Shown here: one piece after another, positions 1-48,910 of the stretch
Layout: every line of letters starts with the position of its first letter
Position numbering within the stretch: position 1 is the stretch's first letter
NCBI GenBank assembly: GCA_016840085.1
Contig: JAEOTA010000082.1
Location: 1-48,910, forward strand
DNA from: Promethearchaeota archaeon
GTDB lineage: Archaea > Asgardarchaeota > Lokiarchaeia > Sigyniarchaeales > SOKP01
Direction: 5' to 3'
DNA length: 48,910 nt
Position numbers and translations under genes: made by a program
Notes under the pieces: generated by a model
Told to the model about the DNA's origin: nothing
What the model saw: only the letters and a program-made list of their open reading frames with translations
Database searches by the model: none

Positions 1-315
1 AATTAATTCATTAATTAAAATAGAGGATTAGGCGAATTTAAGTCTGTCGTTTAGGAAAAACGTGATTTAATTAAGCCTCCAAAAGCTATAAATATTTTTG
101 TCGATGAAGGTAAATTAAAAATTATCTGAAATAATAATAAAGAAAAATTGTATCAAAAAATTATGCTAGAACCGTAATTTAATAGACGTATAGCAAAAAA
201 CATTCCTGATATGAATAAATTTAAATTTCTCATTTTCGATGGATAGAATTATATCATTAAAACAATATTGACTTTTAATTAATTAATTCTTGTTTCTTTT
301 GGTATAATATTATAG

Positions 316-741
316 TTAGTATTCCAAAATTAGGGTTTTCTTAAAATACTTTATTTTTGAAGTAAGAATTCGTTCAATAACATCTGAGAATGAACTAAAT
401 AGAGATATTTCGCCATTGAAATCCTTTAATACTTCTTTATATTTTTCTAAAAAGGTTTCAATAATACTCTCTGCTATATCTTCTAATATTTTCTTATCAA
501 GTTTCTTATTCTCACACTTAATTACTAAATGAAAATTAGATTTGTGAGTATAAAAGAAAAAGATATAACTATCAAGTGTTAGCATTCTTAGGCTTTCTCT
601 AAAATTCTGTTTAGTAAAACGACAGATTATATCGAAATAGCTTGCTAACGATTGTTTATCATCTACTTTATGATCTTTTGTGAGATTATGATAAAATAGA
701 GCTATGCCCGCTTGATTGATAATCATTAATTCTTGAAGCAT
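316..741 (-). CDS. Longin/roadblock-like small alpha/beta domain protein
   Basis: 141 aa; N-terminal beta-hairpin ELMIINQAGIALFY, helix SLASYFDII, beta strands, then helix ending F..KY; pattern typical of Asgard longin-like proteins. Confidence 0.6.
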   Translation of the reverse strand: MLQELMIINQAGIALFYHNLTKDHKVDDKQSLASYFDIICRFTKQNFRESLRMLTLDSYIFFFYTHKSNFHLVIKCENKKLDKKILEDIAESIIETFLEKYKEVLKDFNGEISLFSSFSDVIERILTSKIKYFKKTLILEY

Positions 742-1129
742 CTTGATCTGGTTTTAAAGAAAATGTTCAAATATATTTTAAAAATTTCTTTATATTCTTA
801 TTAGATTTCTAATAAGTAAGTTTCATCTAACTTATAGGAAAATTTATTTTTAAATTTTTATTTAATAATTTATTTAATTCAGAAAAACCTCTGCTATGGC
901 ATTAATTACACAAAATGGATATTTAAATTCGTCTTATTTGTTTATTAACATTTAAAAATAGATTGCTGAAAACTTGCTTTAGCTAAAGTGCTGCCTTTTT
1001 GGATAATAAAACTAGATATAGTATTAAAAAATATGTACAATTAGAATGCTTTTTATTATGTAATAAGGAAAAAATTAAGAAAACAAATAAAAATTGAATT
1101 CTATGGTATTTAGAATTCTTAAACTTAAT

Positions 1130-2182
1130 TCAAAGTATTTGTGAAACTGGAATTTTCTTTATTGCATTATACGCGGTTTTTAAACATTTTTCAGCATCAA
1201 AAACTATAGTATTTATTATATCCGAAACACTCTCTACACTGTCTATAAGTCCAATACTTTGCCCTAAATAGACAGTTCCTTCTTCAACGTTTCCTTTATA
1301 AGTCATTTCTAATTCTGCTAATTCTTTTTCCACCTTTGATATTGAAGTTTCTCCAGCTTTTTTTTCTTGTTTACTTGCAACAAGATGTTCATTTTCAGTT
1401 TTTTTACTCTTCCATACCCTTGCAGGCCCAAAAATCCCAGTTTTTAATTCAGTGTCAGAAGCACTCGAATTAACTACGAGTTTTTTATAATTTTCGTGAA
1501 ATTCACATTCTTTCGATGAAATAAATCTAGATCCCATTGCAATAGCACCGGCACCCATAGATAAAGCAGAAGCTAAACCTTCACCAGTAGCATAACCTCC
1601 AGAGGCAATTATAGGAATATTCGGTAATTTTTTTCTCACTTGTTGTAATAAAATTAAAGTACTTATATTTTCATAAGATTGATGCCCGCCTCCTTCAACG
1701 CCAGTAATAACTAGCCCATCGATTCCACTATTAACCAGTTTTTCAGCAAGATATAATGAAGGTGCAACATGGAAATGCTTAATGTTTGAACCACTTTCTT
1801 TCAATTTTTCAAAATGTTTATTGTAGATCAGTCTCGGAGAACCTGCACTTGTAATTAAATAAACACATTGTTCTTTTATTTTTGGATTCTCCAGAATAAA
1901 TCTTGGAAGTTGTCTGCAAAGTTTTATAGCGTCTGGTTGTAATCGAGCGGTTCTTATGTTAAATCCAAAAGGTTTATCAGTATGTTCAACAACATACGCC
2001 ATACTCTTTTTCATTTCATCTATAGTTATAGTTCCATGTATAGTAACATGACTTAAAACACCTAATCCCCCTGCTTCTGATACCGCAACAGTTAATTTAG
2101 TAGTATAAAAAGGACCCATTGGAGCACTTAAAATAGGATGTTTAATACCTAACATTTTTGTAATATTTGTTTCTATTACCAT
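1130..2182 (-). CDS. Nitronate monooxygenase / FabK-like FMN-dependent oxidoreductase (paralog 1)
   Basis: HPILSAPMG, AVSEAGGLG, EGGGH, IASGG, GAGAIAMGSRF and GQSIGLI motifs. Confidence 0.9.
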   Translation of the reverse strand: MVIETNITKMLGIKHPILSAPMGPFYTTKLTVAVSEAGGLGVLSHVTIHGTITIDEMKKSMAYVVEHTDKPFGFNIRTARLQPDAIKLCRQLPRFILENPKIKEQCVYLITSAGSPRLIYNKHFEKLKESGSNIKHFHVAPSLYLAEKLVNSGIDGLVITGVEGGGHQSYENISTLILLQQVRKKLPNIPIIASGGYATGEGLASALSMGAGAIAMGSRFISSKECEFHENYKKLVVNSSASDTELKTGIFGPARVWKSKKTENEHLVASKQEKKAGETSISKVEKELAELEMTYKGNVEEGTVYLGQSIGLIDSVESVSDIINTIVFDAEKCLKTAYNAIKKIPVSQIL

Positions 2183-2230
2183 TCTGAATCACTTTTTTCT
2201 CATTTTAAAATTCTACATTTCAAGAATTTA

Positions 2231-2291
2231 ATAGATCAAACTGTTAATTATAAGATCAAATGATTAGTTATTTTTATCAAAAGTTAATTTA
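2231..2291. promoter_or_regulatory. Three imperfect ~20-bp direct repeats upstream of the NMO gene (putative operator array)
   Basis: atagatcaaactgttaatta / taagatcaaatgattagtta / ttttatcaaaagttaattta in tandem, 50-110 bp upstream of the minus-strand ATG at 2182. Confidence 0.3.
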
Positions 2292-2722
2292 TAAAACTTT
2301 TCATGAAAACCCACTATTAAAAGTATTAATCTATTAAAGATATTATTAAAACTTCCTCGATTTTTTATTAAACTTTAAAATAAAGAAATTAGTCTTTAAT
2401 CTTGGAAGATATCGTTGTGTAAATAAAGCGATTAAAGTTTTTAATTAATGTCCTTTTAAAGTTTTAGTGTAAAGCTAGGAGAATAAAACAAAAATTAGAT
2501 TACTAAGGATTTAAAATTTAGAAAAGTCTAACATTCTATGATAGTAACTTGATGCCTAAAGCACTTTTCCAATATTTATAAGTCCCATTATTTTTGTTTT
2601 TGCCCTAGTGTAGAATCAACATTTTATATGAAACCATTTGGTAAATTTTTGGTGAATTATAAATACTTTTGATGTTTATTTTTCACAATTAATAAACAGA
2701 CTTTTGAAATGTGGCATAGAAT

Positions 2723-2902
2723 ATGGTATGGGGAGGTTCACTTAATAAAGAAGGCTCTGATTATTTGAGGAAAATTAGGGATGCAGATAAGGTTATAGCA
2801 TTTCTTGAAAACACTAAAGAGGATTTAAATCTTGAAGACCAAATGATTCTTTCCAAGACAATCGAAATTATAGTCGATTATGTATCTAAAATCTCAGAAT
2901 GA
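2723..2902 (+). CDS. Small hypothetical protein (59 aa), not in ORF track
   Basis: ATG 2723 to TGA 2902: MVWGGSLNKEGSDYLRKIRDADKVIAFLENTKEDLNLEDQMILSKTIEIIVDYVSKISE; amphipathic helices; ends 12 bp before the convergent gene. Confidence 0.7.
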   Translation: MVWGGSLNKEGSDYLRKIRDADKVIAFLENTKEDLNLEDQMILSKTIEIIVDYVSKISE

Positions 2903-2914
2903 GGAACGTAGATA

Positions 2915-3484
2915 TTAAACTTTGTGAATAATTTTTTTAATAATTTCAATAACTTGATCTGCTGCTTTTTTAATCGTTTCTGTAAGGTGAAATTCAAAAA
3001 ATGGGAGATCTTCATTTTCGCTTCGATCTTCTAGTGAATATTCGTCTGCTTTATAAAAGTTTAGTTCTGTAAATCCTTCAAGGCTTTCTGGAACAAATCC
3101 TATCATAAAAACTTGTAAGTTTGATAATTTCTCGAGTAATAAATCGATAACTAAGTTAACTGGTAATGTATGAGATGATATTGGAACATATTCTTTAATA
3201 TTTTCACGTTCTATTATTGATACCGTGCCAGGAGGTTTATTGAGGGTACATGTATCTAATAGGACAAGGTGTGATGCTTGAAATTCAACGATTTCATCAA
3301 TTCTATTCATAGGATCAATGCCGGCATTTATGAATAAAAATTTTTCATTAGAACAGTCTAAGAACTCACTTATTATGTAAACGCCTACTGCGTCGTCTCT
3401 AAGCTTTTCTTCACCAATACCCATAAATACTATTTTATTAGCCCTATTCAATTTATCTAATAGGATTTCAATTAGTTCTTTCAT
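2915..3484 (-). CDS. hycI: Hydrogenase maturation protease (HycI-like)
   Basis: MGIGEEKLRDDAVG, LVLLD and SSHTLP motifs. Confidence 0.85.
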   Translation of the reverse strand: MKELIEILLDKLNRANKIVFMGIGEEKLRDDAVGVYIISEFLDCSNEKFLFINAGIDPMNRIDEIVEFQASHLVLLDTCTLNKPPGTVSIIERENIKEYVPISSHTLPVNLVIDLLLEKLSNLQVFMIGFVPESLEGFTELNFYKADEYSLEDRSENEDLPFFEFHLTETIKKAADQVIEIIKKIIHKV

Positions 3485-3617
3485 AATGGCTTGACACTAT
3501 TCTAATTAATCAAAAAAATATTAACAATTATTACTTTTTATGTGGTAAATATTATTTCAAGATTAATATAAGATGGCATAAATTCATTAATTATTATACA
3601 TTTTTAATAAGTATTAC

Positions 3618-4226
3618 ATGACGGAAGAACCGATTGAAAAAACGGAGAAAATACAATTAGAGGGAGTAATTGAAGAGGATAAAGTTATTGTCTCTGATAA
3701 ACGGGGAGTTGAGGAATTTTATAATACATCTTATATTGGGACTCTTAAAGAAAATAATGAAGGTCAAGAAGTTCTAATTTTTGATGCTATTGAAGTATTA
3801 CTTCTATGTGAAAGAAATAGAATCCTATTATGGGAAGATAACGATATGAGCAAAACCCAATATGACTTTGAGAGTTTATTATTGTATTTTACCCAGTTTG
3901 ATGAGCGGCTGTGGCATAAATACATAATTTATATGGATCTAAGAAAAAGAGGATATATAGTTCGCACGGGATATGGTGATGGTTTGGATTTTCGTGTCTA
4001 TAAACGCGGAGCTGATTTTGAGAAAGATACAGCAAAATTTTTGATATATCCTGTATTTGAGGGGGATCCAATTGAACTAAGAGATCTAGATAAAATGTCG
4101 AGAGTCGCTATGAGCTCTCGTAAGGATTTAATTGTAGCAACAGTAGATAGACTTTCAAAACCCATTTATTACAGTGTTAAAAAATTTCAAATTTTAAACA
4201 CAGAAGGAAGTGAGGAATCAGAATGA
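3618..4226 (+). CDS. endA: tRNA-splicing endonuclease subunit, probably the structural (non-catalytic) subunit
   Basis: YMDLRKRGYIVRTG..G.DFRVY and RK.LIVATVD...IYY motifs; the catalytic His position reads Thr (KDTA vs KEHS). Confidence 0.85.
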   Translation: MTEEPIEKTEKIQLEGVIEEDKVIVSDKRGVEEFYNTSYIGTLKENNEGQEVLIFDAIEVLLLCERNRILLWEDNDMSKTQYDFESLLLYFTQFDERLWHKYIIYMDLRKRGYIVRTGYGDGLDFRVYKRGADFEKDTAKFLIYPVFEGDPIELRDLDKMSRVAMSSRKDLIVATVDRLSKPIYYSVKKFQILNTEGSEESE

Positions 4227-5878
4227 GCAAATTTGCTTGTGATACATCTGTTATTTTTAACGGACTTATACTTGAATTGATTGAAGATGGTGAATTGGGA
4301 GAATCTCCTGAAATTTTAATTTCCAATATCGTAATTGCTGAGATTGAATATCGGACAAATATACAGAAAGAAATAGGATTTTATGGTTTAAAAGTTCTAA
4401 AAAGCTTACGAAAATTAGATTCTGAAAATATTATAAAACTAAAAATTATAGGAAAACGTCCCACTAGAGAAGAAATAAAGATGGCACCAGGAGGCGAACT
4501 TGATGCGCTTATAAGAGAATCGGCACTTAAAAATGATGCTATATTAATTACAGCTGATCGGATTCAAGGAGATGTTGGTATTTTTGAGGGTTTAGAGGTA
4601 ATGCATGCTAAAGAGAAAGGTATTCCTAAACCTAAAGAACCACTATCTCTAAAATTACTAGATTATTTTGATGACACAACTATGAGTGTTCATCTTAAAA
4701 AGGATATTCCTCCATATGCTAAAAAAGGATCACCTGGTAATTGGCATTTAGAAAAAATCATTGACGAACCTTTAAATTCTAATTTAATTGAAGATATAAC
4801 TTTTGAAATTATTGAAAAAGTAAGAGAAGATGATCACTCTTTTATTGAAATCGAAAAAAAGGGAGCTGTTGTTGCTCAACTACGTGAATTCAGAATAGTA
4901 ATTACTAGACCTCCCTTTTCTAATGATATTGAAATTACAGCGGTTCGTCCTCTAGTTAATTTAAAATTATCAGATTATTCAATAGATGATAAATTGAGTA
5001 ATCGAATACAAAAAGCTGAAGGTATATTAGTATGTGGTTCTCCTGGAGCAGGAAAAAGTACTTTCTGTGCAGCATTAGCTAATTATTATTTAAGTCAAAA
5101 TAAAGTTGTTAAAACACTAGAAAGTGTAAGAGATTTACAAGTTAAACCAGAAATAACTCAATATACAAAACTAGAAGGTAGTCTTGAGAATTCAGCAGAT
5201 ATTCTTTTGCTGGTTCGCCCGGATTTCACAATTTTCGATGAGGTTAGAACTACAAAAGATTTTGAAATATATGCTGATTTTCGTTTATCTGGAGTTGGAA
5301 TGGTTGGTGTTGTTCACTCTTCTTCAGCAATAGATGCAATTCAAAGATTTATTGGTCGTATAGAACTTGGAATGCTGCCTTCTATAATAGATACAATAAT
5401 CTTTATTGAGGGTGGTGATATTTCGGCAGTACTGGTTATAAAAATGACAGTTAAAGTTCCATCAGGATTTAGAGATAAGGATTTAGCTAGACCCGTAGTT
5501 GAAGTACGGGATTATAAGACTCGTCAACTTGAGTTTGAAGTTTATTCTTTTGGACAAGACATTGTAATTAATCCTATAAGACCTAAAAAACCAAAATATA
5601 AACCAGATCAAAATAGAGGTTTACAATCTTATAGAAAAAGCAAATTTAAAGAGGAAAGAATTAATCTTGATATAGAAGTTAAGAAAGATAGAGTAATTCT
5701 AAAAGCAGCTCCAAAATATTCTAGTCAAAATGTTGTTGTATTTTCTGATCATGAAGAAATTTTTACTGGTTCATTAAGTAGAAAAAGCGAAATCAACCTA
5801 TCCTTAAATAATAAAGAGGGAAGAAAAATTCTAAAAGAATTCGACAGAAATAAAGATATATATGCTAAAATAAAATAA
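4223..5878 (+). CDS. PIN-domain ATPase (PINA/HjcB-type Holliday junction branch-migration ATPase)
   Basis: N-terminal PIN domain (DTSVI, EIE, DALI, TAD); Walker A GSPGAGKST; LLVRPDFTIFDEVR; GVGMVGVVH; ATGA overlap with endA. Confidence 0.9.
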   Translation: MSKFACDTSVIFNGLILELIEDGELGESPEILISNIVIAEIEYRTNIQKEIGFYGLKVLKSLRKLDSENIIKLKIIGKRPTREEIKMAPGGELDALIRESALKNDAILITADRIQGDVGIFEGLEVMHAKEKGIPKPKEPLSLKLLDYFDDTTMSVHLKKDIPPYAKKGSPGNWHLEKIIDEPLNSNLIEDITFEIIEKVREDDHSFIEIEKKGAVVAQLREFRIVITRPPFSNDIEITAVRPLVNLKLSDYSIDDKLSNRIQKAEGILVCGSPGAGKSTFCAALANYYLSQNKVVKTLESVRDLQVKPEITQYTKLEGSLENSADILLLVRPDFTIFDEVRTTKDFEIYADFRLSGVGMVGVVHSSSAIDAIQRFIGRIELGMLPSIIDTIIFIEGGDISAVLVIKMTVKVPSGFRDKDLARPVVEVRDYKTRQLEFEVYSFGQDIVINPIRPKKPKYKPDQNRGLQSYRKSKFKEERINLDIEVKKDRVILKAAPKYSSQNVVVFSDHEEIFTGSLSRKSEINLSLNNKEGRKILKEFDRNKDIYAKIK

Positions 5879-5891
5879 GGTAAATTATAAG

Positions 5892-6734
5892 TTAGAATTC
5901 AATCATACCTGATTTCTTCAATAATATTAAACCATCTAAAGTCCATATTGGTCTCCACCAAGGTAAGTTCTGATAGATTATTTTAAGACCACCATCGTCT
6001 TTAAGACCATTAAAAAAATAATCTGCTTCATTTTCTACTACTTTTTTATCCACAATATCGAGAGCATGATACCAATGTCGACCAAATAATGGATAATGTT
6101 CTTTATTATTTTCCAAAATACTCGGGAATTGGTTGATAATATGTTGTAGCATCTTTTTTTCGTCTTTATTTTCTCCTAAGTATTTCAGATATACAAAATA
6201 GGGATACTCATAAAAAGTAAATTCCTTAGGAAGAGAGCAGTTTGAATAAAAATCTTTTACTTTTTTAAAAAAAGTAGCATCTTTTAATCCCCACTTTTTA
6301 AGAAAGCCTGATAAAGCAAATATTCTTAGCTCATCAGGACCATCCCACCATTCTTGAAACGGATAATTATACATATTCTTAGGAGGATGGTTAATATATC
6401 CTTCTTCATTCTGTTCTTTAATAATCCAGTTAAATAATTGATCTGTGATTTCATTATCTACATAATCTAAGAGATCAAGAATATACATTGCAGTTTCAGC
6501 ACCAATAGCAGTACTGTCTGGACACAATAGATCTGGTTCAATACCATTTCCAATTCCTCCATCTGAATTCTGATAACCGACTAATGATTTAATAACATCA
6601 TCTTTATTGCCATTTTCAAAAAAAAACGAATATAATCTCCTTTCGAGTAATCTTCCATTTTTAAATATAAAGTCTTTTGCCTTTTTAATCTGGTTCTGAT
6701 TAAACATATTATAATAACCCTTATCCTTAATCAA
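5892..6734 (-). CDS. Prenyltransferase/squalene-cyclase-like alpha-alpha toroid hypothetical protein
   Basis: GRLLERR.Y, YQNSDGGIGNGIEPD, QNEEG and LKDDGGL repeats; true start may be the ATG of MFNQ. Confidence 0.65.
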   Translation of the reverse strand: MIKDKGYYNMFNQNQIKKAKDFIFKNGRLLERRLYSFFFENGNKDDVIKSLVGYQNSDGGIGNGIEPDLLCPDSTAIGAETAMYILDLLDYVDNEITDQLFNWIIKEQNEEGYINHPPKNMYNYPFQEWWDGPDELRIFALSGFLKKWGLKDATFFKKVKDFYSNCSLPKEFTFYEYPYFVYLKYLGENKDEKKMLQHIINQFPSILENNKEHYPLFGRHWYHALDIVDKKVVENEADYFFNGLKDDGGLKIIYQNLPWWRPIWTLDGLILLKKSGMIEF

Positions 6735-6771
6735 AATATATTGATCTTCTTTAATAGTTTTTAATGAAAAA

Positions 6772-7527
6772 TTAAATTCTTTTTATTAATTCTCTAACTT
6801 TTTCCATTATAGGAAGAAGAACTTCCTCAATTTTATTGTCAAACCTTATATCTGTTACAGCATCGTAAGGTGTATCACCCTTATTAAGAAGTATCAACTT
6901 AGCACCATTTTGTTTCGCTATCCCTGGCATATTAGCCGCAGGTGTTACTACTAATGAAGAACCAATTACAAAAAATACATCTGAATTCTGAGAGCGATTT
7001 ATTGCTTCTTGAAGTTCATCATAAGGTAATGGATCACCAAAGTTTACTATACTAGATATTAATCTCCCCTCACAATGCGGACAAGATGGCTGATTTTTTC
7101 GGATTCTATGGGTTCTATATCCAGGACCCCATTTTTTCTTATCCCAACCAGCATCTTCAAAAGTTAGTTTCTTGCCACAATCTAAGCATTTCATAAAATA
7201 CATATTTCCATGTAATTCAGCGAGTCTTTCAAATGGGACGCCTGATTTAGCATGTAACCCATCTACATTTTGAGAAATAAGGAAATCTAGTTTTTCCATC
7301 TCCAAGAGCTCCACAACAGCATAATGATTAGGATTTGGTTTCACTTGATCCCATGGGGGACTTTTTGGAGGGGGTAATCCTTTATCACGTCTAGTCCATA
7401 GACCATCTGGTCCACGGAAATCTGGTAACCCACTATCTGTGGAAATTCCAGCACCTGTGAATACAACTAACCTTTCTGATTCAACTATCCATTTAGCAGC
7501 TAGATCGATTTTTTCTTCTAAATCCAT
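6772..7527 (-). CDS. Sirtuin (Sir2-family NAD-dependent deacylase), copy A
   Basis: [23 protein letters not shown], ELHGN, CxxC/CPHC zinc site, GSSLVV.PAA. Confidence 0.95.
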   Translation of the reverse strand: [251 protein letters not shown]

Positions 7528-7548
7528 AATATAAATATAAAGATCTTG

Positions 7549-7568
7549 ATTATAAAAAGATAATTACA
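7549..7568 (-). promoter_or_regulatory. BRE/TATA-like promoter of sirtuin A
   Basis: 20-bp attataaaaagataattaca is identical to 8397..8416; both lie 22 bp from their ATG; minus strand reads TTTTTATAA. Confidence 0.6.
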
Positions 7569-7619
7569 GTTATGCAATCAAATTAGGAAAGTAATTAATA
7601 AAAAGAGGAAAAAAAACAA

Positions 7620-8375
7620 TTAACTACTTTTTACCATTTTTCTTACTTTTTCCATAATTGGTGGAAGTACTTCTTCAATTAAATTATCAAATCCTATATC
7701 TGTTATACTATCATAGGGTGTTTCACCTTTATTAATGATAATCAACTTTGCTCCATTTTGTTTCGCAATCCCTGGCATATTTGCTGCGGGTGAGACTACT
7801 AATGAAGAACCTATAACAAAAAAAACATCTGAATTCTGGGAACGATCAATTGCTTCTTGAAGCTCATCATAAGGAAGGGGATCACCAAAATCAACAATAC
7901 TCGAGATTATTCTTCCTCCACAATGCGGACATACAGGTTGACCCTCTCTAACAGAGTCTTTCCTAAAACCTCGGCCCCACACCTTCTTATCCCATCCAGC
8001 TTCTTCGAATAGCATTTTTTTATTACATGATAAACATTTCATGAAATAAAGATTGCCATGTAATTCTGCAAGTTTTTCAAACGGGATTCCAGATTTAGCG
8101 TGTAAACCATCAACATTTTGAGAAATGAGGAAATCGAGTTTTCCCATCTCTAAGAGCTCCACAATTGCATAATGATTAAGATTAGGATCTACTTGATCCC
8201 ATGGTGGAGATTTAGGAGGAGGTAAACCTTTATCTCTTCTAGTCCATAACCCCTCCGGTCCACGGAAATCTGGTATTCCACTACTTGTAGAACATCCCGC
8301 CCCTGTGAATACCACCAATCGCTCTGATTCAGTAATCCATTTTGCAGCTAAATCAATTTTTTCTTCTAAATCCAT
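7620..8375 (-). CDS. Sirtuin (Sir2 family), copy B, tandem paralog
   Basis: Same motifs and same 251-aa length as copy A; offset 848 bp. Confidence 0.95.
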   Translation of the reverse strand: [251 protein letters not shown]

Positions 8376-8396
8376 GATATGAAAATAACGATTTGA

Positions 8397-8416
8397 ATTA
8401 TAAAAAGATAATTACA
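8397..8416 (-). promoter_or_regulatory. BRE/TATA-like promoter of sirtuin B
   Basis: Identical 20-mer to 7549..7568 at identical spacing from the start codon. Confidence 0.6.
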
Positions 8417-8602
8417 AAAGTGAAATTATTATTTTTTCAAGATCGATTGGATTACATCAACATCAGCTAAATAAACTACCTTTAGTATAGAATCTGTGGC
8501 ATTATATAATTCTCGAGCTTTTTTGTCTACCTCAATACATGGTATAGCTGTTAAAAAAAATACTAATTTAAGTTTACTTAAAGATTAGAATAGCGTTAAC
8601 AA

Positions 8603-9880
8603 TTATTTTATTTCACTTAGATTAATACCCTTTGTTTCCTTTAAGAAAAAGTAAATAAGTGGTATAATTATTATGTATAATAGACTAAAAATAATGAATG
8701 ATAATGCTAATCCTTGATTAAAAGTAATAATACTACTTATTATTAAACCAACAGTAATTCCAACTGAACTAATTAGAGTTTTTAACCCTGTTCCTGTCCC
8801 TCTTGATTGTGTGGGGATTATTTCTAATGTGATAATGCTTATGAGTATTCTAAGACCCCAATAGGATAGGTTGGCTAAGCCAGCCCCTATGGAGACTACT
8901 AATAATGCACCCTCAGATAAACTTGTGCCAAAAACAGTTATTAAGATCGAAATAGGAAAGATAATAGAATATATATAACACAACGGTTTTCTACCATATT
9001 TGTCAGCTATTATAGCTGTTATAAGATAGCCTATAATTGAGGCCCCCCCCATCACATAAACGATTATATCAACATCTCCTTCAGTTAATGGACTATCTGA
9101 AATGAAATCTTCTCCAACTAAGATAAAAATGTTATTTAATCCAATAATTAGACTTATTCCTAAAATAACTATAAATTCTGTTTTACGACTAGATTTAAAG
9201 ATTCTTTTGATGTTGTCTTTAAATAATTTAGGATGAGATTCAAGAGTGGTAGCTCTTTCTTTAATTTCTAAATATTTTGAAGTCTCTTTAAATGTAAAAA
9301 ATATTATGAAACTTAAGGGGATTCCTAATACAATTGCAAAATAAGTCATACCTCTCCAATTTGTTGTTAAACTATGAAATACAGGGATTAATAAAGCACC
9401 AACTACACCTCCAATTAAGACAAGATTAGTATAAAAAGCCCTCTTTTCAGCAGGACTTTCTTCATTGATATAAATAACCCAAATATCTGAATTGAAGAAA
9501 AAATACAATAAGAACAAAAAGACAGTATAAAAAACGATATTAGTTGATAAGGCGATAAATAAAGAGCATATTCCCATTCCAAAAACAGTAAAGACTAAGA
9601 GTATTTTTCTTCCAATTTTATCTGCTAAGTATTGATTTAATAACACAAAATACATACCAAATGTTGCTATTGCTACAAATATTTGATAAAAAGAAATTGC
9701 TGCATTTTCAGTAAGATTTGAGAAGAATTCTCCAGATATAGATGAGACAACTACGTTAAGACTATTAGTTGTATATGTATCTAATATTTCTACAAATATC
9801 AAGATAAATATCATGTATTTAAAATATGATGACGTTTTCGATCTTTTATTTCCAGTTTTAATATCGTTCATAGTCATCAC
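8603..9880 (-). CDS. MFS transporter
   Basis: About 12 hydrophobic segments; motif A twice (LADKIGRK, IADKYGRK); EESPAEKRA, EIIPTQSRG and C-terminal KETKG. Confidence 0.9.
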   Translation of the reverse strand: MMTMNDIKTGNKRSKTSSYFKYMIFILIFVEILDTYTTNSLNVVVSSISGEFFSNLTENAAISFYQIFVAIATFGMYFVLLNQYLADKIGRKILLVFTVFGMGICSLFIALSTNIVFYTVFLFLLYFFFNSDIWVIYINEESPAEKRAFYTNLVLIGGVVGALLIPVFHSLTTNWRGMTYFAIVLGIPLSFIIFFTFKETSKYLEIKERATTLESHPKLFKDNIKRIFKSSRKTEFIVILGISLIIGLNNIFILVGEDFISDSPLTEGDVDIIVYVMGGASIIGYLITAIIADKYGRKPLCYIYSIIFPISILITVFGTSLSEGALLVVSIGAGLANLSYWGLRILISIITLEIIPTQSRGTGTGLKTLISSVGITVGLIISSIITFNQGLALSFIIFSLLYIIIIPLIYFFLKETKGINLSEIK

Positions 9881-10130
9881 GGGCTTAATGAAAAAATTGG
9901 TGAGATTTTTATGTTAATATTAAAAATTATTTCAATTTTATGAGTAGAGTTAAATTTTAATAATTAATAAAGTCTATAAGAATTTTTAATTTAATTCAAG
10001 AAATGAGTTTAGAGAAAGGAGTAGTTTATATATTTTAATTTAAATAAAAGATCGAACTTTTAATTAAGAAAAGTTTCGAATAGTTTTAATTAAATACTTT
10101 TGTATTACTTAAAATTTAAATATTAAATAT

Positions 10131-10559
10131 TTGATAAAACAACTAATAGGAATAGGGTTGAGTATTATCTTATCGTATACTATTAAGTTTGATTGGGAAG
10201 CTTTAAAAAATACTGAAAAAGAATATAAAAACATCGAATTTTCAACAGAAAAATCAGAGTTAATTCAAGAATTATCAAATGTTTTATGTGAGATTATAAA
10301 AATTCCAGAATTAGCAATGAGAGGCATAATTTATAAAGCTATATCAGATTGGCAAATTAAAAATAATAAAGTAATTAGAGATATAGAAAAAATGCCTATA
10401 GGGAAAAGATTAAACTCCTTTAAAGAGATTTTTAATATTGGCAGAAGAATATTGAAGAATATGGTAAATGATCCTATTCCGCAATGTGATATAATGATAG
10501 ATATCGCATTTGAAAGAGCGTTTAAGATTTATCTTAGATTTATTAATCAAAATCTTTGA
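10131..10559 (+). CDS. Hypothetical all-alpha protein
   Basis: 142-codon ORF, TTG start (true start uncertain), no recognised motif. Confidence 0.6.
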   Translation: MIKQLIGIGLSIILSYTIKFDWEALKNTEKEYKNIEFSTEKSELIQELSNVLCEIIKIPELAMRGIIYKAISDWQIKNNKVIRDIEKMPIGKRLNSFKEIFNIGRRILKNMVNDPIPQCDIMIDIAFERAFKIYLRFINQNL

Positions 10560-10623
10560 TAATTAAAATTAATAGATAAACTTCTTTTTACTTTTAATTA
10601 TATTGAATCAGTAAGAAATTTCA

Positions 10624-11346
10624 TTATAATTTTAATTTATTAATGAGTATTTGAAAATTATTCTCTAAATTGTAATATTTTATCATGTCAAGTGGTTCAT
10701 CAATATTATCTAAGTTTTTGATATTATGTGTGTCGCACCCTATTGCCACAGGGATATTGTTTTCTTTTAATTTCTCAAAAAAAAGTTTATTTTGGAGAGA
10801 GTAATAGGTAGAATAACTTGAGTTAAACTCAAAATAGATATTATTTTCTTTTAGGAAATTAATCAAAATATCAAGATTTCCGTGAATAAAGTAAGAAGGG
10901 TCAAAATGTGCCAAACCTAAAATAGGAAATTCATTTAATGGCTTAAAACATCTCTTCCAAAATTGAATAATATCCCTAAGAAACCCGATAGCTTCAAAAG
11001 TATCAAGATATTCGAATAACATTAAATTAAATTTCTCTGGTTCTATATATTTCTTTATAAATCCTTCAGAACTTGAAAGATCTATTTCAATCCCTTTAAA
11101 AAGAGTTAATTCTTTATCATTTTTATTTAAATAATTTTGACAATTTGAAATTGTATTTAAGTATTCTTCTATCTTTATATTATCTTTTAATTTAGAAACC
11201 CATGATTTCCATGAATCTGTAAAGTGATCAGTGATAGCAATATAATCTAATTTTAATTTTAATGATTTTTTAATAATTTGTTCGATGGAATTTTTCCCAT
11301 CCGAAAAACTCGAATGGATATGAAGATTAATCCTTGGAAAAGTCAT
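10624..11346 (-). CDS. PHP-domain phosphoesterase
   Basis: NLHIHSSFSDG, ITDH, GIEID, AH and GCDTH metal-binding motifs. Confidence 0.9.
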   Translation of the reverse strand: MTFPRINLHIHSSFSDGKNSIEQIIKKSLKLKLDYIAITDHFTDSWKSWVSKLKDNIKIEEYLNTISNCQNYLNKNDKELTLFKGIEIDLSSSEGFIKKYIEPEKFNLMLFEYLDTFEAIGFLRDIIQFWKRCFKPLNEFPILGLAHFDPSYFIHGNLDILINFLKENNIYFEFNSSYSTYYSLQNKLFFEKLKENNIPVAIGCDTHNIKNLDNIDEPLDMIKYYNLENNFQILINKLKL

Positions 11347-11452
11347 TTTGTGAAATTTTAAGATTTAAAAATAAAGTTCAAAGAGAATTAGTTATTTAAA
11401 GAATAAATTTTTAAAGATTTTTTCTTATTAAAAATAATTTCAATAGTATTAT

Positions 11453-13336
11453 TTATATTCCAAGTGTTCTTGTTTCTCGATTTCTATATAAGCATAATGG
11501 TCCACTAAACAAGAGTGTTATACCAAAGAAAACAAGAATCGATATAAAAAGATATTCTCCAGTAGTTTGCGACACTATTGTATTCCCAAATGAGAGACTT
11601 TCTATAGAAAGAATGTCCATTGCAAAGAATGAGATTAATATAAAAATAAATAATGAAGAGATTATTTGAACAATACCTATTATAAAATTTATATAATAAA
11701 TCAACCTGGCTTTAGTTTTCTTTAGTTCAATAATGCGACCAATTCCAATATCAATAGCAACTTCATCTTTGTTGATTTTTTTAATAAAGAAATATACTAC
11801 TTCTTTAAGAGGGATAATATCAAAAAAAACAGAACCTATGGCAAAAAGCAATATAAATATTAAAATCCTTGATAAAATATAGCTAAAAATTGATGGAAAT
11901 CCTTGAACGGGAGAATTTAAAACACTACAATTGTTTATAATCCATAAGAAAATTCCTACAAGAATTATTGCGAAAAATTTTAATCCAGCTAATGTTAACG
12001 TAATTGAATGACGATCTGCTATTGTTAATAAATAATATGTTATTCCAATAACAAAAATAATCAATCCAAGAATCACAGCGTTTGGATTGAGAACAAAAGC
12101 CAAAATTAAACAGCTAGAACCGACAATTACTGGTAAATATGGGAAGAATGGTGCTTTAAAAGGACGATCCAATTCTTTCCTTTTATATCTCAAGCTAACT
12201 GCAGCGAAATTGACAAATGCTAATCCAATGAAATAAATGAATGTTGTAATATTAGCTGTAAATCCAATATTCGCAAAAAGTATTGCTAAAATTGTAAAGA
12301 TTATCGCGATAATAGTACTGACTATTAACACTAAGGTAGGAACATTTGTTTTTTTGCTTACTTTTAATAATTTTTTTGATACATAATGATCTCTTGCGAG
12401 AGCATGCATTACTGCTACAGAAGACCCTAAAGCGGCATTCATCGCTATAAAAGTTGAAATGGTTGCTGCAATTCCCATTAGCAAATATCCTGGAAAGCCT
12501 AAAATATCATTCATTACTAATGCTAATAAAATAGGAGAGTCTTCTAACCCTGTTGTATCATTGCCAATATTAATCATTACTACGATTGTTATAGATAAAT
12601 AAATAAACATTGTTATTAATATTGCAAAAATGTTAGTTTTAGGAATGTTTTTTGAGGGATTTTTCAAGTCTGCATTTATATAAGCTAAATTTGAGGTAAT
12701 ACTTGTAAAAAAAATAAATAACATTGAAAACATTAAAATAACACTAAAGAAATTTGTTTCAGAATATAGAAAACTTGGATCATATCCAGAGATATTGGTA
12801 GTAGGAGCAATAAAAAGCCCTGAAACGATAAAAATTCCGAAAATAATTAGTAATATAATCGTTAAAGAAATAAGAGATCGTAATGCTATCTTTTGAGTCC
12901 TAAAGACAACAATCGCTGTAAAAAGTATTGATATAATTGCAATTGCAATAAATAAGTTTTTAATCAAGGGAAAAGGAAAGAAAGCTTCAATTACGATAGC
13001 AAATGCTTGAGCTGAAAATGAGAATGTTGCTATATTAGCGACCCATAAAAAAAACCCAATTATGTAGGCTAAAAAGCCTCCTAATCCCTCTTTACTAAAA
13101 TTATAAGCTCCACCAGAGATAGGTAAGCTAGTAGATAATTCACTATAGTTAAGAGCAGTGAAAAATATTAATATTCCTCCTAAAATTAGACTAATTAAAA
13201 CACCGGATTTCGCTTCATCAATAGCGGCCCCTAATAGAACAAAAATCGAGCCTCCAATTCCACATCCAATTCCGTATAAAATTCCTGAGCCTAATCCGAC
13301 AGTTCTGGTTGGAGGTATGATTTCTTTTTCAGTCAA
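11453..13336 (-). CDS. APC-family amino acid permease with extra C-terminal TM segments
   Basis: GCGIGGSIF, NYSELSTSLPISGGAY, DLKNPSKNIP, ALARD and RPFKAPFFP motifs; about 4 further TM helices after the core. Confidence 0.9.
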   Translation of the reverse strand: MTEKEIIPPTRTVGLGSGILYGIGCGIGGSIFVLLGAAIDEAKSGVLISLILGGILIFFTALNYSELSTSLPISGGAYNFSKEGLGGFLAYIIGFFLWVANIATFSFSAQAFAIVIEAFFPFPLIKNLFIAIAIISILFTAIVVFRTQKIALRSLISLTIILLIIFGIFIVSGLFIAPTTNISGYDPSFLYSETNFFSVILMFSMLFIFFTSITSNLAYINADLKNPSKNIPKTNIFAILITMFIYLSITIVVMINIGNDTTGLEDSPILLALVMNDILGFPGYLLMGIAATISTFIAMNAALGSSVAVMHALARDHYVSKKLLKVSKKTNVPTLVLIVSTIIAIIFTILAILFANIGFTANITTFIYFIGLAFVNFAAVSLRYKRKELDRPFKAPFFPYLPVIVGSSCLILAFVLNPNAVILGLIIFVIGITYYLLTIADRHSITLTLAGLKFFAIILVGIFLWIINNCSVLNSPVQGFPSIFSYILSRILIFILLFAIGSVFFDIIPLKEVVYFFIKKINKDEVAIDIGIGRIIELKKTKARLIYYINFIIGIVQIISSLFIFILISFFAMDILSIESLSFGNTIVSQTTGEYLFISILVFFGITLLFSGPLCLYRNRETRTLGI

Positions 13337-13407
13337 ATTATCTCATTAAATTGATAATCTCAGTCTAAAATAAAAATTTTTTAGTAAATTTATTATATAC
13401 TGGTAAA

Positions 13408-14862
13408 TCATGATTTTTCTAAATGGAAAAACCCTGAAACTAAAGATAAAACAGCTCCTATCAATAAAAATACACCCATTATTAAGTTATTTATATCACC
13501 AAAATCTATAAAATTAAATAATACTCCAAATGCCCAAATAATAAAAAATATTCCAATACCAATTAAGATACCACCAAAGAATTTTGAAGCCCTATAAATT
13601 GCAGATAATACTTCTAATCTGTGTATTCGGCTTTCTTTATCTCTAATTTCTTTTTCTTGACTTTCTAACTCCGTTTTTAATTGTTGTAGGATAAGTCTAG
13701 AATCATTAGTACTATTTTCAATGGCTTCCTTAGCCCTTGCTAATTTTTCATGATCTGTTTCCATTTGTTGCAATTTTTCTGTTAAGGCATCAAATCGCTC
13801 TTCTCGCTCAAGGTATTCCATATTCGTAGTTTCTATCTTTTGCTTTAATTCTTCCATTCTTTTTTCATTTGCCTCAATCAAACTTTCTTTCTTACTTATT
13901 TGCTCGTTTAGGTTCTCTACGGTATCACCTACTTCTTGAATTCGAGATTCAATGTCAATTAATTGTTGTTGTTTATCAGTCAACTGAACTTTATATTTAG
14001 CAAGAAGCTCTTCATATATTTCCCTTTGTTTTTCCATTTCAGGAAAACCTTCATGATATTCTTGAATTCTTTGCTCAACTTCTTTAATTCTTCTCTCTTT
14101 TTTCTCAACTTGTTCTGTTAACAGATTCTTCTCTTCTTCTTTAGCTTCAATTTCATTATTAGAATGCTCTACTTCAATTTTATTTTTACTTATTGAGACT
14201 CTTAATGTTTCATTTTCTGCGCGTTGACTTTTTAATTTCTTCTCTAACGCTTCTGATTCTTCTCTCTGTTTATCTAATTTAATTTCATTTTCTTGTATGT
14301 CTTGATTCAATTTTGAAATCCTGTTTCGAAGTTCATCTTGAGTAGTAACTTTTTCTTTTACCGAATCTGTTAAAACAATCAAATCTACTTGTCTACTTTC
14401 GTAAGTTTTTACTAATTGTTCATTATTTCTTAGGAGCTCTTTATATTCTTCTTCTAAATTCTCTTTACTTTCTTTAGTAATTTGTAATCTTTCGTCTAAG
14501 TTGTTCATTTCCTCTGTTTTCTTGTTATATTTCTCTTCTAACTCAACGATGGTTTTTTCTATAGCTGCAAGGTATTCTTCTTTATCATCAATTTTTTTTG
14601 TTATGGTGTCAAATTTATTTTGAGCTTCCTTGATATCCTCATCAATTTCCGCTACTTGTTTTTTACTTATCTCTTTTTCTTCAATACTTTCTCCATTCGT
14701 TATCGTCTCTGAAATATCTTCAATAGTATTTTCGAATGTTCTTAATTTTTTATCAATCATATCTCTTGAATTTTTTGCTTTAGATAAAAATTCTTTATCT
14801 ACTTTATCTGTTTCCTTTTCCGATTTACTTTCCTTTTCTTCGCCATTAAATTCTTCTGTCAT
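13408..14862 (-). CDS. Long coiled-coil protein with C-terminal two-TM hairpin
   Basis: About 400 aa of E/K/Q-rich heptads followed by two hydrophobic helices; no ATPase motifs. Confidence 0.8.
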   Translation of the reverse strand: MTEEFNGEEKESKSEKETDKVDKEFLSKAKNSRDMIDKKLRTFENTIEDISETITNGESIEEKEISKKQVAEIDEDIKEAQNKFDTITKKIDDKEEYLAAIEKTIVELEEKYNKKTEEMNNLDERLQITKESKENLEEEYKELLRNNEQLVKTYESRQVDLIVLTDSVKEKVTTQDELRNRISKLNQDIQENEIKLDKQREESEALEKKLKSQRAENETLRVSISKNKIEVEHSNNEIEAKEEEKNLLTEQVEKKERRIKEVEQRIQEYHEGFPEMEKQREIYEELLAKYKVQLTDKQQQLIDIESRIQEVGDTVENLNEQISKKESLIEANEKRMEELKQKIETTNMEYLEREERFDALTEKLQQMETDHEKLARAKEAIENSTNDSRLILQQLKTELESQEKEIRDKESRIHRLEVLSAIYRASKFFGGILIGIGIFFIIWAFGVLFNFIDFGDINNLIMGVFLLIGAVLSLVSGFFHLEKS

Positions 14863-15474
14863 CTTATTGCATTTATAAATATTGGATTTATATTATTTTT
14901 ACCTCATTTAGAATTAGATTTTTAAATTAAAAAGTTTAGTTTTTGCAAGTGCAAATTTGATTAAATAGGTGTCGATTTAAATAATCGATCATTTTTACAT
15001 GTACACTTCTAATAAGCGTCTTATGAATTATACTTATTTTAGATATTTAAATTTTGATCTTTTCTTTTTATTATTTAGGCGTTAGGACAAAACCAATAAA
15101 TAAATTTAAAAACGATTATGTCTTAAAAGGTAGTCTATATTTAGGCAATATAGAAATTTAAATTAAATCATACAAATCGAATGTTCCAAAAACCTATATA
15201 GAGTTAAAAATATTTAAACAATTAAAAAAATTTCCACAGTTTGATCCTTCTTCTAAATAATACTTTTTAATAATTACTTTTTTTAACTTATTTTATTTTT
15301 TAAACCTTTTAATCTTAATTTATAAATAGTTTTTTATTATTTCTAGTAAGATCTTCTTTTGAATAATTATTAAAAAAAATTTAATGGGTAAAGATATGGT
15401 AAAAGCTTTTAAAATCCTTTCAATTTTACGTTTTGATGTAAAAAGCTAAATTTAACAACGATAGGGAAATAAAC

Positions 15475-16953
15475 ATGATTAATTCATCAATAAAATCTAA
15501 ATTAAAAGGGATCGTCGGAGAAAAATATATAACAGATGATCCAGTCGAGTTATATTGTTATTCTCATGATTTTGTGAGTCGAGCCTTAAGTTGGATGAAT
15601 AGAGATTATAATTTAACGCCTGATCTAGTGATTAAACCACTAAATACTGATCAAGTTAAAGAAATTATAGATATTGCGAATAACGAGCATTTAGAGATCA
15701 TCCCAAGGGGAGCAGGAACAAGTTATGGTGGTCAATTTCTGCCGATTAAAGGGGGTGTAATTTTAGATTTTAATCGAATGAACAAAATTCTTGAGATTAA
15801 TACAGAAGATAATTTTGCAATTGTTGAACCTGGCGTATTATATAAAGATTTAAGTAAAAGACTAAGGAATACAGGCAAGGGATATTGGATTCCGTGTAAT
15901 CCTGGATCTGCTGATGTGTGTACAATCGGAGGAATGATTGCTAACAATGCGTCTGGAGAATCGGCAATAAAATATGGGACGACTAGAGACTATGTTTTAA
16001 ACTTGAAAACAATTCTCGGTACAGGACAAAAGATTCAACTAGGACGACTTGTAAAAAAAACTGTGTCAGGATTAGACTTGTTAAGCTTATTTATCGGATC
16101 CGAGGGCACATTAGGAGTGATTACTGAAGCAACGCTACAATTTATTGCTCTTCCTGAAAGTTTCATAACAGTTTTAGGTTTTTTTGATTCGATAGAAGTG
16201 GTTGTTCAAATGGCTAAAAAAATTAAAGACTATATAATTCCAATGTCACTCGAAATAGTTGATCAACTAATATTAAGCGGAATGAATTCATATTTATCAA
16301 GATTAACCCCTAAAATCGTATTAAAGGTCGTCGAAGCCGCTTTACTCGTACGCTTAGATGGAGATGAGAAAGTCATATCAGATCATGCCAATTATATTGC
16401 AAATTTAATTTCCAGAAACAAATATTCTTCAGATGTTAAAATTTTAAGAGGAATTGAACATGATTATCTTTGGAAAGCAAGAGATGGTGCTGGCCCGTCG
16501 TTACTTCGCATTATTCGGCCTTTTAGAAATGTAGCGACGTTCCCTCCAGCAATTATGGATTTTTCGGTTCCGTATAGCAAGATTTATAGTTTAATGAATA
16601 AATTGGCTGAAATAATGAAAGCTAATAATTTAGCATTTAGCAGGCTCGGACATTTAGGTGACGGCAATGTACATTTACTTTGCACTATTCCATTAAAATC
16701 TAAAGCTGATATACAAAAAATTAGTGATATTCAAAATGAATTGGTAAAATTAGCAATATCATTTGGTGGTTCAGTTACTGCAGAACACGGATGTGGTGTT
16801 TGGAAAGCACCCTATTTAGATTTGGAACATGGGAAAGAAGTAATTGAACTTATGAGTAAAATCAAATCAATATTCGATCCTAATAATATCTTGAACCCTG
16901 GAAAAATGTATTCTATTAATAAATTGGCACTTTTTCCAACTACCAATAAATAG
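15475..16953 (+). CDS. glcD: FAD-linked oxidase, GlcD / D-lactate dehydrogenase family
   Basis: ATG at 15475 reads MINSS on the + strand (track strand label wrong); PRGAGTS, TIGGMIANNASG, GSEGTLG, GHLGDGNVH, AEHG.G and DPNNILNPGK motifs. Confidence 0.9.
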   Translation: MINSSIKSKLKGIVGEKYITDDPVELYCYSHDFVSRALSWMNRDYNLTPDLVIKPLNTDQVKEIIDIANNEHLEIIPRGAGTSYGGQFLPIKGGVILDFNRMNKILEINTEDNFAIVEPGVLYKDLSKRLRNTGKGYWIPCNPGSADVCTIGGMIANNASGESAIKYGTTRDYVLNLKTILGTGQKIQLGRLVKKTVSGLDLLSLFIGSEGTLGVITEATLQFIALPESFITVLGFFDSIEVVVQMAKKIKDYIIPMSLEIVDQLILSGMNSYLSRLTPKIVLKVVEAALLVRLDGDEKVISDHANYIANLISRNKYSSDVKILRGIEHDYLWKARDGAGPSLLRIIRPFRNVATFPPAIMDFSVPYSKIYSLMNKLAEIMKANNLAFSRLGHLGDGNVHLLCTIPLKSKADIQKISDIQNELVKLAISFGGSVTAEHGCGVWKAPYLDLEHGKEVIELMSKIKSIFDPNNILNPGKMYSINKLALFPTTNK

Positions 16954-16975
16954 TAAATTTGTTTGGTGAGTAAAG

Positions 16976-18139
16976 ATGAGAGAAAAACAAATCCTCGGAA
17001 TAATTTGGAAGTGCAATTTATGTGGATTTTGTCCGAAAGATTTTGAATGCCCAGCATTTGACGATGATGCTCGTTGGGAAAGTAGTTATGCTCGAGGTAA
17101 AGTTTCTATAGTCCATAAAATATTACAAGATGCAGAATGTGGTTTTCAAAATAGTGCTCTTGCTAGAGCCCGTCTTTTTTCATGTACTGGCTGCGGTCAT
17201 TGCCTATATATTTGTCCTTCGGGAATTGATATTCCCACGATCATAACTTTAGGTAAGAAAAAATTAGTTGAAGCGAATAATTACCCTGAAGCACATAAAA
17301 AAATTGTAAAAAATATTAAAAATTATGGTAACCCATTTGGTGAGAAAGACCCACGAGATTTATCGTGGCCAGAATTGAAATCAAATGTTGACGCGGAAAT
17401 CGTTTATTTCCCAGGCTGTATGGCTATTTATCGACTTCCAGATATAGCGTTGAGTACTATAAAATTATTTAAAAAGCTAGGAGAAAATATCAAGGTCTTA
17501 GAAAACGAAACTTGTTGTTGCGGAATTTTGTATCGTATTGGTAATATTGATTTATTAGCTGAATATACTCGACCAATGTTGGACGAATTAAATAAGAAGC
17601 CGCCAAAACAGATAATCTTTACTTGTCCCGGATGTTTAGTGACATTTAAAGAGAATTACAAATCTGAATTAAAAGAAAAATTCGAGAAAACAAAATTATT
17701 ACATTTCTCAGAATATTTACTTGATAAAATATCAAGATTGGGAGATCTTAAATCAAAGATAAAAGACTTACTTGAAACTGAAATAAAAGGACCAATTATC
17801 TGGCACGATCCTTGCCACTTAGCCCGTGGTTTAGGCATCTATAACGAACCTAGGGCAATTTTAGATACTATTAAATTGCCTTACATGGAATTCAAACAAA
17901 ATCGGGAAAATTCAAACTGTTGTGGTTCAGGTTCGGGGGTTCGATCTGCATATCCAGAATTAGCTGAAAACACTACAATACAGCGTTTAGAAGAAGTTAA
18001 AGAGTTAGAAGCACGGACAATTTTAACCGCTTGTCCATTTTGCGAGTATCAATTTAATTCTGTTATAAAAAAGAATGGTTATGATATTAATATTATGGAT
18101 CTTAATAGTTTGCTAGTAAAATTAATCTTATTACTTTAA
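16976..18139 (+). CDS. glcF: Fe-S oxidoreductase, GlcF/HdrD-like (two 4Fe-4S motifs plus two CCG domains)
   Basis: ATG at 16976 is on the + strand (track label wrong); CNLCGFC..CP, CTGCGHC...CP, CCCG, CPGC, HDPCHL, CCGSG and TACPFC. Confidence 0.88.
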   Translation: MREKQILGIIWKCNLCGFCPKDFECPAFDDDARWESSYARGKVSIVHKILQDAECGFQNSALARARLFSCTGCGHCLYICPSGIDIPTIITLGKKKLVEANNYPEAHKKIVKNIKNYGNPFGEKDPRDLSWPELKSNVDAEIVYFPGCMAIYRLPDIALSTIKLFKKLGENIKVLENETCCCGILYRIGNIDLLAEYTRPMLDELNKKPPKQIIFTCPGCLVTFKENYKSELKEKFEKTKLLHFSEYLLDKISRLGDLKSKIKDLLETEIKGPIIWHDPCHLARGLGIYNEPRAILDTIKLPYMEFKQNRENSNCCGSGSGVRSAYPELAENTTIQRLEEVKELEARTILTACPFCEYQFNSVIKKNGYDINIMDLNSLLVKLILLL

Positions 18140-18276
18140 ATTCTTTAAAGACAAATTTTCGAACAACTATTAAAACAATCTGTAATTTCCTATTTGGAGA
18201 GATATTTATTGCTGTCTTTTTCAAAAAATAAATAGAAATTTCATCTATGGTTCACTTTAGAAAAGTCTATCAGAGT

Positions 18277-19239
18277 TCAATTTCCTTCTATAAAATCAAT
18301 AACTTCATCATAGGATGTATTTGGCATAGGGCCAAAAAAACTGCTGACTTTTAATGCTCCCACTGCATTTGCGAATTTAGCAATTCTTTCCAAGTTCCAT
18401 CCTGCTAAATATCCAATTACAAACGCCCCTCCAAAAGAATCTCCTGCTCCTGTTGGATCAATTTCTTTAACTTTGAATCCCTTACATTTTAATCCTTCTT
18501 TTCTATCCGGAGTATAGACAGTACACCCCTTATTGCCTTGTTTTAACACAATAATTTTTATACCTTTTTCAAGTAATTTTTGACACGCTTTTGTTGAGTT
18601 AGGTACACCAGCTATCATTTCTGCTTCTTTTCCACTTGGTAATAAAATATCAGTAACTTCTAGCACAGGGTGGCAAATCTCTAATATTTTTTCTAATCTC
18701 ATCATTTCAGGTCTTAAATTTGGATCAAATGAAATCATTACATCAGGATTCTTCGCTTTTGCTATCTTTATTGCTTTATAACAAGCCTCCTGTGAACTTA
18801 AACTTATAGAAAGAGCACTTCCCATTATATGTAGGTTCTTAATATCGTTGAAATATTCGCTATTGATATATTCAAGGGAAGTTTCACTCGCAGCTCCTGC
18901 TGCAAAAATGAACTTTCGTGAACCATCTGAATTATACTGATTAAATGCTATACCAGTATGTTTATCATTTGAAATTCTTATTTGTGATATATCTACATTA
19001 TCTCTTTTTAACTTCTCAATAATTGATTTCCCAAACTCATCATCACCAATTACTCCAATATATCCTGTTGTAAAACCAAAAGGTCTACCCATTCGAGCTG
19101 CAGAATCAATAAAAATAACTGGTGCTCCACTTGGAAAGGGTCCTCTATAAATAGCTCCAATTGTGCCATGTGGAGTATCTAATTCAGGACGCATAATCTC
19201 AACTAATAATTCACCTAAAGAAATTATATCAGGACACAT
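18277..19239 (-). CDS. PfkB-family sugar kinase
   Basis: SLGELLVE, SGAP, G.IGDDEFG, FDPNLRP and DPTGAGDSF motifs. Confidence 0.92.
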   Translation of the reverse strand: MCPDIISLGELLVEIMRPELDTPHGTIGAIYRGPFPSGAPVIFIDSAARMGRPFGFTTGYIGVIGDDEFGKSIIEKLKRDNVDISQIRISNDKHTGIAFNQYNSDGSRKFIFAAGAASETSLEYINSEYFNDIKNLHIMGSALSISLSSQEACYKAIKIAKAKNPDVMISFDPNLRPEMMRLEKILEICHPVLEVTDILLPSGKEAEMIAGVPNSTKACQKLLEKGIKIIVLKQGNKGCTVYTPDRKEGLKCKGFKVKEIDPTGAGDSFGGAFVIGYLAGWNLERIAKFANAVGALKVSSFFGPMPNTSYDEVIDFIEGN

Positions 19240-19317
19240 TATTTAACCTCAACATAATTATTTGTACAGAAAAATTACTAAAAAATAAAATATTTTAACC
19301 TATATAAAAAACAAGAA

Positions 19318-20241
19318 TTACTTTGTAAATTTTTGTTTGAATGACTCAATAACTTTAGAAATTTCAGTCATATGAATTTTTAATTCTTTGGGATTAGTTT
19401 CCTTTAGTTTATCCAAATTTTCAATAATTTCTTTCAACTCATCAATCCATACATTCATAAGAATCTCTTTTTCTTTATTTCTACAAGCGTTCTTAATTTC
19501 ATTTCCAATCCATTCTTTAGCATTTTCATATAGTTGCTTTTTGAGTACGTCCACTGAAATTTTAACTAAATCTTGTTGGCTTTTAAGATCATCTAACACC
19601 TGTTTAGTTATATTTTGAAATTCTGCATGTTCAGTTTCTAATTTTTTTAACAAATCTCTTTGGATTTCTTCTTTTGTATCAAATTCCTCTTTTACTCTTT
19701 TTAATTCTGTTAAATTGTCTTCATTTACGGTTCTTAAATTATCTCTAATTGCTTTGATGTTAGATTCAATAGAGCTATTATATCCATCTACTTTCTGGCT
19801 AAGATTATTAAACTTTCTTTCCAAATCTACATTAATAGAATCAAATTTTCTCTCATATTTCTGATCAAGTGTACTGAATTTATCCTCCAATTCTTTATCA
19901 AAAATATTTGTTATATCTTCTATTTTTTTATTAATATTATTTATTTGATCATCAAATTTCCTCTCAAGTTTAGTTATTCGCTCACCGAATTTTTGATCAA
20001 GTTTCTCAGAGTGATCTTTTGAACTTTGTGTAAGTTTATTAATTAGGTTATTTATTTTTTGATCATGTTTATTTAATAGTTCCTCTGTTTTCTTCTCAAT
20101 TGTTTTAATTTGCTCATTTACATTTTTTATTAATTTAGACGACTGTTCATTAAATTTCTGTTCAAGATTTTTTAATTGTTCTTTTAAGTTCTCAAAATCT
20201 TTCATTGATGTTATTCCATCTGATTTAGAAATTTTATCCAC
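19318..20241 (-). CDS. Coiled-coil / apolipoprotein-like repeat protein
   Basis: Repeating LDQKF / LERKF / YERKF units; no TM segment; GTG start; directly downstream of the GTPase. Confidence 0.7.
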   Translation of the reverse strand: MDKISKSDGITSMKDFENLKEQLKNLEQKFNEQSSKLIKNVNEQIKTIEKKTEELLNKHDQKINNLINKLTQSSKDHSEKLDQKFGERITKLERKFDDQINNINKKIEDITNIFDKELEDKFSTLDQKYERKFDSINVDLERKFNNLSQKVDGYNSSIESNIKAIRDNLRTVNEDNLTELKRVKEEFDTKEEIQRDLLKKLETEHAEFQNITKQVLDDLKSQQDLVKISVDVLKKQLYENAKEWIGNEIKNACRNKEKEILMNVWIDELKEIIENLDKLKETNPKELKIHMTEISKVIESFKQKFTK

Positions 20242-20290
20242 CTTTTTTAATTAATTGCGTAATTAATTTTTCAATCTTCTTATTTTTAAG

Positions 20291-21298
20291 CTATGTTAAA
20301 GTTATTAGATCTTTTTCTAACTTCTCTTGTCTCAATTTATTACCAATTATTAATAATTCATTTTCTTCTCTATTTAGTTTTTGTAGTACATCTAAATTAC
20401 TTTCAGATTCTTTCTGGGACGTTAACAATAAATTTTTCATGCCATTAATTGCTTCTTCAACCGATTTGATATGGGATTTCTTTAAATGCGTAATAGCTTT
20501 TTCAAGTTCAGATAAATTTATTAAAAACTCATCTAGACTATTAATTTTTTCTAGCTCTACTTTTTTTAATTCTTGCTGAATAAATTCATAGTATTTTAAT
20601 TCTGTATCTTCAATCTCAATGGGAGATTCAGTTTTAAATTTTGGTTTTGATTTTATCTTTTTTAATTCTGAATCGATGGAATTAATATTAACTAATTGAT
20701 CTTTTAATGAATGTTCAGTTTTACCGAGAAAGTTTATGAAATCATTTGAGGTATTTTCAGGTACAGTATCTGGATTTAAAATTTCTGCTTTTTTTAAAAA
20801 AGTATATATTAATAATTCAAAACAATCTTGAATATTTTTACCAGTTTTAGATGATATTAATATCATATGATCTTTTTCTGTGAGGAAGCTTTTTATTATA
20901 TTACTTAACTCTATATCCACAGAACACGCATCTAATTTATTTCCGATAAATAATGAAATACATTCTTCAGAATAATACCTCATTTTGTCTAAAAATTCCT
21001 TTTTGAGATTTTCTAATGTTTTTTTTGGTCGAGTTAAATCAAAAACTAGAAGAACGGCATCAGCATTGGAATAATGGGCAGGATTAAAAGTATTGTATGA
21101 CTTTTGTCCACCTAAATCCCATATACTTAATTTAATGGAAGTTTCTTTTAACTGATAATCCTTTTTGCTTATAGAACTTCCAATTGTAGGCATATACGTC
21201 TCAGGAATATCTTTACCTATGAAAGCATTTATAATAGATGTTTTACCAACTTCTCCTTCACCGAGAATAACAAATTTTAAGTTAATTCTATTTTCCAA
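20291..21298 (-). CDS. Rab-like small GTPase with C-terminal helical/coiled-coil extension
   Basis: G1 GEGEVGKT, G2 YMPTIG, G3 WDLGGQ, G4 NKLD, G5 SSKTG; about 165-aa C-terminal extension. Confidence 0.9.
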   Translation of the reverse strand: MENRINLKFVILGEGEVGKTSIINAFIGKDIPETYMPTIGSSISKKDYQLKETSIKLSIWDLGGQKSYNTFNPAHYSNADAVLLVFDLTRPKKTLENLKKEFLDKMRYYSEECISLFIGNKLDACSVDIELSNIIKSFLTEKDHMILISSKTGKNIQDCFELLIYTFLKKAEILNPDTVPENTSNDFINFLGKTEHSLKDQLVNINSIDSELKKIKSKPKFKTESPIEIEDTELKYYEFIQQELKKVELEKINSLDEFLINLSELEKAITHLKKSHIKSVEEAINGMKNLLLTSQKESESNLDVLQKLNREENELLIIGNKLRQEKLEKDLITLT

Positions 21299-21529
21299 CT
21301 TACTAATCGCCTAGAAAAAAACCTTAAGATATGCAAATTTAGTATTATTTTGAAAAATTGGTCTTAAATAATTAAATTCTTAAAATCAAAATAGACTTGA
21401 TTAATATAAATTTTAGCTTTAACTATTTTTGAATGCTTTAGGTTCGAATAAAAACTTTTTATAATTTCTAAATTTTACACAATCAATATTCGTATAGAAA
21501 TAATTTAAAGGGAAAAGTGGGATAAGTAA

Positions 21530-22567
21530 ATGGTTATAAAAACAAGAATTACTGAAATGTTAGGAATTAAACAGCCAATTATTGCTGCTCCTATGGGTCC
21601 CTTTTACACGAAAGAACTGGCTGTTGCAGTTTCTGAAGCGGGGGGTTTAGGGGTTTTAAGTCATACTAATTTATTTGGAAAGAGTAGTATGGAAGAAATG
21701 AAAAAAGACATGGAGTATGTAATAGAGCATACGGATAAACCTTTCGGATTTAATATTAGAACGGCAAGATTGCAACTTGACGCTCCTGGTCTTTGTCGTG
21801 GAATTCCACGCTTTATTATGGATAATCCTAAATTAAAAGAACAATGTGTTTATGCAATCACAAGCGCAGGATCCTCTAAAACATTACCGCATTCAAAATC
21901 CTACCAAAAATTAAAAGAAAGTGGTTCCAATATTAAACATTTCCATGTAGCTCCTGCACTATGGCTAGCAGATAAATGTGTAGCTTCAGGAGTTGATGGT
22001 ATGGTAGTTACTGGCGGGGAAGGTGGGGGCCACCAGAGTTATGAAAAGATTAGTTCTTTAGTTCTTCTTCAACAAGTTATGCGAAGACATCCAGATATAC
22101 CTGTAGTAGCATGTGGAGGTTTTGCTAGTGGGGAGGGTCTTGCTTCGGCTTTAGCAATAGGAGCAGGAGCGATTGCAATGGGTTCAAGATTTATCGCATC
22201 AAAAGAAAGTGAATTCCATGAAAAATACAAGAATATTGTACCACCTGCCAAAGCGAGTGATACTATTTGGGTAACTGGTGTTTTGGGTCCAATTCGGCTA
22301 TGGCAAAATAATTACAGTCTACATCATGGTGTTGTAACAAGTAAAGATGAAAAAATGGCGTTAGAAGCTCAAATTACTCCTCAGATGGCTATGGAGGATC
22401 AAAAACATTATGAAATGACATATGATGGTGATATTGAGGATGGAGCTGTGTTATTAGGACAAAGTATTGGTGTTATCGATTCTATAGATACTGTTCAAGA
22501 GATAATTAATGAGATCGTTAGAGATGCTGAAAAAAGATTAAGAGAAGCCAATTCTTATATAATTTAA
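21530..22567 (+). CDS. Nitronate monooxygenase / FabK-like oxidoreductase (paralog 2)
   Basis: Same motifs as 1130..2182, with long identical peptides such as EHTDKPFGFNIRTARLQ and LKESGSNIKHFHVAP. Confidence 0.9.
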   Translation: MVIKTRITEMLGIKQPIIAAPMGPFYTKELAVAVSEAGGLGVLSHTNLFGKSSMEEMKKDMEYVIEHTDKPFGFNIRTARLQLDAPGLCRGIPRFIMDNPKLKEQCVYAITSAGSSKTLPHSKSYQKLKESGSNIKHFHVAPALWLADKCVASGVDGMVVTGGEGGGHQSYEKISSLVLLQQVMRRHPDIPVVACGGFASGEGLASALAIGAGAIAMGSRFIASKESEFHEKYKNIVPPAKASDTIWVTGVLGPIRLWQNNYSLHHGVVTSKDEKMALEAQITPQMAMEDQKHYEMTYDGDIEDGAVLLGQSIGVIDSIDTVQEIINEIVRDAEKRLREANSYII

Positions 22568-22650
22568 TCTTATGTAAAATTTATATTAAATACTTAAATC
22601 ATTTTTTTTCTTATTCTATATTACTTCAAATAACACAAGTATTTCTAAAA

Positions 22651-22890
22651 ATGAATGCGAAGAAAAAGATTGAATTAATTTCAGAAATAATAGATAGATA
22701 TGATGATCACGTTTGTTTTTATTGCGGTAGTACCTTAAACGGTGATATGGAAAATGATGATTATGATGATGGATACTCTGATGATTGGTGTCCTGATTGC
22801 TGTAAAGGTATTGATCCTGATAATGATTGGGAAGATGCTTGTTTAAACGTAATAGATAAAGTAATTCACGATGAAAAGTTTAAACCATAA
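22651..22890 (+). CDS. Small acidic zinc-finger protein
   Basis: CFYCG ... WCPDCC with an Asp-rich linker; 79 aa. Confidence 0.7.
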   Translation: MNAKKKIELISEIIDRYDDHVCFYCGSTLNGDMENDDYDDGYSDDWCPDCCKGIDPDNDWEDACLNVIDKVIHDEKFKP

Positions 22891-22931
22891 ATTTAATTTG
22901 GAAGTTAAATAACTTAAAAAATGTGAACTAG

Positions 22932-23759
22932 ATGGTGTTTTTAGAAACAAAAGTGCTTCTAGAAGATTTATTATTTCCAGAAAGCCCACGATGGCATACT
23001 GATAAATTATGGTTTTCTGATATGGATAGCCATAAGGTAATAACTGTTGATCTCAACGCAAATACAGAAACAATTGTAGAGATACCAAATCGACCTTCTG
23101 GTTTAGGTTGGCTTCCAAACGACAGACTCTTAATAGTATCAATGGAGAATTGTAGTTTACTTCGTCTTGATCCCGAAGGAATAACACAACACGCGGATTT
23201 AAGTGGCCTCGCAACATTTTATTGTAATGATATGGTAGTAGATAAAAAAGGAAGGGCGTACGTTGGGAATTTTGGTTTTGATTATTTTAACACTAAACCT
23301 TTCAAGCCTGCGGAAATTGTTCTTGTGGAACCATCTGGAGATGCTAGAATTGTTGCGGAAAGTATGTCTTTTCCAAACGGAACTGTTATTACCCCAGATG
23401 ATAATACCCTCATTGTTGGAGAAAGTTTTGCTGCTCGTCTTACAGCGTTCAATATTATGGAGGATGGATCTCTTACAGATCGCCGAATATGGGCTAACCT
23501 CAAATCATTAGCCCCTGATGGAATATGTTTAGATGTTGAAGATGGGATTTGGTTGGCTGCCCCAGGTAGGCATAGAGTTGTACGTGTTACTGAAGGGGGC
23601 AAAATAACTCATAAAGTAAAAGTTAAAACAGATGCGTATGCTTGTATGCTTGGTGGATCAGATCGGGATATCCTTTTTATTGCCACATCAACACATGAAA
23701 GGATAAACGGACGAATTGAATATGTGAAAGTAGATATTCCAGGTGCGGGACTTCCTTAA
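22932..23759 (+). CDS. SMP-30/gluconolactonase/LRE family protein
   Basis: FPESPRW, CNDMVVD..GR.YVG, FPNG, PDGICLD and ACMLGG motifs. Confidence 0.92.
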   Translation: MVFLETKVLLEDLLFPESPRWHTDKLWFSDMDSHKVITVDLNANTETIVEIPNRPSGLGWLPNDRLLIVSMENCSLLRLDPEGITQHADLSGLATFYCNDMVVDKKGRAYVGNFGFDYFNTKPFKPAEIVLVEPSGDARIVAESMSFPNGTVITPDDNTLIVGESFAARLTAFNIMEDGSLTDRRIWANLKSLAPDGICLDVEDGIWLAAPGRHRVVRVTEGGKITHKVKVKTDAYACMLGGSDRDILFIATSTHERINGRIEYVKVDIPGAGLP

Positions 23760-23814
23760 TCTTTAAGCTTTTTCAAATAGTTTTATCAAAACTAAAAATT
23801 AATTTTTAAAAAAT

Positions 23815-24294
23815 ATGTCAGATAATAGAAAGAATATTGGTCCATATGATTATATTGAGCATTTTAGAATAAATACAGCTTTAATGGTTACAATGGATAA
23901 AGACGGTAAGCTTAATGTAATGGCTTTAGACTGGAAAAAAATGGAAGAAAGAGAGGGCAAACCAGTTATAAGAGCACAAGTAGCTTATACTAGATATACC
24001 TATACTTTATTAACAGAAGGCATAAATGAATTCACTATTAATATCCCTTCAGATAAGATATATCATGCTGTTGATATCGCAGGGTCTTATTCAGGGAGAA
24101 ATACAGATAAATTTCAAAAAGCAGGGTTGGAAGCCATACCAGGACAAAAAATAAAAATTCCTACAATAAAAGATTGTATATTAAACTATGAATGTAAAAT
24201 AGTTAAGGATAGTAAATCAAATATGAGCAGTCATCATTATTTTTATGGAGAAATTCTCGCTGCTTATGCTTCTAACGATATAATAAATAAGTGA
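23815..24294 (+). CDS. Flavin reductase-like (FMN split-barrel) protein
   Basis: NVMA..W, RYT, EFTINIP, GSYSGRNTDKF, ECK and H..FYGEI motifs. Confidence 0.85.
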   Translation: MSDNRKNIGPYDYIEHFRINTALMVTMDKDGKLNVMALDWKKMEEREGKPVIRAQVAYTRYTYTLLTEGINEFTINIPSDKIYHAVDIAGSYSGRNTDKFQKAGLEAIPGQKIKIPTIKDCILNYECKIVKDSKSNMSSHHYFYGEILAAYASNDIINK

Positions 24295-24458
24295 GAATCA
24301 CTAAATTATAATAATTTATTATAATTAATTCACTTGATGGAAAGTGTATTAAATATATACTCTCGGATTTTATAATCGACAACCACATCTCCTACATTGA
24401 AATAAATTTTATTTTAGTTTGAAGTTCAAATGAACTTAATAATAAGAAAAACCAATTA

Positions 24459-25934
24459 ATGATTAAAAAAATTGAAATTATATTTAGAGGTTATTTCATT
24501 ATTCAAAAATCACTAATTTTAACTTGTATTAACTGTGAAAAAAAATTTGAATTTACCTCTATAGAATACAAATGCCCTGAATGTGAAGGATTATTATGGT
24601 TTGATATCAATTTGGAAAAATTCAAGCAGCAATTTGCTCAAATTAAAATTAATAATACATTTTGGGATTATAATTTCGCCCTCCCCCCAATAAATAAGGA
24701 TTTTATTATATCATTAGGGGAAGGTGGAACACCTTGTAGATCTTCAAAAAGATTAAGTGAAAAATTTCAGTTAAATAAATTATTTTTTAAAGATGAAACG
24801 AGAAATCCAACAAATTCTTTTAAAGATCGTGTTGCAGCATTGTTAGTTTCTCACGCACGGAGTTGGAATTTTGAGAAAATGGTGTGTTCTTCCAATGGGA
24901 ATCAAGGTGCTTCAATTGCAGCTTATTCTTCTCTTGAAGGAATTAAATGTTTAAACATAATTCCCGGAGAAATCGATGTGGGTAAAAAAGCCCAAATGAT
25001 TGCATATAATTCTGAAATAAAAATAGTTGGTGATACAGTTGATGATGCGATTGATTTCATTTTAAAAAATAAAGATTTCGAAAATTATTATCAGTCTACA
25101 CCAGAATTGAATCCTCTTACGCTTGAGGCTCAAAAAACAATAGCATATGAAATTATTAACCAAATTGACACTCCCAATTCTGTTATAATCCCTATGGGGA
25201 GTGGAGAATTATTAGTAAGTCTATGGAAGGGTTTTATTGAACTTAAAGAAATTAATCTTATTGAAAATATTCCAAAATTAATAGGGGTTCAATCTCAATC
25301 TTCATCTCCAATTGTGAATGCATTTTTTAAGGAATTCGATCATAAAATTGAAAAAATAGATAATGAAAAATCAATAGCTTTAGGAATTTTAGTGAAAAAA
25401 CCTCTTTATAAGGAACTAGCTATAAAATGTATTAAGGAAAGTGAAGGAACAGTAATTGCTGTTCCTGAAAAATTAATATTGGGTTCAATTGAGAAACTTA
25501 TAAGAAATGAGGGAATTTTTGCAGAACCCTCTTCTGCTTTAACTTTGGCGGCAGTTAATTTATTAGATCAAAAACAAATGTTTGATCCTAAAGATAATGT
25601 AGTATGTCTGATTACTGGAAGTGGATTAAAAGCACCTTATGTGTTAGAAGCAATATCATCCCAAACTAAAACTACAGGTAAAGGTTCGATAATCATAACA
25701 AAACTTAAAATACTATCTCAAATCTCACTTTCAAGTATTACAGGAATAACTGGAACAGAAATTAAAGCAACCTTAGGAACCATAAGTCTAGCAGCTATTT
25801 ATCAACACTTAAAAGATTTAGAAACAAAAGGTTTGATATCGAGAAAAAAAGAAGGAAAAAACGTTTTATACTTTATAACTAATAGTGGTAAAAAAGTTTT
25901 AGACGCATTAGATGTTTTAATTACATTGTTATGA
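24459..25934 (+). CDS. thrC: Threonine synthase-like PLP enzyme fused to C-terminal winged HTH
   Basis: N-terminal zinc ribbon CINC/CPEC; SLGEGGTP; NPTNSFKDR (PLP lysine); PMGSG; AEPSSA; ITGSGLK; then wHTH (SLAAIYQHLKDLETKGLI...YFITNSGK); true start may be a few codons downstream. Confidence 0.85.
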   Translation: MIKKIEIIFRGYFIIQKSLILTCINCEKKFEFTSIEYKCPECEGLLWFDINLEKFKQQFAQIKINNTFWDYNFALPPINKDFIISLGEGGTPCRSSKRLSEKFQLNKLFFKDETRNPTNSFKDRVAALLVSHARSWNFEKMVCSSNGNQGASIAAYSSLEGIKCLNIIPGEIDVGKKAQMIAYNSEIKIVGDTVDDAIDFILKNKDFENYYQSTPELNPLTLEAQKTIAYEIINQIDTPNSVIIPMGSGELLVSLWKGFIELKEINLIENIPKLIGVQSQSSSPIVNAFFKEFDHKIEKIDNEKSIALGILVKKPLYKELAIKCIKESEGTVIAVPEKLILGSIEKLIRNEGIFAEPSSALTLAAVNLLDQKQMFDPKDNVVCLITGSGLKAPYVLEAISSQTKTTGKGSIIITKLKILSQISLSSITGITGTEIKATLGTISLAAIYQHLKDLETKGLISRKKEGKNVLYFITNSGKKVLDALDVLITLL

Positions 25935-25939
25935 CAACT

Positions 25940-26557
25940 TTAAGTAGATTCGATTATAAATATTTTTTCGAAAACTTGGGGTAAATTGTTTATAATATTT
26001 TTTCTTGCAGATATAATAAAGACGAAGGCTAGTAATCCTCCAAGACCAAATTGTATTATTGCATTTAATATAAATTCAAATAATGCACTTGGGAATCCAT
26101 AAATCATTATCTCATAAATAAAATAGCCAAAAACCATTATAAGTCCGCCTACTACAATTCCAATTATATCTCTGTAATTAAATTTTACGTAATTTCTTCT
26201 AGGATTTGATATCAATCCTACCAGAAATCCCTCCAAACCTTTAATAATTAATGTGGCAGGGGCATAAATTGTATATCCCAAAAATATGTCTGCTAAAGCT
26301 GAACCAACTCCACCTGAAATAGCCCCAATTATAGGACCAAATAAAAGTCCAGTAATCATTACAATGGCATCTCCGATATTAATGAAACCTTTAGTAGCAG
26401 GAATAGGGAAGGCAATTACCATAGTAATTACACATGTCAAGGCAGCAAAAATCCCTATTGTTGATAAGGATAATGTTTCAGTCGGTAATAAATAACCCAA
26501 AAAATTCTTTCTAGGAATATCATACCTTTTTTCTGTCATTGTATTCTTATCTTCCAT
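25940..26557 (-). CDS. ECF transporter S component
   Basis: GIFAALTCV.TM, IPAT.GFINIGD, GSALAD...GY..YAP.TLIIKGLEG; about 6 TM helices. Confidence 0.88.
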   Translation of the reverse strand: MEDKNTMTEKRYDIPRKNFLGYLLPTETLSLSTIGIFAALTCVITMVIAFPIPATKGFINIGDAIVMITGLLFGPIIGAISGGVGSALADIFLGYTIYAPATLIIKGLEGFLVGLISNPRRNYVKFNYRDIIGIVVGGLIMVFGYFIYEIMIYGFPSALFEFILNAIIQFGLGGLLAFVFIISARKNIINNLPQVFEKIFIIEST

Positions 26558-26587
26558 ATTTTTAGACCTTCCATAAATATAAGTATC

Positions 26588-26610
26588 AACTTATATAAGT
26601 TCAAACTTAT
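26588..26610. promoter_or_regulatory. Overlapping palindromes over the ECF-S promoter (putative operator)
   Basis: Perfect aacttatataagtt at 26588-26601 overlapping ataagtt-ca-aacttat; centre is a TATA-like TTATATAA. Confidence 0.35.
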
Positions 26611-26783
26611 ATTTAACTTATTTTTTTTCAAATATAAATTTTCATTTTTTGGATTAATGTTAGAAAAAAGAATATAAAGTATTATATACGGTTAGATTCT
26701 AATTAATCACAACAATCTATCTAAATAAAATTTTTAAATAGATTTAATAGAAATTCAATAAAATAAATTAAAATGAACTAAAA

Positions 26784-29700
26784 ATGAAGCTTAGAAAAAA
26801 TTTCAAACTTATGAAAAAAGCTATTGCTATAAGTGCCTTATTTTATGCCATTTTATCACCTATTACTATTATCTTTGCATCAAATGCAGTAAATGTTGAT
26901 TTCTCAAACAATCTTAACACTCAGGCCAATGATTCTGCTGAGGGTTCCATCTTGTGGAAATTAGGTAAAGGTTTGCCCGGAACTGGAGCAACAATGAAAC
27001 CTCGATTAGTAAATTTTACTGAAAATGGTGAATCATTAATTGTTGTAGGGACAGATGAAGGTTTGGCTACAATTACATTAGATGGTTTTATTAGTATGAG
27101 TTATCGAACCTTTGGGCCCGTAATTGATTTTGATATTATTGAAGATATATCAGGTGATACTATAGATGATATTGTCCTTATTACTTATTATAAAGATCAT
27201 CCAAATCTAATTGCAATCTCTTCTAATAATGGTTCAGAGATATGGAAATTTAAAGTTACAATAGAAGGAATTAGTACGGAGACCTATGAAAAACAGGATT
27301 TTATCACATATACATGGGATTTAGAAGTAATTAACGACATAAACGAAGATTCAATATCGGAAATTGTTATAGCATCTTGGTATAGATTAATAGTGGTTGA
27401 TGGAAAGGTTGGCGATAAATTATGGATGAGAGAGAATGATTTTGCGAATGATATTTGGAAGGTAGAAGTACTAGATGATATTAATAATAATGGATTTCAA
27501 ACTATTATTGCGGGTTCAGAAGAAGGGAAATTAAGTGCTTTTGATTCTAAAAGTGGAAAGAAAATATGGACTTTTAAGGTTGAAAAAATGAAGATTCCAG
27601 TTACGACTATGTTCGGTATTTCTACAGAAAATGTACCAAATTCCATCGATGATATTAAGATAGTTAACGATGTTAATAATGATGATATTGATGAAATTCT
27701 TATTGCAGCTGATGATGGATATATAAGATTAATTTCTGGAAAAAATGGGGATGAACTTTATAATGCTATGTGTTATAATGTGACAAAAATTACAGAATAT
27801 TTATATGATATCCCATCAACCTCTCCATATTCATCTACTGAAAGACTATTTAGGAAATCAGGAGTCAAATTATATGAAATTCCAGACATTAATAATGACG
27901 GGATTAAAGAATATATGTCAATTGCCTGTGATCTTGATTATGAAGATAAAGGAACAGATCTAATTGAAAGTAGAATATTTTCTATAAATCCAGAATCTGA
28001 GTTTGAACTAATTAATATCAGTATTAGTCGAAATCGGACTTATACAAATAATAATCCAGGTCCATACTATAGCTCCTATCCAGAAATAATTAATAGAGGT
28101 TCTGAGATCCAAATTTATTTTTATTCCTATAGCAGTGAATATGGAGGTTATGATATAAATGTAAGAATTGAGCGTTATCACATTGAAGATGAAAAATTAG
28201 AAAATCCAACAATTATTTACGAAGATCCAGATTCATATTCATTTTCAAAATATGAGCATGAATATGAAATTCTATCACAATCTTTTTCTGATACAAATGG
28301 ATATTATTTGTTAAATATTGGTGATGTTAATTTTGATGGAGTAGATGATTTATTTGCAATTAGTCCTAATGGTCGTTATTTATGCATTGATATTAAAAAT
28401 GATGACATGCTTTGGGTAAGAACTCGTAAAGATTCCGAATTAGAAATTACAGAACTTAAAGATTTAAATAATGATGGAATTAAAGATTTGTTAATCAAAC
28501 AGATAAGTGACTTTGAGCCAGATTGGATTAGTTCTAATGATGATGGTTATTATTATGATGGTTATTATCAAACAAACGAAAAATCTAAAATAATAAGTGG
28601 ATTATTCACTGTTGATGGAAAAACGGGAAATATTATTTGGTCTTTTAATATCCCCTCACTCCAATATTATGAGGGGATAAGAGATTTAAAGAATGTGGGA
28701 GATATTACTGATGATGAAATTGATGATTATGTAGGCTGGGTAATTCCCTCAACTACTCCTCATGATATTTCTGAAATTATAGAAAGCCTTTCTGAATATG
28801 ATCCATATGAATGGGATAGTGGACAATTTGTAAGTGAAGACATATATAGGGCATTATTGTCCAAATATACAAAAATATTAGCAATTGATGGTTCTAACGG
28901 AATTATTTTTTGGAATAACTCTTTGCTAGGCTTTCCTTATAGATTTTATCGCCAATATGGGTATACTGGACCCTATGAAGAACCAATTTCGGGATATTCT
29001 AGTGGTAATGATTTTTATAATAGAATAAATGGTGAAATTCCTAGCAGTTGGGGAGAATATTATAATATTGATTGGAATGGTGAGTATAATAATTGGAGCA
29101 TTTCAACATTATTGCATCCAGATAATATTCAACTAGTAAATGGATCTTCTACTGATAATAAATTTGACTTATGGGGTGAAGAAGGGACAAATTGCACAAT
29201 TACTTCTTCTAATTCATCTGAATCATCAAAATCATTAAAAATTGGAACAACATTAAATGACACATCAATAGGAACTGTTGAAAGTGGAGATAATTCATAT
29301 TGGGTATTAAATTCAATAAGTTCTAAAGGAGACCATAAAATTAGTGCGGAATTATCGTTTAATCTTACTCAACCAGTTGAGAGTGAATTACAATATATAG
29401 TAGTAGATTATGAAGGATTTTTAGTAGATGATGTTATTGATCAGATAGACATATCAATTTACAACTTTTCTGGAGATTATTGGATAAAAATAAGTAATGA
29501 AACTATTAATGATCCTGACCCGACAACAAAGATGGAAAAATTTCTATATAACATTAATGGATTAACATCAGACTCAAACAAATTAGTGAAAATTAAATTG
29601 GAAGCAACAAACACTTCTGCGTTCACTCTAAATATTGATAAATTAGTAGTAAATTATACATATACCTATGGAAACTATACAATAATGGCAGAACAAGACG

Positions 29701-32087
29701 ATACTATATGGAACGCAATAATGGAGTTAACAATTCCTATAGATTTTTCTGATGATGACTTACTAGGAGTTATGGAGTATCCACTTTCCCAAATTGAAAG
29801 GTTTTCTGCTCTCAAACTTCAAACAAAATTAGCAGTTAACGAATCAGATAATCAATGGTATAATTTTACCTATGAAATATATGATGCTTCGAATAGTAAA
29901 TGGGTTTTGTGCAATTGGAGTGATACACCTACATGGAATACCCATACGTACCCTGATTTAAAAGGGGGTTTTGGTACTGCAAGATATAATTATACAGATT
30001 TTGATTTTGATTTAAATTATAAACATGATCATATGTGGCTTGTTACACGTGGAACTTATGGTGAATCTCCTTATTTAGAATTCGATCATGAAAATAAAAC
30101 GACATTATCGAATTTTATAGACTCAAATAAAAATATACGAGTAAGGTTAAATATTACTAACGAAAATGATCCTTTTAATTTGACAATTGACAATTTCGGG
30201 ATTGGAGCGTTTTATTGGGGCTTATTTAGCAGTCGATATGATAGAAACTATCTATGGAAATATGGTGAGTATGAAGGGGAGGAAGGTAACTGGGATTTAA
30301 GTAATCTATTAAATTTGGAAATTCAAGACTTTGAAGTAGTTAATGGAACAGGTGATAAGTATCTGGATTTAATTGCTGTAATCGGTATTGAAGGTACTGA
30401 CTATGGGATAGAGCCCGAAGAAGAATGGAGTACAAGGATCCACCTATTTGATATTAAAAACAAGGATGTCTATACTAAATGGAGCCTAAATAAGACATAT
30501 ATTCCATTCCAAAATGTACGAATTTTACCTATAAATAACAGTTTAAATAATTTTTTACTAAGTGGGATTTTTCAATATGAAAATAAATATAACTGCTCAC
30601 ATAGATTAATTAGTGATCCACATTGGGAATTTCAAATAACGCATTTTGATAATTATTCCGAGTCCACAGTTACTTTTGATTTTACATGGGAAAAAATTCC
30701 AGAATTTCCATCAGAATATTCTTCTAGTTATTTTCCTTATGAGTTTCCTGGAAAAACCACATTTACTAAAGATGGAAGAATTGGGATAATATTGGGAGAA
30801 TATGAATTTTCAGAAGAATGGGGACAATTTAAATTAATTAACATTCAAATTATTGATATTAATAGTCATTCCATAATAAGTAAAATCCCTGCAGAAAATT
30901 TAGAGTACTTAAGCTATTATGGTGGGCAAGAAAGTGGTACAATTGATTTTAGCTCAGAAGGTGCTGGATATAAATTATTAATTTCTTATGAAGATTTTAA
31001 TGATGATAACTTCCTTGATCATGTAGGTTTATATTCTCTAGAAAGGATGGATGAAGAATATTTCATGGATAGTGAATCTGGAACTGAAATTAGAATATAT
31101 AGTGGTAATTCTGGTGATTCTGATCCTGTAATTTTATTTAGTAAGACTTTTGAATCCACACAATTTAGTTCTTCTGAATATATATCTCCAAATAAACTTC
31201 CCATGCCATTTACTTCGATTGATGATATTAATGATGATGAGATCCCAGAAGTAATAATAGGAATTCAATCTGGCTCTAGTGATTGTAAAGGATCTTATAT
31301 AAGTTTCTATGATATTTATAATAGTAATGAATATGAGGTAAAAGAGTTAACTAAATATAAATGGGAGTTAGATACTTTTAAATGCACATCTCAATGGGTT
31401 GAAAGAACCTATGAATTTGTATATGATATTGATAAGATTGGAGATCTTAACGCAGATAATATAAGTGAAGTCTATATAAATCGTGATTACTTCATTGAAA
31501 CTAGAAGGGAGTATGGTTCTAGGATATTTGAAAGGATACCAACAACAGAAATTCTAGATATATTTAATCAAAATACTCTATATAGATTTAATATGGAGGT
31601 TGATTCATTACTCCCTATTGTTGATTTAAATGAGGATGGGAAAAAGGAAATCTTGATTTCAAGTGAGGAAATATTATATTGTATTAATTCTAAATTTAAC
31701 ATTCAAATTTTAAGTCCTAAAGATGAACAGTCGATGGGTTCTCATAAATTCAATATAAAATGGGATACAGATTCAGAATATGATTATTTCGTAGTATTCA
31801 TAGACGGAGTTAGTCAAGGCCCTACAATTGCTAAAAAGATTCATGTTTCTCTTGGTTCTGGGTGGAGAGAAATTTCTATTATGTTGTACGATAAGAGTGG
31901 TTTAATCATAACAACCAGCACTATAAATGTTTTAGTTCCACCTAATCAAACTCATTTAATTTTAACATTCGTATTTTTAGGTGTTGCGGCTGGTTTATAC
32001 ATAGGGTACAGAAGAATTAGTAAGAAGAATGAAGAAATGGTGTTTATTGATAAAAAATCAAAGAAGGAGGTAAAAAGAAATGATTAA
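26784..32087 (+). CDS. Large membrane-anchored surface protein with FG-GAP/PQQ-like beta-propeller repeats
   Basis: Signal peptide; many D-[ILVF]-N-x-D-x motifs (DINEDSISE, DVNFDGVDD, DLNNDGIKD, DLNEDGKKE); DGxxGxxxW PQQ-type motifs; C-terminal Ig-like domain, TM helix and basic tail. Confidence 0.85.
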   Translation: MKLRKNFKLMKKAIAISALFYAILSPITIIFASNAVNVDFSNNLNTQANDSAEGSILWKLGKGLPGTGATMKPRLVNFTENGESLIVVGTDEGLATITLDGFISMSYRTFGPVIDFDIIEDISGDTIDDIVLITYYKDHPNLIAISSNNGSEIWKFKVTIEGISTETYEKQDFITYTWDLEVINDINEDSISEIVIASWYRLIVVDGKVGDKLWMRENDFANDIWKVEVLDDINNNGFQTIIAGSEEGKLSAFDSKSGKKIWTFKVEKMKIPVTTMFGISTENVPNSIDDIKIVNDVNNDDIDEILIAADDGYIRLISGKNGDELYNAMCYNVTKITEYLYDIPSTSPYSSTERLFRKSGVKLYEIPDINNDGIKEYMSIACDLDYEDKGTDLIESRIFSINPESEFELINISISRNRTYTNNNPGPYYSSYPEIINRGSEIQIYFYSYSSEYGGYDINVRIERYHIEDEKLENPTIIYEDPDSYSFSKYEHEYEILSQSFSDTNGYYLLNIGDVNFDGVDDLFAISPNGRYLCIDIKNDDMLWVRTRKDSELEITELKDLNNDGIKDLLIKQISDFEPDWISSNDDGYYYDGYYQTNEKSKIISGLFTVDGKTGNIIWSFNIPSLQYYEGIRDLKNVGDITDDEIDDYVGWVIPSTTPHDISEIIESLSEYDPYEWDSGQFVSEDIYRALLSKYTKILAIDGSNGIIFWNNSLLGFPYRFYRQYGYTGPYEEPISGYSSGNDFYNRINGEIPSSWGEYYNIDWNGEYNNWSISTLLHPDNIQLVNGSSTDNKFDLWGEEGTNCTITSSNSSESSKSLKIGTTLNDTSIGTVESGDNSYWVLNSISSKGDHKISAELSFNLTQPVESELQYIVVDYEGFLVDDVIDQIDISIYNFSGDYWIKISNETINDPDPTTKMEKFLYNINGLTSDSNKLVKIKLEATNTSAFTLNIDKLVVNYTYTYGNYTIMAEQDDTIWNAIMELTIPIDFSDDDLLGVMEYPLSQIERFSALKLQTKLAVNESDNQWYNFTYEIYDASNSKWVLCNWSDTPTWNTHTYPDLKGGFGTARYNYTDFDFDLNYKHDHMWLVTRGTYGESPYLEFDHENKTTLSNFIDSNKNIRVRLNITNENDPFNLTIDNFGIGAFYWGLFSSRYDRNYLWKYGEYEGEEGNWDLSNLLNLEIQDFEVVNGTGDKYLDLIAVIGIEGTDYGIEPEEEWSTRIHLFDIKNKDVYTKWSLNKTYIPFQNVRILPINNSLNNFLLSGIFQYENKYNCSHRLISDPHWEFQITHFDNYSESTVTFDFTWEKIPEFPSEYSSSYFPYEFPGKTTFTKDGRIGIILGEYEFSEEWGQFKLINIQIIDINSHSIISKIPAENLEYLSYYGGQESGTIDFSSEGAGYKLLISYEDFNDDNFLDHVGLYSLERMDEEYFMDSESGTEIRIYSGNSGDSDPVILFSKTFESTQFSSSEYISPNKLPMPFTSIDDINDDEIPEVIIGIQSGSSDCKGSYISFYDIYNSNEYEVKELTKYKWELDTFKCTSQWVERTYEFVYDIDKIGDLNADNISEVYINRDYFIETRREYGSRIFERIPTTEILDIFNQNTLYRFNMEVDSLLPIVDLNEDGKKEILISSEEILYCINSKFNIQILSPKDEQSMGSHKFNIKWDTDSEYDYFVVFIDGVSQGPTIAKKIHVSLGSGWREISIMLYDKSGLIITTSTINVLVPPNQTHLILTFVFLGVAAGLYIGYRRISKKNEEMVFIDKKSKKEVKRND
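32064..32071 (+). promoter_or_regulatory. Shine-Dalgarno site of ABC ATPase
   Basis: aaggaggt 8 nt before ATG 32080; the same octamer at 33022-33029 precedes the permease. Confidence 0.7.
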
Positions 32088-33036
32088 AAAAAAAGTGAAG
32101 CCCACTTATGAGATTTGGAGTGAGGAATTGACAAAAATATATGGAAAAGGAAAAGAAGCGTTAGAAGCAGTTTCAGAAATAGATCTCCGAGTAAGACCAG
32201 GGATTCATGGGTTCCTTGGTCCAAATGGTGCTGGAAAAACAACAACAATCAATATGTTAGTAGGTGCTATTTCAATAACAAAAGGAAACGCTAAGATTAG
32301 AGATGAAAAAGCTGGAACAGTTACGGCAAAACAAATAATTGGTTTTTTACCTCAAGATCCTGTGTTTTATGTTGATATGACTGGAGAAGATTACTTAATA
32401 TATATGGGGCAGCTAGGGGGCCTACAAAAACAAGACGCAAAAAGAAAAGCTCAAGAATTATTAGATTTCTTTGATCTTTTTGAATTCAGAAAGAAAGAAA
32501 TAGGAACATATTCCGGAGGAATGAAACAAAAGATTGGTATAGCGGCAGCATTGATTCATGATCCAAAAGTCTTAATCCTTGATGAACCTACAGCTAATCT
32601 AGATCCAATTGGAAGGGCAGATGTAATACAAAAAATCAAAAGTCTAACTGATGTAAGTGTTTTTGTTTCAAGTCATATTTTATCTGAAATTGAACAAATG
32701 TGTGAAGATGTGACCATGATCGACCTAGGTAAAATCGTAATTTGTGATTCTATAAGAAATATCAAAAAGAGATTTATAAGCAATCTCTATATTTTAGACA
32801 CTAATATGAATGAAAAAATCTTCAAACAATTGAAAGGCGAAGATATTATTACGAATATTCGAATTGATGAGGGAGATGGAAAAATCCATATCATACCTAA
32901 GGATTCTGAAAAACTACGAGAACTTTTACCTCAACTGCTTATTAAAAATAAAGCTATCCTAAATAGTTTTCATCAACCTGAGTTATCACTACAAGATATT
33001 TTTATGGAGATAATGTCAAAAAAGGAGGTATCCTAA
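32080..33036 (+). CDS. ABC-2-type exporter ATP-binding subunit
   Basis: GPNGAGKT, YSGGMKQ, LILDEP and SSH motifs; overlaps the upstream gene by 8 nt. Confidence 0.95.
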   Translation: MIKKKVKPTYEIWSEELTKIYGKGKEALEAVSEIDLRVRPGIHGFLGPNGAGKTTTINMLVGAISITKGNAKIRDEKAGTVTAKQIIGFLPQDPVFYVDMTGEDYLIYMGQLGGLQKQDAKRKAQELLDFFDLFEFRKKEIGTYSGGMKQKIGIAAALIHDPKVLILDEPTANLDPIGRADVIQKIKSLTDVSVFVSSHILSEIEQMCEDVTMIDLGKIVICDSIRNIKKRFISNLYILDTNMNEKIFKQLKGEDIITNIRIDEGDGKIHIIPKDSEKLRELLPQLLIKNKAILNSFHQPELSLQDIFMEIMSKKEVS

Positions 33037-34070
33037 TGATACAGAAGAAGAAATTAAGTTTTATTGATAAATTAAAAAGTAATGTAGAGAAATTAAATAA
33101 AAGAGTAATTCAACCAACAAAAACTTGGTTTTCAAAGAATATATTCAAAAGAACTACTGTTGTAATAAAAAAGACATTTCAAGATATATATTCATTTAAA
33201 AAAATGATTGCTATGATAATAATAATGCTGATACTTCCGTTAATTTACATATCTCTTGCTTCTCCAGTCGATTTTGGTTTAATCTCACCATTTCATGCCG
33301 CAACTGTCATCAGTATTGCCTTAGCTTTTCCATTCTTCTTTTGGTCTTTAGGTTTATCCTATACAATTTTTATTGGAATCTCTGGATCACCGCTTATTGC
33401 TGACGAAATAAGCTCAGGAACTATGCTAATATTAATTAGTAAGCCAATCAGTCGAATAAAAATATTTTTAGGAAAATTCATTGGAGTTTTCCTATATGGA
33501 ATGGTATTGAGTTTTATTGCTATATTTGTGAGCGGATGGATGGGAGTACTAATAAAATCAGGAAATATAGACCATTTTGTCAGCTTAATACCATTTTTAA
33601 CTGCTTTATATCTGTATAGCTTGTTTATCTTATTTTTATTTACCAGCATTACAATGGCATTGTCATCGATTTTTAAGAAATCAAGAAATGCTTCAGTTGG
33701 GATCCTCCTTATAACAATTTTTTCTTTTCTCGCATTTCAACTAATTAGAACAATGGTAGGTAGTGCCTATGCGATATTTCAATTATACCATTTTGATCTT
33801 GGTTATCACCTTGGAAATGTGTTTATTCTATTCATTGAAAGTTTGAACGCTATTCCACCTTCAACTAGCTGGCAAAATATATTCGGATTGTTGACAGGAG
33901 TATATAGTACTGAGTCACCAGTCGATCCTGATCAAAATATCAATCTTGGTGGTTATAGTAAAACAAATTATTATTTACCCATCGTTTCTCTCTTGCTATG
34001 GCTTTTAATTGCTTTCTTACTTTTAGCATTTGCTTTAATAAGTTTAAGAAAAAGGGAAGTTTCTGTGTAA
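33036..34070 (+). CDS. ABC-2-type exporter permease
   Basis: IADEISSGTML.LISKPISR..IFLGKF motif; about 6 TM helices; TAATG stop-start overlap. Confidence 0.92.
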   Translation: MIQKKKLSFIDKLKSNVEKLNKRVIQPTKTWFSKNIFKRTTVVIKKTFQDIYSFKKMIAMIIIMLILPLIYISLASPVDFGLISPFHAATVISIALAFPFFFWSLGLSYTIFIGISGSPLIADEISSGTMLILISKPISRIKIFLGKFIGVFLYGMVLSFIAIFVSGWMGVLIKSGNIDHFVSLIPFLTALYLYSLFILFLFTSITMALSSIFKKSRNASVGILLITIFSFLAFQLIRTMVGSAYAIFQLYHFDLGYHLGNVFILFIESLNAIPPSTSWQNIFGLLTGVYSTESPVDPDQNINLGGYSKTNYYLPIVSLLLWLLIAFLLLAFALISLRKREVSV

Positions 34071-34082
34071 TTATAAATTTAA

Positions 34083-34098
34083 TTTTTTTTTTTATTTT
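34083..34098 (+). terminator. T-rich archaeal terminator-like tract
   Basis: Run of 11 T followed by ATTTT, 12 bp after the permease stop, facing a convergent gene. Confidence 0.45.
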
Positions 34099-34245
34099 AT
34101 ATCTCTTCTAGATGATTTAAGATATGTTTATAAATCTCATTTCCATAGAAAATATATCCTTTTGGATGGATGTTAATTAATAAATTATTAAGAGAAATAG
34201 TATTGAAAATAAAAATTTATTTTATGAGAGTTAAAAAAAATTAAT

Positions 34246-35205
34246 TTAGAAGTTAGAATATATCATAAATTTATCTCCTGAGCCTAGACTATAAATTTCA
34301 AACTTCTTACCCCGTTTTGTTTCAGCATGCATCAATATCATAGGAAATAGATAAATCTGAGAAGTAATTTGGGCATCTTTATCTTTTTCATGAGATTTAT
34401 AATCACTCCCAGAAGAATTTATTGTTTTTTTGATGTTTTTATTCCAGTAACCTAAGGATGCTTCTGCTTTTGAATCTAATTCTTTGAAATTGCTAAATCT
34501 TATACCTTCCACATCTTCAATCATTTTGTGGAGATCTTCTCCGATCTCTTTTTCATATCTCGTTTGAGCGCTAGAGTGAAGAACAGGGACTCCGGTAACC
34601 ACTGTTTGAAATGGAACAGGAAGTTCCTCATATTTGTATAGATTTTTATGACCTCCACATTCTTTACAAGGTTCTGTTCTGTTTCCAGTGCCATAGCATG
34701 CTCCACACGGATATGAGAATGGCTTCTTCTCTTTCTTCTGTTCCTCACCTACTAACACCGTGAAAGTTTCTTCTATTTTTCCAGTGCCTTTGCATGTTTT
34801 ACATTTATCTTCAATATACCCTTTTCCTTTACAATTTTTGCAGGGAACTGCTTGGATCGATTCAAACTGAGGAACTTTCTCGTCATCCTTCCAATTTTCT
34901 TTATTGATCTTTCCCGCTCCTTTAAATGAATAGTATTGTACTCTACCTACTCTGGGAGCAGTAACTATATTTTCTTCTTTACCTTTTGGAGCTGGACCAA
35001 GAGATTTTTTAACAGCAAAATAAATTGCTGCCTCTTTCGTAGTATCCTTTACATATTCAGCTGCACTAATTGCATCTAATGAAAAAACAGCCCCTTTAGT
35101 TCCAAACTCTTTCTCCATTTTCTTACGATCCATTCTTGCAGCTTTTTGCTTCCATCGCAACCATATCTCATCAAGATTTGGTGTTTTGATTCGCACATCT
35201 GGCAA
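34246..35205 (-). CDS. DnaJ-type zinc-finger protein without J domain (SSUH2-like)
   Basis: CKNCKGKG, CKTCKGTG, CGACYGTG and CKECGG repeats; no HPD motif. Confidence 0.7.
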   Translation of the reverse strand: MPDVRIKTPNLDEIWLRWKQKAARMDRKKMEKEFGTKGAVFSLDAISAAEYVKDTTKEAAIYFAVKKSLGPAPKGKEENIVTAPRVGRVQYYSFKGAGKINKENWKDDEKVPQFESIQAVPCKNCKGKGYIEDKCKTCKGTGKIEETFTVLVGEEQKKEKKPFSYPCGACYGTGNRTEPCKECGGHKNLYKYEELPVPFQTVVTGVPVLHSSAQTRYEKEIGEDLHKMIEDVEGIRFSNFKELDSKAEASLGYWNKNIKKTINSSGSDYKSHEKDKDAQITSQIYLFPMILMHAETKRGKKFEIYSLGSGDKFMIYSNF

Positions 35206-35355
35206 CTTCTTATCACTTATAAAATTTTGTTTAAAATTTAATTAACTTTATTTAATTGATTTGGAATTAAAAAAATATAAAATAGAATAATTTATAATTT
35301 TATATAAAAGAATATCAAAAGTAGAAATAATAATAAGAAAAAAGTAGAATAAAAA

Positions 35356-35517
35356 ATGTCTGCTGAAGAACGTCAATCAGTCGAATACTTCTTGCAATGG
35401 ATTCAGCAAGGTGGGCTTAGAGATTGGATTGATCATTTCCTAAACCAAGGGGATGAAGCAAAGCTTAAGCAAATAAAAGAAGTTTATGATAAAATTAAAC
35501 AAGTTTTTGGGTTTTAA
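35356..35517 (+). CDS. Small hypothetical protein (53 aa), not in ORF track
   Basis: ATG 35356 to TAA 35517: MSAEERQSVEYFLQWIQQGGLRDWIDHFLNQGDEAKLKQIKEVYDKIKQVFGF; more GC-rich than the flanks; T-tract follows. Confidence 0.75.
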   Translation: MSAEERQSVEYFLQWIQQGGLRDWIDHFLNQGDEAKLKQIKEVYDKIKQVFGF

Positions 35518-35622
35518 TTTTTAATATCTTTTTTCATATCTCATATTTTAATTTAAGGTTTATTTTTTTAGAAAAATTGAATTGTCATAATTCATTTTTT
35601 TTATCAGTATCTAAATAATTTA

Positions 35623-38304
35623 GTGGTTTCTCCATTGAGTCTTCCCTCAAGGAATTTCTTTATCGTTTTAGATTCAAACCGTAAATCTAAGAAGAAATTA
35701 CTTTATAATGTTAATTTCTTTTATTTAAAAAAATTTAATAAAAAAAACTTTACTTTTTCCTATATAAGCGACCCTTTTTTTAGGGGATATGTTCTTTTCG
35801 GTTTGGATTTTAAAAATAGAATACGACCGTTGAGTTTTGATAAAATTAGTAAAAATAACAAGAGTTCCCCTGTAGATCCTAAACTTTTTAAGAAATTTTT
35901 ACTTTCAGATAACAATAAATTTATTGCTTTTTCAAATCAAACTCCTTCTGAAGAGATTTCACCAGTTAAAGATATGCTTAACAGCTTGCAGTTTGATATA
36001 AACAAAATAATCAATCTAACTTTCTGTAAATCATGTCTAGAAAATCAAAATCAGAAATTTACTATTCTGAATGATAAATTTCAAATTAAGACTATTAAAG
36101 AAGGAATTTTATGTTCTAATTGTGCATATGAAATCGTATTAAGACAAGCTAGACTTGCTGGATTAATTTCAGAGAAAAGGGTAAGTCTAAAATTAAAAAA
36201 TTTTTTGACCCATATGATTCTTAAGTTTAAGGATATTAAAAAAGTGTTGAGTGTATTTCAAGCAGATTTCAATCCTGCAACAAACAGAGAAATTACACTG
36301 TATGATGTTGAGAAAGCTCCTCCTATTAGTAAAAAATATCTCAATCAAAAGGTTGAAGATCTTAATATTCCTAATTCTTTAAAAAATATATTAAAAGATC
36401 TAAAGATTTCCAAGCTACTTCCAATACAAGCCTTATCAGTTGAAAATGGTTTACTTTCAGAAAGAAGGAATCAATTAATAATGGCCCCCACCTCAGGTGG
36501 AAAGACGCTTGTGGGAGAGTTAGCAGGAGTTTCAAAGATTTCAAGCAATAGAAGTGCAAAAATGCTATATTTAGTTCCAATAGTTGCTTTAGCGAATTTA
36601 AGAACTGAAGAATTTAAAGAAAAATATAAATCTCTCAAATTAAATATTGTTAAAAAGATTGGAGAATCTTTATTTGAAAAAAGTATTGATTCTGATCAAA
36701 GTGATTTAACTAATGCTGATATTATAATAGCTACTTATGAAGCAATTGATTTCATTCTAAGAAGTGGAAAAAAGGAAATATTGGGTAATATGAGCACTAT
36801 AGTTATCGATGAAATTCAAACTTTAATAAACTCTGAGCGTGGTTTCTTATTAGATGGTTTTATTTCCCGACTCAAATTTCTTTATAAAAATGCTCAATTT
36901 TTATATCTAAGTGCTACTTTAGGTGAACCGAAATTATTAGCTACGAAGCTTAATAGTGAATTAATTATATATAATAATCGCCCTGTACCTATTGAAAGAC
37001 ATTTATTACTCTGTCTTAATGAAGCCCGAAAACATAAATTTATATTCAAATTAGTACGTGCTGCTTTTTTGAAGAAGTCAAAATATGGCTTTAAAGGACA
37101 ATCGATAATATTCACAAATACTCGAAAAAATTGTGAATCAATAACAAAACTACTTCAAGAAAAAGGAATTAATGTAGCGTCTTATCATTCTGGATTATCA
37201 CATGAAGAAAGAAAGGTTATTGAAGAAAAATTTCGGACTCAAAAAATTGCTGGTGTAGTAGCTACTGCAGCGTTAGCCGCGGGAGTAGATCTTCCCGCAA
37301 GCCAAGTTATTTTTGAGTCTTTAGCCATGGGAATAAATTGGTTAACCGTTGCTGAATTCGAGCAGATGTTAGGACGAAGCGGAAGATTGAAAAAACATGA
37401 TCTCGGATATACATATCTCCTTGTGGAACCTGGAAAGGTTTATTCTCCGAAAATGAAAGAGACAGAGGAAGATATCGCTATTAAATTATTGAATGGAAAA
37501 ATTAAAGATTTTGAATTAGTACCAGATGTTGACAAATCTCTTACAGAATTATTAGCATTTATTTCGACATTTACCGAAAGTGTCAAAAGAGAGATGGTTT
37601 ACCCGTTTTATGAAAATTTAATTAATAATGAATATGAAGTTGAAATTTCTTTAAGAAAATTAAACAATTTAAAACTAATACGTTTTAAAGAAGATTTCAC
37701 TCTTCGAATAACTCGGTTAGGCCAAGCTATTGCGAAATCATTCTTAACTATAGATCAATGTTTAGAAATTGTAGATAATTTACAAAATAAAATGAAAAAA
37801 CCTTTAGAAATTGCTCTTGATTTAAAACCCATTAGAAATGTATACTTAGCTAAAAAAATTGTAGCTGATTTAGCAAAAAATGTGAATATGAAATATTATA
37901 GTAATAATTTATTTAGTGCCAGTGTCTTATCTCTTATGAATGCTGAATATGTAAGGAAACGTAAGACATTTTCTCAAGAATTCATTGAATTTGTATTAAA
38001 ATGGTTACATGATATTTTTAATTGTAATTGTAAAGATTCTCCATATTGCGATTGCGGTAGATTAAACCTTGAAAAACTAATTCTAAATTTAAGAATTAAA
38101 AAAAAATTCACATTAGAAGAAATCTGTGACTATTTTGAGGATGAATATAAAATAATAATCTTTAAAGGAGATATCATTGATTACTTGGAGAATTTAATCT
38201 ACAGTCTAGAAAGTATTAAAAACATTTTAGAGGGAATTTTCCATTCTAATTATAAAACTGATATCAGAGAAATTCCTAAACTTATTGACCAGATTAAATA
38301 TTAA
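35623..38304 (+). CDS. Archaea-specific SF2 Ski2-like helicase (ASH-Ski2/COG1202 type)
   Basis: N-terminal CKSC/CSNC domain; APTSGGKT, DEIQ, LSAT, YHSGL and QMLGRSGR motifs; C-terminal CNCKDSPYCDCG. Confidence 0.88.
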   Translation: MVSPLSLPSRNFFIVLDSNRKSKKKLLYNVNFFYLKKFNKKNFTFSYISDPFFRGYVLFGLDFKNRIRPLSFDKISKNNKSSPVDPKLFKKFLLSDNNKFIAFSNQTPSEEISPVKDMLNSLQFDINKIINLTFCKSCLENQNQKFTILNDKFQIKTIKEGILCSNCAYEIVLRQARLAGLISEKRVSLKLKNFLTHMILKFKDIKKVLSVFQADFNPATNREITLYDVEKAPPISKKYLNQKVEDLNIPNSLKNILKDLKISKLLPIQALSVENGLLSERRNQLIMAPTSGGKTLVGELAGVSKISSNRSAKMLYLVPIVALANLRTEEFKEKYKSLKLNIVKKIGESLFEKSIDSDQSDLTNADIIIATYEAIDFILRSGKKEILGNMSTIVIDEIQTLINSERGFLLDGFISRLKFLYKNAQFLYLSATLGEPKLLATKLNSELIIYNNRPVPIERHLLLCLNEARKHKFIFKLVRAAFLKKSKYGFKGQSIIFTNTRKNCESITKLLQEKGINVASYHSGLSHEERKVIEEKFRTQKIAGVVATAALAAGVDLPASQVIFESLAMGINWLTVAEFEQMLGRSGRLKKHDLGYTYLLVEPGKVYSPKMKETEEDIAIKLLNGKIKDFELVPDVDKSLTELLAFISTFTESVKREMVYPFYENLINNEYEVEISLRKLNNLKLIRFKEDFTLRITRLGQAIAKSFLTIDQCLEIVDNLQNKMKKPLEIALDLKPIRNVYLAKKIVADLAKNVNMKYYSNNLFSASVLSLMNAEYVRKRKTFSQEFIEFVLKWLHDIFNCNCKDSPYCDCGRLNLEKLILNLRIKKKFTLEEICDYFEDEYKIIIFKGDIIDYLENLIYSLESIKNILEGIFHSNYKTDIREIPKLIDQIKY

Positions 38305-38315
38305 ATTAATCATAA

Positions 38316-39509
38316 TTAGGTTGTATGAATTTCTATTATATCATGATCATTTAATTCGTAATCAAGCCCGACTTTTTTTCGTTTTTGACGAGCTTTTTCT
38401 CTTATAACTATTGCATGGTCAAATTGGTCATAAAAACTTCTGTGAATTCTTAATGTAGCATCTTTTATAGTGGAATTTTCATCCATGATCAACGGCTTTT
38501 CGGCAATCTTTCCTGAACTCATTGTATATATTCTAATCTTTTTCAATTGTTTTAAAATTAAATCACCAAAATCTTTAGGGAAATTTCTCTTGTGAATACT
38601 TGTTCCTAAAATCAGAGGAAATTCATCTGAATAATTATTTTGTAATTTAATAAAAGTCTGTTCAGTGTGAGGTAGATCACCTTTTGTTCCAATAATAATT
38701 GCTTTTTTATAAACAATAGAAGGAATCAATGTATCTACTAGTTGATCGAGAGAAATTTTTCCAAAAACTTTTACAATAGCATTCCTTATTCCGTTCTCTT
38801 GCACAATTTCTTTTATTTTTTCTGTTAACTCTTCTAAATCATCAATATCCTTTGCTTCCTGAGTCAAATATAAGACTTGAATTTTATTCGATCCTGTTTT
38901 TTGAATATTTACAGGGGGTGGTGGTAAATTTGTCCTAATATCAGCTTTAAATAATTCTTCTTTAAGTAATTCTATTTGTTGTTTAATATCTCTTGATAAA
39001 TCCACACATAAACATATTAAATCACATGATCTAATTTGAGAAAGTATTTCTCTCCCATTTCCTATCCCTTCTGATGCACCCTTCATTATTGATGGCATAT
39101 CTACAATTTGAAATCGTATTTTATCATATTGATAAATTCCTATTTCAGGCAAAGGGGTAAATTTACCAATTTTTTCATTACTTGCTCCAGTTAAAAAGTA
39201 TAAAAGTGAGGTTTTTCCAACTCCAGGAGTATAATAAGTGCTTATTAAAATTAATTGAATACCCTCTTTTTTAATTGAGAAGGGGGAAATAACTTTTTGA
39301 GTGCTTTTTTGTCTTGTTCTTCGTGCCTCGAGTTCACGTTTCATTTTTGCTATACGAGATTTATTCAATGCTACAATTTTTTCAGTGGCTTTATGTTTGG
39401 GAACTAATGAAAGAAATTCTTCTAACTTTTTTATTTTTTCTTCTAAAGATCCCGCATCTAAATACTCTTGATATTTAACCTTAGCTTCTGCTCCAATATT
39501 TGAACTCAA
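38316..39509 (-). CDS. DRG/OBG-family GTPase-like protein with TGS domain, divergent G motifs
   Basis: VPKHKATEK N-terminal helix, GVGKTS, DMPS, TKGD; C-terminal TGS (IH..F, VGLDYEL.D.DIIEIH). Confidence 0.85.
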   Translation of the reverse strand: MSSNIGAEAKVKYQEYLDAGSLEEKIKKLEEFLSLVPKHKATEKIVALNKSRIAKMKRELEARRTRQKSTQKVISPFSIKKEGIQLILISTYYTPGVGKTSLLYFLTGASNEKIGKFTPLPEIGIYQYDKIRFQIVDMPSIMKGASEGIGNGREILSQIRSCDLICLCVDLSRDIKQQIELLKEELFKADIRTNLPPPPVNIQKTGSNKIQVLYLTQEAKDIDDLEELTEKIKEIVQENGIRNAIVKVFGKISLDQLVDTLIPSIVYKKAIIIGTKGDLPHTEQTFIKLQNNYSDEFPLILGTSIHKRNFPKDFGDLILKQLKKIRIYTMSSGKIAEKPLIMDENSTIKDATLRIHRSFYDQFDHAIVIREKARQKRKKVGLDYELNDHDIIEIHTT

Positions 39510-39533
39510 GAATCAAATCCCTAAAAACTTTAA

Positions 39534-39989
39534 TTAAAATATAGAACGAAAACGGTCCTCTGTTTTTAATCTTAGATCTCCTAGAATTTCATTAATCCGA
39601 GCATCAAAATTTTTAAAATATTTAGGTTTTTTTGAAAAGATATCATTTAAAGAATAACGATTTAAAAAATAAGTAAGAATTTCACTTAATTGTTGTTTAA
39701 CAACTGAAACTTCTGTTCTTTTCTCAACAATGGCAAAAGATAATAATGGTTGTTTATTTTCAACTTCTTTACCGGGTAATTCTATCATTTCGCAGTAACA
39801 GACTAGTTTAAATGAAGCTAAAGAAATAACATTGATATCATCCCCAAAAACCTCACTAGTAAAACTCTCAAGTGCTGATAAAAACCCAGCACGTAGGTTT
39901 GGATCTAAAATATTATCCGAAGATGTATAATATTTTATCTCAAGAAGGCTTTTCATCCCTAAGTTTATACCTACTTCGAGAATTGCCAT
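39534..39989 (-). CDS. Longin-like domain protein
   Basis: DPNLRAGFLSALESFTSEVFG helix followed by beta strands and L..I...F..RY; 24-bp gap to the GTPase gene. Confidence 0.7.
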   Translation of the reverse strand: MAILEVGINLGMKSLLEIKYYTSSDNILDPNLRAGFLSALESFTSEVFGDDINVISLASFKLVCYCEMIELPGKEVENKQPLLSFAIVEKRTEVSVVKQQLSEILTYFLNRYSLNDIFSKKPKYFKNFDARINEILGDLRLKTEDRFRSIF

Positions 39990-40210
39990 TTTTCAAAAGG
40001 AATTTTTTGGTTGTTTAAGATATAGTTTTATTTCAATTGTTTGTTTTATAGTAATATTTTATATTTTTGTTTCTATTTTTTTTTAACCTTTACTTAATAT
40101 AATTTTTTTTGTTTTTTTATAAGAAATTTGGTTATATTAAAATTATCTTTCAATAAAATTTTAGCAGAATAGGTTTATATTCCTTAAAAAGAGGTAATAT
40201 TATTAGAGTA

Positions 40211-41074
40211 CTATTTTAAATTTAATTGTTTTTTATATGCAGTGAAAGTATTCTGGAATAAAAAACTTACAGTTAATGGACCAATACCCCCTGGAACAGG
40301 TGTAATTTTACTACATTTATCAATAACTCCCTCAAAGTCAACATCACCACATAATTTTCCCTCTAATCTGTTTATACCAACATCAATGATTACCACACCT
40401 TCTTTAATCATCTCTTTTGTTATGAAATTTGGTTTTCTTACAGCAACAATTAAGATATCTGCATCTTTAATATACCTATCAATATTTTTTGTTGAAGTAT
40501 GGCAAATAGAAACTGTTGCATTCCTCTTTAATAACAAAAAGATAAGTGGTTTCCCTACTAAATTGGATCTATTTATAATAACGACGTCTTTACTTTTAAG
40601 TTCAATATTGTAATATTCTAAGAGCGTGATTATTCCTTTAGGAGTACACGGAGCTAGTTCTTCGTTATAATCAAAGAGTTTACCTCTATTGAGTGGAGTC
40701 AAGCCATCAGCATCTTTATCTGGGGATATTTGTGCTAAAAAAGCAGGAGTCTCATTAATTAATTCCTTTGGAAGAGGTGATTGAAGTAAAATAGCATGAA
40801 TTGTGTTATCTTCATTTAGTTGTTTAATTTTCTTTATTAAATTTTCTTTTGAAATATTCTTATCTAATTTAATTAATATAGTCTCAATACCTATTTGAGA
40901 ACTTGTTCTCTGTTTTATATTAACATAAACTTTAGAAGCAGGATCTTCTCCAATTAAAATTGTGGCTAATTTGGGTCTCACTCTTGTCTTTTCTACTGCT
41001 TTTTTTATTTTTTTTTGTAATTTTAAATTTAACTCATCAGCTAACTTTTTTCCGTCTAAAATTTTGTTGTTCAT
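40211..41074 (-). CDS. folD: Bifunctional methylenetetrahydrofolate dehydrogenase/cyclohydrolase
   Basis: ILDGKKLA, DPAS.VYV..K, KD.DG, PCTP.GI, RS.LVGKP, DVGINR, GDVDF and TPVPGG.GPLT motifs. Confidence 0.97.
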   Translation of the reverse strand: MNNKILDGKKLADELNLKLQKKIKKAVEKTRVRPKLATILIGEDPASKVYVNIKQRTSSQIGIETILIKLDKNISKENLIKKIKQLNEDNTIHAILLQSPLPKELINETPAFLAQISPDKDADGLTPLNRGKLFDYNEELAPCTPKGIITLLEYYNIELKSKDVVIINRSNLVGKPLIFLLLKRNATVSICHTSTKNIDRYIKDADILIVAVRKPNFITKEMIKEGVVIIDVGINRLEGKLCGDVDFEGVIDKCSKITPVPGGIGPLTVSFLFQNTFTAYKKQLNLK

Positions 41075-41170
41075 AACTTTTAGCTTAATTTATCTAATTG
41101 ATTAATTTAAAAATATTTAAAAAATAAAAAGTAATTACCTTATTAACATATTAATAATTAATAAAACGGT

Positions 41171-42265
41171 TTATATTCTTCTTTTACGCCACCAATATGC
41201 AGCAAATGCAATAATTAATCCAATAGAGCCTAAAACAATAAATAAGATCCAGTAGTTAAACTCTACCATCCAAATTTCTTTTGATAACCTAGATAATTGA
41301 GGATCAAATATTTTCAAAGTTAAAAAAGCATAATAAGAGGCTAGTATTGAAGACGCTGATTGCTCAAATCCTTCGGTTATATCAGCAAAACCTCCGTCTT
41401 GAAAGTTTTGTCGAGATAATAACCATTTAATAGTTGCAATTTTATTCAATTCATTATCTCTTATTAAAGATATAGCTTTTGCGCAATAATAAGTACTACT
41501 TAATAATGAATGTTTAGCATTGTTATCAGGTAAATATCCTCCATAATTATCGGTATCTGCGTTATTATCTACATAGAACGACTTGAGAAAACTTAAAGTT
41601 TGATTAATATTTGGTATAGTACTTAAATTTCCTAGCTCATTCAGTATGGATACAGCATGAAAAGTACTAGGTATTGTAGAGACTAAACTAATATCCCCAC
41701 CATAGCCTCCATCAAAATTATAAGTAGATAAAACCCAATCAATATGTATCGTTTTGTTTTCTATTGGTTTATCAATTAAAGAGTAAATTTGTATAACATA
41801 ATAAGTTGAACTTAAACTTGCTGATTTTGAAGCATTTGAGAGCGCAAATCCTCCACTATTTTGTTCTGTTTCATTGAGATATTTATAAATTTTGTTCTTT
41901 AAATTTTCTTCAATGGAATAATCTAAAGAATCTAAAGATCCTAATAGAAAAGAAAGATCATAAAGATCAACTGCATCCGTATCAAGTATATCTTCTATTT
42001 TTCCTTTTAAATTTTCTTGAAGCGATTCTTTTTCATGAGGATTTCTCCCAAAATGATCTAAAATATTTAACGCATAAGCAGTTGCTTCAAGAGAAATTCT
42101 ACTGTTATTAGTAATAGCATTCGAAAATCCTTCACCCTCAATTTCATTATCAGTGATGAAGTTAACTAAGTATGTATTTCTTGTTTTTCCAAAAACGCTC
42201 GGAATTATACTTAGTGTCCAAAAAAATATTAATAGAATAACAATAAAATTCCGTTTGCTTTTCAA
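41171..42265 (-). CDS. Membrane-anchored prenyltransferase/squalene-oxidase-repeat protein
   Basis: Signal peptide; repeats GGF/GGY...ST[YF][YH]...L; WLLSRQNFQDGGF; C-terminal TM plus WWRKRRI. Confidence 0.8.
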   Translation of the reverse strand: MKSKRNFIVILLIFFWTLSIIPSVFGKTRNTYLVNFITDNEIEGEGFSNAITNNSRISLEATAYALNILDHFGRNPHEKESLQENLKGKIEDILDTDAVDLYDLSFLLGSLDSLDYSIEENLKNKIYKYLNETEQNSGGFALSNASKSASLSSTYYVIQIYSLIDKPIENKTIHIDWVLSTYNFDGGYGGDISLVSTIPSTFHAVSILNELGNLSTIPNINQTLSFLKSFYVDNNADTDNYGGYLPDNNAKHSLLSSTYYCAKAISLIRDNELNKIATIKWLLSRQNFQDGGFADITEGFEQSASSILASYYAFLTLKIFDPQLSRLSKEIWMVEFNYWILFIVLGSIGLIIAFAAYWWRKRRI

Positions 42266-42418
42266 TTAAAAAAACCTAAGTCAGATTAATTAAATTTTTA
42301 ATTTTTTAAATTTATCTTGAAATTAAAAATTATCTATCGGAAGAACCTAAAGAATAGTTTTCTTTCTAAATAAATTAAAAAAAGATTTTATTAATAATCA
42401 AATTTAAATCATAAAATT

Positions 42419-43945
42419 TTAAAGAATTTCACTTATATCCCGATATAATAAATCCTTATTAGCTTGAAATTGTTCATACGTAATAAAAAGTTGTTGAAAT
42501 GAAGGTAAACTTCCCAATACAGCTGCACCTATAAAGATCGCAAATTGAAGATTATCAGGAACAAAGAATTTAAGAATTTTACTTGATTCTGAAAGAAATT
42601 CAGTAAACTCTTGAGCCGCAGTTTTCTGCTCTAATTCTTCCGGCATTGTAGATTTTTCTAGACCCTCTATAGATCTTCCACAATATGGACAAAAGAGGGA
42701 GCTAATATCAGCAATTTCTTTATTACAATAAGGACATTTCCCCACTTCTATTATTGAATCCTTTTTTTTAGGCCTTAAATCTATTTTTATTTCAGGTAAG
42801 ATTAATCTCCCACCGCATTTGGGACAATACTCCTTTCCATTAGATAAATCAATAATTGCCCCACAATTGTTACAGGTGTCCTTTTCTTTTCTTTTTGAAA
42901 TCTCTACTGTTTGGAGTTTTAATAAATCGTTTTTGACAGTAGATAATGTAGGTTTTGGTCTAGGAATTGAACCAAGTTGAGGTAAAATTACATTTAGTTC
43001 TGTCTCAAATCTTTCTTCAAAACCATTATATGAGAGATTACCTCCTGAAAATACGATATGGGATAAAAGATCATGCCAATAATTTTTATCAACGCCGCTT
43101 AAGCAAGCAACTAAAGCTTCGGGTATAGTTATTACATTACTATAACCTAGCATTCCAGGATTGAATAAAGCTTCAGGAGCTTGATGAAGAATATAATTAG
43201 GAATGTTAATAGTTGATCCATCAGGCATAGGAACAGTAAGAGTTCCATTTCCTCTTGGTGGATTATTTGGATCTAAAACAAAATAACAATTTTTTTCTTT
43301 AATATCTTGGATTATTTCATCAGCAGCACTAGATGCTATACTAATTCCTTCTCTCATTAATAAATTTTTTAGATTATGGTTAACATCTACTCCAGCAAGA
43401 GGTACTTTCTGAACAGTATGCTGTATTATTTTGCCATTTATTATCGGAACAATCCATGTGAGACCATCCCCTGATTCAATCACTAATCCTGTTGTTAATC
43501 CAACACTAAATAATGCTAACAAAGGCGTTGGCATCATAATTAGACTTTTGACACGATGCGTTTCAAAGAAAAGCCTTGCGATATATTCTTTAGTTTCTTT
43601 TTGTATAAAAGGAGGCTCACAATAAAATACAGGATAATCAGATACGTTTTCAACCCTTAATAAAGAATAAAAAATATAGTTTAAGATTTCATAATAGCTT
43701 TCCCAGTCCATAATACTACTACGATCGATAGGATGTTTGATTTTAAGAACCCCACGCATCTTAGCAGCATCTTGCCCCACATATATACTTCTAGCGCTTA
43801 CGTCAACCATAACAGATTTATATTTTTCAGTTCCAGTAATACATGGGAATACAAATCTAGGACTAGGCTCTCCTGCAAATCCAATCTTTACATAAGCAGA
43901 ACCTATATCAATAATAATTGGTGTTCCCGATGATGGTAAGGCCAT
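42419..43945 (-). CDS. Actin-related protein with double zinc-ribbon insertion
   Basis: IIDIGS.YVK.GFAGE..PRFVFP, TTGLVIESGDG, DIKEK.CY, PEALF.P, IVFSGG and AIFIG.AVL.SL.SFQQ actin motifs; insert with CNNCG/CPKCG and CPYC/CPYCG. Confidence 0.93.
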   Translation of the reverse strand: MALPSSGTPIIIDIGSAYVKIGFAGEPSPRFVFPCITGTEKYKSVMVDVSARSIYVGQDAAKMRGVLKIKHPIDRSSIMDWESYYEILNYIFYSLLRVENVSDYPVFYCEPPFIQKETKEYIARLFFETHRVKSLIMMPTPLLALFSVGLTTGLVIESGDGLTWIVPIINGKIIQHTVQKVPLAGVDVNHNLKNLLMREGISIASSAADEIIQDIKEKNCYFVLDPNNPPRGNGTLTVPMPDGSTINIPNYILHQAPEALFNPGMLGYSNVITIPEALVACLSGVDKNYWHDLLSHIVFSGGNLSYNGFEERFETELNVILPQLGSIPRPKPTLSTVKNDLLKLQTVEISKRKEKDTCNNCGAIIDLSNGKEYCPKCGGRLILPEIKIDLRPKKKDSIIEVGKCPYCNKEIADISSLFCPYCGRSIEGLEKSTMPEELEQKTAAQEFTEFLSESSKILKFFVPDNLQFAIFIGAAVLGSLPSFQQLFITYEQFQANKDLLYRDISEIL

Positions 43946-44228
43946 TAGGAATCAATTTTATATATTTTTTTCCTTCTTCTTAATAATTATCAGAAATTTT
44001 GATTATAAATAGTTTTTTTTTTATTTTTTATTTCAGTTTTAGTCTTAGTATAAAAAACTGGTGTTGAAGTAATTAAATAAGTAATGCAACTTAAAATTTT
44101 TTAATTTTTTGTTACCTAAAAAAAAAGGTTAACTTTAAGTCATCTGTGTAGTGATCTCCACTTGATTAGGTTGGATTTTGGTCTAAAAACTCTCAAGGAT
44201 CTCTTTTTTTCCCTTTAAAAAAGGAAAT

Positions 44229-45113
44229 CTAGAAAATGTTATTATAACGACTAATCAAATCTTTGAATGCTATAATTAGTTCCTTCCGCTTTTTCAATAC
44301 GTCAGCTTCAGCAAGAAGAATTTCTTTTTGTCTTTCTGCGGTTTCAATGATCCTCGGTCTTAAATTCTCTGGTATTGGTGCTCCTGTTTTTAGCATGTGA
44401 ACCCCAAGAATAATAAAATAACTAGGAGTTCCTTTACTTTTACTCTCCTCAATGATTTTTTTAATTTTATCAATTTGCTCCTTAGTAAGGGGGACTCCAT
44501 CAGATGTAAGAATTGTATTCTTATCAAAATCTTCACTGTTATTAATGATTTCATCAAGTCTCTCTTCTAAATCTTCTTTAGTCAATGGTTTGACGAAGGG
44601 AGTATCGAAGAATCTAAAAAAAAAATCTATTTCTTCCGCAGGACGAGAATATAAGTATTTATATGGATTAATTTCCACAATATATCCATTCTTATGATTC
44701 CGAATCATTTCTTGAAACTCCGTAAGCGCATTGATTTTATTCTCTAGGTAGTGATCATTAGGTCGTTTCCATCTCTGTTTTAACTCAATATCCCAGATAT
44801 CAATATCATTTATTTTTTTTTGTAAATCATTAGGAAGTCTTGAACCAGTTTTGAGTATGAGAGCTCCGAGCACCATAATATAGAGAAGCTTAAGATACTT
44901 TGGGTTATCTTGATCATAAGGATCTATCATTAATATCTCATGATAATGGTCTTCAAGGATCTCTTTGGTAAGGAGAGTCTCATCCTCGATAAACTCGTCA
45001 AAATCTAAGCCACAAATTTCAATGATGTCTCTAAATACCGCCCATTCATGGTCTAACCCATATCCGTGGATTATTCCATTGAGAATGCTAGCTTTATTTT
45101 CAGTCTCATACAT
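44229..45113 (-). CDS. Hypothetical acidic protein with two tandem helical domains (immunity-protein-like)
   Basis: Internal duplication: LTKEILED..VLGALILKTGSRLPNDLQKKI..FQEMIRNH vs LTKEDLEE..ILGVHMLKTGAPIPENLRPRI..FKDLISRY. Confidence 0.7.
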   Translation of the reverse strand: MYETENKASILNGIIHGYGLDHEWAVFRDIIEICGLDFDEFIEDETLLTKEILEDHYHEILMIDPYDQDNPKYLKLLYIMVLGALILKTGSRLPNDLQKKINDIDIWDIELKQRWKRPNDHYLENKINALTEFQEMIRNHKNGYIVEINPYKYLYSRPAEEIDFFFRFFDTPFVKPLTKEDLEERLDEIINNSEDFDKNTILTSDGVPLTKEQIDKIKKIIEESKSKGTPSYFIILGVHMLKTGAPIPENLRPRIIETAERQKEILLAEADVLKKRKELIIAFKDLISRYNNIF

Positions 45114-45187
45114 TTTAAAATAATGCTTTTTTTCTTCTAATAAAATAAAGAATAGTTTAAGTATTTAAAATTTAAGTGTGGCGTGAT

Positions 45188-46105
45188 TTACTGATTATAC
45201 AGATATTGATTGAGAAAATCGTTTAATAAACTGTTCGCAAGAATATTTCTGGCTTCAGTAGGGGAGATCCTAAACCAACTCTTACAATATCCGTATACAG
45301 CATCTCCTGCACTAACTCCAGACATCCTTCTCTGGAAAAATGGAACATTCGCTCTAATCTGAGCTGAGCTATAACCTAACTTAAAGCAAAGAGCTAAAAT
45401 AGGAGCCACTAGTTGCTTCCGCGCATTGGCAAGGGAACCCCACCATTTATAAATATATCTCTGTAGAGTAGTCTTATGCGTAAAGTGTAAATTTGCCGAT
45501 TGAAGTTCAAGTACCATCTCATTTTCATCTAAACCTCTAATGACATAATTAGATAAGACAAATTTTATGTAATCCTCTTGAGATTTACCGCCTACTTTAA
45601 TAAACTCTCTGATATCAATGAGACTTAAAGATTGAGGAGATAATTTTGCCCCATGTCTTGCAAGAAAGTCAGCCCATGAAGAAGCTCCGTATTCCTGTCT
45701 AGCAATCCTTTGTATCATTATTGTAGATATACCCCGAGGATTCTCAGATGAGCGTAATTTTGAAGAAATCTCGGTTTTTGTATTATAACCATGCTCCACA
45801 TAATTCTTGACTATTGGACCAATAAAATAATAATGCGCTTCTTTCAACAATGACCGCTCTCTTGTAAACTTACTAAACGACGCGGGAATAGTCGAGCGAT
45901 AACGCTGAGAATCGGGTTTTCTAGCCAAGAATGGCCAATGATATTTAATATTGTCTACGATATCCTGTCTAGAAATCCCCAGATAATTTCTGGAGAGAAT
46001 ATGAAGCATCTGATTGTAATCACATCCTTTCTCCAAAAGTTCTTGAAGCTTATGAAAGTGAATAAAAGACCTAGGAAGCTCTATCTCTACAGAAGTAGAC
46101 TGAAA
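45188..46105 (-). pseudogene. C-terminal fragment with about 4 HTH-like repeats; frame open from 46105 without an ATG
   Basis: Frame open 23 codons upstream of the track TTG up to TGA at 46106-46108, overlapping the end of the upstream fragment; could alternatively be an intact TTG-started gene. Confidence 0.5.
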
Positions 46106-46899
46106 TCATAATACGAAAATTTATGCCCATCATCATCCACACCATCATTATCGCCGTCATTTTCCAAGATTGTCTCATAGGGAATCACATTAATAGAACT
46201 TATGATACCCGATTCAATCGCAATCCACCCAATCGTCTCATTTTTAGTTGGAGTACCCGTTTCTGCGGATTCTTGTTGGATCTTAAATGAAGCAGGTCTA
46301 ACATCATCTACAATTGAGGTTTTAAACGCGTTATTGTTGTATGTATTTAGGGAATGAAGGATAACCGGTATTGAGCCAAAAGAACTGTAAAATGACACAG
46401 TCTCCCAAGCAGTATAGGGAGATGGCCCATGATGATTCTTATCAGTAGTAAGTATCCCTGCTTTTATTTCTGTGCCATCAGATAGAACCCACTCTCCCGC
46501 TTCCACTACCATATAGGATATCAATTCCGCTGTATGATTCCCATTATCCGGCTCTTCCATAAAGACATCACATCCATAGGCAGTCACGTTATCAATTCTT
46601 ACTTCGACACTTTCAGTTTCATGACAAGAATAGACATAGGCGACCACTATTGGATCGTTATAGGTTTCTACAAATTCTAATGAAACTACTCCTGAATAGT
46701 CGATGGTATTATCAATATTTAGATTTCCTACTTCCATTTGAAACATATGAGGTTCCGAAGGTGGGATATAATCACTTACATTTATGGTCCAATTTACTCC
46801 TACAATATATTCTCCGTCAGTTATTTCAGCTCGAATGGTTGATATCCCTTCTGAATCTTGGTCAGGAGTAAAAGTATAGGTAGAAGCAAAGAAATTCAC
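46087..46899 (-). pseudogene. Internal fragment of a surface protein (half Ig/cadherin-like domain plus H-type-lectin-like repeats)
   Basis: Begins mid-domain (TYTFTPDQD..ITDGEY..NWTINV) with no signal peptide; two repeats F...Y/F..P.V/I....E.I.Y/W...E.G; a third repeat is cut at GHKFSY. Confidence 0.6.
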
Positions 46900-47047
46900 A
46901 GAAACTATAAAATAATAATGAAGAGTTAGACAAATACCTAATTTTTATTTTACTATCTTTTCAAAAAGAGTTATTTTTTTATAAATTGATAAGTAGACAA
47001 TTCCACAAAATCTTAAAAATAGAAAAAAAAATAAAACAATTTTTCAC

Positions 47048-48910
47048 TTAGATTACTTCACTTGCGCGTTTCCTTTTGCGTAAGAGGACTACTACGGTCG
47101 CTATTACTGCTATTCCTGCAATAGTTGATATGATTGCGATAAGGATTATCGCGAGAGGAATTCCTTCAGTTCCTTTTCCAATTTTTTCCAAAGTAGCAGG
47201 ATCTACAGCGAGATATGTTTCAAACTGTTTATCTTCATATCCAGAGGCAGATATCGTCATTTTTAGCAGTATGGGATCATCTCCAGAAGCTACTGTTATT
47301 GGTTCTAATGAAACAGAATATAATCCATTCCCGAGATTAACAACGTCATCAGAGACATCAATTCCATTCCACCACATCTGAATTTCAGCTGGATCAATTC
47401 CTTGTCCAGTCTCATCACATACAAAAAAGGTTAAATTAAAGTGTTCGAGTGAATAAGAATGATCAGTTATTTCTATTTGCAATAATTTAAGAATTTCACA
47501 TGGTTCTACAGCGATAAATGTTTCTAAATATTTATCTTCATATCCCGCAGCAGAAATTGTCATGTTAAGTAGAATCGGTTCTTCACCAGATTCCACGGTT
47601 ATTGGTTCTAAAGAAATTAAATAAAATCCATTTCCGAGAATAACAACGTCATCAGAGACCTCTACGCCATTCCACCATATCTGGATTGCAGCTGAATCAA
47701 TCCCCTGTCCAGTATCATTAAATACAAAAAAAGTGAAAATAAAGTGTTCGGGCGAATAAGAATGATCAGTTATTTCTATTTGCAATAATTTAAGAATTTC
47801 ACATGGTTCTACAGCGATAAATGTTTCTAAATATTTGTCATAATAACCTGAAGCAGAGATGGTCATATTAAGTAAGATAGGATCTTCTCCTGAAGCGACT
47901 GTTATTGGCTCCAAAGATATAAAATATAATCCACCTCCAAGGTTTAGAATATCGGTTGAAACATCAGTTCCATTCCACATGATCTGAATTGTAGCTGGAT
48001 CGATTCCTTGTCCAGTATTATTAAATACAAAAAAAGTGAAATTAAAGTGTTCAAGTGAATAAGAATGTTCAATGATCTCTACCTGCAAATATTTGTCTTT
48101 TTTTACCCTTAGGGCATAAATATCACTACTTGTTGTTGCGAAATTTCTATAGTCTTGCCATATGATAATTGCTCCTCCTGCTCCATCGCTACAAATTTGA
48201 GGAGAATATTGATCATCGGTTGCAGTACATATCGCTGTACCGTTTAGTATCCATTGTACATTTCCATTCGAATCGACCCGCTGAGCATAAATATCACTGT
48301 TTCCACTCCTATCGTCTTGCCACGTGATAATTGCTCCTCCTGCTCCATCGCTACATATTTGAGGAAACCCTTGATCACCGGTTGCAGTACATATCGCTGT
48401 ACCGTTAGGTGTCCATTGTACTACTCCATTCGAATCGACCCGCTGAGTATAAACATCCCTGTTTCCACTCCTATCGTCTTTCCATGTGATAATTGCACCC
48501 CCTGCTCCATCGCTACATATTTGAGGAGAGTCTTGATCACCGGTTGCTGTACATATCGCGACTCCATTTGTAGTCCATTGTACTACTCCATTCGAATCGA
48601 CCCGCTGAGTATAAATATCCCTGTTTCCACTCCTATAATCATACCATGTGATAATTGCACCTCCTGCTTCATCACTACAAATTTGAGGATAGTATTGATG
48701 ACCGATTGCTGTACATATCGCTGTACCGTTTAGTATCCATTGTACAACCCCATTCGAATCGATGCGTTGAGTATAAACATCACTGTTTCCACTCCTATAA
48801 TCATACCATGTAATAATTGCTCCTCCTGCTCCATCGCTACAAATTTGAGGAGAATATTGATCATCGGTTGCAGTACATATCGCTGTACCGTTAGGTGTCC
48901 ATTGTACTAC
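47048..48910 (-). CDS. Membrane-anchored surface protein (5' partial): beta-propeller blades, 3 Ig-like repeats, TM and basic tail
   Basis: Frame is open from the window edge through ...DIYALRVKKDKYLQVEII...; the track TTG at 48088 is internal; C-terminus GIPLAIILIAII...LLRKRKR. Confidence 0.9.
   Translation of the reverse strand, partial: VVQWTPNGTAICTATDDQYSPQICSDGAGGAIITWYDYRSGNSDVYTQRIDSNGVVQWILNGTAICTAIGHQYYPQICSDEAGGAIITWYDYRSGNRDIYTQRVDSNGVVQWTTNGVAICTATGDQDSPQICSDGAGGAIITWKDDRSGNRDVYTQRVDSNGVVQWTPNGTAICTATGDQGFPQICSDGAGGAIITWQDDRSGNSDIYAQRVDSNGNVQWILNGTAICTATDDQYSPQICSDGAGGAIIIWQDYRNFATTSSDIYALRVKKDKYLQVEIIEHSYSLEHFNFTFFVFNNTGQGIDPATIQIMWNGTDVSTDILNLGGGLYFISLEPITVASGEDPILLNMTISASGYYDKYLETFIAVEPCEILKLLQIEITDHSYSPEHFIFTFFVFNDTGQGIDSAAIQIWWNGVEVSDDVVILGNGFYLISLEPITVESGEEPILLNMTISAAGYEDKYLETFIAVEPCEILKLLQIEITDHSYSLEHFNLTFFVCDETGQGIDPAEIQMWWNGIDVSDDVVNLGNGLYSVSLEPITVASGDDPILLKMTISASGYEDKQFETYLAVDPATLEKIGKGTEGIPLAIILIAIISTIAGIAVIATVVVLLRKRKRASEVI
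47195..48090 (-). repeat. Three tandem 303-bp (101-aa) Ig-like repeats
   Basis: gaataagaat recurs at 47451, 47754 and 48057; 47451-47533 is identical to 47754-47836. Confidence 0.9.
48113..48910 (-). repeat. Tandem 162-bp (54-aa) coding repeats, about 5 copies in window
   Basis: ataattgc anchor at 48165, 48327, 48489, 48651 and 48813; unit GGAIITWxDxRSGNxDxYxQRVDSNGxVQWxxNGTAICTAxxDQxxPQICSDGA. Confidence 0.95.

What the first reader, a model, noticed from the sequence alone, without database searches (positions are those of the whole stretch)
42419..43945. Actin-related protein with a double zinc-ribbon insert and substituted hydrolysis residues
Seen: the protein is collinear with actin, including a full-length D-loop (GTEKYKSVMVDVSARSIYVG vs [20 protein letters not shown]). 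About 125 extra residues (approx. 42590-42965) sit at the actin ALAPSTM loop of subdomain 3 and contain two zinc ribbons (CNNCG..CPKCG; CPYC..CPYCG). The Gln137 equivalent reads Thr (MMPTPLLAL vs VAIQAVLSL) and the His161 equivalent reads Trp (GDGLTW vs GDGVTH), while the nucleotide-binding D11/K18/D157 equivalents are kept. Known: Q137 and H161 support actin ATP hydrolysis. Inference: a nucleotide-binding, hydrolysis-poor ARP acting as a filament cap, nucleator or adaptor with a built-in interaction module.
Basis: partly seen in the sequence, partly recalled or inferred. Interest (0 to 1): 0.72.

Follow-up and report, generated by a model that had tools for sequence, protein, structure and literature searches.

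The report
Lokiarchaeal actin paralogue with zinc ribbons

Summary
Observation confirmed (minus strand, 508 aa). It is a single-clade actin-related protein found in all four families of one Lokiarchaeia order, and not in 225 sampled Asgard genomes outside it. It is the orthologue of 'Ca. L. ossiferum' UYP44711.1, already placed in a tree as an 'Asgard ARP'; I found no paper on the insert. This scan found the family before on other DNA. Corrections: Gln137 is lost in 56/56 members, but Trp161 is lineage-specific (4 keep His); some members have one ribbon. Added here: all 56 keep a Lokiactin-like pointed face (Met44, Arg62) and have lost the barbed face (Tyr169, Ile287, Asp288, Arg290), where the insert sits; a second order-wide ARP shows the mirror pattern. 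Published L. ossiferum proteomics show the protein at about 1/48 of Lokiactin, and it is not among the enriched rows of the Lokiactin pull-down that I could read. Best reading: a non-polymerising, hydrolysis-poor terminal subunit that caps Lokiactin barbed ends and presents zinc ribbons (about 0.4). An Arp2/3-like nucleator is unlikely. New variant of a known kind; testable in cultured Asgard archaea.

The parts
42419..43945 (-). Actin-related protein, 508 aa ('ARP-Z'; orthologue of Ca. L. ossiferum UYP44711.1)
43886..43909 (-). Phosphate-1 loop, residues 13-20 (actin D11, G13, S14, K18 kept; G15->A)
43775..43834 (-). D-loop region, residues 38-57; Lokiactin-like and strongly conserved (actin R39, H40, M44 positions)
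43748..43759 (-). MRGV, residues 63-66 (actin 61-64, with R62), invariant pointed-face contact
43526..43528 (-). Thr140 at actin Gln137 (T, S or A in all 56 members, never Q)
43454..43477 (-). Phosphate-2 loop, residues 157-164: D154->E, D157 kept, H161->W
43421..43444 (-). W-loop equivalent, residues 168-175: actin Y166, E167, Y169 lost (barbed face)
43217..43225 (-). PDG, residues 241-243 (actin 243-245), invariant, subdomain-4 pointed face
43064..43099 (-). Actin 283-294 equivalent: I287, D288, R290 lost or variable (barbed face)
42587..42976 (-). Insert of about 130 aa in the actin 322-326 loop: Pro-rich linker, low-confidence helix, ribbon 1, linker, ribbon 2, linker, acidic EF motif
42815..42874 (-). 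Zinc ribbon 1 (Cys358, 361, 374, 377); present in every member examined
42680..42736 (-). Zinc ribbon 2 (Cys404, 407, 419, 422); homologous to ribbon 1; absent in family f32 and in the L. ossiferum genus
42422..42445 (-). Conserved C-terminal extension, residues 501-508, replacing actin's C374-F375 end
41171..42265 (-). Conserved downstream neighbour: signal peptide, prenyltransferase-like alpha/alpha toroid, C-terminal TM helix and short basic tail; functional link to the ARP not shown
40211..41074 (-). FolD, next gene in many loci; synteny marker only

Best explanation
ARP-Z is a low-abundance, non-polymerising, hydrolysis-poor actin paralogue that works as a terminal subunit. Its pointed face (D-loop, R62, PDG) docks on the barbed face of Lokiactin as a normal incoming subunit would. 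Its own barbed face has lost the acceptor residues and carries the insert, so nothing can add after it: it caps or terminates the barbed end. The tethered zinc ribbons then recruit a partner, anchor or regulator to that end. Shown: fold, residue pattern, conservation, distribution, expression level. Inferred: nucleotide binding, low ATPase, zinc binding, Lokiactin binding, capping, adaptor role.
For: Identity to the Lokiactin profile is 0.49 on the pointed face, 0.20 on the barbed face and 0.36 overall (ranges mostly from PMC10019781). Pointed exceeds barbed in 56/56 members of all four families, against 12/36 divergent eukaryote-type actins and 2/32 of the second ARP; the face-by-family interaction has p=0.0003 against random segments. 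M44 (M or L) and R62 are kept, Y169, I287, D288 and R290 are largely lost. The insert sits in the subdomain-3 loop at the barbed end. Q137 is lost in 56/56; Q137, D154 and H161 form the hydrolysis network. The L. ossiferum orthologue is seen in all 16 proteomes at about 1/48 of Lokiactin if the values are log2, the order expected of a cap, not of a filament subunit. Precedent: Arp4 and Arp8 cap the barbed end of nuclear actin (PMC6167448).
Against: The orthologue is not among the stored rows of the published Lokiactin co-IP, which run from the most enriched down to log2 ratio -1.06; 841 rows are cut and could hold it with a blank ratio, and the authors list no ARP among the hits. The subdomain-4 lateral stretch (actin 191-199) is conserved but unlike Lokiactin, and actin 199-202 are deleted in part of family f2. 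The face test was framed after seeing the alignment, six barbed-face and a few pointed-face positions came from my own knowledge, and the sequences are related. Asgard gelsolins already bind Lokiactin. No experiment on this protein exists.
Confidence: 0.4

Rival explanations
1. ARP-Z pairs head-to-tail with the second order-wide ARP (ARP-B, P0124, UYP44126.1): Z's pointed face on B's barbed face gives a closed, non-polymerising dimer that scaffolds another complex, as Arp7-Arp9 or actin-Arp4 do.
For: The kept faces are complementary. Both ARPs are order-wide. Both lack Q137. Neither appears in the stored co-IP rows (ARP-B's identifier is known only to lie in a range of five).
Against: Both kept faces stay Lokiactin-like, whereas a private pair would be free to drift together. 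The genes are not neighbours.
Confidence: 0.2
2. A stand-alone adaptor or nucleotide-sensing scaffold whose D-loop and ribbons bind non-actin partners, possibly the membrane protein encoded next door, tying it to the envelope.
For: The toroid membrane gene follows it in nearly every locus, including the deepest families. Similar ribbons occur in 23-30 other proteins of this genome. No co-IP enrichment was seen.
Against: In L. ossiferum the neighbour is about 40 times more abundant than ARP-Z and is not enriched with Lokiactin (ratio -0.02). Its homologues in two other Asgard lineages have no actin gene beside them. One ARP-Z locus (L125) lacks it. A 153-bp spacer with a T-run separates the genes. 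Its cytoplasmic tail is only about 6 residues. This reading does not explain why filament-contact residues are the ones kept.
Confidence: 0.25
3. A specialised filament-forming or co-polymerising actin with slow ATPase, with the ribbons decorating the filament.
For: Full actin fold and D-loop; hydrophobic cleft residues Y143->F, L346, L349 and F352 are kept; D154->E is conservative and some members keep H161.
Against: The barbed face is both unlike Lokiactin and poorly conserved within the family (self-identity 0.40 against 0.57 pointed), which a self-polymer would not allow. Abundance is low.
Confidence: 0.08
4. An Arp2/3-like nucleator that templates a new Lokiactin filament.
For: Low abundance and order-wide retention; Arp2 and Arp3 also carry short insertions in this loop (own knowledge, not tested).
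Against: Arp2 and Arp3 template with their barbed faces (own knowledge), the face that is lost here. ARP-B fits that role better.
Confidence: 0.07

Closest known systems
'Ca. Lokiarchaeum ossiferum' actin homologue UYP44711.1, one of three 'Asgard ARPs' in Rodrigues-Oliveira et al. (PMC9834061)
   Same: Orthologue: both published qPCR primers lie in the matching gene, same neighbours, same clade. Transcribed at a lower level than Lokiactin.
   Different: 499 aa, one ribbon, keeps His161, S14->Q, D157->C, 38% identical. The paper describes neither insert, catalytic residues nor function; a full-text search finds the accession only there.
Lokiactin (own copies P0122, P0123; best solved relative PDB 9wc4 'HC1 actin')
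   Same: Fold, D-loop motif, R62, PDG, D11/K18/K213/E214/G302; about 36% identity.
   Different: Lokiactins keep Q137, D154, H161 and both filament faces, have no insert and occur across Asgard classes.
Eukaryotic nuclear Arp4 and Arp8
   Same: [quoted passage not shown]
   Different: No zinc ribbons described in those papers; Arp8's insertions cover the pointed end, which is intact here; they work in chromatin remodellers. Resemblance of principle only; orthology not tested.
Dynactin Arp11 (own knowledge)
   Same: An actin paralogue used as a filament end-cap because one face is lost.
   Different: Arp11 caps the pointed end; ARP-Z has the opposite polarity, and ARP-B has the Arp11-like one.
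Double zinc ribbon PF12773 and zinc-ribbon PF13248, PF13240
   Same: Both ribbons pass the gathering scores; a common module in this genome.
   Different: Inserted inside an actin fold; no such fusion was found outside this order.

Membership tests
Actin family (PF00022) | Actin fold and profile match above gathering score | tested here: met
   224.8 bits against 27; TM 0.92 to F-actin
Lokiactin | Falls in the conserved Lokiactin clade | tested here: not met
   Own clade 100/100 outside Lokiactin plus eukaryotic actin; grouping with its own order's Lokiactin rejected, p-AU 0.007
Lokiactin | Q137, D154, H161 kept | tested here: not met
   T140, E157, W164; the 27 Lokiactins keep all three
Lokiactin | Both longitudinal filament faces kept | tested here: not met
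   Barbed face identity 0.20 against 0.74 for Lokiactins themselves
Asgard ARP group of UYP44711.1 | Orthology by tree, synteny and published primers | tested here: met
Arp2/Arp3-type nucleator | Actin-like barbed face to template a daughter filament | tested here: not met
Arp2/Arp3-type nucleator | Phylogenetic grouping with Arp2 or Arp3; ARPC subunits present | not tested
   No labelled Arp2 or Arp3 sequences were at hand; grouping with eukaryotic actin and Arp1-like rows was rejected, p-AU 0.004
Arp11-type pointed-end cap | Pointed face lost, barbed face kept | tested here: not met
   Opposite pattern in 56/56
Nuclear ARPs (Arp4, Arp8) | HSA-helix binding in a chromatin remodeller | not tested
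   No search for an HSA partner was made
Barbed-end capping protein (function) | Binds and blocks the barbed end of Lokiactin | tested here: inconclusive
   Surface pattern fits; absent from the readable part of the published co-IP
Pseudo-ATPase | Binds nucleotide without measurable hydrolysis | not testable with these tools
   Residue pattern only
Double zinc ribbon (PF12773) | Two CxxC..CxxC ribbons above gathering score | tested here: met
   32.7 bits against 27.3; 8 Cys invariant in 121; zinc binding itself not measured
WH2 / beta-thymosin motif in the insert | Profile match of residues 322-357 | tested here: not met
   No WH2 match up to E=10 in 9 members

The most novel reading that the evidence does not exclude
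One order of Lokiarchaeia has evolved, apart from eukaryotes, a pair of one-faced actin paralogues that close the two ends of a Lokiactin filament: ARP-Z at the barbed end with zinc-ribbon adaptors, ARP-B at the pointed end. This would be an archaeal dynactin-like or length-limiting filament system in which an actin paralogue is itself the barbed-end cap.
Probability: 0.25. Interest if true: 0.85.

Novelty: new variant of a known kind. Interest (0 to 1): 0.57.

Why it matters
What Asgard ARPs do is open: Lokiactin regulation is at present ascribed mainly to gelsolins and profilins (PMC13716822). This family is kept in both cultured Lokiarchaeia, and the one-faced surface pattern gives a polar, testable prediction for it and for its mirror paralogue. 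If true, specialising actin duplicates into end-binding parts, the step behind Arp2/3 and dynactin, also happened in archaea. If false, it remains a lineage-specific ARP with a common zinc-ribbon module.

Tried and rejected
RNA runs for the MK-D1-like locus: none was listed. WH2-like reading of the insert helix: no support. ESM Atlas search with the insert: no usable hit. Shorter homologues of the insert are only cut pieces of the same family. PDB sequence search with the neighbour: nothing. Sigma-70 promoter and terminator scan: no more than chance. Assembly chimera rejected (121 close homologues). True loss in genome G040 rejected: its syntenic contig ends about 1.5 kb from the gene pair. 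NCBI names giving Thor-, Odin-, Hod- or Heimdallarchaeota for 70%-identical hits were not taken as range, since no sampled genome of other orders has the gene. Three papers on actin interfaces and ARP insertion hot spots were not held.

Full report
1. Observation. The gene lies on the minus strand at 42419-43945 and encodes 508 aa. Pfam gives Actin (E 1.9e-66) and a double zinc ribbon at 358-423. The alignment to yeast actin is gapless across actin 108-210 and confirms Q137->T140 and H161->W164 with D11, K18 and D157 kept; it also shows D154->E, G15->A, H73->R, N111->I and K336->Q. Actin similarity stops at residue 323 and resumes near 451-456, so about 130 residues (42587-42976) are inserted in the 322-326 loop. 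A model from a 141-sequence alignment has pLDDT 85.7, with a core above 90, ribbons near 80 and disordered linkers; it superposes on F-actin at TM 0.92 by target.

2. Family and range. At least 120 homologues of 61-94% identity carry the same insert; all eight Cys and W164 are invariant among them. In 301 Asgard genomes the full-length gene is in 67 of 68 of the window's family and 6 of 7 of the sister family. The first miss is a contig break; the second genome is 76% complete and also lacks FolD. The order's two other families have it in 5 of 5 genomes. None of the 225 sampled genomes outside the order has a match beyond the actin core. With the insert removed, the family is one clade (100/100) whose branching largely follows taxonomy, outside Lokiactin plus eukaryotic actin. 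Grouping it with its own order's Lokiactin alone, or with eukaryotic actin, is rejected; grouping both ARPs with that Lokiactin is not (p-AU 0.07), so its origin is unresolved. The deepest family has one ribbon and a D-loop of Lokiactin length; the two ribbons are homologous, so duplication, or loss in some branches, is likely. Such ribbons occur in 23-30 other proteins of this genome.

3. Link to published work. A 6.0-Mb closed genome carries the published primers of the four L. ossiferum actin genes; both primers for UYP44711.1 lie in the orthologue. That gene was placed among 'Asgard ARPs' and is transcribed severalfold below Lokiactin (PMC9834061). I found no paper that mentions the insert. 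This scan's notes report the family from many other genomes.

4. Nucleotide site. Across 56 members D11, G13, K18, E214 and G302 are invariant and K213 nearly so; Q137 is T, S or A in all; D154 is E in 53; H161 is W in 39 and H in 4; S14 is E or Q in 18; D157 is replaced in 19. In actin, Q137 places the attacking water and D154 and H161 activate it; Q137A slows hydrolysis and the triple mutant abolishes it (PMC9646518). Low ATPase is therefore a fair inference and nucleotide binding is plausible for this member, but neither is shown. The second order-wide ARP also lacks Q137 and H161, so the substitutions alone are not special.

5. Surfaces. In F-actin the D-loop and subdomain 4 (pointed face) dock on the W-loop and residues 283-294 (barbed face) of the next subunit (PMC10019781). 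Against 27 Lokiactins, this family scores 0.49 identity on the pointed face, 0.20 on the barbed face and 0.36 overall; the second ARP scores 0.32, 0.44 and 0.40; the interaction has p=0.0001 by label permutation and 0.0003 against random segments. Every one of 56 members has pointed above barbed; 2 of 32 second ARPs and 12 of 36 divergent eukaryote-type actins do. M44 and R62 are kept; Y166, E167, Y169, I287, D288, R290 and E270 are largely lost; the insert and a C-terminal extension lie at the barbed end. The test was framed after seeing the data, some positions were added from my own knowledge, and relatives are not independent, but the pattern holds in all four families.

6. Expression and partners. 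In the L. ossiferum proteome tables (bioRxiv 10.1101/2025.11.30.690169), gene order and masses identify the locus: GNAMCCOK_01003 (31.93 kDa) and 01004 (41.88 kDa) match FolD (31.95) and the membrane neighbour (41.9), so 01005 is the ARP, which also fits the accession offset. It is present in all 16 samples at mean 16.12 against 21.69 for Lokiactin, about 48-fold lower if the unlabelled values are log2. It is not in the stored co-IP rows, which reach from the most enriched to ratio -1.06, with 841 rows cut; the paper lists gelsolins, a profilin and an Arf GTPase as hits. This is mild evidence against stable, abundant binding to Lokiactin.

7. Neighbour. A gene for a signal-peptide, alpha/alpha-toroid, C-terminally anchored membrane protein follows in nearly all loci, down to the deepest families. 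It is, however, about 40 times more abundant than the ARP, not enriched with Lokiactin, found without actin in other Asgard lineages, and separated by a 153-bp spacer with a T-run. I treat it as an old linkage whose meaning is open.

8. Mechanism and verdict. Most likely the protein adds once, through its pointed face, to the barbed face of another actin-fold subunit and ends the stack. Lokiactin as that partner (barbed-end cap with zinc-ribbon adaptor) 0.40; the second ARP 0.20; non-actin adaptor 0.25; own filament 0.08; nucleator 0.07. It is a member of the actin family and of the UYP44711.1 group, not a Lokiactin, and works at most like Arp4, Arp8 or a reversed Arp11. New variant of a known kind; interest 0.57, because it is real, undescribed in papers I could reach, and testable in cultured Asgard archaea, but lineage-restricted, without functional data, and not supported by the one pull-down available.

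Noticed in passing
L003:5991-7109 (G000 C51), minus strand; L084-L113: Second order-wide ARP (P0124; L. ossiferum UYP44126.1 by primers) with the mirror surface pattern: barbed face kept, M44 and R62 lost, Q137->D, H161->R. Candidate pointed-end cap or nucleator.
   Followed up: partly
L059:578-1165 and L060:2683-3249 (L143:11729-12295): In both cultured Lokiarchaeia that second ARP is directly preceded, on the same strand, by a Ras/Rab-family GTPase gene.
   Followed up: partly
window 41171-42265: The toroid membrane protein's L. ossiferum orthologue is among the 75 most abundant proteins, close to Lokiactin; no function known. One Atlas look-alike cluster has Ribophorin II hits in 14% of members, a weak lead only.
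   Followed up: partly
L001:1310-2449 and L002:6167-7309: The genome holds two Lokiactins 96% identical; one lies on a 2.9-kb contig and its core is identical to that of another genus, so it may be contamination (genome 7.6%), though several relatives also give two Lokiactin-level matches.
   Followed up: no
window 44229-46899: The three ORFs upstream of the ARP have no counterpart in any related locus examined; they look like a local insertion, with an H-type-lectin-like fragment at 46087-46899.
   Followed up: no
window 39534-39989: A 151-aa protein 68-82% identical across the family, between FolD and a DRG-type GTPase gene, with no Pfam or NCBIfam match; longin-like by eye.
   Followed up: no
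L057:1-2493 and L058:1480-3810: Two genomes of other Lokiarchaeia orders encode very divergent actin-like proteins of about 780-830 aa, twice actin's length, that keep Q137; the extra part was not examined.
   Followed up: no
L034:6463-8118, L050:1174-2670: In part of family f2 the subdomain-4 stretch at actin 199-202 is deleted, S14 is E or Q, and a long acidic helix follows the ribbons: the family diverged further in the lineage of the cultured species.
   Followed up: partly
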